This document shows, piece after piece, positions 1 through 64,000 of a stretch of DNA of 64,000 bases (the stretch's first letter is position 1; each line of letters starts with the position of its first letter). The stretch is taken from assembly GCA_963765675.1 (NCBI GenBank), contig CAVXXK010000001.1, positions 2,304,001-2,368,000 of the forward strand, in the 5' to 3' direction. The translations under genes were made by a program, and so were the position numbers. The notes below the pieces were generated by a model, which was given only the letters and a program-made list of their open reading frames with translations, searched no databases and had not been told where the DNA came from. The stretch is from an uncultured delta proteobacterium. Its GTDB lineage: Bacteria > Desulfobacterota > Binatia > Binatales > Binataceae.

Positions 1-261
1 CAGAAGAACGAGACCCGGCGCGAGAAGTTCGATCTGGTCAATATCGGCAGCCTCTCTGGGTTCGCCGACGGGGAGACGATCGACGCGGCCGCGCTGGCCG
101 CTCGCGGAATCACCCGCAAAGGACGTAAGATCAAGATTCTCGGTTCGGGTGAGTTGAAGACCAGGCTCACGGTTCGCGCCGACGCCTTCTCCGGCAGCGC
201 GCGCGAGAAGATCGCCGCCGCCGGCGGCAGCGCGGAGCTTATCGCCCCGGCCAATGCCTGA
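1..261 (+). CDS. rplO: 50S ribosomal protein L15, 5'-partial
   Basis: Frame 1 reads ...VNIGSL...KIKILGSGELKTRLTVRADAFSGSAREKIAAAGG...; TGA at 259-261 overlaps the secY ATG; canonical position. Confidence 0.95.
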   Translation, partial: QKNETRREKFDLVNIGSLSGFADGETIDAAALAARGITRKGRKIKILGSGELKTRLTVRADAFSGSAREKIAAAGGSAELIAPANA

Positions 262-1568
262 TGCTTGACGGGTTATCAAACGCCTCTCATATACCGGAGC
301 TGCGCCGCCGGCTGCTGTTTACCGCCATGATGCTGGCGGTATTCCGGCTTGGCGTGGCGGTGCCGACGCCGGGAATCGACGGGCAGGCGCTCGCGTCGTT
401 CTTCGACGCGGCGTCGGGCACGATGTTCGGCTGGGTGAACCTGTTCTCGGGCGGCGCGCTCGAACAATTCTCGGTCTTCGCGCTCGGGATCATGCCGTAC
501 ATCACGGTGGCGATCATCATCGATCTGCTCAAGGTCGCATCGCCCTATATCGACGAGCTCTACAAGGAAGGCGAGGCCGGCCGCCGCAAGATAACGCAGT
601 ACACGCGTTACGCGACGGTGGGCCTTTCGATCCTGCAGGGCACGATGATCGCGATCGGACTCGAGAAGATCCAGGCTCCCGGCGGCGGCTCGGTTGTGTA
701 TTCGCCGGGGCCGGCGTTTATCACGATGACCGTGATCACGGTCACGGCCGGCGCGATGTTCGTCATGTGGCTCGGCGAGCAGATCACTGAGCGCGGAATC
801 GGCAACGGCATTTCGCTGGTGATCATGGCGGGTATCGTCGCGCGGCTGCCGAGCGCACTTGGCGCCACGACCCAGTACGTGCGATCGGGCGAAATGAGCG
901 TCTTCGCACTGACCTTCATTCTGCTGTTAGCGGTTGGCGTCACCGCGCTGATCGTCTATCTCGAAACGGCGCAGCGGCGTATCCCGATCCAATACGCGCG
1001 CCGCGTGGTCGGACGGCGCGTATACGGCGGGCAGGCGTCGCATCTGCCGCTCAAGATCAACACCTCGGGAGTTATTCCGCCGATCTTCGCTTCGTCGATC
1101 CTGGTCTTTCCGGCGACGGTCGCGCAGTTTTTGCCTCAGCTCAAGGATTACTCGGCCTTCCTGATGCCGGGCGGGTTCACCTATGATCTGATCTACGTCA
1201 TCCTGATCGTCTTCTTCTGTTATTTTTACACGGCGGTCACGTTCAACCCGGTTGACGTGGCCGACAACCTGAAAAAATACGGCGGCTTTATTCCCGGTAT
1301 CAGGCCGGGCCGCTACACGGCGGAATATATCGATCGCGTGCTGTCGCGAATCACGCTGGGTGGCGCGATCTACGTCAGCGCAGTATGCGTTCTGCCGACG
1401 ATTCTGATCGCGCGCTTCAACGTGCCGTTCTACTTCGGCGGCACCGCACTCCTGATCGTGGTCGGCGTCGCGCTCGACACGATCGCCCAGATCGAAACCC
1501 ATCTGCTCACGCGCAACTACGAAGGGTTCATGCGTCGCGGGCGGGTGAAATCGCGCAAAGGTGCGTAG
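261..1568 (+). CDS. secY: Preprotein translocase subunit SecY
   Basis: SVFALGIMPYIT, GIGNGISLVI, GVIPPIFASS and FGGTALLIVVGV motifs; spc operon context. Confidence 0.99.
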   Translation: MLDGLSNASHIPELRRRLLFTAMMLAVFRLGVAVPTPGIDGQALASFFDAASGTMFGWVNLFSGGALEQFSVFALGIMPYITVAIIIDLLKVASPYIDELYKEGEAGRRKITQYTRYATVGLSILQGTMIAIGLEKIQAPGGGSVVYSPGPAFITMTVITVTAGAMFVMWLGEQITERGIGNGISLVIMAGIVARLPSALGATTQYVRSGEMSVFALTFILLLAVGVTALIVYLETAQRRIPIQYARRVVGRRVYGGQASHLPLKINTSGVIPPIFASSILVFPATVAQFLPQLKDYSAFLMPGGFTYDLIYVILIVFFCYFYTAVTFNPVDVADNLKKYGGFIPGIRPGRYTAEYIDRVLSRITLGGAIYVSAVCVLPTILIARFNVPFYFGGTALLIVVGVALDTIAQIETHLLTRNYEGFMRRGRVKSRKGA

Positions 1569-1571
1569 ACT

Positions 1572-2288
1572 GTGCGATTGGTACTCTTGGGCCCGCCCGG
1601 GGCGGGCAAGGGCACGCAGGCGCGGATGCTTCGGGAGCTGGCGGGGATTCCGCAAATCTCCAGCGGCGATCTGCTGCGTGCCGCGGTTCACGAGAAGACT
1701 CCGTTCGGCGTCGAAGCAGCCAGCTACATGGACCGTGGAGAACTGGTCCCGGATGATCTGGTGTTGAACCTCATTGACAGCCGGCTCGGCGCCGACGATG
1801 CGAAACACGGCTTTATCCTTGATGGCTTTCCGCGCTCGGTCGCGCAGGCCGAGGCGTTGCGTGCGATGCTGCTGAAGCGGCGCGGCAAGTCGCTCGATAA
1901 AGTAATCGCGCTCGGCGTTCCCGACGAGGAGATCGTCCGGCGCATTTCGGGGCGGCGCACCTGCACCAAATGCGGAGCGATGTATCATCTGATTTTCGAG
2001 CCGCCCAAAAAACCCGGCGTATGCGACAAGTGCGGCGGCGAGCTCTATCTGCGTGAGGATGATTCCGAACCCACGGTTCGCAAGCGCTTGAGCGTCTACA
2101 ATGCCACCACGCGGCCGCTGCTCGATTTCTACGGCAGCCTGGGAGTGCTGGCGCAGATCGACGGAATGGGTAAGCCCGAAGAAGTTGACGAGCGAATTAT
2201 TGCTACGCTCGATGGACTGCTGCCCAAGAACGGATCGAACAAGGCCGCGCGCGCCAAGGCGACCCGGCCGAAGCCGGCACTACGATGA
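1572..2288 (+). CDS. adk: Adenylate kinase with Zn-binding CxxC/CxxC lid and basic C-terminal tail
   Basis: GPPGAGKGTQ P-loop, LDGFPR motif. Confidence 0.98.
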   Translation: MRLVLLGPPGAGKGTQARMLRELAGIPQISSGDLLRAAVHEKTPFGVEAASYMDRGELVPDDLVLNLIDSRLGADDAKHGFILDGFPRSVAQAEALRAMLLKRRGKSLDKVIALGVPDEEIVRRISGRRTCTKCGAMYHLIFEPPKKPGVCDKCGGELYLREDDSEPTVRKRLSVYNATTRPLLDFYGSLGVLAQIDGMGKPEEVDERIIATLDGLLPKNGSNKAARAKATRPKPALR

Positions 2289-3055
2289 TCACGATCAAGA
2301 CTACCGAGGAAATCGCGATCATGCGCCGCGCGAGCCAGATCGTGGCCGAGGTGCTCGACGCGTTGGTCGGTGCGGTGCGCCCCGGCGTTGCGACCCAGGA
2401 GCTCGACGCGCTGGCCGAGCGGCTCACGCTCGAAAAAGGCGCGCGCCCTGCCTTCAAGGGCTACAAGCCGGGCGATGTGGTTTATCCGAAGTCGCTGTGC
2501 GTGTCGATCAACGAAGAGATAGTCCACGGCATCCCGTCGGGCCGAAAGCTCAAGGCGGGCGATATCGTCGGACTCGACTACGGCGTCGTGTACGAGGGCT
2601 TCTTCGGAGATTCCGCACGCACCGTTCCCGTCGGCCAGGTGCCGGAGAGCACTCAGCGTCTGCTGCGCGTCACGCGCGAGGCGCTGTACGCGGGAATCGC
2701 GCAGGCGCACGCGGGCAACAGGATTTCGGATATCGGGCGCGCGGTGCAGGCGGTGGCTGAAAACGCGGGATATTCAGTGGTGACGGATTTCGCCGGACAC
2801 GGAATCGGCCGGCGGCTCCACGAAGATCCGCAGGTACCCAATTATTTCCGGCGCGGGATGCCGAATCCCCGCCTGCAGGAGGGGATGGCACTGGCGATCG
2901 AGCCGATGGTTAACGAGGGAACGGCCGAATTGGAGATACTCGCCGACGGGTGGACTGCGGTAACCGCAGACGGTAAACTATCGGCCCACTTCGAGCATTC
3001 CATCGCGATCACCTCAAACGGGCCGATTATCCTGAGCGAGCTGGACAATGTCTAA
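2285..3055 (+). CDS. map: Methionine aminopeptidase type I
   Basis: [34 protein letters not shown]. Confidence 0.98.
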
Positions 3056-3266
3056 GGGCGACTCTATCGAAGTTCAGGGAACGGTCAATGAGGCGCTGCC
3101 GAACGCGGTGTTTCGGGTGACGCTCGACAACGGGCACAAGGTGTTGGCGCATATTTCAGGCAAGATGCGGATGCATTACATCAAGATTCTTCCCGGCGAC
3201 AAGGTCACGGTGGAACTGTCCCCGTATGATCTGACCCGCGGCCGGATTACTTACCGGCAGCGTTAA
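3048..3266 (+). CDS. infA: Translation initiation factor IF-1
   Basis: LAHISGKMR...[24 protein letters not shown]. Confidence 0.99.
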
Positions 3267-3290
3267 GCGCCGGCTAAACGGTACGAAACG

Positions 3291-3404
3291 ATGAAGGTTC
3301 GAGCTTCGGTAAAAAAGATTTGCAAGAACTGCAAGGTGGTGCGCCGGCAAGGCGTCGTGCGCATCCTGTGCTCCAACCCGCGCCATAAGCAGCGCCAGGG
3401 CTAG
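3291..3404 (+). CDS. rpmJ: 50S ribosomal protein L36, Zn-ribbon type (absent from ORF track)
   Basis: Hand translation: [37 protein letters not shown]. Confidence 0.98.
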
Positions 3405-3443
3405 AGCCGCGGTCAGGGCCGGAAGGCTCAGAAGGAATTTGCG

Positions 3444-3825
3444 ATGGCACGTGTAGCGGGAGTTGAACTGCCGAAGAACAAGCGGATGGAAATCGCGCTC
3501 ACCTATATCTATGGGATCGGGCGCTCTGCCGCGGTCAAGATTCTCGACAAGGCGGGCGTCGACCGGGCGCGCAAGAGCGACGATCTTAGCGCCGAAGAGC
3601 AGAGCCGCATCCGCCAGGTGATCGATACCGACTTCGAGGTCGAAGGCGATCTGCGGCGCGAGATGCAGCAGAATATCAAGCGTCTGATGGACCTCGGATG
3701 CTACCGCGGCATCCGTCATCGCCGCTCGCTTGCCGGTGCGCGGCCAGCGTACTCACACTAACGCGCGCACCCGCAAAGGTCCGCGCAAAGTCGTCGCGGG
3801 CAAGAAGCAAGCGCCGACCAAGTAA
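3444..3825 (+). CDS. rpsM: 30S ribosomal protein S13 with one +1 frameshift near 3730 (probable sequence error)
   Basis: MARVAGV...YRGIRHRRS, then the conserved [20 protein letters not shown] continues in the +1 frame to TAA at 3823-3825. Confidence 0.95.
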
Positions 3826-3887
3826 AACGGCCGCCGCGTGTAATGGCGCCAGGAAGTTTTGACCGGGAGCTTTAGACGAGAGACCAG

Positions 3888-4361
3888 ATGGCAGACGAAA
3901 TCAAAGAGACCAAAGACGCACCCGCGCCCGCGGCTGGCGCGGAAAAGGGCGCGGCTACCGCTGCCGGCGCCGCCGCCGCGGCTCCCGCACCGCGGCGCAA
4001 GCGCACCAAGCGCTCGGTGCCCGAGGGCGTCGCGCATATCCATGCGACCTTCAACAACACGATCGTCACGATCACCGATCAGGGCGGCCTCGTGATCGCG
4101 TGGGCCAGCGCCGGATCGGTCGGCTTCAAAGGCTCGCGCAAGGGAACTCCTTACGCAGCGCAGATGGCGGCAGAGGCGTGCGCGCGCAAATGCTCGGAAG
4201 TCGGGATGCGCGCGGTGGTCGCCTACGTGAAGGGACCCGGCGGCGGCCGCGAATCGGCGGTGCGCGCGCTGCAGGCGGCCGGCTTGGGCGTAATTTCAAT
4301 CAAAGACGTGACCCCGATACCGCACAACGGATGCCGTCCGCCGAAGCGGCGCAGGGTCTGA
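3888..4361 (+). CDS. rpsK: 30S ribosomal protein S11 with Ala/Pro-rich N-terminal extension
   Basis: [47 protein letters not shown]. Confidence 0.99.
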
Positions 4362-4387
4362 TCACCTTTTAGGAAGGACGAAGGCAC

Positions 4388-5014
4388 GTGGCGAGAAATC
4401 TTGGTCCTGTATGCCGGCTATGCCGGCGCGAAGGCTTGAAGCTCTTCCTCAAGGGAGAGCGATGCTTCAGCGACAAGTGTGCGATCGAGCGGCGCAATTA
4501 TCCGCCCGGTGCGCACGGACAATCGCGCACCCGGTTCTCCGAGTTCGCCATCCGTCTGCGTGAAAAGCAGAAGGTGAAGCGGATCTACGGGATGCTCGAG
4601 AAGCAGTTCTCGCATTACTTCGAGGAAGCCGAGCGCCTGCCCGGAATCACCGGCGAGAATCTGCTGGTGCTGCTCGAGCGGCGGCTCGACAACGCGGTGT
4701 ACAAGCTCGGTTTCGCGAGCTCGCTGGCGCAGTCGCGCCAGCTCGTGCGCCACGGTCATTACCAGGTTAACGGCAGGACCGTTACGATTCCGTCGTATCA
4801 GCTCGAAGTCGGCGACGTGGTGAGTATCACCGAGAAGAGCAGGACCAAGAAGGTGATCGTCGAGGCGATTGAGATGGCGCAGCGGCGCGGCACGCCGCCG
4901 TGGATGGCGCTCGAGCGCGAGCAGTTCCGCGGCACCTTCAAGGCGTTGCCCGCGCGTGGCGATTTGACCATGCCGATCAGCGAAAAGCTGATCGTGGAAC
5001 ATTATTCGAGATAA
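4388..5014 (+). CDS. rpsD: 30S ribosomal protein S4
   Basis: [38 protein letters not shown]. Confidence 0.99.
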
Positions 5015-5100
5015 CCCCTAACGGAGGCGGAGCTGCCTGCGGGGTCCGTGGCGGACCCGACTGCGGCAAAAGTCCCAACAGCTCTTGAAGCGGCGAAATT

Positions 5101-6135
5101 ATGCAGAACGATTGGCGAGATCTGACCAAACCCAAGTCGGTTGAATTCGAAGAAAAAGAACTAACGTCCAGCTACGGGCGTTTCTTCGCCGAACCGCTGG
5201 AACGCGGCTACGGAATCACGATCGGCAACGCGCTCCGGCGCGTGCTGCTGTCGTCGCTTCCGGGCTTTGCGATTTGCGCGGTCCGGATCAAGGGCGTGCT
5301 CCACGAATTCTCGACCCTGCCCGGCGTCAAAGAGGACGTGACCGATATCGTCCTCAACCTGAAGGAAGTCCGCGTGCGCCTGCACGAGGGCGACCAGATA
5401 ACCGCGACGCTCAAGGTCAAGGGAGAAGCGGTAGTGACCGCGCGCGATATCACCGGCGGCGCGAGCCTCGAGATTCTCACGCCCGATCAGCATATCGCCT
5501 CGCTCGACAAGGGCGCCGACCTCGATATGGAACTCGTGATCAAGCGCGGGCGCGGTTACGTGCCGGCCGAGCGCGGCGAAGAAGACGAGCCGATCGGAAC
5601 CGTGCGCCTGGACGCGATCTATTCGCCGATCAAGAAAGTCAACTTCACCGTCACCAACGCTCGCGTCGGACAGCGCACCGACTACGATCGGCTTGCGCTC
5701 GAGCTCTGGACCGACGGCTCGATCGGCCCGCGCGAGGCGCTGACCTACGCGGCCCGCGTGATGCGCGATCAGATGTCGATCTTCGCCGGCGTCGAGGAAG
5801 AAGCCGAAACCGGGGCGGTCGCTCCCGGCGTCGAAGGCTCGCAGGAGCGTCCCACGCTCAACGAGCTGCTCTACCGCCCGGTCGAGGGGCTGCCAATTTC
5901 GGTCCGGGCCTTCAACGGCCTCCAGAACGCCGACATCAAGTATATCGGCGAGTTGGTGCAGCGCACCGAGCAGGACATGCTCAAGATCAAGAACTTCGGC
6001 CGCAAGTCATTGAACGAGATCAAGGAAGTGCTCACCGACATGAGCCTTTCGCTCGGGATGCGGTTGGAAAATCTGCCGCCCCGCAGCGAACTCGATCGCA
6101 TGTGGGAAGAGCAGGAGCGGCGCGAATCCGCGTAA
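5101..6135 (+). CDS. rpoA: RNA polymerase alpha subunit
   Basis: EPLERGYGITIGNALRRVLLSS, RVGQRTDYD, NFGRKSLNEI. Confidence 0.99.
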   Translation: MQNDWRDLTKPKSVEFEEKELTSSYGRFFAEPLERGYGITIGNALRRVLLSSLPGFAICAVRIKGVLHEFSTLPGVKEDVTDIVLNLKEVRVRLHEGDQITATLKVKGEAVVTARDITGGASLEILTPDQHIASLDKGADLDMELVIKRGRGYVPAERGEEDEPIGTVRLDAIYSPIKKVNFTVTNARVGQRTDYDRLALELWTDGSIGPREALTYAARVMRDQMSIFAGVEEEAETGAVAPGVEGSQERPTLNELLYRPVEGLPISVRAFNGLQNADIKYIGELVQRTEQDMLKIKNFGRKSLNEIKEVLTDMSLSLGMRLENLPPRSELDRMWEEQERRESA

Positions 6136-6177
6136 GCGCGGCTCGTGCACGCGACCTCAAGTTTGTTGGAGTAGGCG

Positions 6178-6621
6178 ATGCGTCATCTCAACCAGGGCCG
6201 TAAGCTAAATCGCACTTCCGCGCATCGCAAGGCGCTGTTCAAGAACCTTGTGCTCGCGCTGATTCATCATGAGCGGATTCAAACCACGGACGCCAAGGCC
6301 AAAGAAATGCGGCGTTTTGCCGATCGGATGGTGACGCTGGGCAAGCAGGGCGATTTGCCGGCGCATCGCCGCGCATTCGCGTTCCTGCAGTCGCATGAGG
6401 CGGTCAAGAAACTGTTCGACGAGATCGCGCCGCGCTTCAAAGATCGCAATGGCGGCTACACACGCGTGATCAAGTTTGGCGTGCGCCGTGGCGACGCCGC
6501 GCCGATCTCGGTCATCGAATTCACCGGCAACGAAGAACGATCCGCCGCCAAGAAGCCGCGCAAGAAATCGGCCAAGAAGACCGAAGAACAAAGCGCCCGG
6601 CGCGCCGCCGCCGCAGGCTGA
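6178..6621 (+). CDS. rplQ: 50S ribosomal protein L17 with Lys/Ala-rich tail
   Basis: MRH...[30 protein letters not shown]. Confidence 0.99.
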
Positions 6622-6635
6622 ACCGAACGTTATCG

Positions 6636-7532
6636 CTACGATTTCTTCGCAGGGGCGGCCATCTGGCCGCCCTTGTTCTTTTGCGCTCGTCCGCCGCTGT
6701 CAGTTGATTGTGGCCGCAGCTCTCCGAGGAGATGCTCCGGGCGCGTGACGATCGCGGCTTCCATCGGTCCTTCGACGCCGCCGAGGGTTCCCCAAACCTT
6801 GTAACCCAGCCGCGATTTCAGTTGATCGGAAAGCGCGCGCTCGACTTCCACATCGAGCGACAGAAACGGATTCTCCTGCGCGCGCATGAACGGCCGCGCA
6901 AAGTAACTCAGCAGCACGTGGCGCCGGCTCTCGGTCGAATTCGGTCCCGTGCCATGAAAGATGCGTCCGTCGAAGACCAGTGCCGAGCCTGCCGGTCCTT
7001 GCGCCGCGACAGTCTGCGAAGTGTCGGCGGGGTTGGCCAGCGGCGCGGCGCTCAGATGGCTTCGTGGCACCAGCCGCGTTCCGCCGTTGGCGCTCGTGAC
7101 GTCATCGAGCATCCACGCAATATTCGCGACCACCGGAATCGGTGTGTGGAATGGCAAGTAGCCTTGATCGCGATGCAGATACATCGGGGCGCCGCCGGGT
7201 CCCGCGATATTTGCGGTCAGGCTCGACAGGATGAATCCGGTGCCGAGCAGATGCGGCATAATCGCGTCTACCAGCAGATGCAGGATCAAATCGCGAAACT
7301 CACGGCCCTTGTTGATGAGGTTCCAGACCCGCTGATTGGGGAGGCTCGGGCCGCCGTCGCGGGTGGCGCGGCCGATTTCCGCTTCGGCGGCTGCCTGCTC
7401 GACCAGCCGTTCGCGAAGTGCGCGCAAGTCGCTCGCGTCGAGAGCCTCGGCGATCAGGCAATAGCCGAACGAATCCAAATCACGCTTCGCCTGCACGAGG
7501 TCGCGCGTCAGCCGCGGGAGAGCGTCGGTCAT
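6636..7532 (-). CDS. Phytanoyl-CoA dioxygenase (PhyH) family Fe/2OG enzyme
   Basis: Own ATG (MTDALPRL); MYLHRDQ (HxD), NGGTRLVPRSH, FDGRIFHGTGPN. Confidence 0.85.
   Translation of the reverse strand: MTDALPRLTRDLVQAKRDLDSFGYCLIAEALDASDLRALRERLVEQAAAEAEIGRATRDGGPSLPNQRVWNLINKGREFRDLILHLLVDAIMPHLLGTGFILSSLTANIAGPGGAPMYLHRDQGYLPFHTPIPVVANIAWMLDDVTSANGGTRLVPRSHLSAAPLANPADTSQTVAAQGPAGSALVFDGRIFHGTGPNSTESRRHVLLSYFARPFMRAQENPFLSLDVEVERALSDQLKSRLGYKVWGTLGGVEGPMEAAIVTRPEHLLGELRPQSTDSGGRAQKNKGGQMAAPAKKS
6648..6684 (+). terminator. Probable intrinsic terminator of the alpha operon
   Basis: GGGCGGCCA-TC-TGGCCGCCC hairpin followed by TTGTTCTTTT. Confidence 0.7.
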
Positions 7533-7549
7533 CGCAAATGCCTCGGTTT

Positions 7550-8399
7550 TCAAATCGAGCGCGCCGCGCGATCCAGCGCGCGGTAATCCGTGTCGTCGAG
7601 CTTGACGGCGCGCGCCTGCGTGTTTTCCTCCAGATGCGCGACGCTCGAGGTGCCGGGAATCGGCAGCATCGCGCGCGAGCGCCTGAGCAGCCACGCAAGC
7701 GCGATCTGGCCGGGCGTGGCATCGACGCGCGACGCGATCTCCTTCAGGCGCTTGTTTCATGAGCAGGTTGCTGGCGCCAAGTGGAAAATATGGGATAAAG
7801 CCAAGGCCCTCGGCTTCGCAATAGTCGAGCACCGGCTCCGATTCGCGATACGCCAGATTGTAATTATTCTGAACCGAGACGATCGGGACGATCTTGCGCG
7901 CGGCCTTGACCTGCTCGGCGCTGAAATTCGAGACCCCGACATGCCGGATCTTTCCTTCCGCGCGCAATTCGGCGAGCGCCGTGATCGACTCTTCGAGCGG
8001 CACTTTCGGATCGGGAGTGTGAAGCTGGTAGAGGTCAATTCGGTCGAGTTTCAGCCGCCTGAGACTGCCTTCGCACGCCTGTTTCAGATGCTGCGGGCGC
8101 CCGTTCGGCACCCACGAATTGGGGCCTGGCCGCGTGTAGCCGCCCTTGGTCGCGATTACCAGGTTGGCGGGATAGGGATGGATAGCTTCGGCGATAAGAT
8201 TCTCGGAGACTTCGGGGCCGTAGGCGTCGGCGGTGTCAATCAGGTTAACGCCCAATTCAACCGCGCGCTTGATTACCCGGATTGCTTCGCCGCGGTCCGG
8301 CGGGTTGCCCCAAACACCGTTGCCGGTGACTCGCATCGCTCCGAAACCGAGCCGGCCGACGCGTAGGTCGCCGCCAATCATGAAATCGTCTGTAGCCAT
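7550..8399 (-). CDS. Aldo/keto reductase with one +1 frameshift near 7755
   Basis: LGFGAM, IDTADAYG, IATKGG, IDLYQLH; the C-terminus ATPGQIALAWLL...PIPGTSSVAHLEEN lies in the +1 frame and ends TGA at 7550. Confidence 0.88.
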
Positions 8400-8513
8400 A
8401 GCAAAATCCTAGCGAATTCGCGCGTTTTTACGAAATACCCACGCCGCTGACCACTCCAACTTCTTGAGTGTGAAGCGGTCTGATAGGCTTGATTGTGAAG
8501 GTGACAAACCCCG

Positions 8514-9962
8514 ATGGCAAATGAACTGGCGCATCCGGAAAAGTTCTTTCTCAATCGCTTCGGCATGAGCGACCGCGCTTTCGAGCGGATCTTGGGCACC
8601 GCGCTCGAACGCAAAGCTGACTACGCCGACCTGTTCTTCGAATACCAGAGCGCAGAGTCGCTCGCGCTTGAAGAGTCGATGGTCAATCATACCTCCAAGA
8701 GCATCAGCCACGGCGTCGGCGTCCGCGTATGCGCCGAAGATCGCACTGGCTACGCCTACTCCGACGAAGTCACGATCGACAGGATGCAGCTCGCGGCCGA
8801 AGCCGCCCGCGCAATCGCCGACCAGCGCGCGACGGTACCCGCGGTGCAGGTAGGAGCTCCGGCCCCGCGCCATGCGCTGTACGAGGTCGAGACGACGCCG
8901 CTGGAAATTCCGCTCGAAGAGCGCGCCCGGCTCTTGCGCGAGATCGACGCCGCAGCGCGTGCGTATGATCCCCGAGTGAAGAACGTGATGGCCTCGATCG
9001 CGGCCGAGCGCAAGATCGTCATGATCGTCACCAGCGAAGGCAAGCTCGCCGCCGATGTGCAGCCGCTATGCCGCTTGAACGTGACGGTGATCGCGGAAGA
9101 TGGGAAAGGCGGCCGCCAATCCGGAACCTTCGGCGGCGGCGGACGCGTCGAGTACAAGTATTTTCTCGAAGGCGACCGATGGCGCCAGTACGCGCACGAA
9201 GCCGCACGCCAGGCGATCGTCAACCTTGACGCGGGTGACGCGCCCGCGGGCGAGATGGTCGTGGTCCTTGGGCCGGGATGGCCGGGAATCCTGCTTCACG
9301 AGGCGATCGGTCATGGGCTCGAGGGCGACTTTAATCGCAAGGGCGTTTCTGCCTTCTCCGGGCGGATCGGTCAGAAGGTCGCAAGCGAACTCTGCACCGT
9401 CGTTGACGACGGCACGATCCCGATGCGCCGCGGCAGCCTGAACGTCGATGACGAAGGCACGCCGACCTCGCGCACGGTGCTGATCGAAAAAGGAATCCTG
9501 CGCGGATATTTGCAGGATCGGATGAACGCGCGCCTGATGAAGATGAAGCCGACAGGTAACGGCCGCCGCGAGAGCTTTGCGCATACGCCGATGCCGCGAA
9601 TGACCAACACCTTCATGCTCGCCGGGGATTCGACCAAAGAGGAAATCATCAAGTCGGTGAAAAAGGGCCTCTACGCGGTCAACTTTGGCGGTGGGCAGGT
9701 CGATATCACTAATGGCAAATTCGTCTTCTCCGCGAGCGAGGCCTACCTGATCGAGGACGGCCAGGTGACACGCCCGGTAAAGGGCGCAACGCTGATCGGC
9801 GACGGTCCCGACGTGCTGACGCGCGTCGCGATGGTCGGCAACGACCTCGCACTGGATTCGGGCGTCGGCACCTGCGGCAAGGACGGCCAATCGGTGCCGG
9901 TGGGCGTAGGACTTCCGACGATTCGGATCGACGGGCTCACGGTGGGCGGCACTCGCGCATGA
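8514..9962 (+). CDS. tldD: Metalloprotease TldD
   Basis: LLHEAIGHGLEGD, TGNGRRES..H.PMPRMTNT, GTCGKDGQSVPV. Confidence 0.96.
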   Translation: MANELAHPEKFFLNRFGMSDRAFERILGTALERKADYADLFFEYQSAESLALEESMVNHTSKSISHGVGVRVCAEDRTGYAYSDEVTIDRMQLAAEAARAIADQRATVPAVQVGAPAPRHALYEVETTPLEIPLEERARLLREIDAAARAYDPRVKNVMASIAAERKIVMIVTSEGKLAADVQPLCRLNVTVIAEDGKGGRQSGTFGGGGRVEYKYFLEGDRWRQYAHEAARQAIVNLDAGDAPAGEMVVVLGPGWPGILLHEAIGHGLEGDFNRKGVSAFSGRIGQKVASELCTVVDDGTIPMRRGSLNVDDEGTPTSRTVLIEKGILRGYLQDRMNARLMKMKPTGNGRRESFAHTPMPRMTNTFMLAGDSTKEEIIKSVKKGLYAVNFGGGQVDITNGKFVFSASEAYLIEDGQVTRPVKGATLIGDGPDVLTRVAMVGNDLALDSGVGTCGKDGQSVPVGVGLPTIRIDGLTVGGTRA

Positions 9963-11344
9963 AAAATCAATCTGGAAATGGAAACGTCTCGGCGACGGAA
10001 ACGCTCGACAGCGCTCTGGCTGAGTGGGTGCTGAGCGAAGCGAAAAAGCATGGCGCCAGCGCGGCCGAAGTGCTGTTCGTCGGTGCGGAGTCGCTGGCCG
10101 CAGGCGTGCGCCTGGGCGAAGTCGAAAAGCTCAAGAGCTCGCGCGAGCGGCGGCTCGGCGTGCGAGTTTTTGCCGGACAATCTTCGGCCACCGCGTCGAC
10201 CGCAGAGCTCGAGCGTGCGTCGCTGGCCGAGTTTATCGCCAACACCGTTACACTCGCGCGATTAACTGCGGCAGATCCGTGGGCGGGACTTCCCGAGGCC
10301 ACGATGCATCCGAAGTCAATTCCGGATCTCGGGCTCACCGATCCCGACGCGGGAATAATCGACGCCGATCGCGCGCTCGAAATCGCGCGCAAGGGCGAGA
10401 AAGCCGCGCTCGCCGCCGATCCGCGGATCAAGAATTCCGAAGGCGCAGAGTTCGACTCCGGCCGCTATCGGGTTCTGTTCGCCAACAGCAATGGGTTCGT
10501 CGGTGAGTACGAAGGCTCGTCGTTCAGCCTCGTGGTCGCGCCGATCGCGCAGGATGGCGGCGCGATGCAGCAGGGCTTCTGGTACACGTCGAATCGCCGC
10601 TTTGCGAAGCTCGAGGACGCCGAGGCCGTCGGCCTCACCGCCGCCAAACGAGCCCTGCGCCGCCTCGGTTCGCGCAAGGTTAAAACCACCCGAGTGCCGG
10701 TGGTATTCGATCCCGACATGGCCGCCGGACTGATTCGTTCGCTCGCGGGCGCCGCATCGGGTCCGTCGCTCTATAAGGGTGCGTCATTTTTGATCGATCA
10801 GCTGGGATCTCAGGTGATGGCGCCCGCAGTGTCGATTATTGACGACGCGCGGATGCCGGGAGCGCTCGGCTCGAAACCGTTCGACGGCGAGGGCCTCGCG
10901 ACCAATCGCAAGCATTTGGTCGAAAAAGGCGTGCTCAAAACTTACCTCCTCGATTGCTATTCGGCGCGCAAGCTTAAGCTGCAACCGACCGGCAACGCCT
11001 CGCGTTCGGTAGGGCAGGCGCCGACGGTCTCGACCACCAACCTCTATCTTGAAGCGGGCGCCTACACTCCAGAGCAGATAATCGGCTCGGTCAAGCAGGG
11101 TTTATATTTGACCGAACTCATCGGGTTCGGCGTCAATATGGTGACCGGTGATTATTCGCGCGGTGCGGGCGGTATGTGGATCGAAGACGGCCAACTCGCT
11201 TACCCGGTGCAGGAAATAACCATCGCAGGCAATCTGAAGGAGATGTTTCTGAACGTCGAGATGGTTGGAAACGATCTGCATTGGCGCTCGTCAACGGTTG
11301 CGCCGACAATCAAGATTTCCGAAATGACAATTGCTGGCGCATAA
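9959..11344 (+). CDS. pmbA: TldE/PmbA family protein
   Basis: SKPFDGEG, GVNMVTGDYSRGAGG, EITIAGNL; ATGA-coupled to tldD. Confidence 0.92.
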   Translation: MKNQSGNGNVSATETLDSALAEWVLSEAKKHGASAAEVLFVGAESLAAGVRLGEVEKLKSSRERRLGVRVFAGQSSATASTAELERASLAEFIANTVTLARLTAADPWAGLPEATMHPKSIPDLGLTDPDAGIIDADRALEIARKGEKAALAADPRIKNSEGAEFDSGRYRVLFANSNGFVGEYEGSSFSLVVAPIAQDGGAMQQGFWYTSNRRFAKLEDAEAVGLTAAKRALRRLGSRKVKTTRVPVVFDPDMAAGLIRSLAGAASGPSLYKGASFLIDQLGSQVMAPAVSIIDDARMPGALGSKPFDGEGLATNRKHLVEKGVLKTYLLDCYSARKLKLQPTGNASRSVGQAPTVSTTNLYLEAGAYTPEQIIGSVKQGLYLTELIGFGVNMVTGDYSRGAGGMWIEDGQLAYPVQEITIAGNLKEMFLNVEMVGNDLHWRSSTVAPTIKISEMTIAGA

Positions 11345-11552
11345 AGCGCGTTTTCGCTCAAGATTGCACCTCTTGACCGATTGCGCTGAATGTACTAACA
11401 AAGTGTAGGAATTTAGAGCTACCAGCACGTCGAACTGTTGATACTTACAGTAGCATCGGTTGGGCGGGTGTGGCGGAGCCGGTTGTCGGCAACCGCCGGG
11501 TAGCGGAGGTCACGAAAAAATGGGCGCCGCAATCAACTCAAGGGGTCGAAAT

Positions 11553-12341
11553 ATGAATGGTCCAGGAATGGAGCATCCTACTGACAAACTGCTCGCGCGG
11601 TTGGTGAGCTTGGGCTTGCCGCGCGTGGCAATCACCGCGCTGCTCGACAGGTACACTCCCGTCCGCTATCCGAAGGGCGCGCCACTGTTCGCAAAAGGCT
11701 CGCCCGCCGACGTTGTCTTCGCCGTGCTGAGCGGAGTGGTCAAGGTTCACAGCACCCGGCCCGGCAGCGACAAGATTTTGACCGAACTGGCGGGACCTGG
11801 GGATATCGTGGGGTACGCGGATTTCTCCGAGAGCTCGGGGGAACGCTCGCAGCTTTTCGAAGCCGAAGCGTTGACCGGATGCACGGTCGCGCTTTTCACC
11901 CGCCATCATATCGCCGAAGTGCTGAAGAGCCTCGACGGCGAGACGCTGTTGCATCTTGCCGAATCGATCAACTCGCTCTGGTCGTCGGTCGCATACCGGT
12001 ATGCAACCTTCCTGGGGATGTCGCTGCGGCAGCGGCTCGAGGTCGTACTCAACGAGCTGGCACTGCGCTTCGGCGTGCCCGACGCGCGCGGAGTGCTGCT
12101 CACACCCGAGCTCGCGCAGGAGGAGCTGGCAGAGATGATCGGCAGCTCGCGTCCGATGGTGTCGAAGCTGCTGATGGAGATGACGCAGCAGGGGCTGCTT
12201 GCTCGCGATGGCCGGCGGCGAATCCTGGTTGGCGTGCCGAAGTCGAATCTGTTGCCGTCGCTGCCGCTGTTCCGCACCAGCGCATCGGCGCCTGCGCCCG
12301 CCGTGGTGCGTCCGCCTGCGCGCGGTGCCGCAGTGGCATAG
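11553..12341 (+). CDS. Crp/Fnr family transcriptional regulator
   Basis: cNMP-binding-like N-domain (LFAKGSPAD..VLSGVVKV) and HTH QEELAEMIGSSRPMVSK; no FNR Cys cluster; start uncertain. Confidence 0.85.
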   Translation: MNGPGMEHPTDKLLARLVSLGLPRVAITALLDRYTPVRYPKGAPLFAKGSPADVVFAVLSGVVKVHSTRPGSDKILTELAGPGDIVGYADFSESSGERSQLFEAEALTGCTVALFTRHHIAEVLKSLDGETLLHLAESINSLWSSVAYRYATFLGMSLRQRLEVVLNELALRFGVPDARGVLLTPELAQEELAEMIGSSRPMVSKLLMEMTQQGLLARDGRRRILVGVPKSNLLPSLPLFRTSASAPAPAVVRPPARGAAVA

Positions 12342-12370
12342 CGATCCGAAACTGATATTCCCGCATTGAA

Positions 12371-12410
12371 AGGGGGGCGCGCGTCCGAGCCGGACGCGCG
12401 CTTCTTTTTT
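12371..12410 (+). terminator. Intrinsic terminator, possibly bidirectional
   Basis: GCGCGCGTCCG-AGC-CGGACGCGCGC followed by TTCTTTTTT, between convergent genes. Confidence 0.8.
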
Positions 12411-12416
12411 GGCTCG

Positions 12417-12947
12417 CTAATTCCGGCCCAAGATCGAAGCAACCAGGCGGACGATCGATCGCCACAGATTGATCAAGATTCCCTGGCGGGCGACGGTGCC
12501 GGCGGCTTCGGCCTTAAGCTCCGCGTCGGCGGCGGCAAAAAACTGCCCGAGCATCATCTTGGCCGCGCTATCAATCACGCGCTGGCCGACTTGCACCAAC
12601 GGTCCGCCGACCTGGATATCGCCGGCGTACCTGACGGTGGTGGATTTCGCGTCGCGCGCTTCGAGGTCCAAGGTTCCCGAGCCGCGGATAAAGCCCTGCT
12701 TGCCCTTGCCGTCGACGATCATCCGATAGTGCTCGGGCGGGCGTTGGTCTTCGAGCTTCAGTTTGCCGGAATAGACGCCTTTGACCGACGCGATACCGAC
12801 GTTGAGCGTACCGCCGTATTCGTCCGGGCCGAGCGTCTCGAGCTTTTCGCATCCGGGTATGAGCTTGGAGAGCCGCTCGGGATTGTTGAACAGTTCCCAC
12901 ACCCGTGCGCGCGGCCCCGACAAGACGGTTTCTCCAGCGAGCTTCAT
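12417..12947 (-). CDS. coxG: CoxG (SRPBCC) family protein with C-terminal amphipathic helix
   Basis: VWELFNNPERL..LIPGCE, VGQRVIDSAAK; position after coxM. Confidence 0.85.
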   Translation of the reverse strand: MKLAGETVLSGPRARVWELFNNPERLSKLIPGCEKLETLGPDEYGGTLNVGIASVKGVYSGKLKLEDQRPPEHYRMIVDGKGKQGFIRGSGTLDLEARDAKSTTVRYAGDIQVGGPLVQVGQRVIDSAAKMMLGQFFAAADAELKAEAAGTVARQGILINLWRSIVRLVASILGRN

Positions 12948-12992
12948 CTGCAGGTAGGCCGTTCCTTTCGATCCGATTTGAACCTAGCGGGC

Positions 12993-13859
12993 TCAGGGCC
13001 TGACGCGTGCAAATGTGTTTTCGAGGGCGCGGCGAGTATAAACACGCGCGAGTTCGGCACGGAAATCAGCAGAGGCGTGAATGTCCGCCAGTGCATCGAT
13101 ACCGTCGGCGGCGTGCGCGGCGGCCGCCGCGATTTCCTGGGCGGGCGCTTTACCCACCAGCGCGGCTTCGACCGCTTTGGCGCGAAACGGTTTCGGGCCG
13201 AGCCCGGTTATTCCGACGCGAACGTTTTCGCAGGCGCCGTTTTTCCCAAGCGCGACCATCGCCGCGACTCCGACAGTCGCGAACCCGGACGCGGGCTGCC
13301 GATGCTTCAAATATGCGAAGCCGCGTCCCGCCGGAATGGGCGCGAATGCAACCTGCGTCACGATCTCGCCGGAACGCACCGCCGTCGTCATCAGGTCGAG
13401 GAAGAAATCGTCGGCCTTGACGACTCGCGCGCCACCGGCGCCTTCGATTTTGATTTCAGCCTCGAGCGCCAGGACCGCCGCCGGATAGTCCGCCGCTGGA
13501 TCGGCGTGGGCGATCGAGCCGCCGATCGTTCCGCGGTTGCGCACCTGCACGTCGCCGATCATCGCGGCGCATTCGGCCAGCAGCCCAAGCTTCGCGCGGA
13601 CGAGGGGAGACGCCTCGACCGCCTGATGCGTCGTCATCGCGCCGATCAGAATTTTGCCGGATTCCTCCCGAATCGAAGCCAGCTCGCGCACCCCGCTGAT
13701 ATCGACCAAATGCGCGGGCTGCGCCAGGCGCAGCTTCATGATCGGGAGGAGGCTGTGGCCGCCCGCGATAAGCTTGCTGTCTTCGCCGTACTCCGAGAGC
13801 ATCGCGAGCGCCTCTTTCACGGAAGAAGCACGATGGTATTCGAACGCCGATGGATACAT
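12993..13859 (-). CDS. coxM: Molybdenum hydroxylase FAD subunit (CoxM-like)
   Basis: AGGHSLLPIMKLR, QVRNRGTIGGSIAHADPAAD. Confidence 0.9.
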   Translation of the reverse strand: MYPSAFEYHRASSVKEALAMLSEYGEDSKLIAGGHSLLPIMKLRLAQPAHLVDISGVRELASIREESGKILIGAMTTHQAVEASPLVRAKLGLLAECAAMIGDVQVRNRGTIGGSIAHADPAADYPAAVLALEAEIKIEGAGGARVVKADDFFLDLMTTAVRSGEIVTQVAFAPIPAGRGFAYLKHRQPASGFATVGVAAMVALGKNGACENVRVGITGLGPKPFRAKAVEAALVGKAPAQEIAAAAAHAADGIDALADIHASADFRAELARVYTRRALENTFARVRP

Positions 13860-13864
13860 TGCGG

Positions 13865-16207
13865 TTATGCCTTTGCCTTTGCGTCGCGAATCGCGCGCCA
13901 GACCGTCTCGGGCTTAAGCGGCATGTCGAGATGACGGATGCCGAGCGGGCTGAGCGCGTCGAGCACCGCGTTGACCACACACGGTGTCGAACCGATGGTT
14001 CCGGCTTCGCCCACGCCTTTGACGCCGAGCGGATTTACCGGTGACGGCGTGACCGTCGAGGCCAACTCATAGTGCGGCAGCATGTTGGCCTTGGGCACCG
14101 CGTAGTCCATTAGGGTCGCGGTGATTAGCTGTCCGTTCTCGTCGTAAACGATTTCCTCATATAGCGCCTGCGCGATACCCTGCGCGATTCCGCCGTGAAT
14201 TTGTCCTTCGACCAGAAGCGGACTCAGGATTCTGCCGCAATCATCCACTGCGACGTAGCGCAGAAACTTTGTCACCCCGGTTTGAGGATCGACTTCGACC
14301 ACCGCGACGTGGGTGCCGAAGGGAAAGGTGCAGTTGGCAGGCTCGTAGAAGCTGGTCGCATCGAGTCCAGGTTCGAGGCCCGGAAACGGCTGCTTGTATC
14401 CGTATGCGGCATCGACGATTTGCTGCAGTGCGATCGATTTCGACGGATCGGATCCAAGCGCGATTGTCCGATTGTTGAAGATCAGGCTGTCGGGCGGCAC
14501 TTCCATCATCGTAGAGGCGATCTGTTTCATCTTCGCCTGCAGCTTCCCGACCGAGAGCATCAGCGCGGGACCGCCGACCGTAGTGCCGCGGCTCCCGAAG
14601 GTGCCGATCCCGTACTGCACGATCGCGGTGTCGCCATGTACGACATTGACGTCATCGATATCGATTCCGAACGCGTCGGCGACGAGCTGCGCGAACGTAG
14701 TTTCCTGGCCCTGGCCGTGGGGCGAAACGCCGGTCAGCACCGTGACTTTGCAATCTGGCTCGATCCTGACAGTCGAGCTTTCCCATCCTCCGCCCTTGAG
14801 CTTGGGCGGCAGCAGCGAGGACGGACCGATTCCGCAAATCTCGACGTACGAGGCGATTCCGATTCCGAGATACCGGCCATGCTTGCGCGCCTCGGCCTGC
14901 TCGGCGCGAACTTTTTTGTAATCGATGATATCGAGCGCCTTCGTGAGCGCGAGATCGTAGTCGCCCGAGTCATAGACCAGTCCGCCCGCGGTCGATGCGG
15001 GAAATGATTCCTTGGCGATGAAATTCTTGCGCCGCACCTCGGCCGGGTCGAGACCGAATTCGCCCGCGACCATGTCCATGATGCGCTCGGCGATGTACGC
15101 GGCCTCGGGACGTCCAGCGCCGCGATACGCGTCGGTGGCCATCTTGTTGGTGAAGACCATCTGTTGATCAAATGACAGCGCCGGGATTTTGTAGCACCCC
15201 GTCATCATCAAGCCTGAGAAACCCGGAATCGCGGGCGTCAGGAGTTGCAGGTACGCGCCCATATCACAGATGAATTTCGCTTTAACGGCGTTTACGGTGC
15301 CGTCTTTTTGCGCGGCCACTTCCAGGTACGCGATCTGATCGCGTCCGTGCGTGGTGCCCGAGAGATTCTCGCGGCGCCGCTCGATCCACTTGATCGGTTT
15401 GTTGAGCGACATCGCCAGGTAAGCGACCAGCGCTTCTTCCGCGTAAACGTTGAGCTTGGCGCCGAAGCCGCCGCCGACCTCAGGCGCGATCACGCGGATC
15501 TTGTTTTCGCCGAGCTTGAGCTGCTCGGCGAGTTGCGAGCGCAGCAGATGCGGAATCTGGGTCGAGGACCACACCGTCAACTGCTTGTATCCGGCCTCCC
15601 ACTTGGCGACTGTTCCCCGCGGCTCCATCGGAACCGCCGCGAGGCGCTGATTGTAGATGCGGAACTTGATGATCTTGTCCGCGCGGCGCATCGCGTCGTC
15701 GACTGCCGGATTCGCCACGTTCGCGAGCGTAACCGAGTTGGAGCCAAATTCCTCGTGCAGGATCGGCGCCCCCGGATCAAGCGCCTTTTCCGGATCAATC
15801 ACTGCGTCGAGCGGTTCGTAGTCGACCTCGATCAGATCGAGCGCATCCTGCGCGACGTAGGGCGACGGCGCCACGGCGACTGCAACTCCTTCGCCGATGA
15901 AGCGGACTTTTCCCTGCGCGAGGACAGGATGGAACGGCACGTGATCGGCCGGCGCGACGCACGGCACGCCGCCAATTTTGTCCTTCAGATCGACGCCGGA
16001 AATGACGCATACAACTCCTTTGAGCGCGCGTGCCTTTTCGAGGTTGATCGAATTGATTTTCGCGTGCGCGTACGGGCTTCTCAGGACTACAGCACTCAGC
16101 ATTCCAGGAATCCGCACGTCATCGACGTAGGTTCCGGTGCCCGTTACCAGGCGCGGATCCTCGCGACGCTTGATTCGCTCGCCCACAAATTTCGGTATTA
16201 CCGCCAT
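13865..16207 (-). CDS. coxL: Molybdenum hydroxylase large subunit, form II CoxL-like (AYRGAGR)
   Basis: VGGGFGAK, AYRGAGRPEA, HGQGQET, GVKGVGEAG. Confidence 0.85.
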   Translation of the reverse strand: MAVIPKFVGERIKRREDPRLVTGTGTYVDDVRIPGMLSAVVLRSPYAHAKINSINLEKARALKGVVCVISGVDLKDKIGGVPCVAPADHVPFHPVLAQGKVRFIGEGVAVAVAPSPYVAQDALDLIEVDYEPLDAVIDPEKALDPGAPILHEEFGSNSVTLANVANPAVDDAMRRADKIIKFRIYNQRLAAVPMEPRGTVAKWEAGYKQLTVWSSTQIPHLLRSQLAEQLKLGENKIRVIAPEVGGGFGAKLNVYAEEALVAYLAMSLNKPIKWIERRRENLSGTTHGRDQIAYLEVAAQKDGTVNAVKAKFICDMGAYLQLLTPAIPGFSGLMMTGCYKIPALSFDQQMVFTNKMATDAYRGAGRPEAAYIAERIMDMVAGEFGLDPAEVRRKNFIAKESFPASTAGGLVYDSGDYDLALTKALDIIDYKKVRAEQAEARKHGRYLGIGIASYVEICGIGPSSLLPPKLKGGGWESSTVRIEPDCKVTVLTGVSPHGQGQETTFAQLVADAFGIDIDDVNVVHGDTAIVQYGIGTFGSRGTTVGGPALMLSVGKLQAKMKQIASTMMEVPPDSLIFNNRTIALGSDPSKSIALQQIVDAAYGYKQPFPGLEPGLDATSFYEPANCTFPFGTHVAVVEVDPQTGVTKFLRYVAVDDCGRILSPLLVEGQIHGGIAQGIAQALYEEIVYDENGQLITATLMDYAVPKANMLPHYELASTVTPSPVNPLGVKGVGEAGTIGSTPCVVNAVLDALSPLGIRHLDMPLKPETVWRAIRDAKAKA

Positions 16208-16219
16208 CGGAGTCCTCGC

Positions 16220-16696
16220 CTACGCTGCCTGCTTTTCGCGCAGTTTTCGCGCCGCCGACTGGATCGCGTTCACGATATGCTGATAGCCAGTGCATCGGCA
16301 CAGATTGCCCTCGAGGGCCTCGCGAATCTCGGCGTCGCTCGGGTTCGGGTTGCGACCCAGCAGGTCCGCCGCCGTCATGATCATCCCCGGTGTGCAATAG
16401 CCACATTGGAGGCCATGCTCCTCCCAGAAGCCCTCCTGGAGCGGATGCATCACGGCGCCATCGGCGAGGCCCTCGATCGTCGTGAGCGCGGCGCCCTCGG
16501 CCTGGAGTGCCAGAATCGTGCATGATTTCACGGCCCGGCCATCCAGGTGGATCGTGCACGCGCCGCAAAGCGACGTTTCGCAACCGACGTGAGTACCGGT
16601 AAGGCCTGCGGTTTCGCGGATGTAGTGGACCAGCAGCATGCGGGGATCGATATCGTCCTCACGCTGCTCTCCGTTGATGGTAAGGTTCAGGCGCAT
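16220..16696 (-). CDS. coxS: 2x[2Fe-2S] small subunit (CoxS-like)
   Basis: [28 protein letters not shown]; likely start MRLNLTING. Confidence 0.9.
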
Positions 16697-16816
16697 GTGT
16701 TGTCTCTCCGTTGGACGCAGACTTACCAAATCACCGCGAAAACGGCCAACGCGAACCGCACGCGACCGCAGGTAAATGCTTGCCAAAAGTGACGCGATGG
16801 TTACCTTTGAAGGTGG

Positions 16817-19432
16817 ATGAACGCAAATCGATTCACCGAAAAGCTTCAGGAAGCGCTCGGACGAGCGCAGAACGCGGCCCTTGCAGCGCATAACCAGGCC
16901 GTCGATGTTGAGCATCTGCTGGCGGCGTTGCTCGAAGACAACGACGGTCTTGGCAGCTCGATCCTGAGCCTGGCCGGAGTCGATCGTGTCGCCGTTCAGA
17001 GCAAGCTTGCAGCCGAGCTCAAGAAGATTCCACAGGTCACCGGCGGCGGCTCCGATTCGGCGCAGGTCTATGCGACCCAGCGCCTGGGCCGCGTGCTATC
17101 GCGGGCGGAGCAGGAGGCGGGCAAGCTCAAGGACGACTACGTGTCCGTCGAGCATGTCCTGATCGCGATTCTCGACGAACCCGGCGCCGCGGCAAAGATA
17201 CTGCGCGAAACGGGCCTGACGCATGACAAGCTGATGGCGACGCTCAAGCAGGTGCGCGGAAACCAGCGCGTCACTTCGGCGAATCCGGAGGCGACTTACC
17301 AGTCGCTCGAAAAATATGGCCGCGATCTGACCAAGCTTGCCTCGCAAGGCAAGGTTGATCCTGTCATCGGACGCGACGAAGAGATTCGGCGCGTGATCCA
17401 GGTGCTGTCGCGCAGGACCAAAAATAATCCCGTGCTGATCGGAGAACCCGGCGTTGGCAAGACCGCAATCGTCGAGGGGCTTGCGCAGCGTATTGTGCGC
17501 GGCGACGTTCCCGAGGGGCTGAAGAACCGCAAAGTCGTCGCGCTGGATATGGGCGCGCTAATCGCCGGGGCGAAGTTTCGCGGCGAATTCGAAGAGCGGC
17601 TCAAAGCGGTACTAAAGGAAGTGCAGGATGCGGCCGGCGAGGTGATCCTGTTTATCGACGAGCTGCATACCGTCGTCGGCGCAGGCGCCGCGGAAGGTGC
17701 GATGGACGCGTCGAATCTGCTGAAGCCGATGCTCGCGCGCGGAGAACTGCACTGCATCGGTGCGACCACGCTCAACGAGTATCGCAAATATATTGAGAAA
17801 GACGCGGCGCTCGAGCGGCGCTTTCAGCCGGTGATGGTCAATGAGCCGAGCGTCGAGGACACCATATCGATCCTGCGCGGATTAAAAGAACGCTACGAGG
17901 TCCATCACGGGATCCGGATCAAGGATTCGGCGCTGGTGACCGCAGCGATTTTGTCCAAGCGCTATATCACCGACCGTTTTCTGCCCGACAAGGCGATCGA
18001 CCTGGTCGATGAAGCCGCGGCCAAGCTGCGCACTGAAAAAGAATCGATGCCGGTTGAGCTGGACGAAGTCAATCGCCGCGTGATGCAGCTCGAGATCGAG
18101 CGGCAGGCGCTCAAGCGCGAGACCGACGCGGCGTCGAAAGATCGTCTTGATCGGCTCGAGAAAGAACTCGCCGAAGCCAACGAGAAGCGCTCGGCGCTTC
18201 AGGCCCAATGGCAGAGCGAAAAAGGCGGCCTCGAAAATCTTTCGAAAATCAAAGCCGAGATCGAGCAGACCCGCCTCGCGATCGAAAAAGCCAAGCGCGA
18301 GTACGATCTCAACAAGGTCGCTGAGCTTCAATACGGCAAGCTCGCCGGGCTTGAAAAGGCGCTCGCCGCCGACGAAGGCAAGCTCGCCAAACAGCCCGGC
18401 GGCGCCGATCGGCTGATCAAAGAAGAAGTGGATGAAGACGATATCGCGGAAGTGGTTTCGCGATGGACCCACATCCCGGTCGCGCGCCTGCTGGAAGGCG
18501 AAATGCAGAAGCTGGTGCATCTCGAAGAGCATCTGCACAAGCGCGTCATCGGCCAGGACGAGGCGGTCTCCGCCGTCGCCGACGCGGTGGTTCGCGCACG
18601 TGCGGGACTCAAAGATCCCAATCGTCCGATCGGATCGTTTATCTTTCTCGGACCGACTGGAGTCGGCAAAACCGAACTGGCGCGCGCTCTGGCCGAATTT
18701 CTGTTCGATGACGAGTCCGCGATGATCCGGATCGACATGTCCGAATACATGGAGAAGCACACCGTCTCACGCCTGGTCGGCGCGCCTCCGGGGTACGTCG
18801 GCTACGATGAAGGCGGGCAGCTCACCGAAGCGGTGCGGCGCCGCCCGTATTCCGTAATCCTGTTCGACGAGATCGAGAAAGCCCACAGCGACGTATTCAA
18901 CATCCTGCTCCAGCTTCTTGACGACGGACGCCTCACCGACGGTCACGGACGCACGGTCGATTTCCGCAACTGCGTCGTGATCATGACGTCGAATATCGCA
19001 AGTCAGCTCATCCTGGGATTCAAGGGCCAGGACTACGACAAGATGAAGGCCGAGTGCCTCGACGTGCTGCGTCAGAGTTTTCGGCCCGAGTTCTTAAACC
19101 GCGTGGACGAGATCGTGGTGTTCCATCCGCTCGCGCGCGACGAACTTCGCAAGATCGTTGAGGTCCAGCTAGGCCGGCTGCGCAAGCGGCTCGAGGATCG
19201 CAAGATTACGATCGAGCTGACCTCCAAGGCGCTCGACTACCTGGCCGAGCACGGCTACGACCCGTCGTATGGCGCTCGCCCGCTGAAGCGCCTCATCCAG
19301 AGCGAGCTCGAGACCGCGCTCGCGCGCAAGATCCTCACCAGCGAGATTCGCGACGGCTCGAAGGTTATCGTCGACGCGACCGGCCGCGGGCTGGGATTCA
19401 AGAGCGAACCGCTGCCGTCCGCCGCGGCCTGA
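16817..19432 (+). CDS. clpB: ATP-dependent disaggregase ClpB
   Basis: Two AAA modules ([16 protein letters not shown]), long M-domain, GAPPGYVGY; 871 aa. Confidence 0.97.
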
Positions 19433-19476
19433 TCCGCAGTCCGCGGCCGGGCCACAGATTCATCGCAAATCCTAAT

Positions 19477-19505
19477 GGAGCGGAGGCTCTTGCTTCCGCT
19501 CTTCT
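19477..19505 (+). terminator. Possible terminator after clpB
   Basis: GAGCGGAGGC-TCTT-GCTTCCGCTC hairpin with a short T-rich tail. Confidence 0.5.
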
Positions 19506-19648
19506 AATGTCTATACTTAAGACAGAATGATTGTGCAGACGCTGTGTTATTAGTATTTATAATATCAAATTGAAGTTGCGATCGTCCTTTTCGATTCACT
19601 CAAGCGGAAAAGTCCCGCAATTTCGGCCAGTTTTTAGAGGTTTGCCAA

Positions 19649-20104
19649 ATGGCTAGCGGAATTATCGATCTGAGTCTCAGGCCCTCGACCCGTCTGACGC
19701 CAGCGCGCCTGTGGCTGCGTATCGCCGTGATTCTAGTCGCAATCGGCGCGATCCTGGCGCTCGCGTTCCTGCCCGACCCTGCCGGCGCCACCACGGCGCC
19801 GGTCGTCATCAAGATGGCGGATACTCCTGCGGTCTACGAACCAGCGCACGTGAGCGTAAAGGTTGGCGAGCCGGTCCAATGGATCAATACCGGGAAGTCG
19901 GTTCATTCGGTGACCCTGGTGCCCGACGACGCGCAGAACCCAAAGGACGCTTCCGAGCCCGCCGGCGCCAAGACCTTTGACTCAGGCTTCATGCCGCCGG
20001 GCGGAACTTTCAGCTACACATTCACCGTTCCGGGGACGTATCATTACTTTTGCGTTCCCCACGAAAAGGCGGGTATGGTCGGTGTTGTGACGGTGAAGAA
20101 GTAG
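19649..20104 (+). CDS. Membrane-anchored or exported cupredoxin (plastocyanin/azurin family)
   Basis: N-terminal hydrophobic helix; HSVT ... YFCVPHEKAGM type-1 Cu ligands (H, C, H, M). Confidence 0.9.
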   Translation: MASGIIDLSLRPSTRLTPARLWLRIAVILVAIGAILALAFLPDPAGATTAPVVIKMADTPAVYEPAHVSVKVGEPVQWINTGKSVHSVTLVPDDAQNPKDASEPAGAKTFDSGFMPPGGTFSYTFTVPGTYHYFCVPHEKAGMVGVVTVKK

Positions 20105-20116
20105 AGAGTTCGAGCC

Positions 20117-20683
20117 TTGAAGAACCGGGGTGGGTTGATAAGTCCGCGGCGCGTGCATCAAGCGTTGTGCGCGTCGATCGTCTTCTGCGGAGTGCTGGCC
20201 CTTTCAGCGGGCGCGGCGTGGTCGTTTCCATGGAGTATCGATATGTATCGCGGCGATGCGGTGCAGCCACTGTCTCGTGCTCCGCGCGTGATGCCGGACG
20301 ACACGATGCCTGTGGATCGCGGTGAGCCACCGATGACGCTTGAAGCGATGACGGTGAAGATGAAAAATCCGTACACCGCGACTCCGAAAGATCTCGCGCA
20401 CGGCAAAGAATTGTTCATGAACAATTGCGCGCCATGCCACGGCGAGAACGCGACCGGCGACGGTCCGGTTGCGCATCTGCTGCATGATCCGCCCAAGAAT
20501 CTGGTTTCCGGCACCAGCAAAGATCTTCCTGACGGATATATCTACGGAGTGATTCGCGACGGGATTTTGCTGATGCCCTCGTACGACGACGCGATGTCGG
20601 CGCACGAGCGGTGGGACGTTGTGATGTACGTGCGCTCGCTGCAGCAGGCTGGCAGCGCGGCGGCAAAGACCGCCTCAAAATAG
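20117..20683 (+). CDS. Monoheme cytochrome c (ActE-like)
   Basis: Signal peptide, CAPCHG, MPSY...ERWDVVMYVRSLQ. Confidence 0.85.
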   Translation: MKNRGGLISPRRVHQALCASIVFCGVLALSAGAAWSFPWSIDMYRGDAVQPLSRAPRVMPDDTMPVDRGEPPMTLEAMTVKMKNPYTATPKDLAHGKELFMNNCAPCHGENATGDGPVAHLLHDPPKNLVSGTSKDLPDGYIYGVIRDGILLMPSYDDAMSAHERWDVVMYVRSLQQAGSAAAKTASK

Positions 20684-20806
20684 CTATCGTCTCGTAGCTT
20701 GTCGGCCATTTCTGGGGACCCCGGCTCGCACTTCCGAGCAGATGCTCCTTGCGCTTGTTTGCGCATCACACAGCGGCTTTTACGCTAAACAATCGTTAAC
20801 AATTTT

Positions 20807-20822
20807 TGGCGCGCACGATGCT
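20807..20822 (+). promoter_or_regulatory. Candidate sigma-54 (-24/-12) promoter of the RND operon
   Basis: TGGCGC-GCACG-ATGCT, giving GG-N10-GC spacing. Confidence 0.4.
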
Positions 20823-20910
20823 TCCGCGCGTTGCTCTAAACCTGTTTAATTAGGTTTGTGTTGGGGTTTCGAGCGGGCACATATGCTCGGCTTGGAGGCG
20901 CGTTCGGAGA

Positions 20911-22209
20911 TTGTCGATGCTGCGATGGGGAATCATGGCCGCGATTGTTGTTGCGGTACTCGCAACTCGCGCTGCGCGCGCGGCCCAGCAGCCGACCCTC
21001 GCGCCGTCGACCGAGATGGTGCTGACGGTCGATCAGCTCGTGCAGCTTGCCGAGCAGGCAAATCCCACCGTCAAGGCGGCGCGCGAAAGATGGTACTCAG
21101 CCGAGCATTCGATAAAGCAGGCCTACGCACCCAACGATCCGATCTTCACCTTTTACAACACTGACAGTCCGAAGAATCCGTTCAGCCGCCCCGGAGAGCA
21201 ATCGTACAACCTCACCGAGTCGTTTCAATTCCCCGGCAAGGCGCTGTTGCAGACCGATCAGGCCAAGCGCAACGCGCAGATCGCGCGGCTTGCCTACGAG
21301 GCCTCGCTGCGCGACACGCGGGCCGCGGTCGAGACCGGCTACTATCAACTCGTGCTCGACTCCGCCCTGTCCAATGTCAACGCGGAGAATCTGGATAATC
21401 TCTCGCGCGTGCTGAAGGTGACGCAGATTGCGTACACCGCGAATCAGGCCACGCAAACCGATTTCATCAGTGCCGAATTCGATCTCGCCGCGGCGCGCCA
21501 GCAACAAGCGCAATATGAGACCTCGGTACTGAACGACGAGACGACGCTCAATCAACTGCTGAATCGCGCCCCCGGCAATCCGCTTTCGGTCGATCGCTCC
21601 CTTGTGCTTGCCCCGTTGAATGCGCGCGTCGATGCGCTGGTGGATCTCGCGTGGCAGGTGCGTCAGGAGATTCTCGAAACCGCGCTGACCGAGCGGAACA
21701 CCGATACCGCGCTGTATCTGGCGAAAATGGAATACCTGCCCGACTTTACGGTTGGCTACCAGTTCGACAACTACTTGGTGCCCAACTTTGCGCCGCAAAC
21801 CTCGGAAACCCAGGATCATTCGCTGATCGTCGGGTTCAACGTGCCTATATTTTTCTGGTGGCATCAGAAGGAGGATGTCGAGAAAGCGCGGCACGACCTT
21901 GCCGCCTCGCGCGACGATCTGGATTCGGTGCGCACCCAGACCGCGGCCGCGGTGACCTCGACCTTTCGCACCACCCAGCTCGCGTACCAGACGGCGCTTT
22001 TGTATCGGGACTCTCTGATGGGACTTGCGCGGCAGGACTTCAACGTCGCGCTCATCGCCTATCAATCGGGAAAGATTGATTTCACCACCCTGGCGAGCGC
22101 ACTCGGCCGCGACTATACCGCGCGCATCAACTATTTGCAGGCTGCCAACCAGTTTCTGGCCGGCAAGGTCGCGCTCGAACAGACGATCGGGACGTCGTTA
22201 CCCAAATGA
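20911..22209 (+). CDS. TolC/CzcC family outer membrane efflux protein
   Basis: Signal peptide, two OEP-like repeats, AYQSGKIDF; first gene of the RND triplet. Confidence 0.88.
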   Translation: MSMLRWGIMAAIVVAVLATRAARAAQQPTLAPSTEMVLTVDQLVQLAEQANPTVKAARERWYSAEHSIKQAYAPNDPIFTFYNTDSPKNPFSRPGEQSYNLTESFQFPGKALLQTDQAKRNAQIARLAYEASLRDTRAAVETGYYQLVLDSALSNVNAENLDNLSRVLKVTQIAYTANQATQTDFISAEFDLAAARQQQAQYETSVLNDETTLNQLLNRAPGNPLSVDRSLVLAPLNARVDALVDLAWQVRQEILETALTERNTDTALYLAKMEYLPDFTVGYQFDNYLVPNFAPQTSETQDHSLIVGFNVPIFFWWHQKEDVEKARHDLAASRDDLDSVRTQTAAAVTSTFRTTQLAYQTALLYRDSLMGLARQDFNVALIAYQSGKIDFTTLASALGRDYTARINYLQAANQFLAGKVALEQTIGTSLPK

Positions 22210-23330
22210 CCACGCGAAACATCTTTCAACTGACGATCGCCGGATGCGCGATACTCGCGATCGCGGGATGTCGCTCCGCGCTGAACAGCAGCGCCGCCCC
22301 CGGTCCTCAGGCCGAGGTCCCGGTTCTGATTCATCAGAGCGGCCAGCCTGAGATGATCGAACTCAAGCTGTCCACGGTGCCCGGCGCCACTTTCAGCGAC
22401 GTGCACGAGGTCGAGCTGCCGGGAGTTCTCGAAACCACGGGGCAGGTGACCTTCGACGATCGCCGCGTCTCAACGATCGTCTCGCGCGTGCAGGGCCGGA
22501 TCGAGCAGACGCGCGTGTCGCTGTGGGACAACGTGCGACGCGGTGAGCCGATCGTCTCACTCTACAGCCCCGACTTCATGACCGCCGAGGCCGAGTTGCT
22601 CCAAGCCAAGACCACCGCGAATCTGACCGGCGCTCCCGAAATGAGCGGTGGAGTGAACCTTGCCGAGTCTCTCGTATCGGCGGCCAAGCGCAAGCTCGAG
22701 CTACTCGGGATGGACGAGGCCGATATCGCGGCGATCAAGGCGCCGAACCCGGTGGTCTGGATGCGCGCGCCGATCTCGGGCACCGTCGTCGAGAACAAGG
22801 CGCTTCGCGGCGGCGCCGTGAATCCCGGCGATGAGCTGTACTCACTCGGAACCCTCGAGGACGTCTGGATAACCGGTGATATCTACGAAGACGACCTGTC
22901 TCGGGTCAACGTCGGGCAGCATCTCGATGCGGTAACGACTGCGTATCCGACTGAGGTTTTCCACGGCACCATCGCGCGCATCAGCCCGGGCGTCGATCCG
23001 AATACTCACACGATCCAGATTCGATGCGAGGTGCAAAATCCCGGATTGAAGCTCAAGCCGCAGATGCTGGCGCGGGTAAAGATCGTGACCCGGCCGGGAC
23101 AGGCGCTGGTGGTCCCGCAGGACGCGCTGATCTTTGAGACCGACGGCTACTATGCGTATGTCGATGTCGGCAACGACCGCCTCGAACGGCGCAAGGTAGC
23201 GATCGCGTCGTGGGGAGAAAAAGGTTATGCCCGAGTGGTCTCCGGGCTCAAGCCGGGTGACCGCGTAGTCACGGGACAGACCATCCAGGTCGACGCGCTC
23301 TGGCATCAAGCGCACGGAGAAAGCTCCTAA
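22206..23330 (+). CDS. RND periplasmic adaptor (CzcB/CusB-like), probable lipoprotein
   Basis: IAGC lipobox-like, RAPISGTVVE, LKPQMLARVKI, SGLKPGDRVV. Confidence 0.9.
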   Translation: MTTRNIFQLTIAGCAILAIAGCRSALNSSAAPGPQAEVPVLIHQSGQPEMIELKLSTVPGATFSDVHEVELPGVLETTGQVTFDDRRVSTIVSRVQGRIEQTRVSLWDNVRRGEPIVSLYSPDFMTAEAELLQAKTTANLTGAPEMSGGVNLAESLVSAAKRKLELLGMDEADIAAIKAPNPVVWMRAPISGTVVENKALRGGAVNPGDELYSLGTLEDVWITGDIYEDDLSRVNVGQHLDAVTTAYPTEVFHGTIARISPGVDPNTHTIQIRCEVQNPGLKLKPQMLARVKIVTRPGQALVVPQDALIFETDGYYAYVDVGNDRLERRKVAIASWGEKGYARVVSGLKPGDRVVTGQTIQVDALWHQAHGESS

Positions 23331-23357
23331 GCCGCGCAATACGGATTCGATCGAATC

Positions 23358-26300
23358 ATGATCCAATCGCTCATGGGGCTCGCGCTGCGCGAGCGGATTG
23401 TCGTCATAGGACTGGCTATCGTCCTGCTGCTGGCGGGCATTTTCTCATTTACTCAGATCGATATCGAAGCCTATCCCGATCCCGTGCAACCGATGGTCGA
23501 AATCCTGACTCTGCCCAACGGGCTCAGCGCGGAAGAGGTCGAGAAGCTGGTCACGGTTCCGACTGAATATGGACTAGGCGGGCTGCGTAATATGACTCGG
23601 ATGGACTCGATATCTCTGTTTGGGCTGTCCGATATCCGATGCTACTTCAGTTGGGACAGCGACTACTACATGGATCGCATCGAGTCGATCAACCAACTCA
23701 GTTTTATCACTCTACCGCAGGGTATAACTCCGGGTATCTCGCCGGAAAATCCGATCGGAGAGATTTATCGCTACACGGTCCAAAGCCCGGACCATGACTT
23801 GATCAAGCAGAAGGAGATCGAAGACTGGGTTCTGGAAAAGCAGCTCAAATCGGTCGAGGGAGTGATCGACGTTTCGGGCTTTGGCGGCTTGACCAAGCAG
23901 TACCACGTCGACGTAGATCCACAGCGCCTCAATTATTACAACGTCCCGCTTTCGACCTTGATCAGCTCGATCCAGAACGCCAACGTCAACGCTGGCGGTA
24001 ACTACCTGAACGTCGGTGAACAGGCTTTCGACGTTCGTGGGCTCGGTCTTATCACCACGCTCGACGATATCAGGAAGATCGTTCTCAGCTCGACCAAATC
24101 GACTCCGATCACGGTGGCCAACGTGGCCGACGTCTCAGTCGGGTACGCTCCGCGGCTGGGGATTGTCGGAATGAATAATCAGAACGAAGTGGTCGAGGGT
24201 ATCGTTCTGATGCGCAAATTCGGCAACACGCTCACTACTCTTAAGGGCGTGGAGAAGAAAGTTCAGCAGCTAAACACTGAAGGGATGCTGCCCCCGGGTT
24301 ACAAGGTAGTGCCGTATTACGACCGCACCGGCCTGGTCGAGACGACGTTGCATACGGTGATGGAAAACGTCGGGGTCGGGATCCTGCTGGTTTTCCTGGT
24401 ACTGATTTTCTTCCTGGGTAATCTGCGCGCAGCGATTATCGCGGCGATCAATATTCCGCTCGCGCTGTTTGGCGCGTTCATCTTGATGCATCTGACTAAC
24501 ACGCCCGCGAACCTGATTTCGCTGGGCGCGATCGATTTCGGCATCATCATCGACTCGACCGTGATCGTAATCGAGAATATCTATCGCCATCTCTCGGCCG
24601 AAGAGCATCAGCACGAGAGCGTGCGTGCGCGAATTCAGCATGCGGCGCAGGAAGTCGGCGGCCCGATGCTGTTTTCGACCCTGATCTTTGTGATCGCCTT
24701 CCTGCCGCTGTTCACGATGCGCGGAGTCGAGGGCGCGATCTTTTCGCCAATGTCGCACACCTATGCCTACGCGCTCGGCGTCGCGATTCTGCTCGCGGTC
24801 ACGCTGTCGCCGGTGCTGAGCTCGTTCTTTTTCGCGCGCGGAATTAAGGAAGCGCACAATCCGGTGTGGGAGGCGTTCCGGCATTTCTACCACGGGTTGT
24901 TTGTCCGGGTCCTGTCGTGGCCGCGTGTTTCGCTGGGCGTAATTATAGTAATTATCGTGGCTGGGTTCTCGCTGTTCCCGCGCCTGGGCGGCGAGTTTCT
25001 GCCCAAGCTCGAAGAGGGCAATATCTGGGCGCACGCGATGATGCCGCTGACGATTTCGCTCGATCATGGCGCCGCAATGACCAACCGGATGCGCCGGATC
25101 TTCCTGTCCTATCCGGAAGTGACCAACGTGGTCTCGCAGCTCGGGCGTCCGGATGACGGCACCGAGACCACCGGCTTCTTCAGTATCGAATTCTCCGTCG
25201 ATCTCAGGCCGCAGGAACAGTGGCCCGCCGGAATGACCAAGGACAAGCTGGTCGCCGCGATGGATGACCATCTGCGCAAGCAGTTTCCCGGGGTCGGATT
25301 TTCCTACAGCCAGAATATTGAGGACAACGTCGACGAGGCGCTGTCGGGCGTAAAGGCCGGCTCCAACGCGGTCAAAGTGTTCGGTTACGATCTTGATACC
25401 GATGAATCACTCGCCAACCGGATCGCCGATATCTTGCGGAGCATTCGCGGAATCACCGACGTATTCGTGCTGCGTTCACTCGGCCAACCCAATTTGGTGA
25501 TCTCACCCAATCGCGCCGAGTGCGCCCGATATGGACTGAATTCCGGCGACGTCGCCGCAGTGGTGCAGGCAGCGATCGGAGGGCAGGCCGTCACCCAGGT
25601 GCTCGAAGGCGACCGCCGTTTCGACCTGGTCGTGCGATGGAAGCCGCAGTATCGCCAGAGTCTCGACGCGATCAAGCAGATTCGTATCAACGTTCCCAGC
25701 GGCGGACAGGTTCCGCTGGCGCAGGTCGCCGATGTCCAGAGCGCGCAGGGCGCGTCGTTCATCTATCGCGAGGCGCTCGAGCGCTACGTGCCGTTGCGCT
25801 TTTCAGTGAACGGACGCGATCTGGCCTCGGCGATAAGCGAGGCTCAGGCGGCGATAAAAAAACAGGTGAAGATGCCGGAGGGAGTGCATCTCGAGTGGGC
25901 CGGCGAATATGGCGAACTCGAGGCGGCGAACCGGCGCCTGATGATCGTCGTGCCGTTCGCGCTGCTGCTGATCGCGGGTGTGCTCTACGGCGCGACGACC
26001 TCGCTCATCGACACCTTCATTATCATGGCGCAGCTACCAGTCGCGTGCCTGGGCGGTATCGTCGCGTTGTATATAACAGGCACGCCTTTCAGCATCTCCG
26101 CCGCGGTCGGTTTCATTTCGATTTTCGGAATCGCCGTGATGGACGGAATTCTCCTGAGCTTCTATATCCGCCAGCTTTGGGACGAGGGTCATCCGTTTCT
26201 CGAATCGATCATCATGGGCTCGGACCGGCGCTTCCGCGCGATCATCATGACCGCGATGGTCGATTGCGTGGGGCTTCTGCCCGCCGCACTTTCGACCAAG

Positions 26301-26459
26301 ATTGGCGCGCAGACGCAGAAGCCGCTCGCGATCGTCGTGATCGGCGGCGCGATCGCGATCATGGTGATCACCCGGCTCTTGCAGCCGATCCTGATCTATC
26401 TATGCCATCGCCGGCTGCGTCTTGCCGACGCTGCCAGTCCCCGTCCCGCCAACGTATAA
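23358..26459 (+). CDS. CusA/CzcA family heavy-metal RND transporter
   Basis: 1033 aa; IEAYPD, ANLISLGAIDFGIIIDSTVIVIENI, GGEFLPKLEEG, PLAIVVIGG. Confidence 0.95.
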   Translation: MIQSLMGLALRERIVVIGLAIVLLLAGIFSFTQIDIEAYPDPVQPMVEILTLPNGLSAEEVEKLVTVPTEYGLGGLRNMTRMDSISLFGLSDIRCYFSWDSDYYMDRIESINQLSFITLPQGITPGISPENPIGEIYRYTVQSPDHDLIKQKEIEDWVLEKQLKSVEGVIDVSGFGGLTKQYHVDVDPQRLNYYNVPLSTLISSIQNANVNAGGNYLNVGEQAFDVRGLGLITTLDDIRKIVLSSTKSTPITVANVADVSVGYAPRLGIVGMNNQNEVVEGIVLMRKFGNTLTTLKGVEKKVQQLNTEGMLPPGYKVVPYYDRTGLVETTLHTVMENVGVGILLVFLVLIFFLGNLRAAIIAAINIPLALFGAFILMHLTNTPANLISLGAIDFGIIIDSTVIVIENIYRHLSAEEHQHESVRARIQHAAQEVGGPMLFSTLIFVIAFLPLFTMRGVEGAIFSPMSHTYAYALGVAILLAVTLSPVLSSFFFARGIKEAHNPVWEAFRHFYHGLFVRVLSWPRVSLGVIIVIIVAGFSLFPRLGGEFLPKLEEGNIWAHAMMPLTISLDHGAAMTNRMRRIFLSYPEVTNVVSQLGRPDDGTETTGFFSIEFSVDLRPQEQWPAGMTKDKLVAAMDDHLRKQFPGVGFSYSQNIEDNVDEALSGVKAGSNAVKVFGYDLDTDESLANRIADILRSIRGITDVFVLRSLGQPNLVISPNRAECARYGLNSGDVAAVVQAAIGGQAVTQVLEGDRRFDLVVRWKPQYRQSLDAIKQIRINVPSGGQVPLAQVADVQSAQGASFIYREALERYVPLRFSVNGRDLASAISEAQAAIKKQVKMPEGVHLEWAGEYGELEAANRRLMIVVPFALLLIAGVLYGATTSLIDTFIIMAQLPVACLGGIVALYITGTPFSISAAVGFISIFGIAVMDGILLSFYIRQLWDEGHPFLESIIMGSDRRFRAIIMTAMVDCVGLLPAALSTKIGAQTQKPLAIVVIGGAIAIMVITRLLQPILIYLCHRRLRLADAASPRPANV

Positions 26460-26513
26460 GCGCTCGCAGCGGCGGCGCACGTCGTGGTAAACCCGCGATG
26501 GAGGCGACAGGCG

Positions 26514-27353
26514 ATGGATACATTGGCAAGCGGCTTCGGACTGCTCGAGGCTCCGCGCGCTGACGCGCAGGGGCGGCTCTACTTCAGCGATGTTCCCAAC
26601 GGCGGCGTCTATCGGCGAAATCCCGACGGCAAGATCGACACCGTGATTCCCAAACGCCGCGGCGTCGGCGGAATGATGTTCAACGCGGGCGGTGGACTGG
26701 TCACCACCGGACGCGGATTGATTTTGTTCGACGAGACCACCGGCAAGAGCCGTGATCTGTTCGCCGAGTGGGACGGCAAACCCCTGATGGGCCTGAACGA
26801 TCTGACCACCGACGATCAGGGCAGCGTCTATACCGGCTCGCTCAGCTTCGACCCGCTCAGCAACAACACGCCCAAGCCGGGCAGCCTGTTCCGCGTCGAT
26901 GCGCCCGGTCGCGCGACCAAGCTGTGGGACGGAATCCAGGTGACCAACGGCCTCGGGCTGAGCCCCGACCGCAAGCTGCTCTATCATTCCGATTCGCCCA
27001 CGCAGGCAGTTTGGGTTTATGACGTGGCGGCGGACCGCAGCGTCAAGGACCGGAGGATTTTCGCAAAGCTTCCGGCTGGAATGCCGGACGGACTTGCCGT
27101 CGATGCGGAAGGTGGCGTATGGGTCGCGGCGGTGCGCTCTGGCGAAGTGGTGCATATCGGTGCGGATGCGACCGTCAAAAAGCGGATAAAGTTTCCCGCC
27201 ACGATGGTGACGAGCCTGACCTTCGGCGGACGCGACCTGATGGATCTCTATGTCGTCACAGCCGACAACACTGAACATCCCGATCGCAAGGGGACAATCT
27301 TTAAGTTGCGCGCAGAAGTAGCCGGTCTGCCGGTGCCTCTGGCGAAGTTCTGA
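26514..27353 (+). CDS. SMP-30/gluconolactonase family protein
   Basis: LEAPR, LNDLTTD, TNGLGLSPD, PDGLAVDAEG; GGAGG upstream. Confidence 0.9.
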   Translation: MDTLASGFGLLEAPRADAQGRLYFSDVPNGGVYRRNPDGKIDTVIPKRRGVGGMMFNAGGGLVTTGRGLILFDETTGKSRDLFAEWDGKPLMGLNDLTTDDQGSVYTGSLSFDPLSNNTPKPGSLFRVDAPGRATKLWDGIQVTNGLGLSPDRKLLYHSDSPTQAVWVYDVAADRSVKDRRIFAKLPAGMPDGLAVDAEGGVWVAAVRSGEVVHIGADATVKKRIKFPATMVTSLTFGGRDLMDLYVVTADNTEHPDRKGTIFKLRAEVAGLPVPLAKF

Positions 27354-28274
27354 TTATTTCGAGCCTGTGCCTGCTTCCTCCTCCATGTCAGGCAACGGAG
27401 GAGGAAGCAGGCGACTGATTACCAGTGGGGAGTCGCGCGAGCCGGCCAGGACTGCGCTGGCCGCGACCGTTAGCGCGAATGCGCCGACTCTCAGCACAGC
27501 GGCCGAGGGTGCGGAGGGCAGATGCTCTCCAAACGCGATGATGCCGCCCAGGATCGGCACCACGTTCGAGAGTGCTGACGACAGCGGCACCGCGATAATT
27601 CCCCTCGAGTCATGAAATGAGTTCTGCAGCAGAATGGTTCCGGCGATATTCGCGATCACCAGCAGATACACGTACGGATTCGCGCCGATTCTGAGCACAA
27701 GCGCGGCGTCGGGCCGCGCGATAAAGTCGGTCGTCATTCCCTTGGTGTAAAGACTCGCCAGACCGAACGCGACGCCTGACAAAATCGCTGCCGCCGCTCC
27801 CGTCTCACGCAGCCGCACGGTCGCCATCGGCGCCAGCGCCAGCGCGATCAACACCGCCGACAAAACCGTGAGCGCCTGCACGTCGAGCGTGCCTTCGGTG
27901 TCCGCGCTCGACAGCGACGCCGCCAGCATCGCCATCCCGAGCACGGTCGCGCCGATTCCGATCCATTCGCGCAAGTCAGCGCGCTCCTTCAGAGTCGCAA
28001 CCGCGATCACCACGAACATCGCGGTGCCGCCCTGCATCATCACCGCGACCATCGAGACTTGCGCCTGCGAAAGGGCGACCACGTAAATCGCGAAGCCGAC
28101 GGTTTGAACGCCAAGTCCGCCGAGCCACATGGGGTCGGCCAGCCACGCGCCCAGCGCGTGCAGCATCTTTTTTCCTGAAGCTACCGGAAGATGCCCGGAA
28201 CGGCTCTTCATCATCACCAGGCCGCCGCCCATGAACATCGAGGCGACCGCGGCCAGAAGAAGATAGATCAGCAT
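27354..28274 (-). CDS. DMT-superfamily membrane protein
   Basis: About 9-10 hydrophobic segments, WLGG..., LKER...EWIG, FGEHLP. Confidence 0.7.
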   Translation of the reverse strand: MLIYLLLAAVASMFMGGGLVMMKSRSGHLPVASGKKMLHALGAWLADPMWLGGLGVQTVGFAIYVVALSQAQVSMVAVMMQGGTAMFVVIAVATLKERADLREWIGIGATVLGMAMLAASLSSADTEGTLDVQALTVLSAVLIALALAPMATVRLRETGAAAAILSGVAFGLASLYTKGMTTDFIARPDAALVLRIGANPYVYLLVIANIAGTILLQNSFHDSRGIIAVPLSSALSNVVPILGGIIAFGEHLPSAPSAAVLRVGAFALTVAASAVLAGSRDSPLVISRLLPPPLPDMEEEAGTGSK

Positions 28275-28283
28275 CTCGCGCGA

Positions 28284-29447
28284 CTACTGGCCGGCCTTGA
28301 TCTCGTGCATCACACCACCGCGCGTTACCATCAGCTTGCGTCCACCCCAGAGCACTTTATTGCTGGCGAAGCTCGCAAACCAGATTGCGGTCAGGATGAG
28401 ATCCTTGATCGGAACCAGCCACAGGTCGCGCATGAGCTCGGGCAACTTGAGTACGCGCCGCAGCATGAACGCCGACATCGCGATTCGCGCGGCGATAACC
28501 GCCACCAGCGCCACTATCGACGCGAGGCTCGCCTTCGAGACCAGTACCAGGACCAGCGCCCAGAACGGTCCGTGCGCCACGATCGTCGCCATGCTGACCG
28601 GACGCACCATCCGATAGGTTCGCGCCCACCTGAGCTGATGATTCCAGAAGTGGCTGAATTGATCTTCTTCGGCGGTAATCGTGACCAGCGCCGACGACAA
28701 CTTGACCTTCCATCCGTGGTCCGCGGCCATCCGGCCGAGATAGAAATCGTCGGCGAGGTTGTCCTTCACCGCGCGAAAGCCGCCAATCGATTCGAGCGCG
28801 GCGCGCTTCATCGCGATCGTCGCGCCCAGCGCATGGCGCATCGGCTCGATCATCTCGGACAGCATCACCTGCGGCGCGAAGTCGGTGTTGATGAAGAGCG
28901 CTTCCATGCGCGAGGTGATCGAGTTATTCGGATGCGCCCGGTAGGCGCAGGTGACGACGCCAACCTTTTCGTCGGAGAGCAGTTCGCTGACGACGCGCTG
29001 CAGGTAGTCGCGCTCGACATAGATGTCGGCGTCGCTGATGACGAAGATCTCGGCTTTCTCCGCGCGCTCTTCCATCTTGATCGCCTTTGCGATCTTCAGG
29101 TTCACGCAATCCGGCTCTTCGCCGACCACCAGGGTCAGGTTGGCGAACTGGTAGCGGGCGCGCAGCGCGGCCGGAATCGGTGCGGCGGGATCTTCGTACG
29201 AGGAGACCGCGAAGAAATAGTCGATGCGCGAATAGGTGGCTTCGAGGATGCTCACGATATTGTCGGCAAGCGCGCGATTAAGGCCGTGCAGCGGTTTCAG
29301 CACCGCGACGCGCGGTGCAATCTTCGGAAGCGGGCCCGGAGGTTTTGCCGCGCGGCTCGCGAACCGCGCCGCCGCCACCGTCGCCGCAACGTAGTAGAGG
29401 ATCGATACGATTACGCAAGCCAGCGCGAAAGTGCGCAGAATGATCAT
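28284..29447 (-). CDS. hpnI: Hopanoid GT2 glycosyltransferase HpnI (ceramide glucosyltransferase-like)
   Basis: VLKPLHG, ISDADI, LADDFYLG, HQLRWART; adjacent to hpnJ. Confidence 0.85.
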   Translation of the reverse strand: MIILRTFALACVIVSILYYVAATVAAARFASRAAKPPGPLPKIAPRVAVLKPLHGLNRALADNIVSILEATYSRIDYFFAVSSYEDPAAPIPAALRARYQFANLTLVVGEEPDCVNLKIAKAIKMEERAEKAEIFVISDADIYVERDYLQRVVSELLSDEKVGVVTCAYRAHPNNSITSRMEALFINTDFAPQVMLSEMIEPMRHALGATIAMKRAALESIGGFRAVKDNLADDFYLGRMAADHGWKVKLSSALVTITAEEDQFSHFWNHQLRWARTYRMVRPVSMATIVAHGPFWALVLVLVSKASLASIVALVAVIAARIAMSAFMLRRVLKLPELMRDLWLVPIKDLILTAIWFASFASNKVLWGGRKLMVTRGGVMHEIKAGQ

Positions 29448-29510
29448 TGGAGCGAAGTCAATGCTATACGGACGCGCCCGGACCGCAGCCGGACGCGGGC
29501 GCGGCCGCGT

Positions 29511-30959
29511 TCAGGCCGCAGCCTCCTGTTTCATTTGATTGCGGCGCGCACGCATCGTGGACAGGAACTGCATCCCTTCTTTCAGCAGGCGCCTGGTCTC
29601 CTCCGCCGACCCCATCATCTTGCGCACGGATTTGAAGATGTAGCGGGGGCGGAAATAAAAGCTGCGGTAGAACGCCTCGACCGATCCGTAAATCTCGTCG
29701 TTGGTCAGGCCCGGATAAGTAATGGTGCATTTCTGGTAACCGTCGCCATCGAGCAGCGGATCGACGGCCAGGAATCCATTGGCGGTCACGTACTCGAACA
29801 GCTCGGTGCCGGGGTATGGCGAGGCAAGCGAAACCTGGATCGTTTCGCAATCCATCTCGCGCGCGAACCTCATCGATTCCTGGATCGTGTCCTTGGTCTC
29901 GCCGGGCAGGCCCAGGATAAAGGTGCCGTGGATCAATATGCCGATTTCATGACAATCGCGGGTGAAGCGGCGCGCGCGGTCGAGGCCGACACCCTTCTTG
30001 ATGTTCTTCAGGATCTGCGCGTTGCCGGATTCGTAGCCGACCACGAACAGGCGCAGGCCGCCGTCCTTCATGATCTTCAGGGTTTCGTAATCGACGTTGG
30101 CGCGCGAGTTGGTGGACCAGGTGATCCCGAGCGGCTTCAGCAGTTGCGCGATCTTGCGTGCGCGCGCGGGGTCGGCGGTGAAAGTGTCATCATCGAAGAA
30201 CAGTTCCTTCATCTTGGGGAACTTGGCCTTCATCGCCGAGACTTCCTCGAACACGTTCTCGGGGCTGCGTACGCGATAGCGATGGCCCTGCGTCACCTGC
30301 GGCCACAGGCAAAAGGTGCACTTAGCCGGACATCCGCGCCCGGTGTACATCGAGACGTAAGGATACTGACAGTAGGGACTGTTGTACTTCAGGTAGTCGA
30401 GGTTCTTTTCATAAACCTCGGTCACGAACGGCAGCCGATCGAGCTCTTCGTCAGTCATCGCCGCACGGTCGGGATTGTGGCTGATCACGCCGTTTTGCTT
30501 GTAGCTGATTCCGTTGATCTTCGACCAATCCATCCCCTGCGCAACTTCGACCATCGAATGGTCGAACTCTTTGCGGCCTGCGATATCGATGGCCGGCGAG
30601 AGCTTCAGCACCTCGTCAGGACGGGCGGTAGGATGGCCTCCGACGAATGCGATGATCGTGTTTGGATTAGCGGCCTTTATAGCTTCGGCAGTCCGCGCGT
30701 CCATCCGGAGCGATGGCGTCGAGGTGTGGAGCACGACCAGATCGTAACCTTTTGCCTCCTCGATCGTCTTCTCCACCGTATAGCCATGCGGTGGTGCGTC
30801 GAGCAGGCGCGCCCCCGGAATCATTCCGGCCGGGTAGGCGAGCCAGGTAGGGTACCAAAAGGACCAGACCTCGCGCGTGGCCTGATATCGCGAGCCTGCG
30901 CCGCCATCGAAGTCGTCATACGAGGGCGGGTTCAGGAAAAGCGTCTTCATAACGTCCAT
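29511..30959 (-). CDS. hpnJ: Hopanoid radical SAM protein HpnJ
   Basis: FLNPPSYDDFDGGAGSRYQATRE...FWYPTWLA, GRGCPAKCTFCLWPQ. Confidence 0.93.
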   Translation of the reverse strand: MDVMKTLFLNPPSYDDFDGGAGSRYQATREVWSFWYPTWLAYPAGMIPGARLLDAPPHGYTVEKTIEEAKGYDLVVLHTSTPSLRMDARTAEAIKAANPNTIIAFVGGHPTARPDEVLKLSPAIDIAGRKEFDHSMVEVAQGMDWSKINGISYKQNGVISHNPDRAAMTDEELDRLPFVTEVYEKNLDYLKYNSPYCQYPYVSMYTGRGCPAKCTFCLWPQVTQGHRYRVRSPENVFEEVSAMKAKFPKMKELFFDDDTFTADPARARKIAQLLKPLGITWSTNSRANVDYETLKIMKDGGLRLFVVGYESGNAQILKNIKKGVGLDRARRFTRDCHEIGILIHGTFILGLPGETKDTIQESMRFAREMDCETIQVSLASPYPGTELFEYVTANGFLAVDPLLDGDGYQKCTITYPGLTNDEIYGSVEAFYRSFYFRPRYIFKSVRKMMGSAEETRRLLKEGMQFLSTMRARRNQMKQEAAA

Positions 30960-31000
30960 ATTTGAGCAACTCCCCAGCCTGTCCGCTTGGTTAGTCGCTC

Positions 31001-31029
31001 AGTATATGGGCGCGAGCCTCGATGCGCAA
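31001..31029 (-). promoter_or_regulatory. Sigma-70-type promoter of hpnJ
   Basis: TTGCGC-17 bp-TATACT on the minus strand. Confidence 0.6.
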
Positions 31030-31067
31030 GAATCAGTCCGAAATTGTGGCAATTTCAACAGGTAAGC

Positions 31068-32054
31068 TCATTCCTCAGCAATCGGGGCGACGGGAGCGGG
31101 GGTGGTTACGAATGCGATGGCGCCGGTCAGGCCGCCGATCATCGTTGCGGCGAACCATAGCAGGCCGAGCGCGATTGCGTCGTCGTGGCGCACGCCAGCC
31201 ATCCCGAACAGCATCAGGTAGGCGGTCTCGCGGATGCCGAGGCCGTTGAGCGTGAGCGGCAGGCTTGCGAATACGTTCGCGATCGGCACGCAGAGAAGAA
31301 AAATCGCGACCGGCGTCGTAAGCCCGAGCCCGCGCGCGAGCATCCACTGGCAGATCGCGAGCGAGATCTGCAGGATCAGCGAAAGCACGGCCGCCGGGAG
31401 CATCGTCTGCGGACGATGCAGATACGGCATCACGATATTTCCGGCGCGGCGGATCGGCCGCGGCATCAGATGCACGATCCGCGCGAGTAACGGCGCGGCG
31501 AGGAATCCCGCGAGCGCGATCACGCCGACAACGATCGTCGGGCGCAGCACTTCCGCCGACAGCGCGCTGTGTTCGAGCATCGCCATCGCGGCCGCGAGCC
31601 AGAACAGTGCGAGCAATCCGATCCCGCGATCGGCGACGACCGAGGCCACCGCCTCGCCCATCCTGCCGCTGTCGCGTCCGAGGTAGATCGCGCGCGCGGC
31701 GTCACCGCCGACGAGCCCCGGCACGAACAGATTCGTGAACATCCCGATAAAGTAGAACCGCAGGTACTGCGCGAAGCGCTCATGCACGTGCAGCACCGCG
31801 CCGAGCAGTTGCCATCGCCACGCCGACATCACCTGTCCCGCGACGTACAGCGCGATCGCGCCGGCGAACCATCCGAGATTTTCGCGCGGCAGGATTCGCA
31901 GGACCGGGCGCGCGTCGTAATGCCACAGCAGGAAAGCGATCACGACCAGGCCCAGCCCGGCGCGCATCGCGAACGCGCGATACGGATGCGCCCGCTTGGG
32001 CGCGGTTACGGCAGCGTCGGGCGGTGCTGCGTCAGCGGTGCGATGCGGGTTCAT
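31068..32054 (-). CDS. Lysylphosphatidylglycerol synthase TM / UPF0104 flippase-like protein (same family as HpnL)
   Basis: AWRWQLL, FVPGLVGGDAARAIYL, LPLTLNGLGIRE. Confidence 0.85.
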   Translation of the reverse strand: MNPHRTADAAPPDAAVTAPKRAHPYRAFAMRAGLGLVVIAFLLWHYDARPVLRILPRENLGWFAGAIALYVAGQVMSAWRWQLLGAVLHVHERFAQYLRFYFIGMFTNLFVPGLVGGDAARAIYLGRDSGRMGEAVASVVADRGIGLLALFWLAAAMAMLEHSALSAEVLRPTIVVGVIALAGFLAAPLLARIVHLMPRPIRRAGNIVMPYLHRPQTMLPAAVLSLILQISLAICQWMLARGLGLTTPVAIFLLCVPIANVFASLPLTLNGLGIRETAYLMLFGMAGVRHDDAIALGLLWFAATMIGGLTGAIAFVTTPAPVAPIAEE

Positions 32055-33768
32055 TCGATTTCAAAATCGCGCGCTTGTGAAATTCGGCTCCAATCAGGGT
32101 GTAATTGCCGAGTCGTCCGCGAAGCCGCTCGAAGTCGGGCGCGTCGAGCACGAGCACCTTTGCGCCGGGCGCGTCCCACAAGCGCATCAAGTCGGCGTCG
32201 GACTTGAAAAAGTAATCCTTCTCGTCCGGCGCGAGCGCCGCCCCGAAGCCAAGCTCGGTTTTGGTTCCGACCAGTATCACGCGCCGCCTGGTATAAAACG
32301 CCAGCGACTGGACATAGCGATGGTAGCAAATCAGCTCCGCGTCGGGCGCGCGCGCGGCGACCTCTCGCCCAAGGACTGCATACGATCGCAGCGGCTCGGC
32401 CTCGATCCGCGCCCAGGTTCCCGCGACGAGCGCGAGCGCCGTCGTGATCACGATCGCACTGAGTCCCACGGCGTTGCGTCGCATGAAAAATGCCGCGGCG
32501 GCAACCGCTCCGCCGGCGACGAGAATCGCGCCAATCGCATAGAGCGCCGGCTGAACGTAGATCGGATAAGGCGTGCGGAAAATGGGCGCGAGGACGGCGG
32601 CGGCGATCACGCACGCTCCCAGTATCCCGAGCATCGGACCGCTCTCGACGAGTATCCGCGAATCGGGTGGACGCAACGCGCGCCGCGTGGAGTCCGAGCG
32701 CTCGGGCCATGCGCAGGAGATCAGTCCATCGGCGATCAGGATTGCCAGCATCGGCACCGCGGGCAGGATGTATGGAATGAGCTTGGCGCTCGCGCACGAG
32801 AACGCGCCGACGATCACGATCGCGCAGACGACGCAGAAGCGCCGAGCCGGATTTGGCGGTATCGCGCGCCAGACCAGGAACGGCACCAGCATCGACCATG
32901 GCAACAGCCCGACCGCGAGCGCGGGCGCATAGAACCAGAACGGTTCGCCGTGGCTGTAGCTCGATTGAAAGATGCGCCGCAGATGCTCTCCGACGAAATA
33001 GAAATCGAAGTAGCCGGGGACCTTGACGATTATCGCGATAAACCAGGGCGCGGCGATTACCGCGATCAGAATCGCGCCCCAGATCGCGTGAAAGCGACGG
33101 AGCGCGCCGTGCCAGTCGCCTTGCCATGCGAGAAACGCGAGCATCGCGAGGACAGGCAGCGCAACCGCGACGGGTCCCTTGGTGAGCACGCCGAGCGCCA
33201 TCGCGAGCGACGCGATCCACCACCATTTTCCGAAGCCGCCGCGGGCCTCGCGCCAATGCAGGTACATCGCGAAGTTCGCGATCGTGACGAGCACCGCCAG
33301 GATCATGTCGGTCAGGAGGACTTGCGCCATCACGGCATATAGCGGCGTCGTCGCGAGGATTGCGCCCGAAAGGATCGCGTGGCGCCGGCCGAACGTGCGC
33401 AGCGCAAAATACGCGGTGGCGGCGACGCCGAGGACTGCGAACGTCGCGGGAAAAAATCGCGCGGCGAATTCGGTCGTGCCGAAAACGTGATACGAGAGCG
33501 CCGTCAGCCAGTAGAGCAGGGGCGGCTTCTCAACGTAGATGACGTAGTTGAGATGCGGCACCAGATAGCCGCCGCTAGTGATCATTTCGCGCGCGATCTC
33601 GGCGTAGCGCGCTTCGTCCGGCTCCCACAGCCCGTAGCGCCAAAGATTGAAGAAGCAGACGATAGCGGCGAGCGCGGTCGGCGCGGCTATCGCGATCGCG
33701 TTGTCCCGGCGCTCGTGCGTGAGGCCGTCGGAACGCGGCTCTGCGATCGATTCGAGAGTTTCAGACAC
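32032..33768 (-). CDS. ArnT-like GT83/PMT-family (GT-C) glycosyltransferase
   Basis: LWEPDEARYAEIAREM, YVEKPPLLYW, LTKGPV, SAKLIPYILP. Confidence 0.9.
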   Translation of the reverse strand: MSETLESIAEPRSDGLTHERRDNAIAIAAPTALAAIVCFFNLWRYGLWEPDEARYAEIAREMITSGGYLVPHLNYVIYVEKPPLLYWLTALSYHVFGTTEFAARFFPATFAVLGVAATAYFALRTFGRRHAILSGAILATTPLYAVMAQVLLTDMILAVLVTIANFAMYLHWREARGGFGKWWWIASLAMALGVLTKGPVAVALPVLAMLAFLAWQGDWHGALRRFHAIWGAILIAVIAAPWFIAIIVKVPGYFDFYFVGEHLRRIFQSSYSHGEPFWFYAPALAVGLLPWSMLVPFLVWRAIPPNPARRFCVVCAIVIVGAFSCASAKLIPYILPAVPMLAILIADGLISCAWPERSDSTRRALRPPDSRILVESGPMLGILGACVIAAAVLAPIFRTPYPIYVQPALYAIGAILVAGGAVAAAAFFMRRNAVGLSAIVITTALALVAGTWARIEAEPLRSYAVLGREVAARAPDAELICYHRYVQSLAFYTRRRVILVGTKTELGFGAALAPDEKDYFFKSDADLMRLWDAPGAKVLVLDAPDFERLRGRLGNYTLIGAEFHKRAILKSNEPASHR

Positions 33769-34163
33769 GGGGTGAGAGTCTAACTGGCAGAAGCCTCGCG
33801 AGCGATGCTATCGCGGCGCGGAGAATTCCGCCCAAGGATTCGCCCGTCCGCACAAGAGCGGTTGCTCAACCAACAAAAAACGGTGGGTTCGTTTGGTAAA
33901 TTTTGATGTCGCGGCAGGTGGTGCCGACGAAAATTTAGCTTGAAATCATTGGAGTTTTTGCCGATGGATCGTGGCTTCGTTTGAGATTTCCGTCAAATTA
34001 CGTCCTGTGTTTCGCCACTCGATCGCCATTCGGTCACGGTCCGCTCCCCGCCCGCTCTCGCCCCTCCGTCCACTAGTAATCATATGCAATAATCATTTAG
34101 TTTACAAGGTGCACAGTTCCTCTCGACCGGTGAGCGGCTCGACTGAATGAAGTGACACAGGCT

Positions 34164-34871
34164 TCAGCCTTTGATGTCTGCCTTTCGGGTCCTTCCGGGC
34201 CGCGACCGCAGGGTGCCGTAGAAATTTCGGCCGCTCCAATTGACGCGCACGGGAAAGCCCTCGAACACGGCCGGAATGTCTCTTTCCAAGGTACTTTCAA
34301 AAATGCCACGACCGGAAATTCCAAGAGACAGTCCCACATCCAGTTCCGGAGGCGGGGTTATAAAGTTGACACTGACGCTCATGAAAACCCATCCTTGCTT
34401 CGCGAATAGGCTCCGCAGTCCTGGCGTCGCGACAAAATCGGTGAGCGCCTTTAGTGCCAACGAGATGTCTTGGTCTTTCGTTGGGCTCTCGGGTTTATCG
34501 CCACCCCCGAAAGCTACCTCAAATCCCTCGAAATTCTTGGGTAGCCAGCTCTTGGCAAGCTCAATAAAATGCCTGCCGGTACTATCCGAACCTGGCGGAA
34601 CAGCGACCAGGAATTTGAAATGCGGGGGAGAAACTTCTCTATCATAGACTACGCCAAGGCTCACCACAGCGCCGCTTGCAATTAGTTTCCTTAATGGGGG
34701 CTGATTCGAGAAGTCATACAGGGAGCTCGCCACTTCTGAGAAGGTGGCGGTTTCCGCTGCGAACGCCGACATCCCTGTGGCAGCTTGGAACGATGCCATC
34801 AGTACGACGACCGCCAAAGAAGCACTGATGCGTACGAATCCCAGCCTCATTGCTGGATTCCCGACTCCCAT
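34164..34871 (-). CDS. Secreted hypothetical protein with two tandem ~85-aa LPxxFEGxxV domains
   Basis: Signal-peptide-like N-terminus (..SAFA|AE); repeats end LPKNFEGFEV and IPAVFEGFPV; begins 12 bp after the protease stop. Confidence 0.7.
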   Translation of the reverse strand: MGVGNPAMRLGFVRISASLAVVVLMASFQAATGMSAFAAETATFSEVASSLYDFSNQPPLRKLIASGAVVSLGVVYDREVSPPHFKFLVAVPPGSDSTGRHFIELAKSWLPKNFEGFEVAFGGGDKPESPTKDQDISLALKALTDFVATPGLRSLFAKQGWVFMSVSVNFITPPPELDVGLSLGISGRGIFESTLERDIPAVFEGFPVRVNWSGRNFYGTLRSRPGRTRKADIKG

Positions 34872-34883
34872 CTCTGCCGTCGG

Positions 34884-36180
34884 CTAATTACCATAAGCGC
34901 CGCCGCTCGTGGTCAAATCGATGACGTCTGTTACACTGAATTCGACAGGAACGCCTTCAAACGAGGTGGGCAACAGGTCTTCGGCCATGGTTTTGTCGTC
35001 CACACCTTCGTAGGTGCTGTCGTTGGCCGTTACGTCAAGCGACGCCGGATTGGTGGAAAAGTCGATAGCGACGCCATCAATCACGCCATCATCCATCAAA
35101 ACGGGAATCCAGCCACCACTCAGGAAATCATTCCGCGCCAACATTGCAGTCAGGATGTCGGGGTCCGGCACTGTGCCGTCCTCACTTTCGGTCGTTCCGT
35201 CGTCGAGCGCCACATCGATCTGATTCGTCGCCGTGCATCCGCCGCCGCCCGGAACCACGACGAGGCTCGCGGACGAGCCCGCAGCCATCTGCAGGTAATT
35301 CAGCACGGCGCCGATCGGCGCAACATAAGTGACGTTGGAGGTCCCGCCGACGTCGATTCCTATCGGCTGCGGGCACAGGCCTTCCGTAAAGACTAGCGCG
35401 CCCGAGTCGCCCGGATGGTCAAATCCGGCTGGCGTCACGACGACATGCGGCCCGAACTTGACCTCGGTATAGCCACAGCTTGCCTTATCCCCCACAATTT
35501 TGCCATCGACGACAGTCGACTTGGTGTAGGTATGAGAACAGATACTGTAGTGGACCGTCTTCAAAATTTCTTTGTATTGCCCATGTGTAAGGCCGGTCCA
35601 CGCGCCCACCTTCTGAACCTTCGTCTTTCTTTTAAGTGACGAGATCGGCGTGCCGCTGAATACGCCAAAGCCTTCTATGGAGCTGCTGACCTGCCCGGGA
35701 AGGACCTTCGCAAGAGCGGCGTCGTAAGTGTTCAAAACCCCGCTGCTGAAGTTGATGGGAATAACCGTGCTTAGCGATGCTACTTGATAAGCCGTGATCT
35801 GAGCAGCAGTGGGTGGACACGTTGGAGTAGGATAAGCGGAAGGAAGGGGGTTAATAGACGCCGCGATCCCGAAATTAGGCTGGATGATCGGTTCAGGAAG
35901 AACCCGTAGAGAGATAGCCGGTGGGCGCCAATGCTAATACGTGCGCCGCGCCTAATATATATAGGCTCGTCCCGTCAGTCACCAACCCGCCGAGGGTGCC
36001 ATCCTCGAACAGGCAAACCCCTGTGTTTTGAGCGATGTTAACGAGACTATTTGCTCCGTCAACTCCCAGCGGGATAGGGCGCGAGTAAAGCTGCTGATTA
36101 CCCACGCCCGCGCCGTACGCAATCGAAGCGCCCGCGACTGCCAGAACCATTGCGAGGAGATATGATATCTTCCAAGTCAT
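34884..36180 (-). CDS. Secreted trypsin-fold (S1/Nal1-like) serine protease with C-terminal LPTSFEGVPV domain; one +1 frameshift at 35896-35933
   Basis: Signal peptide; GTLGGLV...ILGAAHVL (His 35941-35943), EPIIQP, YDAAL (Asp 35721-35723), VQKVG..TGLTHG, PGDSGALV (Ser 35403-35405); AAGGGGG RBS. Confidence 0.8.
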
Positions 36181-36266
36181 CGTGGCCCCCTTGAACGTCG
36201 CCGCGTTGAACCCTCAGCGCGGTCTTCCCTAATGGATCCACTGCTCTTGTGAACCCCAAGGGCGTA

Positions 36267-36296
36267 ACCGTACCCCCCCCCAGACGATATTGTCAA
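36267..36296 (-). promoter_or_regulatory. Candidate promoter of the protease operon, with a G9 tract in the spacer
   Basis: TTGACA-ATATCGTCTGGGGGGGGG (18 bp)-TACGGT. Confidence 0.55.
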
Positions 36297-36469
36297 CAGA
36301 AAGTGAGCGCCGCTTTGCGGCTGGTTATCGTCGGGTCGCGCGATTGCGAACCGCGATGCTCATGCATGGAGATAGGTCGAAGACGACCGTGGAATGTGCG
36401 CGGCGCGATGATGCCGCCGCTGCACTCCTTTAATCCTCGATGGCAGACAACAATGGGCAGCGTCAGCAA

Positions 36470-38179
36470 TCAATATCCTGCGGCCATGCCGCCTTTTCGA
36501 GGATCGCCTGCGCCTCGGAGGCTGCCGGGCGCGATCGTAATTGCGCCTACCGCGCCGAGCATCGGAACTACGCGGATTTTGTAGCCCATCTGCTCGAGGG
36601 CGGCGCGAGTCTCGGCTGGCATCTTTTCTTCTATGATCACCGTGGACGGTTCGGCCTGTTCGTGGATGCGCGCTTCTTCGACCGCGGCGCGGGGGCCCAA
36701 GTGGAAATCGATCACGTCCAGCAGGATTTGCAGCACGCCGGTGATTATCGTTGGTCCGCCGGAGCCGCCGACCGCGAGGATCGGCTTGCCGTTTTTCACG
36801 ACGATCGTCGGCGTCATCGAGGAGAGCGGCCGCTTGCCCGGCGCGATCTCGTTGGCCACGACGCCCTCGAGCCGGTATGCGTTGGGCACGTTGGGCGCGA
36901 CCGCGAAGTCGTCCATCTCATCGTTGAGGATGACGCCGCTCTTCGGCTCCATCAGCTTCGATCCGAAAACCGTGTTGATCGTCGTCGTCAGCACGACCAC
37001 GTTGCCCGCACTGTCGACCACCGCGAGGTTCGCCGTGCCATGATCGTGGGCCGCCGTGGGCGTGGGCTCGGGAGCGCCGTGATGCAACGCGCGGTCGCGC
37101 GCCTGATCGATATGCTGGGGCGAGAGGAGAGTCGCGATCGGAACCTTGACGAACGCCGGATCGCTGTATTGTTCGCGATCGATAAATCCCTGGCGCATCA
37201 CTTCGATGAGCCGCGCCAGATACGGCGGCGAGTTGACGCCGAGGCCGCCCAGATGCCCCGGCTCGAGCATCCCGAGCATCTCGAGCACCACGCCGCCCGA
37301 CGACGGCGGCGGCATCACGTAAACCTCGTCGCCCTGGTAGGCGCGATGCAGAGGCTCGCGCCAGACCGGCTTATAGGCGGCGAGATCGTCGGTCGAAATG
37401 ATTCCGCCGTGTGCGTCGATAAAGCTGGCCAGCTCGGCCGCGAAAGCGCCGTGGTAAAACTTGTCGGCGGGTTTGTCGCCGAGGGCTACGATCGTGTCGG
37501 CAAGTTTCTTCTCAAAAATCAGGTCGCCGGCTTTCGGCGCGGTGCCGTCAGCTTTGAGAAATACCGAAGCGAGACCGGGAGCCTGCGCGAGCTGCGGCGC
37601 CATCCGCGCGATCTCTCCTGCCAGATGCGGTCCGAGCGAAAAGCCGTCGCGCGCGAGGGTTACGGCGGGCGCGGCGACTTGCTGGAATTTCATCGTGCCG
37701 AACCGGGTCAGCGCGGCGTCGAGTCCGGCGATCTCGCCGGGCACCGCGATCGCGAGCGCTCCGTTGCGGGCGAGCTCCTCGTCAGGTTTGCCGTCGCGCA
37801 GGTACATCGTCGAGGTGGCCTTGAGCGGCGCGGTCTCGCGATAGTCAAGCGCGTAGAATTTTCCGGTGCTGGCCATATAGATCAACATGAAGCCGCCGCC
37901 GCCGATCCCGCATGAGGCTGAGTGCGTCACTCCGGTAGCGAGCGAGGCCGCTGCCGCCGCGTCGATCGCATTGCCACCCTGCTTGAGAATCTCTACTCCG
38001 GCGGCCGCAGCCTCGGGAGTCTCGGCCACGACCATCGCGTGCGCGCCCCTGACCGAAGTGTCGGTCGGAGAATCGGCGGCGACCGCGGTCGATACAAAAA
38101 CGATCAACGACAAGAAAAACGCGATAGCGGCGCGGCGAGCTCGTGCCGAACAGGGAGATTGAGCGCGAAAAAGCATCAC
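36470..38179 (-). CDS. ggt: Gamma-glutamyltransferase
   Basis: GGNAIDAA, GIGGGGF, DYRETAP, HG|TANLAVVD autocleavage Thr, KRPLSSMTP. Confidence 0.95.
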   Translation of the reverse strand: MMLFRAQSPCSARARRAAIAFFLSLIVFVSTAVAADSPTDTSVRGAHAMVVAETPEAAAAGVEILKQGGNAIDAAAAASLATGVTHSASCGIGGGGFMLIYMASTGKFYALDYRETAPLKATSTMYLRDGKPDEELARNGALAIAVPGEIAGLDAALTRFGTMKFQQVAAPAVTLARDGFSLGPHLAGEIARMAPQLAQAPGLASVFLKADGTAPKAGDLIFEKKLADTIVALGDKPADKFYHGAFAAELASFIDAHGGIISTDDLAAYKPVWREPLHRAYQGDEVYVMPPPSSGGVVLEMLGMLEPGHLGGLGVNSPPYLARLIEVMRQGFIDREQYSDPAFVKVPIATLLSPQHIDQARDRALHHGAPEPTPTAAHDHGTANLAVVDSAGNVVVLTTTINTVFGSKLMEPKSGVILNDEMDDFAVAPNVPNAYRLEGVVANEIAPGKRPLSSMTPTIVVKNGKPILAVGGSGGPTIITGVLQILLDVIDFHLGPRAAVEEARIHEQAEPSTVIIEEKMPAETRAALEQMGYKIRVVPMLGAVGAITIAPGSLRGAGDPRKGGMAAGY

Positions 38180-38285
38180 CGGTCTTTACTAACAGCCGCC
38201 GTCAGGAGAGGAAAGAACGTGGCGCGGTTAGATTTCGTGCCGCGATAGTGCTTTGATCGCAGAACTACCGCGCTGGAGGCCCACG

Positions 38286-39113
38286 ATGGAATTCGCAGAC
38301 ATCATTTACGAAAAATCGGATCGAATCGCGACGGTCACCTTCAATCGTCCCGCCAAGCTCAACTCATGGACCCCGAAGATGGGGGTCGAGACGCGCAGCG
38401 CCCTGATGGACGCCGAACGCGACCCGAACGTCGGCGCGATAATCATGACCGGCGCGGGACGCGCGTATTGCTCGGGCGCGGACATGGGCGCGCTGTCGGA
38501 AATATCCCAGGGGCGAGCGTCGGCAACCGGCGGAAACGCCGCGGCTGCGCAGGACGATTGGCTTGCTCAGCAGCGCGTCGACTACCGCAATCAGTATTCG
38601 TACTTGCTGGCGCTGAAGAAGCCGGTTATCGGCGCGATCAACGGCGCGTGCGTGGGGCTCGGCTTCACGACCTGTCTCTACCAGGACATCAGGATTGCGT
38701 CCGACACGGCGCGGATGGGATTGATCTTCGTGCAGCGCGGTCTTGCGATCGAGCACGGATCCTCGTGGATGCTGCCGCGGATCGTGGGACTCGCGCGCGC
38801 GGTCGAGATGGCGGTGACGGGGCGCCTGGTTGACGCGCAAGAGGCGCTCGCGATGGGTCTGGTAAATCGTGTGGTTCCCGCGGACAAGCTGATGGAAACC
38901 GCGCGCGAGGTCGCGGGGCATATCGCGAACAAGTGCTCGCCGCTCGGCGTCTCGCACGCCAAGAAGCTGGTGTACAAGCATCTGTTCACCGACCTTGCTA
39001 CCGCGATTCGCGACGACGACGAGTCGATGACCGCGATGACGCAATCCGACGATTTCAAGGAAGGCGTGAAGGCGTTTATGGAAAAGCGGCCGGCGAAGTA
39101 TCAGGGCAAATAA
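38286..39113 (+). CDS. Enoyl-CoA hydratase/isomerase family protein
   Basis: TGAGRAYCSGADM, KPVIGAINGACVG, DFKEGVKAFMEKR; GGAGG RBS. Confidence 0.92.
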   Translation: MEFADIIYEKSDRIATVTFNRPAKLNSWTPKMGVETRSALMDAERDPNVGAIIMTGAGRAYCSGADMGALSEISQGRASATGGNAAAAQDDWLAQQRVDYRNQYSYLLALKKPVIGAINGACVGLGFTTCLYQDIRIASDTARMGLIFVQRGLAIEHGSSWMLPRIVGLARAVEMAVTGRLVDAQEALAMGLVNRVVPADKLMETAREVAGHIANKCSPLGVSHAKKLVYKHLFTDLATAIRDDDESMTAMTQSDDFKEGVKAFMEKRPAKYQGK

Positions 39114-39165
39114 GGTACGGCAAAAGGGCGCGTGCCGGCGCGCCCTATTCTCTATTTCGCGATCC

Positions 39166-39654
39166 CTACTTGTCGAGCGGATGCTTGAATTTGCGGTCGG
39201 GGTGACGAATCGTCATGACCGGGACCGCCGACTTCTGGACCACACGCTCCGCGACACTGCCCATCAGGACGTGAGCGAGGCCGGTGCGGCCGTGGGTCCC
39301 GAGCACGATCAGGTCGGCATTCTCGGTCTGCGACGCGCGCAGGATTTCCAGGAACGGAGATCCTACCTTCAGCAGACTCTTGGCCTTGATCCCGTCGTCG
39401 CGCAGGCGTTGCACGATTTTGTCGAGCTCGCGCTGCGCGATGAGCCGCTGCTCCTCGGCGATCCTGCTCATGGCGCCCACGTCCATGGCCGGTCCCAGGT
39501 CGGGCGAAACCATCACCGGTGCGAGCGGCTGATCGACGTGCAGCACGACGATCTCGGCTCCGAACTTGCGCGCGATATCCTCGGCGTAGCTGAAGGCGAG
39601 CGAGGAATCTTCAGAAAAATCGGTTGCAGCAAGGACTTTCGAGATCGTGGGCAC
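39166..39654 (-). CDS. Universal stress protein
   Basis: VLAATDFSE, DLIVLGTHGRTG..HVLMGSVAERVV; GTG start chosen from promoter geometry. Confidence 0.93.
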   Translation of the reverse strand: MPTISKVLAATDFSEDSSLAFSYAEDIARKFGAEIVVLHVDQPLAPVMVSPDLGPAMDVGAMSRIAEEQRLIAQRELDKIVQRLRDDGIKAKSLLKVGSPFLEILRASQTENADLIVLGTHGRTGLAHVLMGSVAERVVQKSAVPVMTIRHPDRKFKHPLDK

Positions 39655-39661
39655 GACCGGG

Positions 39662-39690
39662 ACGATAGCCCGCCGTATCGCGGCTGGCAA
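39662..39690 (-). promoter_or_regulatory. Promoter of USP gene, probably giving a leaderless mRNA
   Basis: TTGCCA-17 bp-TATCGT, ending 7 nt before the GTG; no SD. Confidence 0.6.
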
Positions 39691-39751
39691 GCGCGCGCGA
39701 GTGAGCGCACACCGCTATGAGTGACTCATTCCAAGGCGTGCCTTCGCGGCT

Positions 39752-39929
39752 GGCGAGATTCCTCGCGATGTCTACCGCGCGCGACAATCTGCACGACACG
39801 CAGCGGGCGGTGGAGTCGCGCTCGGAATGACAACCCGCGCGGGGTTTGTGTCATTCCGAGCGCATGCGGGCAACGCCTGTCGCGTCGTGCGCATCAGGCC
39901 GCACGGCACTCGTCGCGAGGAATCTCGCC
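39752..39929. repeat. ~180-bp palindromic REP-like element
   Basis: GGCGAGATTCCTCGCGA (39752) pairs with TCGCGAGGAATCTCGCC (39913); GCGCTCGGAATGACA (39818) pairs with TGTCATTCCGAGCGC (39849). Confidence 0.8.
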
Positions 39930-40040
39930 CTCGGCATTTGCACGTTTTCCCGAAGGGTGGCGCAATTGTTTCGAGATAGGGGCGACGGCCATCGCTCTTG
40001 CGTCTCGACCGCGGAGGCGTCGTGGCATTAGAATGAACGC

Positions 40041-40439
40041 GTGGCGGCACGTACTCCTAAATCCAAACCCACGCCGAGCGATCTTATCTTCGGCGATTTC
40101 GAGCGCGCGGTTGACGCGTTCTTCGATGAGATGCTGGTCGATCGATGGAAGTGCGGGACCGCGTCCGGATTCGAGAGCGCCGTGCTTTCCGATCTTCCCG
40201 ACCGCTACGAGATCCGCCTCGCGTCGCGCGGAGTCGATCCGAAATCGATCGAGGTCGAGAGCCGGGGCCAGCGCCTGACCGTGCGCGCGGGCGCGGCGGA
40301 ATTCGGACGCCTCGAGAGTATCTTCACTTTGGCGGAGACGGTGGAGTCCGATTCGGCCTCGGCCACCTGGTCGCGCGGCGTTTTGACGGTCGTCGTCCCC
40401 AAACACAAAGCCCGAAAAATCGCGCTCAAGGCGGATTGA
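40041..40439 (+). CDS. Hsp20/alpha-crystallin family protein, divergent
   Basis: GVDPKSIEV, FGRLESIFTL, ASATWSRGVLTVVVPK. Confidence 0.8.
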   Translation: MAARTPKSKPTPSDLIFGDFERAVDAFFDEMLVDRWKCGTASGFESAVLSDLPDRYEIRLASRGVDPKSIEVESRGQRLTVRAGAAEFGRLESIFTLAETVESDSASATWSRGVLTVVVPKHKARKIALKAD

Positions 40440-40464
40440 ATCCCGCCTGTTTGCCGGAGCCCGC

Positions 40465-42991
40465 ATGGCCGAAGACATCGCACCCGCCGGTCCTGTAATC
40501 CCAATCGAGCCGAAAGCGGCAGAAGCCGCCGCGGAGCTCCGTCCGGCGGAGCTCCGCGCCAGCGTTGCGATCGACGGCGCCGAACTTAAACGCGCCGCGG
40601 AGACTGACGGTGATGCGGAGCTGCTCGGGCAGAGCCGCGCGATCGACGCGATCAAGCTCGCGATCGGAATCGACGCGCCGGGCTACAACGTGTACGTGAG
40701 CGGACTGCGTACCCGGATCGAGCGCGACACCGTGCTGGCGCTGCTGGCGGAAAAAGCCGCCACGATACCGACGCCGGGCGACTGGGTTTACGTCAACAAT
40801 TTTCGCAACCCCGAGTCTCCGAGCGCGATCTATCTGCGCGCAGGGCAGGGGCGCGATCTCGCGCAGCGGATGCACGATCTGGTCGCGCTGATCGTCGAGC
40901 AATTACCCAAGGCCTTCCGACGCGAGGATTTTGATCAGGAGCGCACGGCTTTGCGCGACAAGTACAATCAGCGCGCGCAGGAGCTGTTCAAGCAAATCGA
41001 GACTCGCGCGCGCGAGCGCGGCTTCGCGCTCCAGGGCGGCCCCGGCGGCCAGGTTATCTTCATCCCGCTGATCGAGGGCAAGGTTCCCGAATCCCCCGAG
41101 GTGCTGCAAAAAGCGATGAGCGCCAAGACCGACGCCGAGCGCGAGCAGATGATGCGCGCGCAGGCCGAGCTCGAAAACGAATTCAGCGGACTGGTTGGCC
41201 GCCAGCAGGAGCTGATGCGCGACCTGGTCGACGATATCCGCGCGATCGAGCGCGCGTTCGCCGCCAAGCTCATCATCCCCTCGGTCGAAGACTTAAAGCG
41301 CCACTTTAATAATCCCGGAGTGACGGGATACCTCGACCAGGTCGCCGATCACATGCTCTCGCATCTGGATCGCTTCCGCGAAGCTGGCGCCACAGCAGCC
41401 GGGCGCCGAGCCGCAGCCGCCCACGCCCGAGGACGGACCGCGATGGTTCGAGTACCAGGTCAACGTCATGGTCGATAACTCGACCACCCAGGGAGCGCCG
41501 GTGGTGAGCGAGGACGCGCCGAATTATCGCAACCTGTTCGGCACGATCGAGCGGTGGATCGATCCGCTGGGGCGCTCGGGCACCAACTTCACCCGGATTA
41601 TCGGCGGGTCGTTTTTGAAATCGCACGGCGGCTTCCTGGTCCTGGACCTCGACGACGCGGTGGTCGAGCCGGGGGTGTGGAAGACACTCAAGCGCAGCCT
41701 CAAGTCCGGGCGCATGACGCTCGAGACGTTTGAGCCGCTGCCGTTTTTCTCGATGAGCGGGCTCAAGCCCGAGCCGATCGAGGTGCACACCAAGCTGGTG
41801 GTTCTGGGCGGCGCGTATCTCTACAACATGCTCTATTTCTACGACTCGGAGTTTTCGGACCTGTTCAAGGTCAAGGCCGAGATGCGCCCGTCGATCGACG
41901 CGGACGCGAGCGCCGCGCGCCACTACGCCGGCCACGTGGGCTCGCTTGCCCGGCGCGAGAACCTGCCGCCGTTCTCCGGCGACGCGCTGCGCAAAATCGT
42001 CGAGTTCGGGATGCGCCAGGCGGGCGACCGCACCCGGGTGCTCGCGATGCTCGAGCCGATCGACGATCTGGCGCGCGAGTCCGCCTACTTCGCGCGCGCC
42101 GACCACGCCACCGAGGTCTCGGGCGCGCACGTCGAACGCGCGCTGGCGGAGCGGGTGCTGCGGCTTAATCATATCGAAGAGGAAATCCGCCGGATGATCG
42201 CGCGCGGCACCCTGGTGGTGCAGATCACGGGCAAAGCCGTCGGACAGATAAATGGGCTCGCCGTGATCGACGTCGGCGGCTATGCGTTCGGCCGCCCCTC
42301 GCGCGTGACCGCGACCGTCGCGCTGGGACAGGCGGGCCTTATCAATATCGAGCGCGAGGCGCGCCTGTCGGGCTCGACCCACGACAAGGGAATCATGATC
42401 CTCTCGGGGTTTCTGCGCGCGCGATTCGGCCAGGCGCATCCGCTGGCGATGACCGCGTCGATCGCGTTCGAGCAATCGTATTCCGGAATCGACGGCGACA
42501 GCGCCAGCTCGACCGAGCTCTACGCGCTACTCTCGGCGCTCTCGGGCGTGCCGATCCGGCAGGATCTCGCGGTGACGGGATCGGTCGACCAACACGGCCA
42601 TGTGCAGGCGATTGGCGGCGCCAACGAGAAAATTGAAGGCTACTACCGCGTCTGCAAGGCGATCGGGATGACCGGGACGCAGGGCGTGATGGTGCCGAAG
42701 ACCAACGTCGAGAACCTGATGCTCGAGCCTGAGACGGTCGCGGCGGTCGAGCGCGGCGAATTCCACATCTATGCGATCGACACGATCGATCACGGGATCG
42801 AGTTGCTAACCGGCGTGCGCGCGGGCACCGTCGATGAGCCCGGAACGATCAACTACTTGGTCGATCAACGCCTGCGAGCGATGGCCGACGTGCTGCGCAA
42901 CTCGGGCAATCGCGAGACGCGCGTCGTGCATGAAGTCGATAGCACGCCGCCGGCGCCCAAGCCGCCCTCGCCTCCGGAGCCGCCGCGCTGA
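40465..42991 (+). CDS. LonC/LonB-like protease (AAA-like plus Lon protease domain) with one +1 frameshift near 41381
   Basis: LLGQSRA, DWVYVNNF, FEYQVNVMVDN across the shift, VGQINGL, EQSYSGIDGDSAS (Ser), IGGANEKIEG (Lys). Confidence 0.88.
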
Positions 42992-43012
42992 GCGCGCGCG
43001 GGAGCGGTCGCG

Positions 43013-44416
43013 ATGCCAATCGACCTGCGGCTCGAGGCGGGCGAAGTCGCGCTGTGCACCGACCTGTATGAGCTGACCGTCAGCGCCGCGTTTTTCGAGC
43101 ACTCGATGAACGAGCAGGCCGCGTTCGAGATGGCGCTGCGGCGGATGCCGCCGAACCGCGGCTACATGATCGCGGCGGGAGTCGAGCGGCTGCTTGAAGC
43201 GCTCGAGGCCTACCACTTCGACGCGGCGGCGATCGCGTATCTCGAAACGCTTAAAATTTTCAAACCCGCGTTCCTGGATTATCTCGCCGGCTTTCGCTTC
43301 AGCGGAGAGGTGCGCGCGCTTCCGGAGGGAACGATCTTTTTCGCCGGAGAACCGATCCTCGAGATTCACGCGCCCCTGATCGAAGGACAGATCGTAGAGA
43401 CGCTCGCGCTGAATCAGGTCGGATTCGCCACGATGGCGGCGACCAAGGCCGCGCGATGCGTCGGCGCGGCGCAGGGTAGGCGCGCGATCGACTTCGGCGC
43501 GCGGCGCGCGCAGGGCGCGGACGCGGCCCTGATCGCGGCGCGCTCGAGCTACCTTGCCGGCTTCGCCGGGACCGCCAGCGTCCTCGCGGGGCAGCGCTAC
43601 GGAATTCCGGTGTTCGGCACGATGAGCCACAGCTTCGTGATGGCGCATGAGAGTGAGCGCGCGGCGTTCGAGAATTTCGCCGCGAGCTTTTCGGCTCCGG
43701 CGACGATCCTGGTCGACACCTACGACACGGCGCGCGGAGTCGAGAACGCCGCCGCGCTTGGCGTGAAGCTGCGCGAGTCGGGCGCGAAGCTGGCCGGAGT
43801 CAGACTCGACAGCGGGAACCTGGGCGCGCTCGCATTGCGCGCGCGCAAAATTCTCGATCAGCACGGCCTGAACGAGACCGCGATTTTCGCCAGCGGCAAC
43901 CTCGACGAATACAAAATCGAAGAGCTGCTCGCTGCGAAAGCGCCGATCGACGCCTTCGGAGTCGGCACCGCGCTCGCGGTCAGCGACGATGCTCCGGCCG
44001 GCGACTTTACTTACAAGCTGGTCGAGTATCGGGGGCAGCCGCGCCTCAAGCTGTCGGCGGGCAAGGCCTCGGCGCCCGGGCGCAAACAAATCTTCCGCGC
44101 GTGCAGCAGCACGGGCGAATACGCCGGCGACCTGATCGGAGCGATTGACGAAAGTCCGGGGACGGTCGCCCGGGTGATGAAAATGTCCGAAGCGCGGGTT
44201 CTGCCGATGCTCGAGATCCAGATGGAGCGCGGTGTGCGAAAGATGCCGCGGCCCGAGTTGAACGACAGCCGCGCGCGAGTTGCCGCCGCGATAGCGAAGC
44301 TCGATCCGCGCTGCCGGATGATTCGCAAGCCCTCGGAGTATCCGGTGCGCACCAGCGCCGCAATAAACGCGATGGTAATAACCGAAAAAGTCCGCGCCGA
44401 CCATCGGCAGGAATAA
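43013..44416 (+). CDS. pncB: Nicotinate phosphoribosyltransferase
   Basis: TDLYELT, DFGARRAQG, GTMSHS, LVDTYD, VRLDSG, FGVGT. Confidence 0.95.
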   Translation: MPIDLRLEAGEVALCTDLYELTVSAAFFEHSMNEQAAFEMALRRMPPNRGYMIAAGVERLLEALEAYHFDAAAIAYLETLKIFKPAFLDYLAGFRFSGEVRALPEGTIFFAGEPILEIHAPLIEGQIVETLALNQVGFATMAATKAARCVGAAQGRRAIDFGARRAQGADAALIAARSSYLAGFAGTASVLAGQRYGIPVFGTMSHSFVMAHESERAAFENFAASFSAPATILVDTYDTARGVENAAALGVKLRESGAKLAGVRLDSGNLGALALRARKILDQHGLNETAIFASGNLDEYKIEELLAAKAPIDAFGVGTALAVSDDAPAGDFTYKLVEYRGQPRLKLSAGKASAPGRKQIFRACSSTGEYAGDLIGAIDESPGTVARVMKMSEARVLPMLEIQMERGVRKMPRPELNDSRARVAAAIAKLDPRCRMIRKPSEYPVRTSAAINAMVITEKVRADHRQE

Positions 44417-44522
44417 CGCCAGTGGAGCATCCGCCAGTGGATGCCGACGGCCCGTCGGCCGACGCGAAGCGCCATCTTTCAGCATGGCGCGCAGCGCCGC
44501 GCGATTAAAAGAGCAGAGCAGC

Positions 44523-44880
44523 ACCCTCACCCACGCGTCACGATGCTTGCGAAAAAAAACGCAAGCATCGCGCCGCGTCGCCTCTCCCGGCGGGAGAGGG
44601 TATGAGCACAGGACCGCGTCGCCATATGCTGGTGGCATCTCCCGGAGGGAGAGGATATCAGCAGGATCCTTCGCGCGATCATCGCCATGCGAAGACGGGC
44701 GCGTCGCGACGCGCCCCTACGAATCAAATGCGATTCCGCTGCAGGCGCGACGCGTCACGCTAGAAACGGGCCGGGCATCAAGCGGCACCGGCTTCAGCCG
44801 GTGCGGAGCACAGGCTAAAGCCGGTGCCACCAAGACTCGGATGACCTTTCTTCTTAGGGGCGGCTCGGGAGCCGCCCGTC
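44523..44880. repeat. Cluster of several different REP-like palindromes
   Basis: CCCTCACCC...CCTCTCCCGGCGGGAGAGGG; GGGCGCGTCGCGACGCGCCCCTAC; GCACCGGCTTCAGCC...GGCTAAAGCCGGTGC; GGGCGGCTCGGGAGCCGCCC. Confidence 0.7.
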
Positions 44881-44915
44881 TTCGCGAGCCTGTACCTCAC
44901 CGCCAAGCTTCTTCG

Positions 44916-47079
44916 TCACTTCGCGGCGGGCCAGAACGATTCCGTGCGCTCGGGCGGTGGCGAAGACTTCAGATGGTCTGCGGCGGCCTCCAGAGCGGCC
45001 GGTGTGAACACGAAAACGAAACGCATCTGATCGTCGTCAGGATATTTTTTTCCGCTCGGCCATAGCGTTGGAAACGGCGCGAAGATTTTCGACGCGCAGC
45101 CGCTATATCGCTCCGCAAGCGGCCGCAGAGCGCCATAGCTGCCAGCCAGCACTATCGCGACGTGAGCGGAGTCAATCGGCGCCACGGTAAAGTCGCGGTA
45201 GTGGTAGAGTCCGGACTGGATGATCCAGTCGGTGGGCAGCATGCCCGCCGCTCCCAGCGCCGCCGGGGAGAGCGACCGCAGCTCCCGCCCGTCGCGGAAC
45301 CATCGTGCCAGCGCCTCGACCAGGATATCGGCTCTGAGAGCGACCGCGCGCGTCTCGAGGCTGGCGACGCTCAGCCTTGCGTACGGCGCCAAAGCATCAG
45401 GCGGTATCTGGTAGACCTGCGCGCCGCCGGTGGCGATAAGATGCAATCCGAGCGGATCGATCGCGCTCCGCCAGCTTTTCAGATCAGGATCGGTGTCGTC
45501 GATTACGATCGCGCCGATCTGATGCTGCGCGGCGAAAGCCATAATCTGTTGCGGCGCCTCGGGGAGGTCGATCGCGCCGAGAAAAAGCCTCACCGCCGGA
45601 AAGCTCTTGAAGCTCGGCGGAACAATTGAGGTATAGCCGCTCGCCATTCGAAAGCCCATGTTCGCGGTGGTTTGCCAGAGCATCGAAGTGCCGTTTCGTT
45701 CGTACGGTAGCGGAAGGATTATTTCGTTTGGCGAGATCACCGAACGCCACGAGCCGTCGGTGAACATCGCCGGTTGCTGCACGGCGGTGGTCCAGAATCC
45801 GGCGTCGAACCGCGGCAGCATCATGACGAGGATCGCGACGGCTGCGGCCGCTTTGAGCGCTACGCTCGCGCCGACTCGACGCGAACCACAAAGCGGCGAT
45901 AATCGCGAGGATCAGAAACCCGTACATCGCAAATCGAACTGGCAATGCGTTCGCGATCAGCGGTGCGTGGGTCGCGAGCCACCACGGCATCGGCAGCACC
46001 GGTCTGCCCGCTATCAGAAGTGCAGGGCCGAGCATGGCGAGCACGATAGCGGCGAATGAAAAGAGCGCAATCCTCGTTGCCGGCGCTATCCAGTTGCGTC
46101 GGCAATACGCGCCTGCGACCAGAAGCAAGGGAATCCCGAAGCAGGCGCCGTGCTCGATCCAGAATCCGGCGAAATGTTCGCTGACTGCACGCATCGGCGC
46201 GAGGTTGCCGAGCCAGTTGAAGCGCTCCGGGACGACCAGGTTCAAAATGTCCGCCGAATAGAGGCTGGGCGGATAGATCGCTTCGCGCGGCGCTCCTGCC
46301 GAGAGCATCGCGTACAAATACGGCGAAAGGATCGCGATCGCGATGGCGAGAGCGACGGCGCTGGGCGCGATCATCCCCAGCAGACGGGAACGCTCGGGCG
46401 AAACGCGCAGCGCGATCGCGAATGCGATCACTGCGAACATCACGCTGGTTGCAAAGATCTCGGGGAAGCACAAAAACTGCACGGCCATGAGCGCGGCAAT
46501 CGCGGCCACGTAGGTGCGCGTGCGAGTCTCACCCGCGAGATATTTCAGCACCACGAGTATTGCCAGCGGTACTGGAAAGACCATTGCCAAATCGATATGC
46601 GCGAGAAGCTGGCCGAGCATGTAGGGCGAAAATCCGAATATCAGTCCTCCCAGAATCGACGGCCAGAATTTGCCCGTGATCCATCGGCATAGGATGTACG
46701 CGCAAAACGCCGCAGCCGGAGGTGCCGTGAGGCACAAGAGATTGTACGCTGCGACCGGCCCGAACAAATTAGTAATCGGTGCGGCGACAAGTGCCGGCAG
46801 CGGTATAGGCGTCGCCCAGGCAAGGCTGGTGCCCGCGGGCGCCCACAAGAGATTGGTAAATAACGGATTGAGATGCTTACTCAGCGCGTACGGCCACCAC
46901 GCGAGGAACCAGAAGAATGCGGACGGATCAGTGCTGATGCCGGTGCCGATAAAGTGGGTAGTCAATCCGGCGCTCAGCCCGCGTCCGAAAATCAGGTACG
47001 AAATCAGGCAAAAGATTGCCGCGGCAAGCGCACCGCGCGCGATAGAGAGCGAAACCGCAATACGAAAGCGTCCTCTCAT
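44916..47079 (-). CDS. Polytopic membrane protein, probable GT-C (YfhO-like) glycosyltransferase; one +1 frameshift near 45870
   Basis: TDPSAFFW..AWWP, LFGPVAAYNL, GGLIFGFSPY, ALPVRFAMY; the +1 frame joins the 44916..45824 ORF. Confidence 0.7.
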
Positions 47080-47088
47080 GGCTAGTGC

Positions 47089-48687
47089 TCAATCCGCATC
47101 ATGCGACGCGCGCACCAGGCTGGTTTTCCTTCGAAATACCTCGAAGTACTCTCCTTTCCATTCGGGTTCGAAAGCATTCAAAGCGCTTCTAAGCAAGGGA
47201 TTGTTCGGCACCCCTTTGCAGGGCGAGTGGATTCCAATCGGCACCAGCACCAGTGTCGCCTTATCAAGTTGATTTAGCTTGCGATTCACTTCGCTTGGAC
47301 GCATAAGGCCGGGCAGAAGATAAAGCGAAGTAGGAGGTGCAAACCCTGGCACCATCAATTCGACGGCGCCGTTGATGTCGAGAACAACTGTGGACTTGTC
47401 GTGAACTAGATTGAGCGCCTTATTCCATTCAGCCATTTCGGCGGGCGAGGTCCAAACCTGCCCAGTCGCCGCGTACCTGCGATCGGTTGTCCAATGACGA
47501 TTGACTGACCAGGTTCTATACGCCCACACAACCAGCCCAAGCGCACAAAGCACGATGCCTGCACGCCTGCCGATCGGCGAAATACCGACTGCGATAGCGC
47601 TTCCCAACACCAAGAGATAAGCGTAGTAAAACCATGACCACTGGTTACCAAATAGAACCGTGATGAACAGCACATGCAGAACCGCGCAAGTTACTATTAG
47701 CTCTGACTGGCGGAACTGCAGCGACAGCTCGTCTCTTCCGAGATCTCGAATCCACCGTGCGGCCGCAAACGGCGCAACGCTGATCAAAAAAAGCGTCGCC
47801 GCAGTCCAAAACGCTGTCATTTCAAGGAAGTATGCGAGCCACGGAATGTTGCCAATATCCCAAAACCCACGGCCCGATCCCCCAAAAAAACCGAAGCCAA
47901 GAGCCTGATAGTTACGGAAGCCTTCAATCGGGAACAACGTCTTCAAAAGGCTAGAAGGCCCATACTGATACCCGAGGACCAGCGCGAGAGTAAGGCCTGT
48001 TACGGCAGCGGGGATGAATGCGCGAATCCAGCCGCGTAAAGGCATTTTTGAGCGCAGTAGATCGACCGCAATCAGGACTGTGAGAATGAGGCCGTAAAAG
48101 TACGCCATACTAGGCTTGGCGAAAGTCGCAGCCGTCGCAAATGCCAAAGCTGTGCGAGGTTTGCCGTGAGCCTGCTCCGCTAGCGCCAAGGTTAAAAGAA
48201 CCTGTTCTGTCGCCTCGGCAAGCGATGGGTAACTTGCCTGTATGATTAATCCAAGCGCGATGACAAGTAGCGCTATTCCTATCGCGCCGATCCGGAGTCG
48301 AGTAACCACAGCGGCGATGCCAGCCGCCATTAGTATGTCACATAGGAGAATCAGCGTCTGGTACGCGAATGGGGTTGTGCCAAATAGTCCGAACCAGAGC
48401 TTTCCCACGAAAAGTGGTAGTAAACCGTAGGCATAGCCAAAGTCGATCGCAGGTCGTAGGCCGTGCGAAACCAGAAATTGAACGGTCAGGTTAGCCCCTT
48501 GATCGCCGAAGCCGAAGTTATCGAGGCTTAGATCGAGCGGAAGCCATCCGATCCAATACACAATTACTTCAGCCGAAAAGACTAGACATAGGAGTAGTAC
48601 TTGATATCGATCGACGCTCCCGCGATCGCGTTCAATTGTGTTTGAATGATTCGCCGGCAGGTCTGATGCGTAGCTCTGGGTATTCAT
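47089..48687 (-). CDS. Polytopic membrane protein, possible GT-C glycosyltransferase, visibly lower GC
   Basis: GDQGANL..., GLRPAIDFGYAYGLL loop, many TM segments, FAKPS. Confidence 0.6.
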   Translation of the reverse strand: MNTQSYASDLPANHSNTIERDRGSVDRYQVLLLCLVFSAEVIVYWIGWLPLDLSLDNFGFGDQGANLTVQFLVSHGLRPAIDFGYAYGLLPLFVGKLWFGLFGTTPFAYQTLILLCDILMAAGIAAVVTRLRIGAIGIALLVIALGLIIQASYPSLAEATEQVLLTLALAEQAHGKPRTALAFATAATFAKPSMAYFYGLILTVLIAVDLLRSKMPLRGWIRAFIPAAVTGLTLALVLGYQYGPSSLLKTLFPIEGFRNYQALGFGFFGGSGRGFWDIGNIPWLAYFLEMTAFWTAATLFLISVAPFAAARWIRDLGRDELSLQFRQSELIVTCAVLHVLFITVLFGNQWSWFYYAYLLVLGSAIAVGISPIGRRAGIVLCALGLVVWAYRTWSVNRHWTTDRRYAATGQVWTSPAEMAEWNKALNLVHDKSTVVLDINGAVELMVPGFAPPTSLYLLPGLMRPSEVNRKLNQLDKATLVLVPIGIHSPCKGVPNNPLLRSALNAFEPEWKGEYFEVFRRKTSLVRASHDAD

Positions 48688-48753
48688 ATTTCAGACGGTT
48701 GTTTTGGGGCGAAGCGTTATGGCTGTTTACTTCTGTGGATAGTCCAGTCTTGT

Positions 48754-50013
48754 TCAGTCAATCCAGTGCCATTGAGCGAAAAGCGCCGAGTGCCAGAAAA
48801 GCAAGGCGGCTGTGCAGAGGCACACCGCTTTAAGAGCACGCGGCCGACTCGCCAGCAAATCGGAGGCGGCGATGTACGCAGGAAAGACGTCAACCAAATA
48901 ACGGCTCATCGACGAAAAGCCGTAGCCGCCGCAAAGGCGAGTAGCTACGAGGAATGCGAATGAGACAGCCGCGAATAATAACTCCGGAATACTGAGTCGC
49001 GAGCGCACCGCAAATACAACAATGGCAAAGCCCGCAAATATCCACGGATCCAGCGTGTACGGAACCGGGATCATTCGAAACAGATCAGCGAAGCTTGCCA
49101 GTGAGTAGAATCCAGTCATCAGCGACCAGTGCGCGCCATGCGTCCATCCCGCCTGCGAAGCTATGAACGCAAGCGGCGCGTGAAACTTGAAGGCGAGATA
49201 GGCCATGTACGCGGCAAGTCCCGATCCCGCGATCGCGAGCGCCGCCGCAAGCTTCATCGCCGCCGCGCGGCTCCATCCCTGCCGAGGCCATGCGCAGTAT
49301 GCGATTGGCGCAAGCATCACGATTCCCGTCGGGCGCGTCGCCGTCAGGAGCCCGCACCATATCGCGGCGCTCAGGACCCGGCCGCGTTCGAGTTCCAGGA
49401 ATGCCGCCAGCGTGAGCAGCAGCGCGAGCGACTCGGCGTATCCGGCTGAGAGGAACAGCGAGGCCGGGAAGAAGCTCAGGATCGCCACAGCAGACAGCGC
49501 GATCTGAGACCCGTATTTGTCGCGAGCGTATTTATACAACAGCAAGACCGATGCGACCGCGCATAGATTCGCAACCACAAGCGCGGCGGTCGAATTCGCA
49601 AGCCCGGAGAGGCTCGCTACACCAAAAGACACCAGAGGATAGAGCGGAAAGAATGCTACATTTTGTTGAATCGATGAGCCCGGCAGAAAGCGGTATCCGT
49701 CGCGCATTATTTCTAGGTACCAGCCGGAGTCCCATCTGAGGAGGTAATGAAAGATGCTGCTGCCGGAATTCCAATCAGCCGCATGAAGGTTCAGTGGCAG
49801 GATTCTCGGGGACAGGGAAACGGCCAGAAGGATTATCAGGCGCGATACGCCGAAAATCGCGGCGGCGGACGCGTATTCATAAACCGCACGCTCGGAAATG
49901 CCGCTTACAGAGCCGATCGACAACGCGCGAGCCGCACCCGCGTGATTCGTCGCGCCGTCTGTCGAACCGTCCACCGCACTCCCCTCCCCGGCTCGTCGCG
50001 GCAAGTAGAGCAA
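48754..50013 (-). CDS. PIG-V/GT76-like mannosyltransferase (start uncertain)
   Basis: LLRWDSGWYLEI..GY, AFFPLYP, FLSAGYAESL, TRPTG, SMSRY. Confidence 0.85.
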   Translation of the reverse strand: MLYLPRRAGEGSAVDGSTDGATNHAGAARALSIGSVSGISERAVYEYASAAAIFGVSRLIILLAVSLSPRILPLNLHAADWNSGSSIFHYLLRWDSGWYLEIMRDGYRFLPGSSIQQNVAFFPLYPLVSFGVASLSGLANSTAALVVANLCAVASVLLLYKYARDKYGSQIALSAVAILSFFPASLFLSAGYAESLALLLTLAAFLELERGRVLSAAIWCGLLTATRPTGIVMLAPIAYCAWPRQGWSRAAAMKLAAALAIAGSGLAAYMAYLAFKFHAPLAFIASQAGWTHGAHWSLMTGFYSLASFADLFRMIPVPYTLDPWIFAGFAIVVFAVRSRLSIPELLFAAVSFAFLVATRLCGGYGFSSMSRYLVDVFPAYIAASDLLASRPRALKAVCLCTAALLFWHSALFAQWHWID

Positions 50014-50128
50014 GCGGCGTGCCGCTAAAAATCGCCTTTAATGGTTATTGTTGTTGCATCCCTGCAACTAGCCGCGCGCGCGCAGTGCTGCGACTTGCGC
50101 TGCTGCGCGGTGGGCGGATGAAAATCGA

Positions 50129-51205
50129 CTAATTTCCGGCAGGTGAGATCGCCGACGTGCCTGGCTCTACAAGCGCCGCGGCGGCGGCGCGGAGGTGGCG
50201 CTCGGTGGTCGGCCAGTCGATGCAGGGATCGGTGACCGAGACGCCGTACTTGAGCGAGGCGCGTCCGCCAGCGAGCGATTGGTTGCCCGCCTCGAGATTG
50301 CTTTCGAGCATCACGCCCATGATCGCGCGCGAGCCGCCGCTTATCTGGCCTATCAGCTCTTCGAGAACGGCGGGCTGGCGCCGATAGTCCTTGTTGGTCT
50401 GCGCGTGCGAGCAGTCCACGATCACGCGCGGCTCGAGATGGTGCCGTTCGAGCATCGCGACGCACTCGCCGATACTGCGCGAATCGAAATTAGGAATCCG
50501 TCCTCCGCGCAGGACCACATGGGTGTCGGGATTTCCCGTCGTGCGCACGACCGCGGCGGCGCCGTCCTGGGTGATGCCCAAAAAAGAATGCGGGCGGCGC
50601 GAGGACTCGACGCCGTTGATCGCGGCATCAAGGTTGCCCTCGGTCGTGTTTTTGAATCCCACCGGCATCGAGAGGCCGCTCGCCATCTCGCGATGCGTCT
50701 GCGACTCGGCGGTGCGCGCGCCGATCGCCGACCACGCGATCAGGTCGGCGATATATTGCGGCGTGATCGGATCGAGCATCTCGGTCGCCGCGGGAAGTCC
50801 GAGCCGGTTGATTTCGAGCAGGAGCTTGCGCGCGATGCGAAGCCCTTCGCCCATCGCGCAGGAGTCGTCCATGTGCGGGTCGTTGATAAGCCCCTTCCAT
50901 CCGACCGTCGTGCGCGGCTTTTCGAAATAGACCCGCATGATTATGCAGAGCTGCGATGAGAGTTCGCGCCGCAGAGCGGCCAAGCGCCGGGCGTATTCGA
51001 GCGCGGCATCGGGATCGTGAATCGAACATGGCCCGACGATACAGATAGTGCGAAGATCGCGTCCGGCAAGCGCGGCGCGTACCGCCTCGCGCGCCTCGAC
51101 GACGGTCTTTACGATCGCGGCGTCAACCGGTAGTTCGTCCTTAAGCAGCCTTGGCGCGATGAGCGCTTCGTTGCCGAGAACGTGTAAGTCCTGAATTCGA
51201 TGCAT
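50129..51205 (-). CDS. DAHP synthase, class I-alpha (AroG/F/H type)
   Basis: VGPCSIHD, MRVYFEKPRTTVGWKG, IGARTAESQTHRE, DCSH, YGVSVTDPCI. Confidence 0.95.
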   Translation of the reverse strand: MHRIQDLHVLGNEALIAPRLLKDELPVDAAIVKTVVEAREAVRAALAGRDLRTICIVGPCSIHDPDAALEYARRLAALRRELSSQLCIIMRVYFEKPRTTVGWKGLINDPHMDDSCAMGEGLRIARKLLLEINRLGLPAATEMLDPITPQYIADLIAWSAIGARTAESQTHREMASGLSMPVGFKNTTEGNLDAAINGVESSRRPHSFLGITQDGAAAVVRTTGNPDTHVVLRGGRIPNFDSRSIGECVAMLERHHLEPRVIVDCSHAQTNKDYRRQPAVLEELIGQISGGSRAIMGVMLESNLEAGNQSLAGGRASLKYGVSVTDPCIDWPTTERHLRAAAAALVEPGTSAISPAGN

Positions 51206-51402
51206 AGTCAGACCAATAAGTATTAGCGGAATCCGGCGGGACAACATAGCAGCCGCTGTTCGGTGGCGGCAGGAACAACTTGCCGCGGACCAATCGCAGG
51301 TTTAGTCTCGGTTTATTGGGCTCGCGCGCGCAACGAATTTGATCCGCGCGTCAGGCATTGGCACGACGGCTTTTGCTCCGTTCGACTCGCTCGATTGCTC
51401 GC

Positions 51403-64000: not shown

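Follow-up and report, generated by a model that had tools for sequence, protein, structure and literature searches.

Does a secreted protease form a dedicated system with a neighboring gene that encodes two further copies of the protease's own C-terminal domain? The question arises from two genes on the minus strand of the window, the whole 64-kb stretch of Binataceae DNA analyzed here. Gene 1 is interrupted by a frameshift, and read through the break it encodes a predicted 431-aa secreted His-Asp-Ser protease.

35893..36180, minus strand: 5' part of gene 1 (frame A), 95 aa, with start codon, n/h/c-type signal peptide, RPIPLGV core start and catalytic His
34884..35891, minus strand: 3' part of gene 1 (frame B), with catalytic Asp and Ser, Gly-rich linker, tail domain and stop
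35893..35897, minus strand: frameshift site, one base more than in relative G156 and in metagenome contigs of run X2

The catalytic His lies within AAHVL (codon 35941-35943), and frame A ends at a TGA (35893-35895) that is a product of the extra base. Frame B supplies the Asp in YDAALAK (35721-35723), the Ser in GDSGALV (35403-35405), a Gly-rich linker holding one conserved Cys, and the stop codon (34884-34886). The initial annotation had repaired gene 1 with one frameshift to about 430 aa and read in it a signal peptide and an intact AAHVL / YDAAL / GDSG triad; each of these holds on the minus strand, with a single extra base at 35893-35897. Across 43 proteases of the family (alignment A7), the Asp, the Ser and the glycine of GDSG are invariant and the His nearly so. 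Gene 1 has the His-Asp-Ser order, the GDSG-type motif and the double beta-barrel fold of clan PA, family S1. Its catalytic domain is nearest in fold to alpha-lytic-type proteases and rice NAL1, and in the PDB Foldseek matches the protein best to rice NAL1 chains (E 2e-4 to 1e-3, probability 0.98-1.0), in support of the proposed secreted, Nal1-like trypsin-fold serine protease. Neither gene 1 fragment matches a Pfam family, including Nal1_C (PF25819; gathering threshold 26.1 bits) at E<=1. A Nal1_C scan of 11 proteins, ten of them homologues of the protease and one of gene 2, gave five weak matches, and only P0032 reached the threshold, at 26.2 bits. Gene 1 and its close homologues are without any Pfam match. 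Gene 1 is a secreted chymotrypsin-fold serine protease whose family was seen only in Binataceae among the genomes searched, and our literature searches on Binatota proteases and on bacterial trypsin-like NARROW LEAF 1 homologues returned nothing on it.

The break reads TCC-TGA in the window versus TCG-GAA in G156, a 98%-identical relative. All 11 homologues that cover this position read on through a Gly/Ser-rich stretch into (E/Q)(P/A)I/V-x-QP, and soil metagenome contigs of run X2 keep the frame through the break, without gaps. Between the window and G156, gene 1 has a pN/pS of 0.13 (17 synonymous and 7 non-synonymous differences). Two further genes of the same 64 kb, one for an aldo-keto reductase (~7757) and one Lon-like (~41387), contain single-base insertions without counterpart in congeners. 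With that of gene 1, at least three insertions of this kind affect conserved genes of the window, so the gene 1 frameshift is likely technical. Counted against an artifact are a one-base deletion of G156's own in gene 1 and truncations of the gene in other strains. We conclude that the frameshift is most likely a consensus error of the assembly, and the protease is therefore probably functional in the organism; a real frameshift leaving a dead protease, which the initial annotation had considered, is probably not the case given the in-frame X2 allele, the pN/pS and the sister insertions. As a source of the error we considered systematic miscalling at a methylated motif, as the protease and reductase sites both read GTTCCGAAG in G156; this we rejected in view of the 12 TTCCGAA/TTCGGAA copies that the window retains, two of them at sites that have the motif in G156 too. 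The assembly thus has single-base insertions in conserved genes, and without reads its repairable frameshifts should not count as biology.

Gene 2 starts 12 nt past the protease stop and is co-oriented with it. By eye its N-terminus resembles a signal peptide, and it has no catalytic domain.

34887..35168, minus strand: C-terminal alpha/beta domain of gene 1, 94 aa, acidic, of a domain family that the searched genomes show in Binataceae only
34164..34871, minus strand: gene 2, 235 aa, with two tandem diverged domain copies and a basic C-terminal tail
34506..34730, minus strand: N-terminal domain copy of gene 2, the most diverged of the three
34221..34478, minus strand: C-terminal domain copy of gene 2, found by BLASTP, HMM and hhalign

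The 94-aa tail of gene 1 has 18 Asp and Glu versus 2 Lys and Arg residues. BLASTP aligns it to the C-terminal half of gene 2 with 28% of 123 columns identical (E 4e-6), and an HMM built from protease tails alone finds the C-terminal copy (i-E 1.7e-5) and misses the N-terminal copy (i-E 7.8), the weakest of the three. Comparison by hhalign links the tail to the gene 2 C-domain (probability 97.6%, E 3e-12), the two gene 2 domains to each other (97.2%, E 3e-11), and the tail to the N-domain (89-92%, E about 1e-6). These scores range from 37.7 to 63.8, far above the maxima of 15.4-19.8 obtained from 60 column shuffles of each pair, and on this evidence the protease tail and both halves of gene 2 are judged homologous, well above chance. 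The acidic tail of about 85 aa and the secreted partner with two tandem copies of it, as initially described, are thereby borne out, and similarity among the three segments is present. No members of the family have diverged further than the gene 2 domains, which are not copies of the neighboring tail. In a structural model of gene 2 both domains pack as one confident unit (pTM 0.74).

Every aligned protease of the gene 1 family ends in this alpha/beta domain of about 85 residues, ordered helix-helix-strand-strand-helix-strand. A profile of the domain gave 85 matches at E<=1e-3 among 1.84 billion representatives: 23 proteins with the protease core plus the C-terminal domain, 11 without a core but with at least two domains, 30 single-domain proteins (mostly fragments), and 21 partial or repetitive ones. 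The domain is found almost only in Binataceae; in a phylum sample it occurs in 2 of 401 genomes, both of the window's family, and in none of the 396 outside it. It comes in two settings, at the C-terminus of a gene 1-type protease or in free tandem-domain proteins, the latter either of type A, in which the second domain shares 44-48% identity with protease tails, or of type B, the gene 2 type. The initial annotation supposed a module that usually precedes the catalytic domain and had been moved here, yet the domain is C-terminal of the core in 23/23 library proteins with both and in 43/43 proteases of A7, and we saw no sequence link to the N-terminal and ATP-binding domains that precede the protease in rice NAL1. 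Ahead of the RPIPLGV core start the family has only the signal peptide and about 10-20 residues or a short linker, and none of the 43 aligned proteases has an N-terminal region the size of an alpha-lytic Pro region.

Database searches placed the domain in no described family. Pfam searches with 28 domain copies at E<=10 returned nothing relevant, neither BON nor Pro_Al_protease, the Pfam family of the alpha-lytic Pro region, and gene 2 itself has no Pfam match, BON included. A PDB profile search gave chance-level matches only (E>1), NCBIfam gave no match, and the ESM Atlas no usable one. Two-domain periplasmic proteins are known in the dual-BON proteins OsmY, DolP and BonA; gene 2 and the 28 domain copies lack a match to the Pfam BON family. 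Judged by these searches, the domain is an unannotated protein domain without a Pfam or PDB sequence match, apparently confined to one uncultured family of soil bacteria.

The pair occupies a slot that varies between strains.

33769..36469, no strand: low-GC, strain-variable slot, between a PMT/ArnT-type glycosyltransferase and a gamma-glutamyltranspeptidase gene
32032-33768, minus strand: PMT/ArnT-type glycosyltransferase gene, flanking the slot
36470-38179, minus strand: gamma-glutamyltranspeptidase gene, flanking the slot

The GC content of the slot is 0.561 versus 0.654 to its left and 0.638 to its right, and the flanking genes are merely 630-740 bp apart in the congeners G160, G159 and G151, both as expected from the lower-GC insert between housekeeping genes first noticed here. 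In G160, inverted repeats in the slot enclose a gene with a Y1_Tnp (IS200-like) Pfam domain, and the same repeats occur in the G159 slot; the ends of the window insert have no convincing direct or inverted repeats. Synonymous divergence between the window and G156 is 3-4 times less in the insert (pS 0.07-0.09) than in the flanks (0.27).

How tightly are the two genes linked? In a survey that leaves out the ~70%-identical homologues P0003, P0004, P0008 and P0009, adjacency was seen only in the window genome and G156, with a remnant in G151, where the gene 2 homologue is intact and only the last ~105 nt of the upstream protease remain. G151 nevertheless keeps the order of protease 3' end and gene 2 at 43% protein identity, and this order together with the 12-nt spacing marks the pairing as old, in keeping with a functional link. 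No terminator-like site was found between the genes, and promoter-like matches at the pair were uninformative. At the ten other free tandem-domain loci no match to the protease-core HMM lies nearby, within about 7 kb on each side for eight loci and within 1.4-3.7 kb for two that are limited by contig ends. Neighbors there include a TrmI-type methyltransferase, a molybdopterin oxidoreductase, PBP1 and an acyl-CoA dehydrogenase. On another contig of the window genome, a type-A gene adjoins an ORF that by eye resembles a short-chain dehydrogenase and whose G159 orthologue matches Pfam adh_short. A tail-bearing protease with no free tandem-domain gene detected occurs in six genomes (G155, G003, G064, G154, G041 and G083; 79-98% complete), and a free tandem-domain gene without a tail-bearing protease in eight (G153, G151, G010, G012, G098, G069, G048 and G055). 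A scan of metagenome contigs for gene 2 found two loci, one on a 1,166-nt contig too short to show a neighbor and the other encoding a three-domain fusion protein whose gene has no protease as neighbor within 6 kb. In the domain tree the window tail is the sister of the B-type clade (91/88 support; 99/96 for the B clade), a placement without strong support in a tree with the gene 2 N-domain on a long branch. Predicted complexes of P0008 (residues 25-437, 42-row alignment) with gene 2 (residues 35-212) scored 0.00 in two runs without controls, which is evidence neither way. The suggestion of a cognate inhibitor, foldase or scaffold acting in trans thus retains the homology of gene 2 to the tail and loses much of its linkage, which is seen in three genomes only; homologues of the partner are largely unlinked to proteases. 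With adjacency limited to a few close relatives and no protease near the free gene at the other 10 loci, we do not regard a dedicated system of protease and partner as established.

The explanation we favor, tentatively and as one that could well be wrong, is that the domain serves as a module for binding or targeting, with a ligand common to its carriers, and that gene 2 is adjacent by way of a tail duplication. An envelope component or a class of substrates could be this ligand. In gene 1 the domain would act like the C-terminal accessory domains of other secreted or periplasmic proteases, while in free tandem proteins the same module would work with no protease involved. Gene 2 would lie beside the protease through duplication of the tail-coding segment there, not as an obligate partner. 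Consistent with this explanation are the conserved triad, the NAL1 fold match, and the homology and counts of the domain family. A protease-independent role is favored by the type-A gene elsewhere, the ten protease-free loci and the intact gene 2 homologue in G151, and a local origin of gene 2 by the sister position of the window tail to the B-type clade. Counting against the binding module, an invariably present accessory domain equally fits a folding or pro-domain. The closest catalytic folds, those of alpha-lytic type, need a pro-domain, which also counts against it.

A propeptide-like role, in which the C-terminal domain is an intramolecular chaperone and/or inhibitor and gene 2 provides two copies in trans for inhibition, self-protection or folding, strikes us as rather unlikely. 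Proteases of alpha-lytic type, the nearest in fold, are described as requiring their Pro region for folding (PMC2829044), and the gene 1 family combines an ever-present C-terminal domain with the lack of an N-terminal pro region. The position differs, the extra domain of gene 1 being C-terminal whereas alpha-lytic protease and streptogrisin-type S1 enzymes have an N-terminal Pro region, and the 28 domain copies show no similarity to that region in Pfam at E<=10. A precedent exists in streptococcal SpeB-Spi, in which an inhibitor encoded beside the protease is termed a propeptide analogue (PMC2873492); gene 2 likewise lies next to a protease and encodes a homologue of its non-catalytic segment. 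SpeB, however, is a cysteine protease (C10) and gene 1 a serine protease (S1), and gene 2 has two copies and homologues mostly unlinked to proteases. The shared orientation and 12-nt spacing of the genes, the lack of a terminator-like site in the gap, the homology of gene 2 to the accessory domain and the old gene order in G151 all favor such a partner, but outside the sublineage none of ten free tandem-domain loci has a protease nearby, six genomes have the protease only and eight the free gene only, and gene 2 is intact in G151 despite loss of the protease. The broader proposal, that the C-terminal module makes up a new pro-domain class of Nal1-like / alpha-lytic-like serine proteases, with a role in folding or inhibition, and that the free tandem proteins, gene 2 and those of type A, are trans propeptide mimics for periplasmic inactivation or as a folding aid, we regard as unlikely.

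Still less probable is that the pair moved horizontally as a dispensable cassette, now under loss, with the protease a true pseudogene and gene 2 an orphan without a current role. The varying slot and the low pS of the insert, suggestive of recent exchange, fit such decay, as do the one-base deletion in G156 and the ~105 nt left in G151. Contigs of X1 and X6, from two studies, leave gene 1 at 35743, with a loose end matching the edge of the G160 inverted-repeat element in 29/30 bases; one X7 contig skips 35633-36190, and X1 is one base short in gene 2 at 34624. Broken family members include an IS256-type insertion (G159), a frameshift (G041) and an in-frame TAA (G054), although the genomes of several broken relatives are assembled in few contigs and may share the type of error suspected in the window. 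Against decay, pN/pS values of 0.13 for the protease and 0.35 for gene 2 indicate purifying selection over the sampled divergence, X2 has an in-frame allele, and the window frameshift is likely technical. Least probable, the domain could mediate oligomerization in the way of the accessory domains of the hexameric NAL1 cage, with gene 2 built into or capping a protease oligomer. Rice NAL1, the nearest solved relative by Foldseek, is described as a hexamer assembled through its non-catalytic N-terminal parts, with an N-terminal domain and an ATP-binding domain ahead of the protease domain (PMC12012508). The gene 1 protein differs in being secreted, in lacking both of these domains and in having a C-terminal alpha/beta domain instead, whose position is unrelated to that of NAL1's accessory parts. 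The confident packing of the gene 2 domains fits a scaffold, but an oligomer is purely hypothetical here and free tandem proteins exist without a protease.

The gene 1 family represents a branch of Nal1-like serine proteases that escapes Pfam and always bears this C-terminal domain. If the domain is a binding module, as we favor, the gene pair would be a routine example of how domains are duplicated and shuffled. Were the C-terminal pro-domain reading true, it would constitute a Binataceae-specific protease-control system analogous to SpeB-Spi, and a C-terminal folding or inhibitory module acting in trans would solve the pro-domain problem of kinetically stable proteases in a new way.

The gene pair initially annotated as a secreted protease with a His-Asp-Ser triad spanning one frameshift, followed by a neighbor made of two copies of the protease's C-terminal domain, was present on the minus strand, with all three triad motifs divided between two frames:

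35893..36180, minus strand: gene 1, 5' frame; 95 residues with a signal-peptide-like start and a conserved segment, RPIPLGV, with AAHVL supplying the catalytic His
Stop codon at 34884-34886, minus strand: gene 1, 3' frame; the Asp of YDAALAK and the Ser of GDSGALV, plus a Gly-rich linker containing a conserved Cys, and the tail
34164..34871, minus strand: gene 2; 235 aa, signal-peptide-like N-terminus, start 12 nt past the protease stop

Joined across the break, the frames of gene 1 give a product of 431 aa ending in an acidic 94-residue tail (D+E = 18 versus K+R = 2); both signal peptides were assigned by eye. Neither gene 1 fragment matched Pfam or NCBIfam. A word-indexed search returned 27 protease homologues, among them intact proteins 437 and 431 aa long with 72% and 70% identity; one homologue is 98% identical, and its NCBI name assigns the source to a Candidatus Binataceae MAG. 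Of 11 scanned proteins, 10 of them homologues of the protease and one of gene 2, 5 matched Nal1_C (PF25819) weakly, scoring 17-26 bits where the cut-off is 26.1. We modeled the intact homologue P0008 with moderate confidence (mean pLDDT 60; N-terminal barrel below 50, C-terminal barrel and tail 80-93), and rice NAL1 chains ranked first in Foldseek for the protease model (E 2e-4 to 1e-3, probability 0.98-1.0), in agreement with the predicted Nal1-like trypsin fold. A 43-sequence alignment shows no variation at the Asp, the Ser or the glycine of GDSG, and almost none at the His. Based on the Foldseek ranking and triad conservation, gene 1 encodes a secreted PA-clan serine protease that is not covered by current Pfam models and lies nearest the Nal1-like and alpha-lytic-like groups. 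Homologues (E ≤ 1e-5) occur in 76 of 165 family genomes, a tally that takes in genomes flagged unpublished (G158, G017, G018, G102, G163 and G164).

We then considered whether the frameshift is real, leaving a dead protease. At 35896 the window carries one base more than its 98%-identical relative G156 (TCC-TGA versus TCG-GAA), and the G156 protease is itself one C short in a CCC run, some 100 nt upstream of the window's break. Two other conserved genes in the window are similarly interrupted:

6636-8408, break ~7757, minus strand: aldo-keto reductase gene; extra base absent from G156, C-terminal 68 residues in another frame (7550-7756)
40387-42991, break ~41387, plus strand: Lon-like protease gene (LonC_helical, AAA_32, Lon_C); two overlapping frames, extra base absent from G159 and G160

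The aldo-keto reductase frameshift is probably an assembly error, and three single-base insertions among 68 greedy ORF calls suggest that this assembly of 16 contigs contains consensus errors. In soil-metagenome contigs from sequencing run X2, which share 99% identity with the window in this region, the protease is in frame, with no gaps over 34864-36152. Between the window and G156, the protease differs at 17 synonymous and 7 non-synonymous positions (pN/pS 0.13) and gene 2 at 16 and 17 (pN/pS 0.35). Together, the other insertions, the in-frame X2 allele and the pN/pS ratio favor an artefact over a true lesion, and from these sequence comparisons the protease is probably functional. At the two break sites comparable with G156 (window 35892 and 7755), G156 reads GTTCCGAAG; this may be coincidence, since other TTCCGAA copies are intact in the window. 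Elsewhere in the family, one protease has an in-frame TAA exactly between catalytic core and tail domain (L051 7736-7738, G054:C5) and another a frameshift inside the core (L047 about 8698-8777, G041:C12), both of which may be errors because the assemblies are few-contig. In G159:C3, a Mutator-family (IS256-type) transposase (L052 8312-9607, minus strand; PF00872, E 4e-69) splits a tail-bearing protease paralogue.

The tail and both gene 2 copies had been proposed to share one domain, and sequence comparison supports this. In BLASTP of the 3' frame of gene 1 against gene 2, the tail pairs with the second half of gene 2 (28% identity over 123 columns, E 4e-6), and a tail-only HMM found the C-terminal copy (i-E 1.7e-5) and missed the N-terminal copy (i-E 7.8). 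Profile-profile comparison linked the tail to the gene 2 C-domain (probability 97.6%, E 3e-12), the two gene 2 domains to each other (97.2%, E 3e-11) and the tail to the N-domain (89-92%, E about 1e-6), with scores of 37.7-63.8, whereas 60 column shuffles of each pair reached at most 15.4-19.8. Each copy in the gene 2 model (pLDDT 77, pTM 0.74) has a helix-helix-strand-strand-helix-strand order, as does the tail of P0008.

A 28-copy domain alignment found nothing in Pfam or among PDB sequences (best E 1.3) and 85 matches at E ≤ 1e-3 among 1.84 billion representative proteins. HMM sorting placed a protease core in 23 of these, the domain being C-terminal in all 23; 11 have at least two domains but lack a core, 30 have just one domain and are mainly short fragments, and 21 are partial or repetitive hits within very long proteins, taken as spurious. 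In a phylum sample the domain occurred in 2 of 401 genomes, both of the window's family, and in 0 of 396 outside it. Distant protease paralogues, often tandem-arrayed, likewise end in a shorter version of the domain, which contradicts the suggestion of a module usually sited ahead of the catalytic domain and relocated in this protease. These paralogues (~30% identity, tail ending ...VAY) often form head-to-tail pairs in other Binataceae genomes (G008:C296 7501-9578; G013:C64 11344-13363; G035:C7 334369-336453; G027:C9 2827-4853).

Free tandem-domain proteins fall into two types. Type A has a conserved linker between domains and a second domain 44-48% identical to protease tails, whereas in type B, the gene 2 kind, the strands are of the FEGFPV type and the C-terminal tail is basic. 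The window's genome encodes a type-A protein on a different contig:

L003 1447-2301 (G000:C4 about 96933-97736), minus strand: another free tandem-domain gene, encoding a secreted type-A protein of 284 aa

It adjoins a short-chain-dehydrogenase-like ORF, named by eye, whose G159 orthologue matches Pfam adh_short, and at least 9 further genomes of the family carry an orthologue of the type-A gene. In G153 and on one metagenome contig (L054), the type-A protein is fused to an additional, third domain resembling those of gene 2. In G098:C235 a type-A protein (L043 7223-8515, minus strand) has ~190 additional C-terminal residues with two short ...VDGVPVV... motifs, which may be degenerate extra copies of the domain's last strand.

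The gene 2 domains are the most diverged of the family (hhalign E for the tail, 6e-26 with the type-A C-domain versus 3e-12 with the gene 2 C-domain). In the domain tree, B-type copies form a supported clade (99/96) with the window's tail as sister (91/88), faintly hinting that gene 2 was born by local duplication of the tail in its own protease lineage.

With the gene 2 family profile, 18 of 165 family genomes gave a match, the unpublished G158 among them. The predicted linkage to a protease was seen in the window and G156, which alone have a core beside the free tandem-domain gene among 13 loci scanned (the window, 11 genome loci and one metagenome contig), and as a remnant in G151, where the last ~105 nt of the protease remain directly upstream of the gene 2 homologue. 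It failed at the other 10 loci, whose surroundings (~7 kb each side in 8, limited by a contig end in 2) had no core match and held unrelated housekeeping genes (TrmI-type methyltransferase, molybdopterin oxidoreductase, PBP1, acyl-CoA dehydrogenase, GST). Tail-bearing proteases were found without a detected free tandem protein in G155, G003, G064, G154, G041 and G083, and the reverse in G153, G151, G010, G012, G098, G069, G048 and G055; absences are soft as these genomes are 69-99% complete. Presence of the two across genomes is thus not coupled, and the mixed evidence on gene 2 as a dedicated partner leans against an obligate system.

The pair occupies a low-GC slot, as initially described (0.561 over 33769-36469). 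The genes on either side, which Pfam identifies as a PMT/ArnT-type glycosyltransferase and a gamma-glutamyltranspeptidase, have GC contents of 0.654 and 0.638. In the congeners G160, G159 and G151 the flanking genes lie 630-740 bp apart, and the syntenic slot of G160 holds a transposase gene:

L095 337-891 (G160:C3): Y1_Tnp (IS200-like) gene by Pfam, 184 aa, with 22-nt inverted repeats on both sides

The same repeats are present in the G159 slot, and we take the G160 gene to resemble a REP-associated transposase. Contigs from runs X1 and X6 (two studies) track the window across gene 2 and the 3' portion of the protease to 35743, beyond which their loose end, compared with G160, matches the edge of its element at 29 of 30 bases, so that the element adjoins a truncated protease. 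One X7 contig lacks 35633-36190, and X1 misses one base in gene 2, at 34624. The locus is unstable in nature. We consider it improbable that the pair is a decaying cassette. Synonymous divergence from G156 is 0.07-0.09 in the insert (34164-36180) versus 0.27 in both flanks (32032-33768 and 36470-38179), suggesting that the cassette was exchanged or transferred recently, or spread in a recombination sweep.

Our leading, still tentative, reading makes the domain a module for binding or targeting, common to the proteases and to secreted proteins independent of them, because free tandem proteins clearly exist without a protease and the type-A second domain stays very close to protease tails. From that closeness, tail and type-A second domain may share a binding target, and gene 2 would be a diverged tandem copy that arose locally. 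We consider it rather less likely that the domain is propeptide-like and gene 2 an inhibitor or foldase. In favor of that model, the proteases of the closest catalytic folds are described as needing a Pro region (PMC2829044), this family is without an N-terminal one, and SpeB-Spi offers a precedent of a propeptide-analogue inhibitor encoded beside its own protease (PMC2873492). A functional link is also favored by the tight spacing of the two genes, with no terminator-like site found between them, and by a gene order that persists to the G151 lineage despite a gene 2 identity of 43%; a co-assembly scaffold seems very unlikely. Rice NAL1 is described with an N-terminal and an ATP-binding domain ahead of its protease domain (PMC12012508), whereas the Binataceae module is C-terminal, and we saw no sequence link between those NAL1 domains and the tail.

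Together, our results confirm the initial observation and partly support its interpretation. Protease and gene 2 are not established as a system; the novelty lies in an unannotated domain family restricted to one lineage, and in a branch of proteases, invisible to Pfam, in which this domain is always present.
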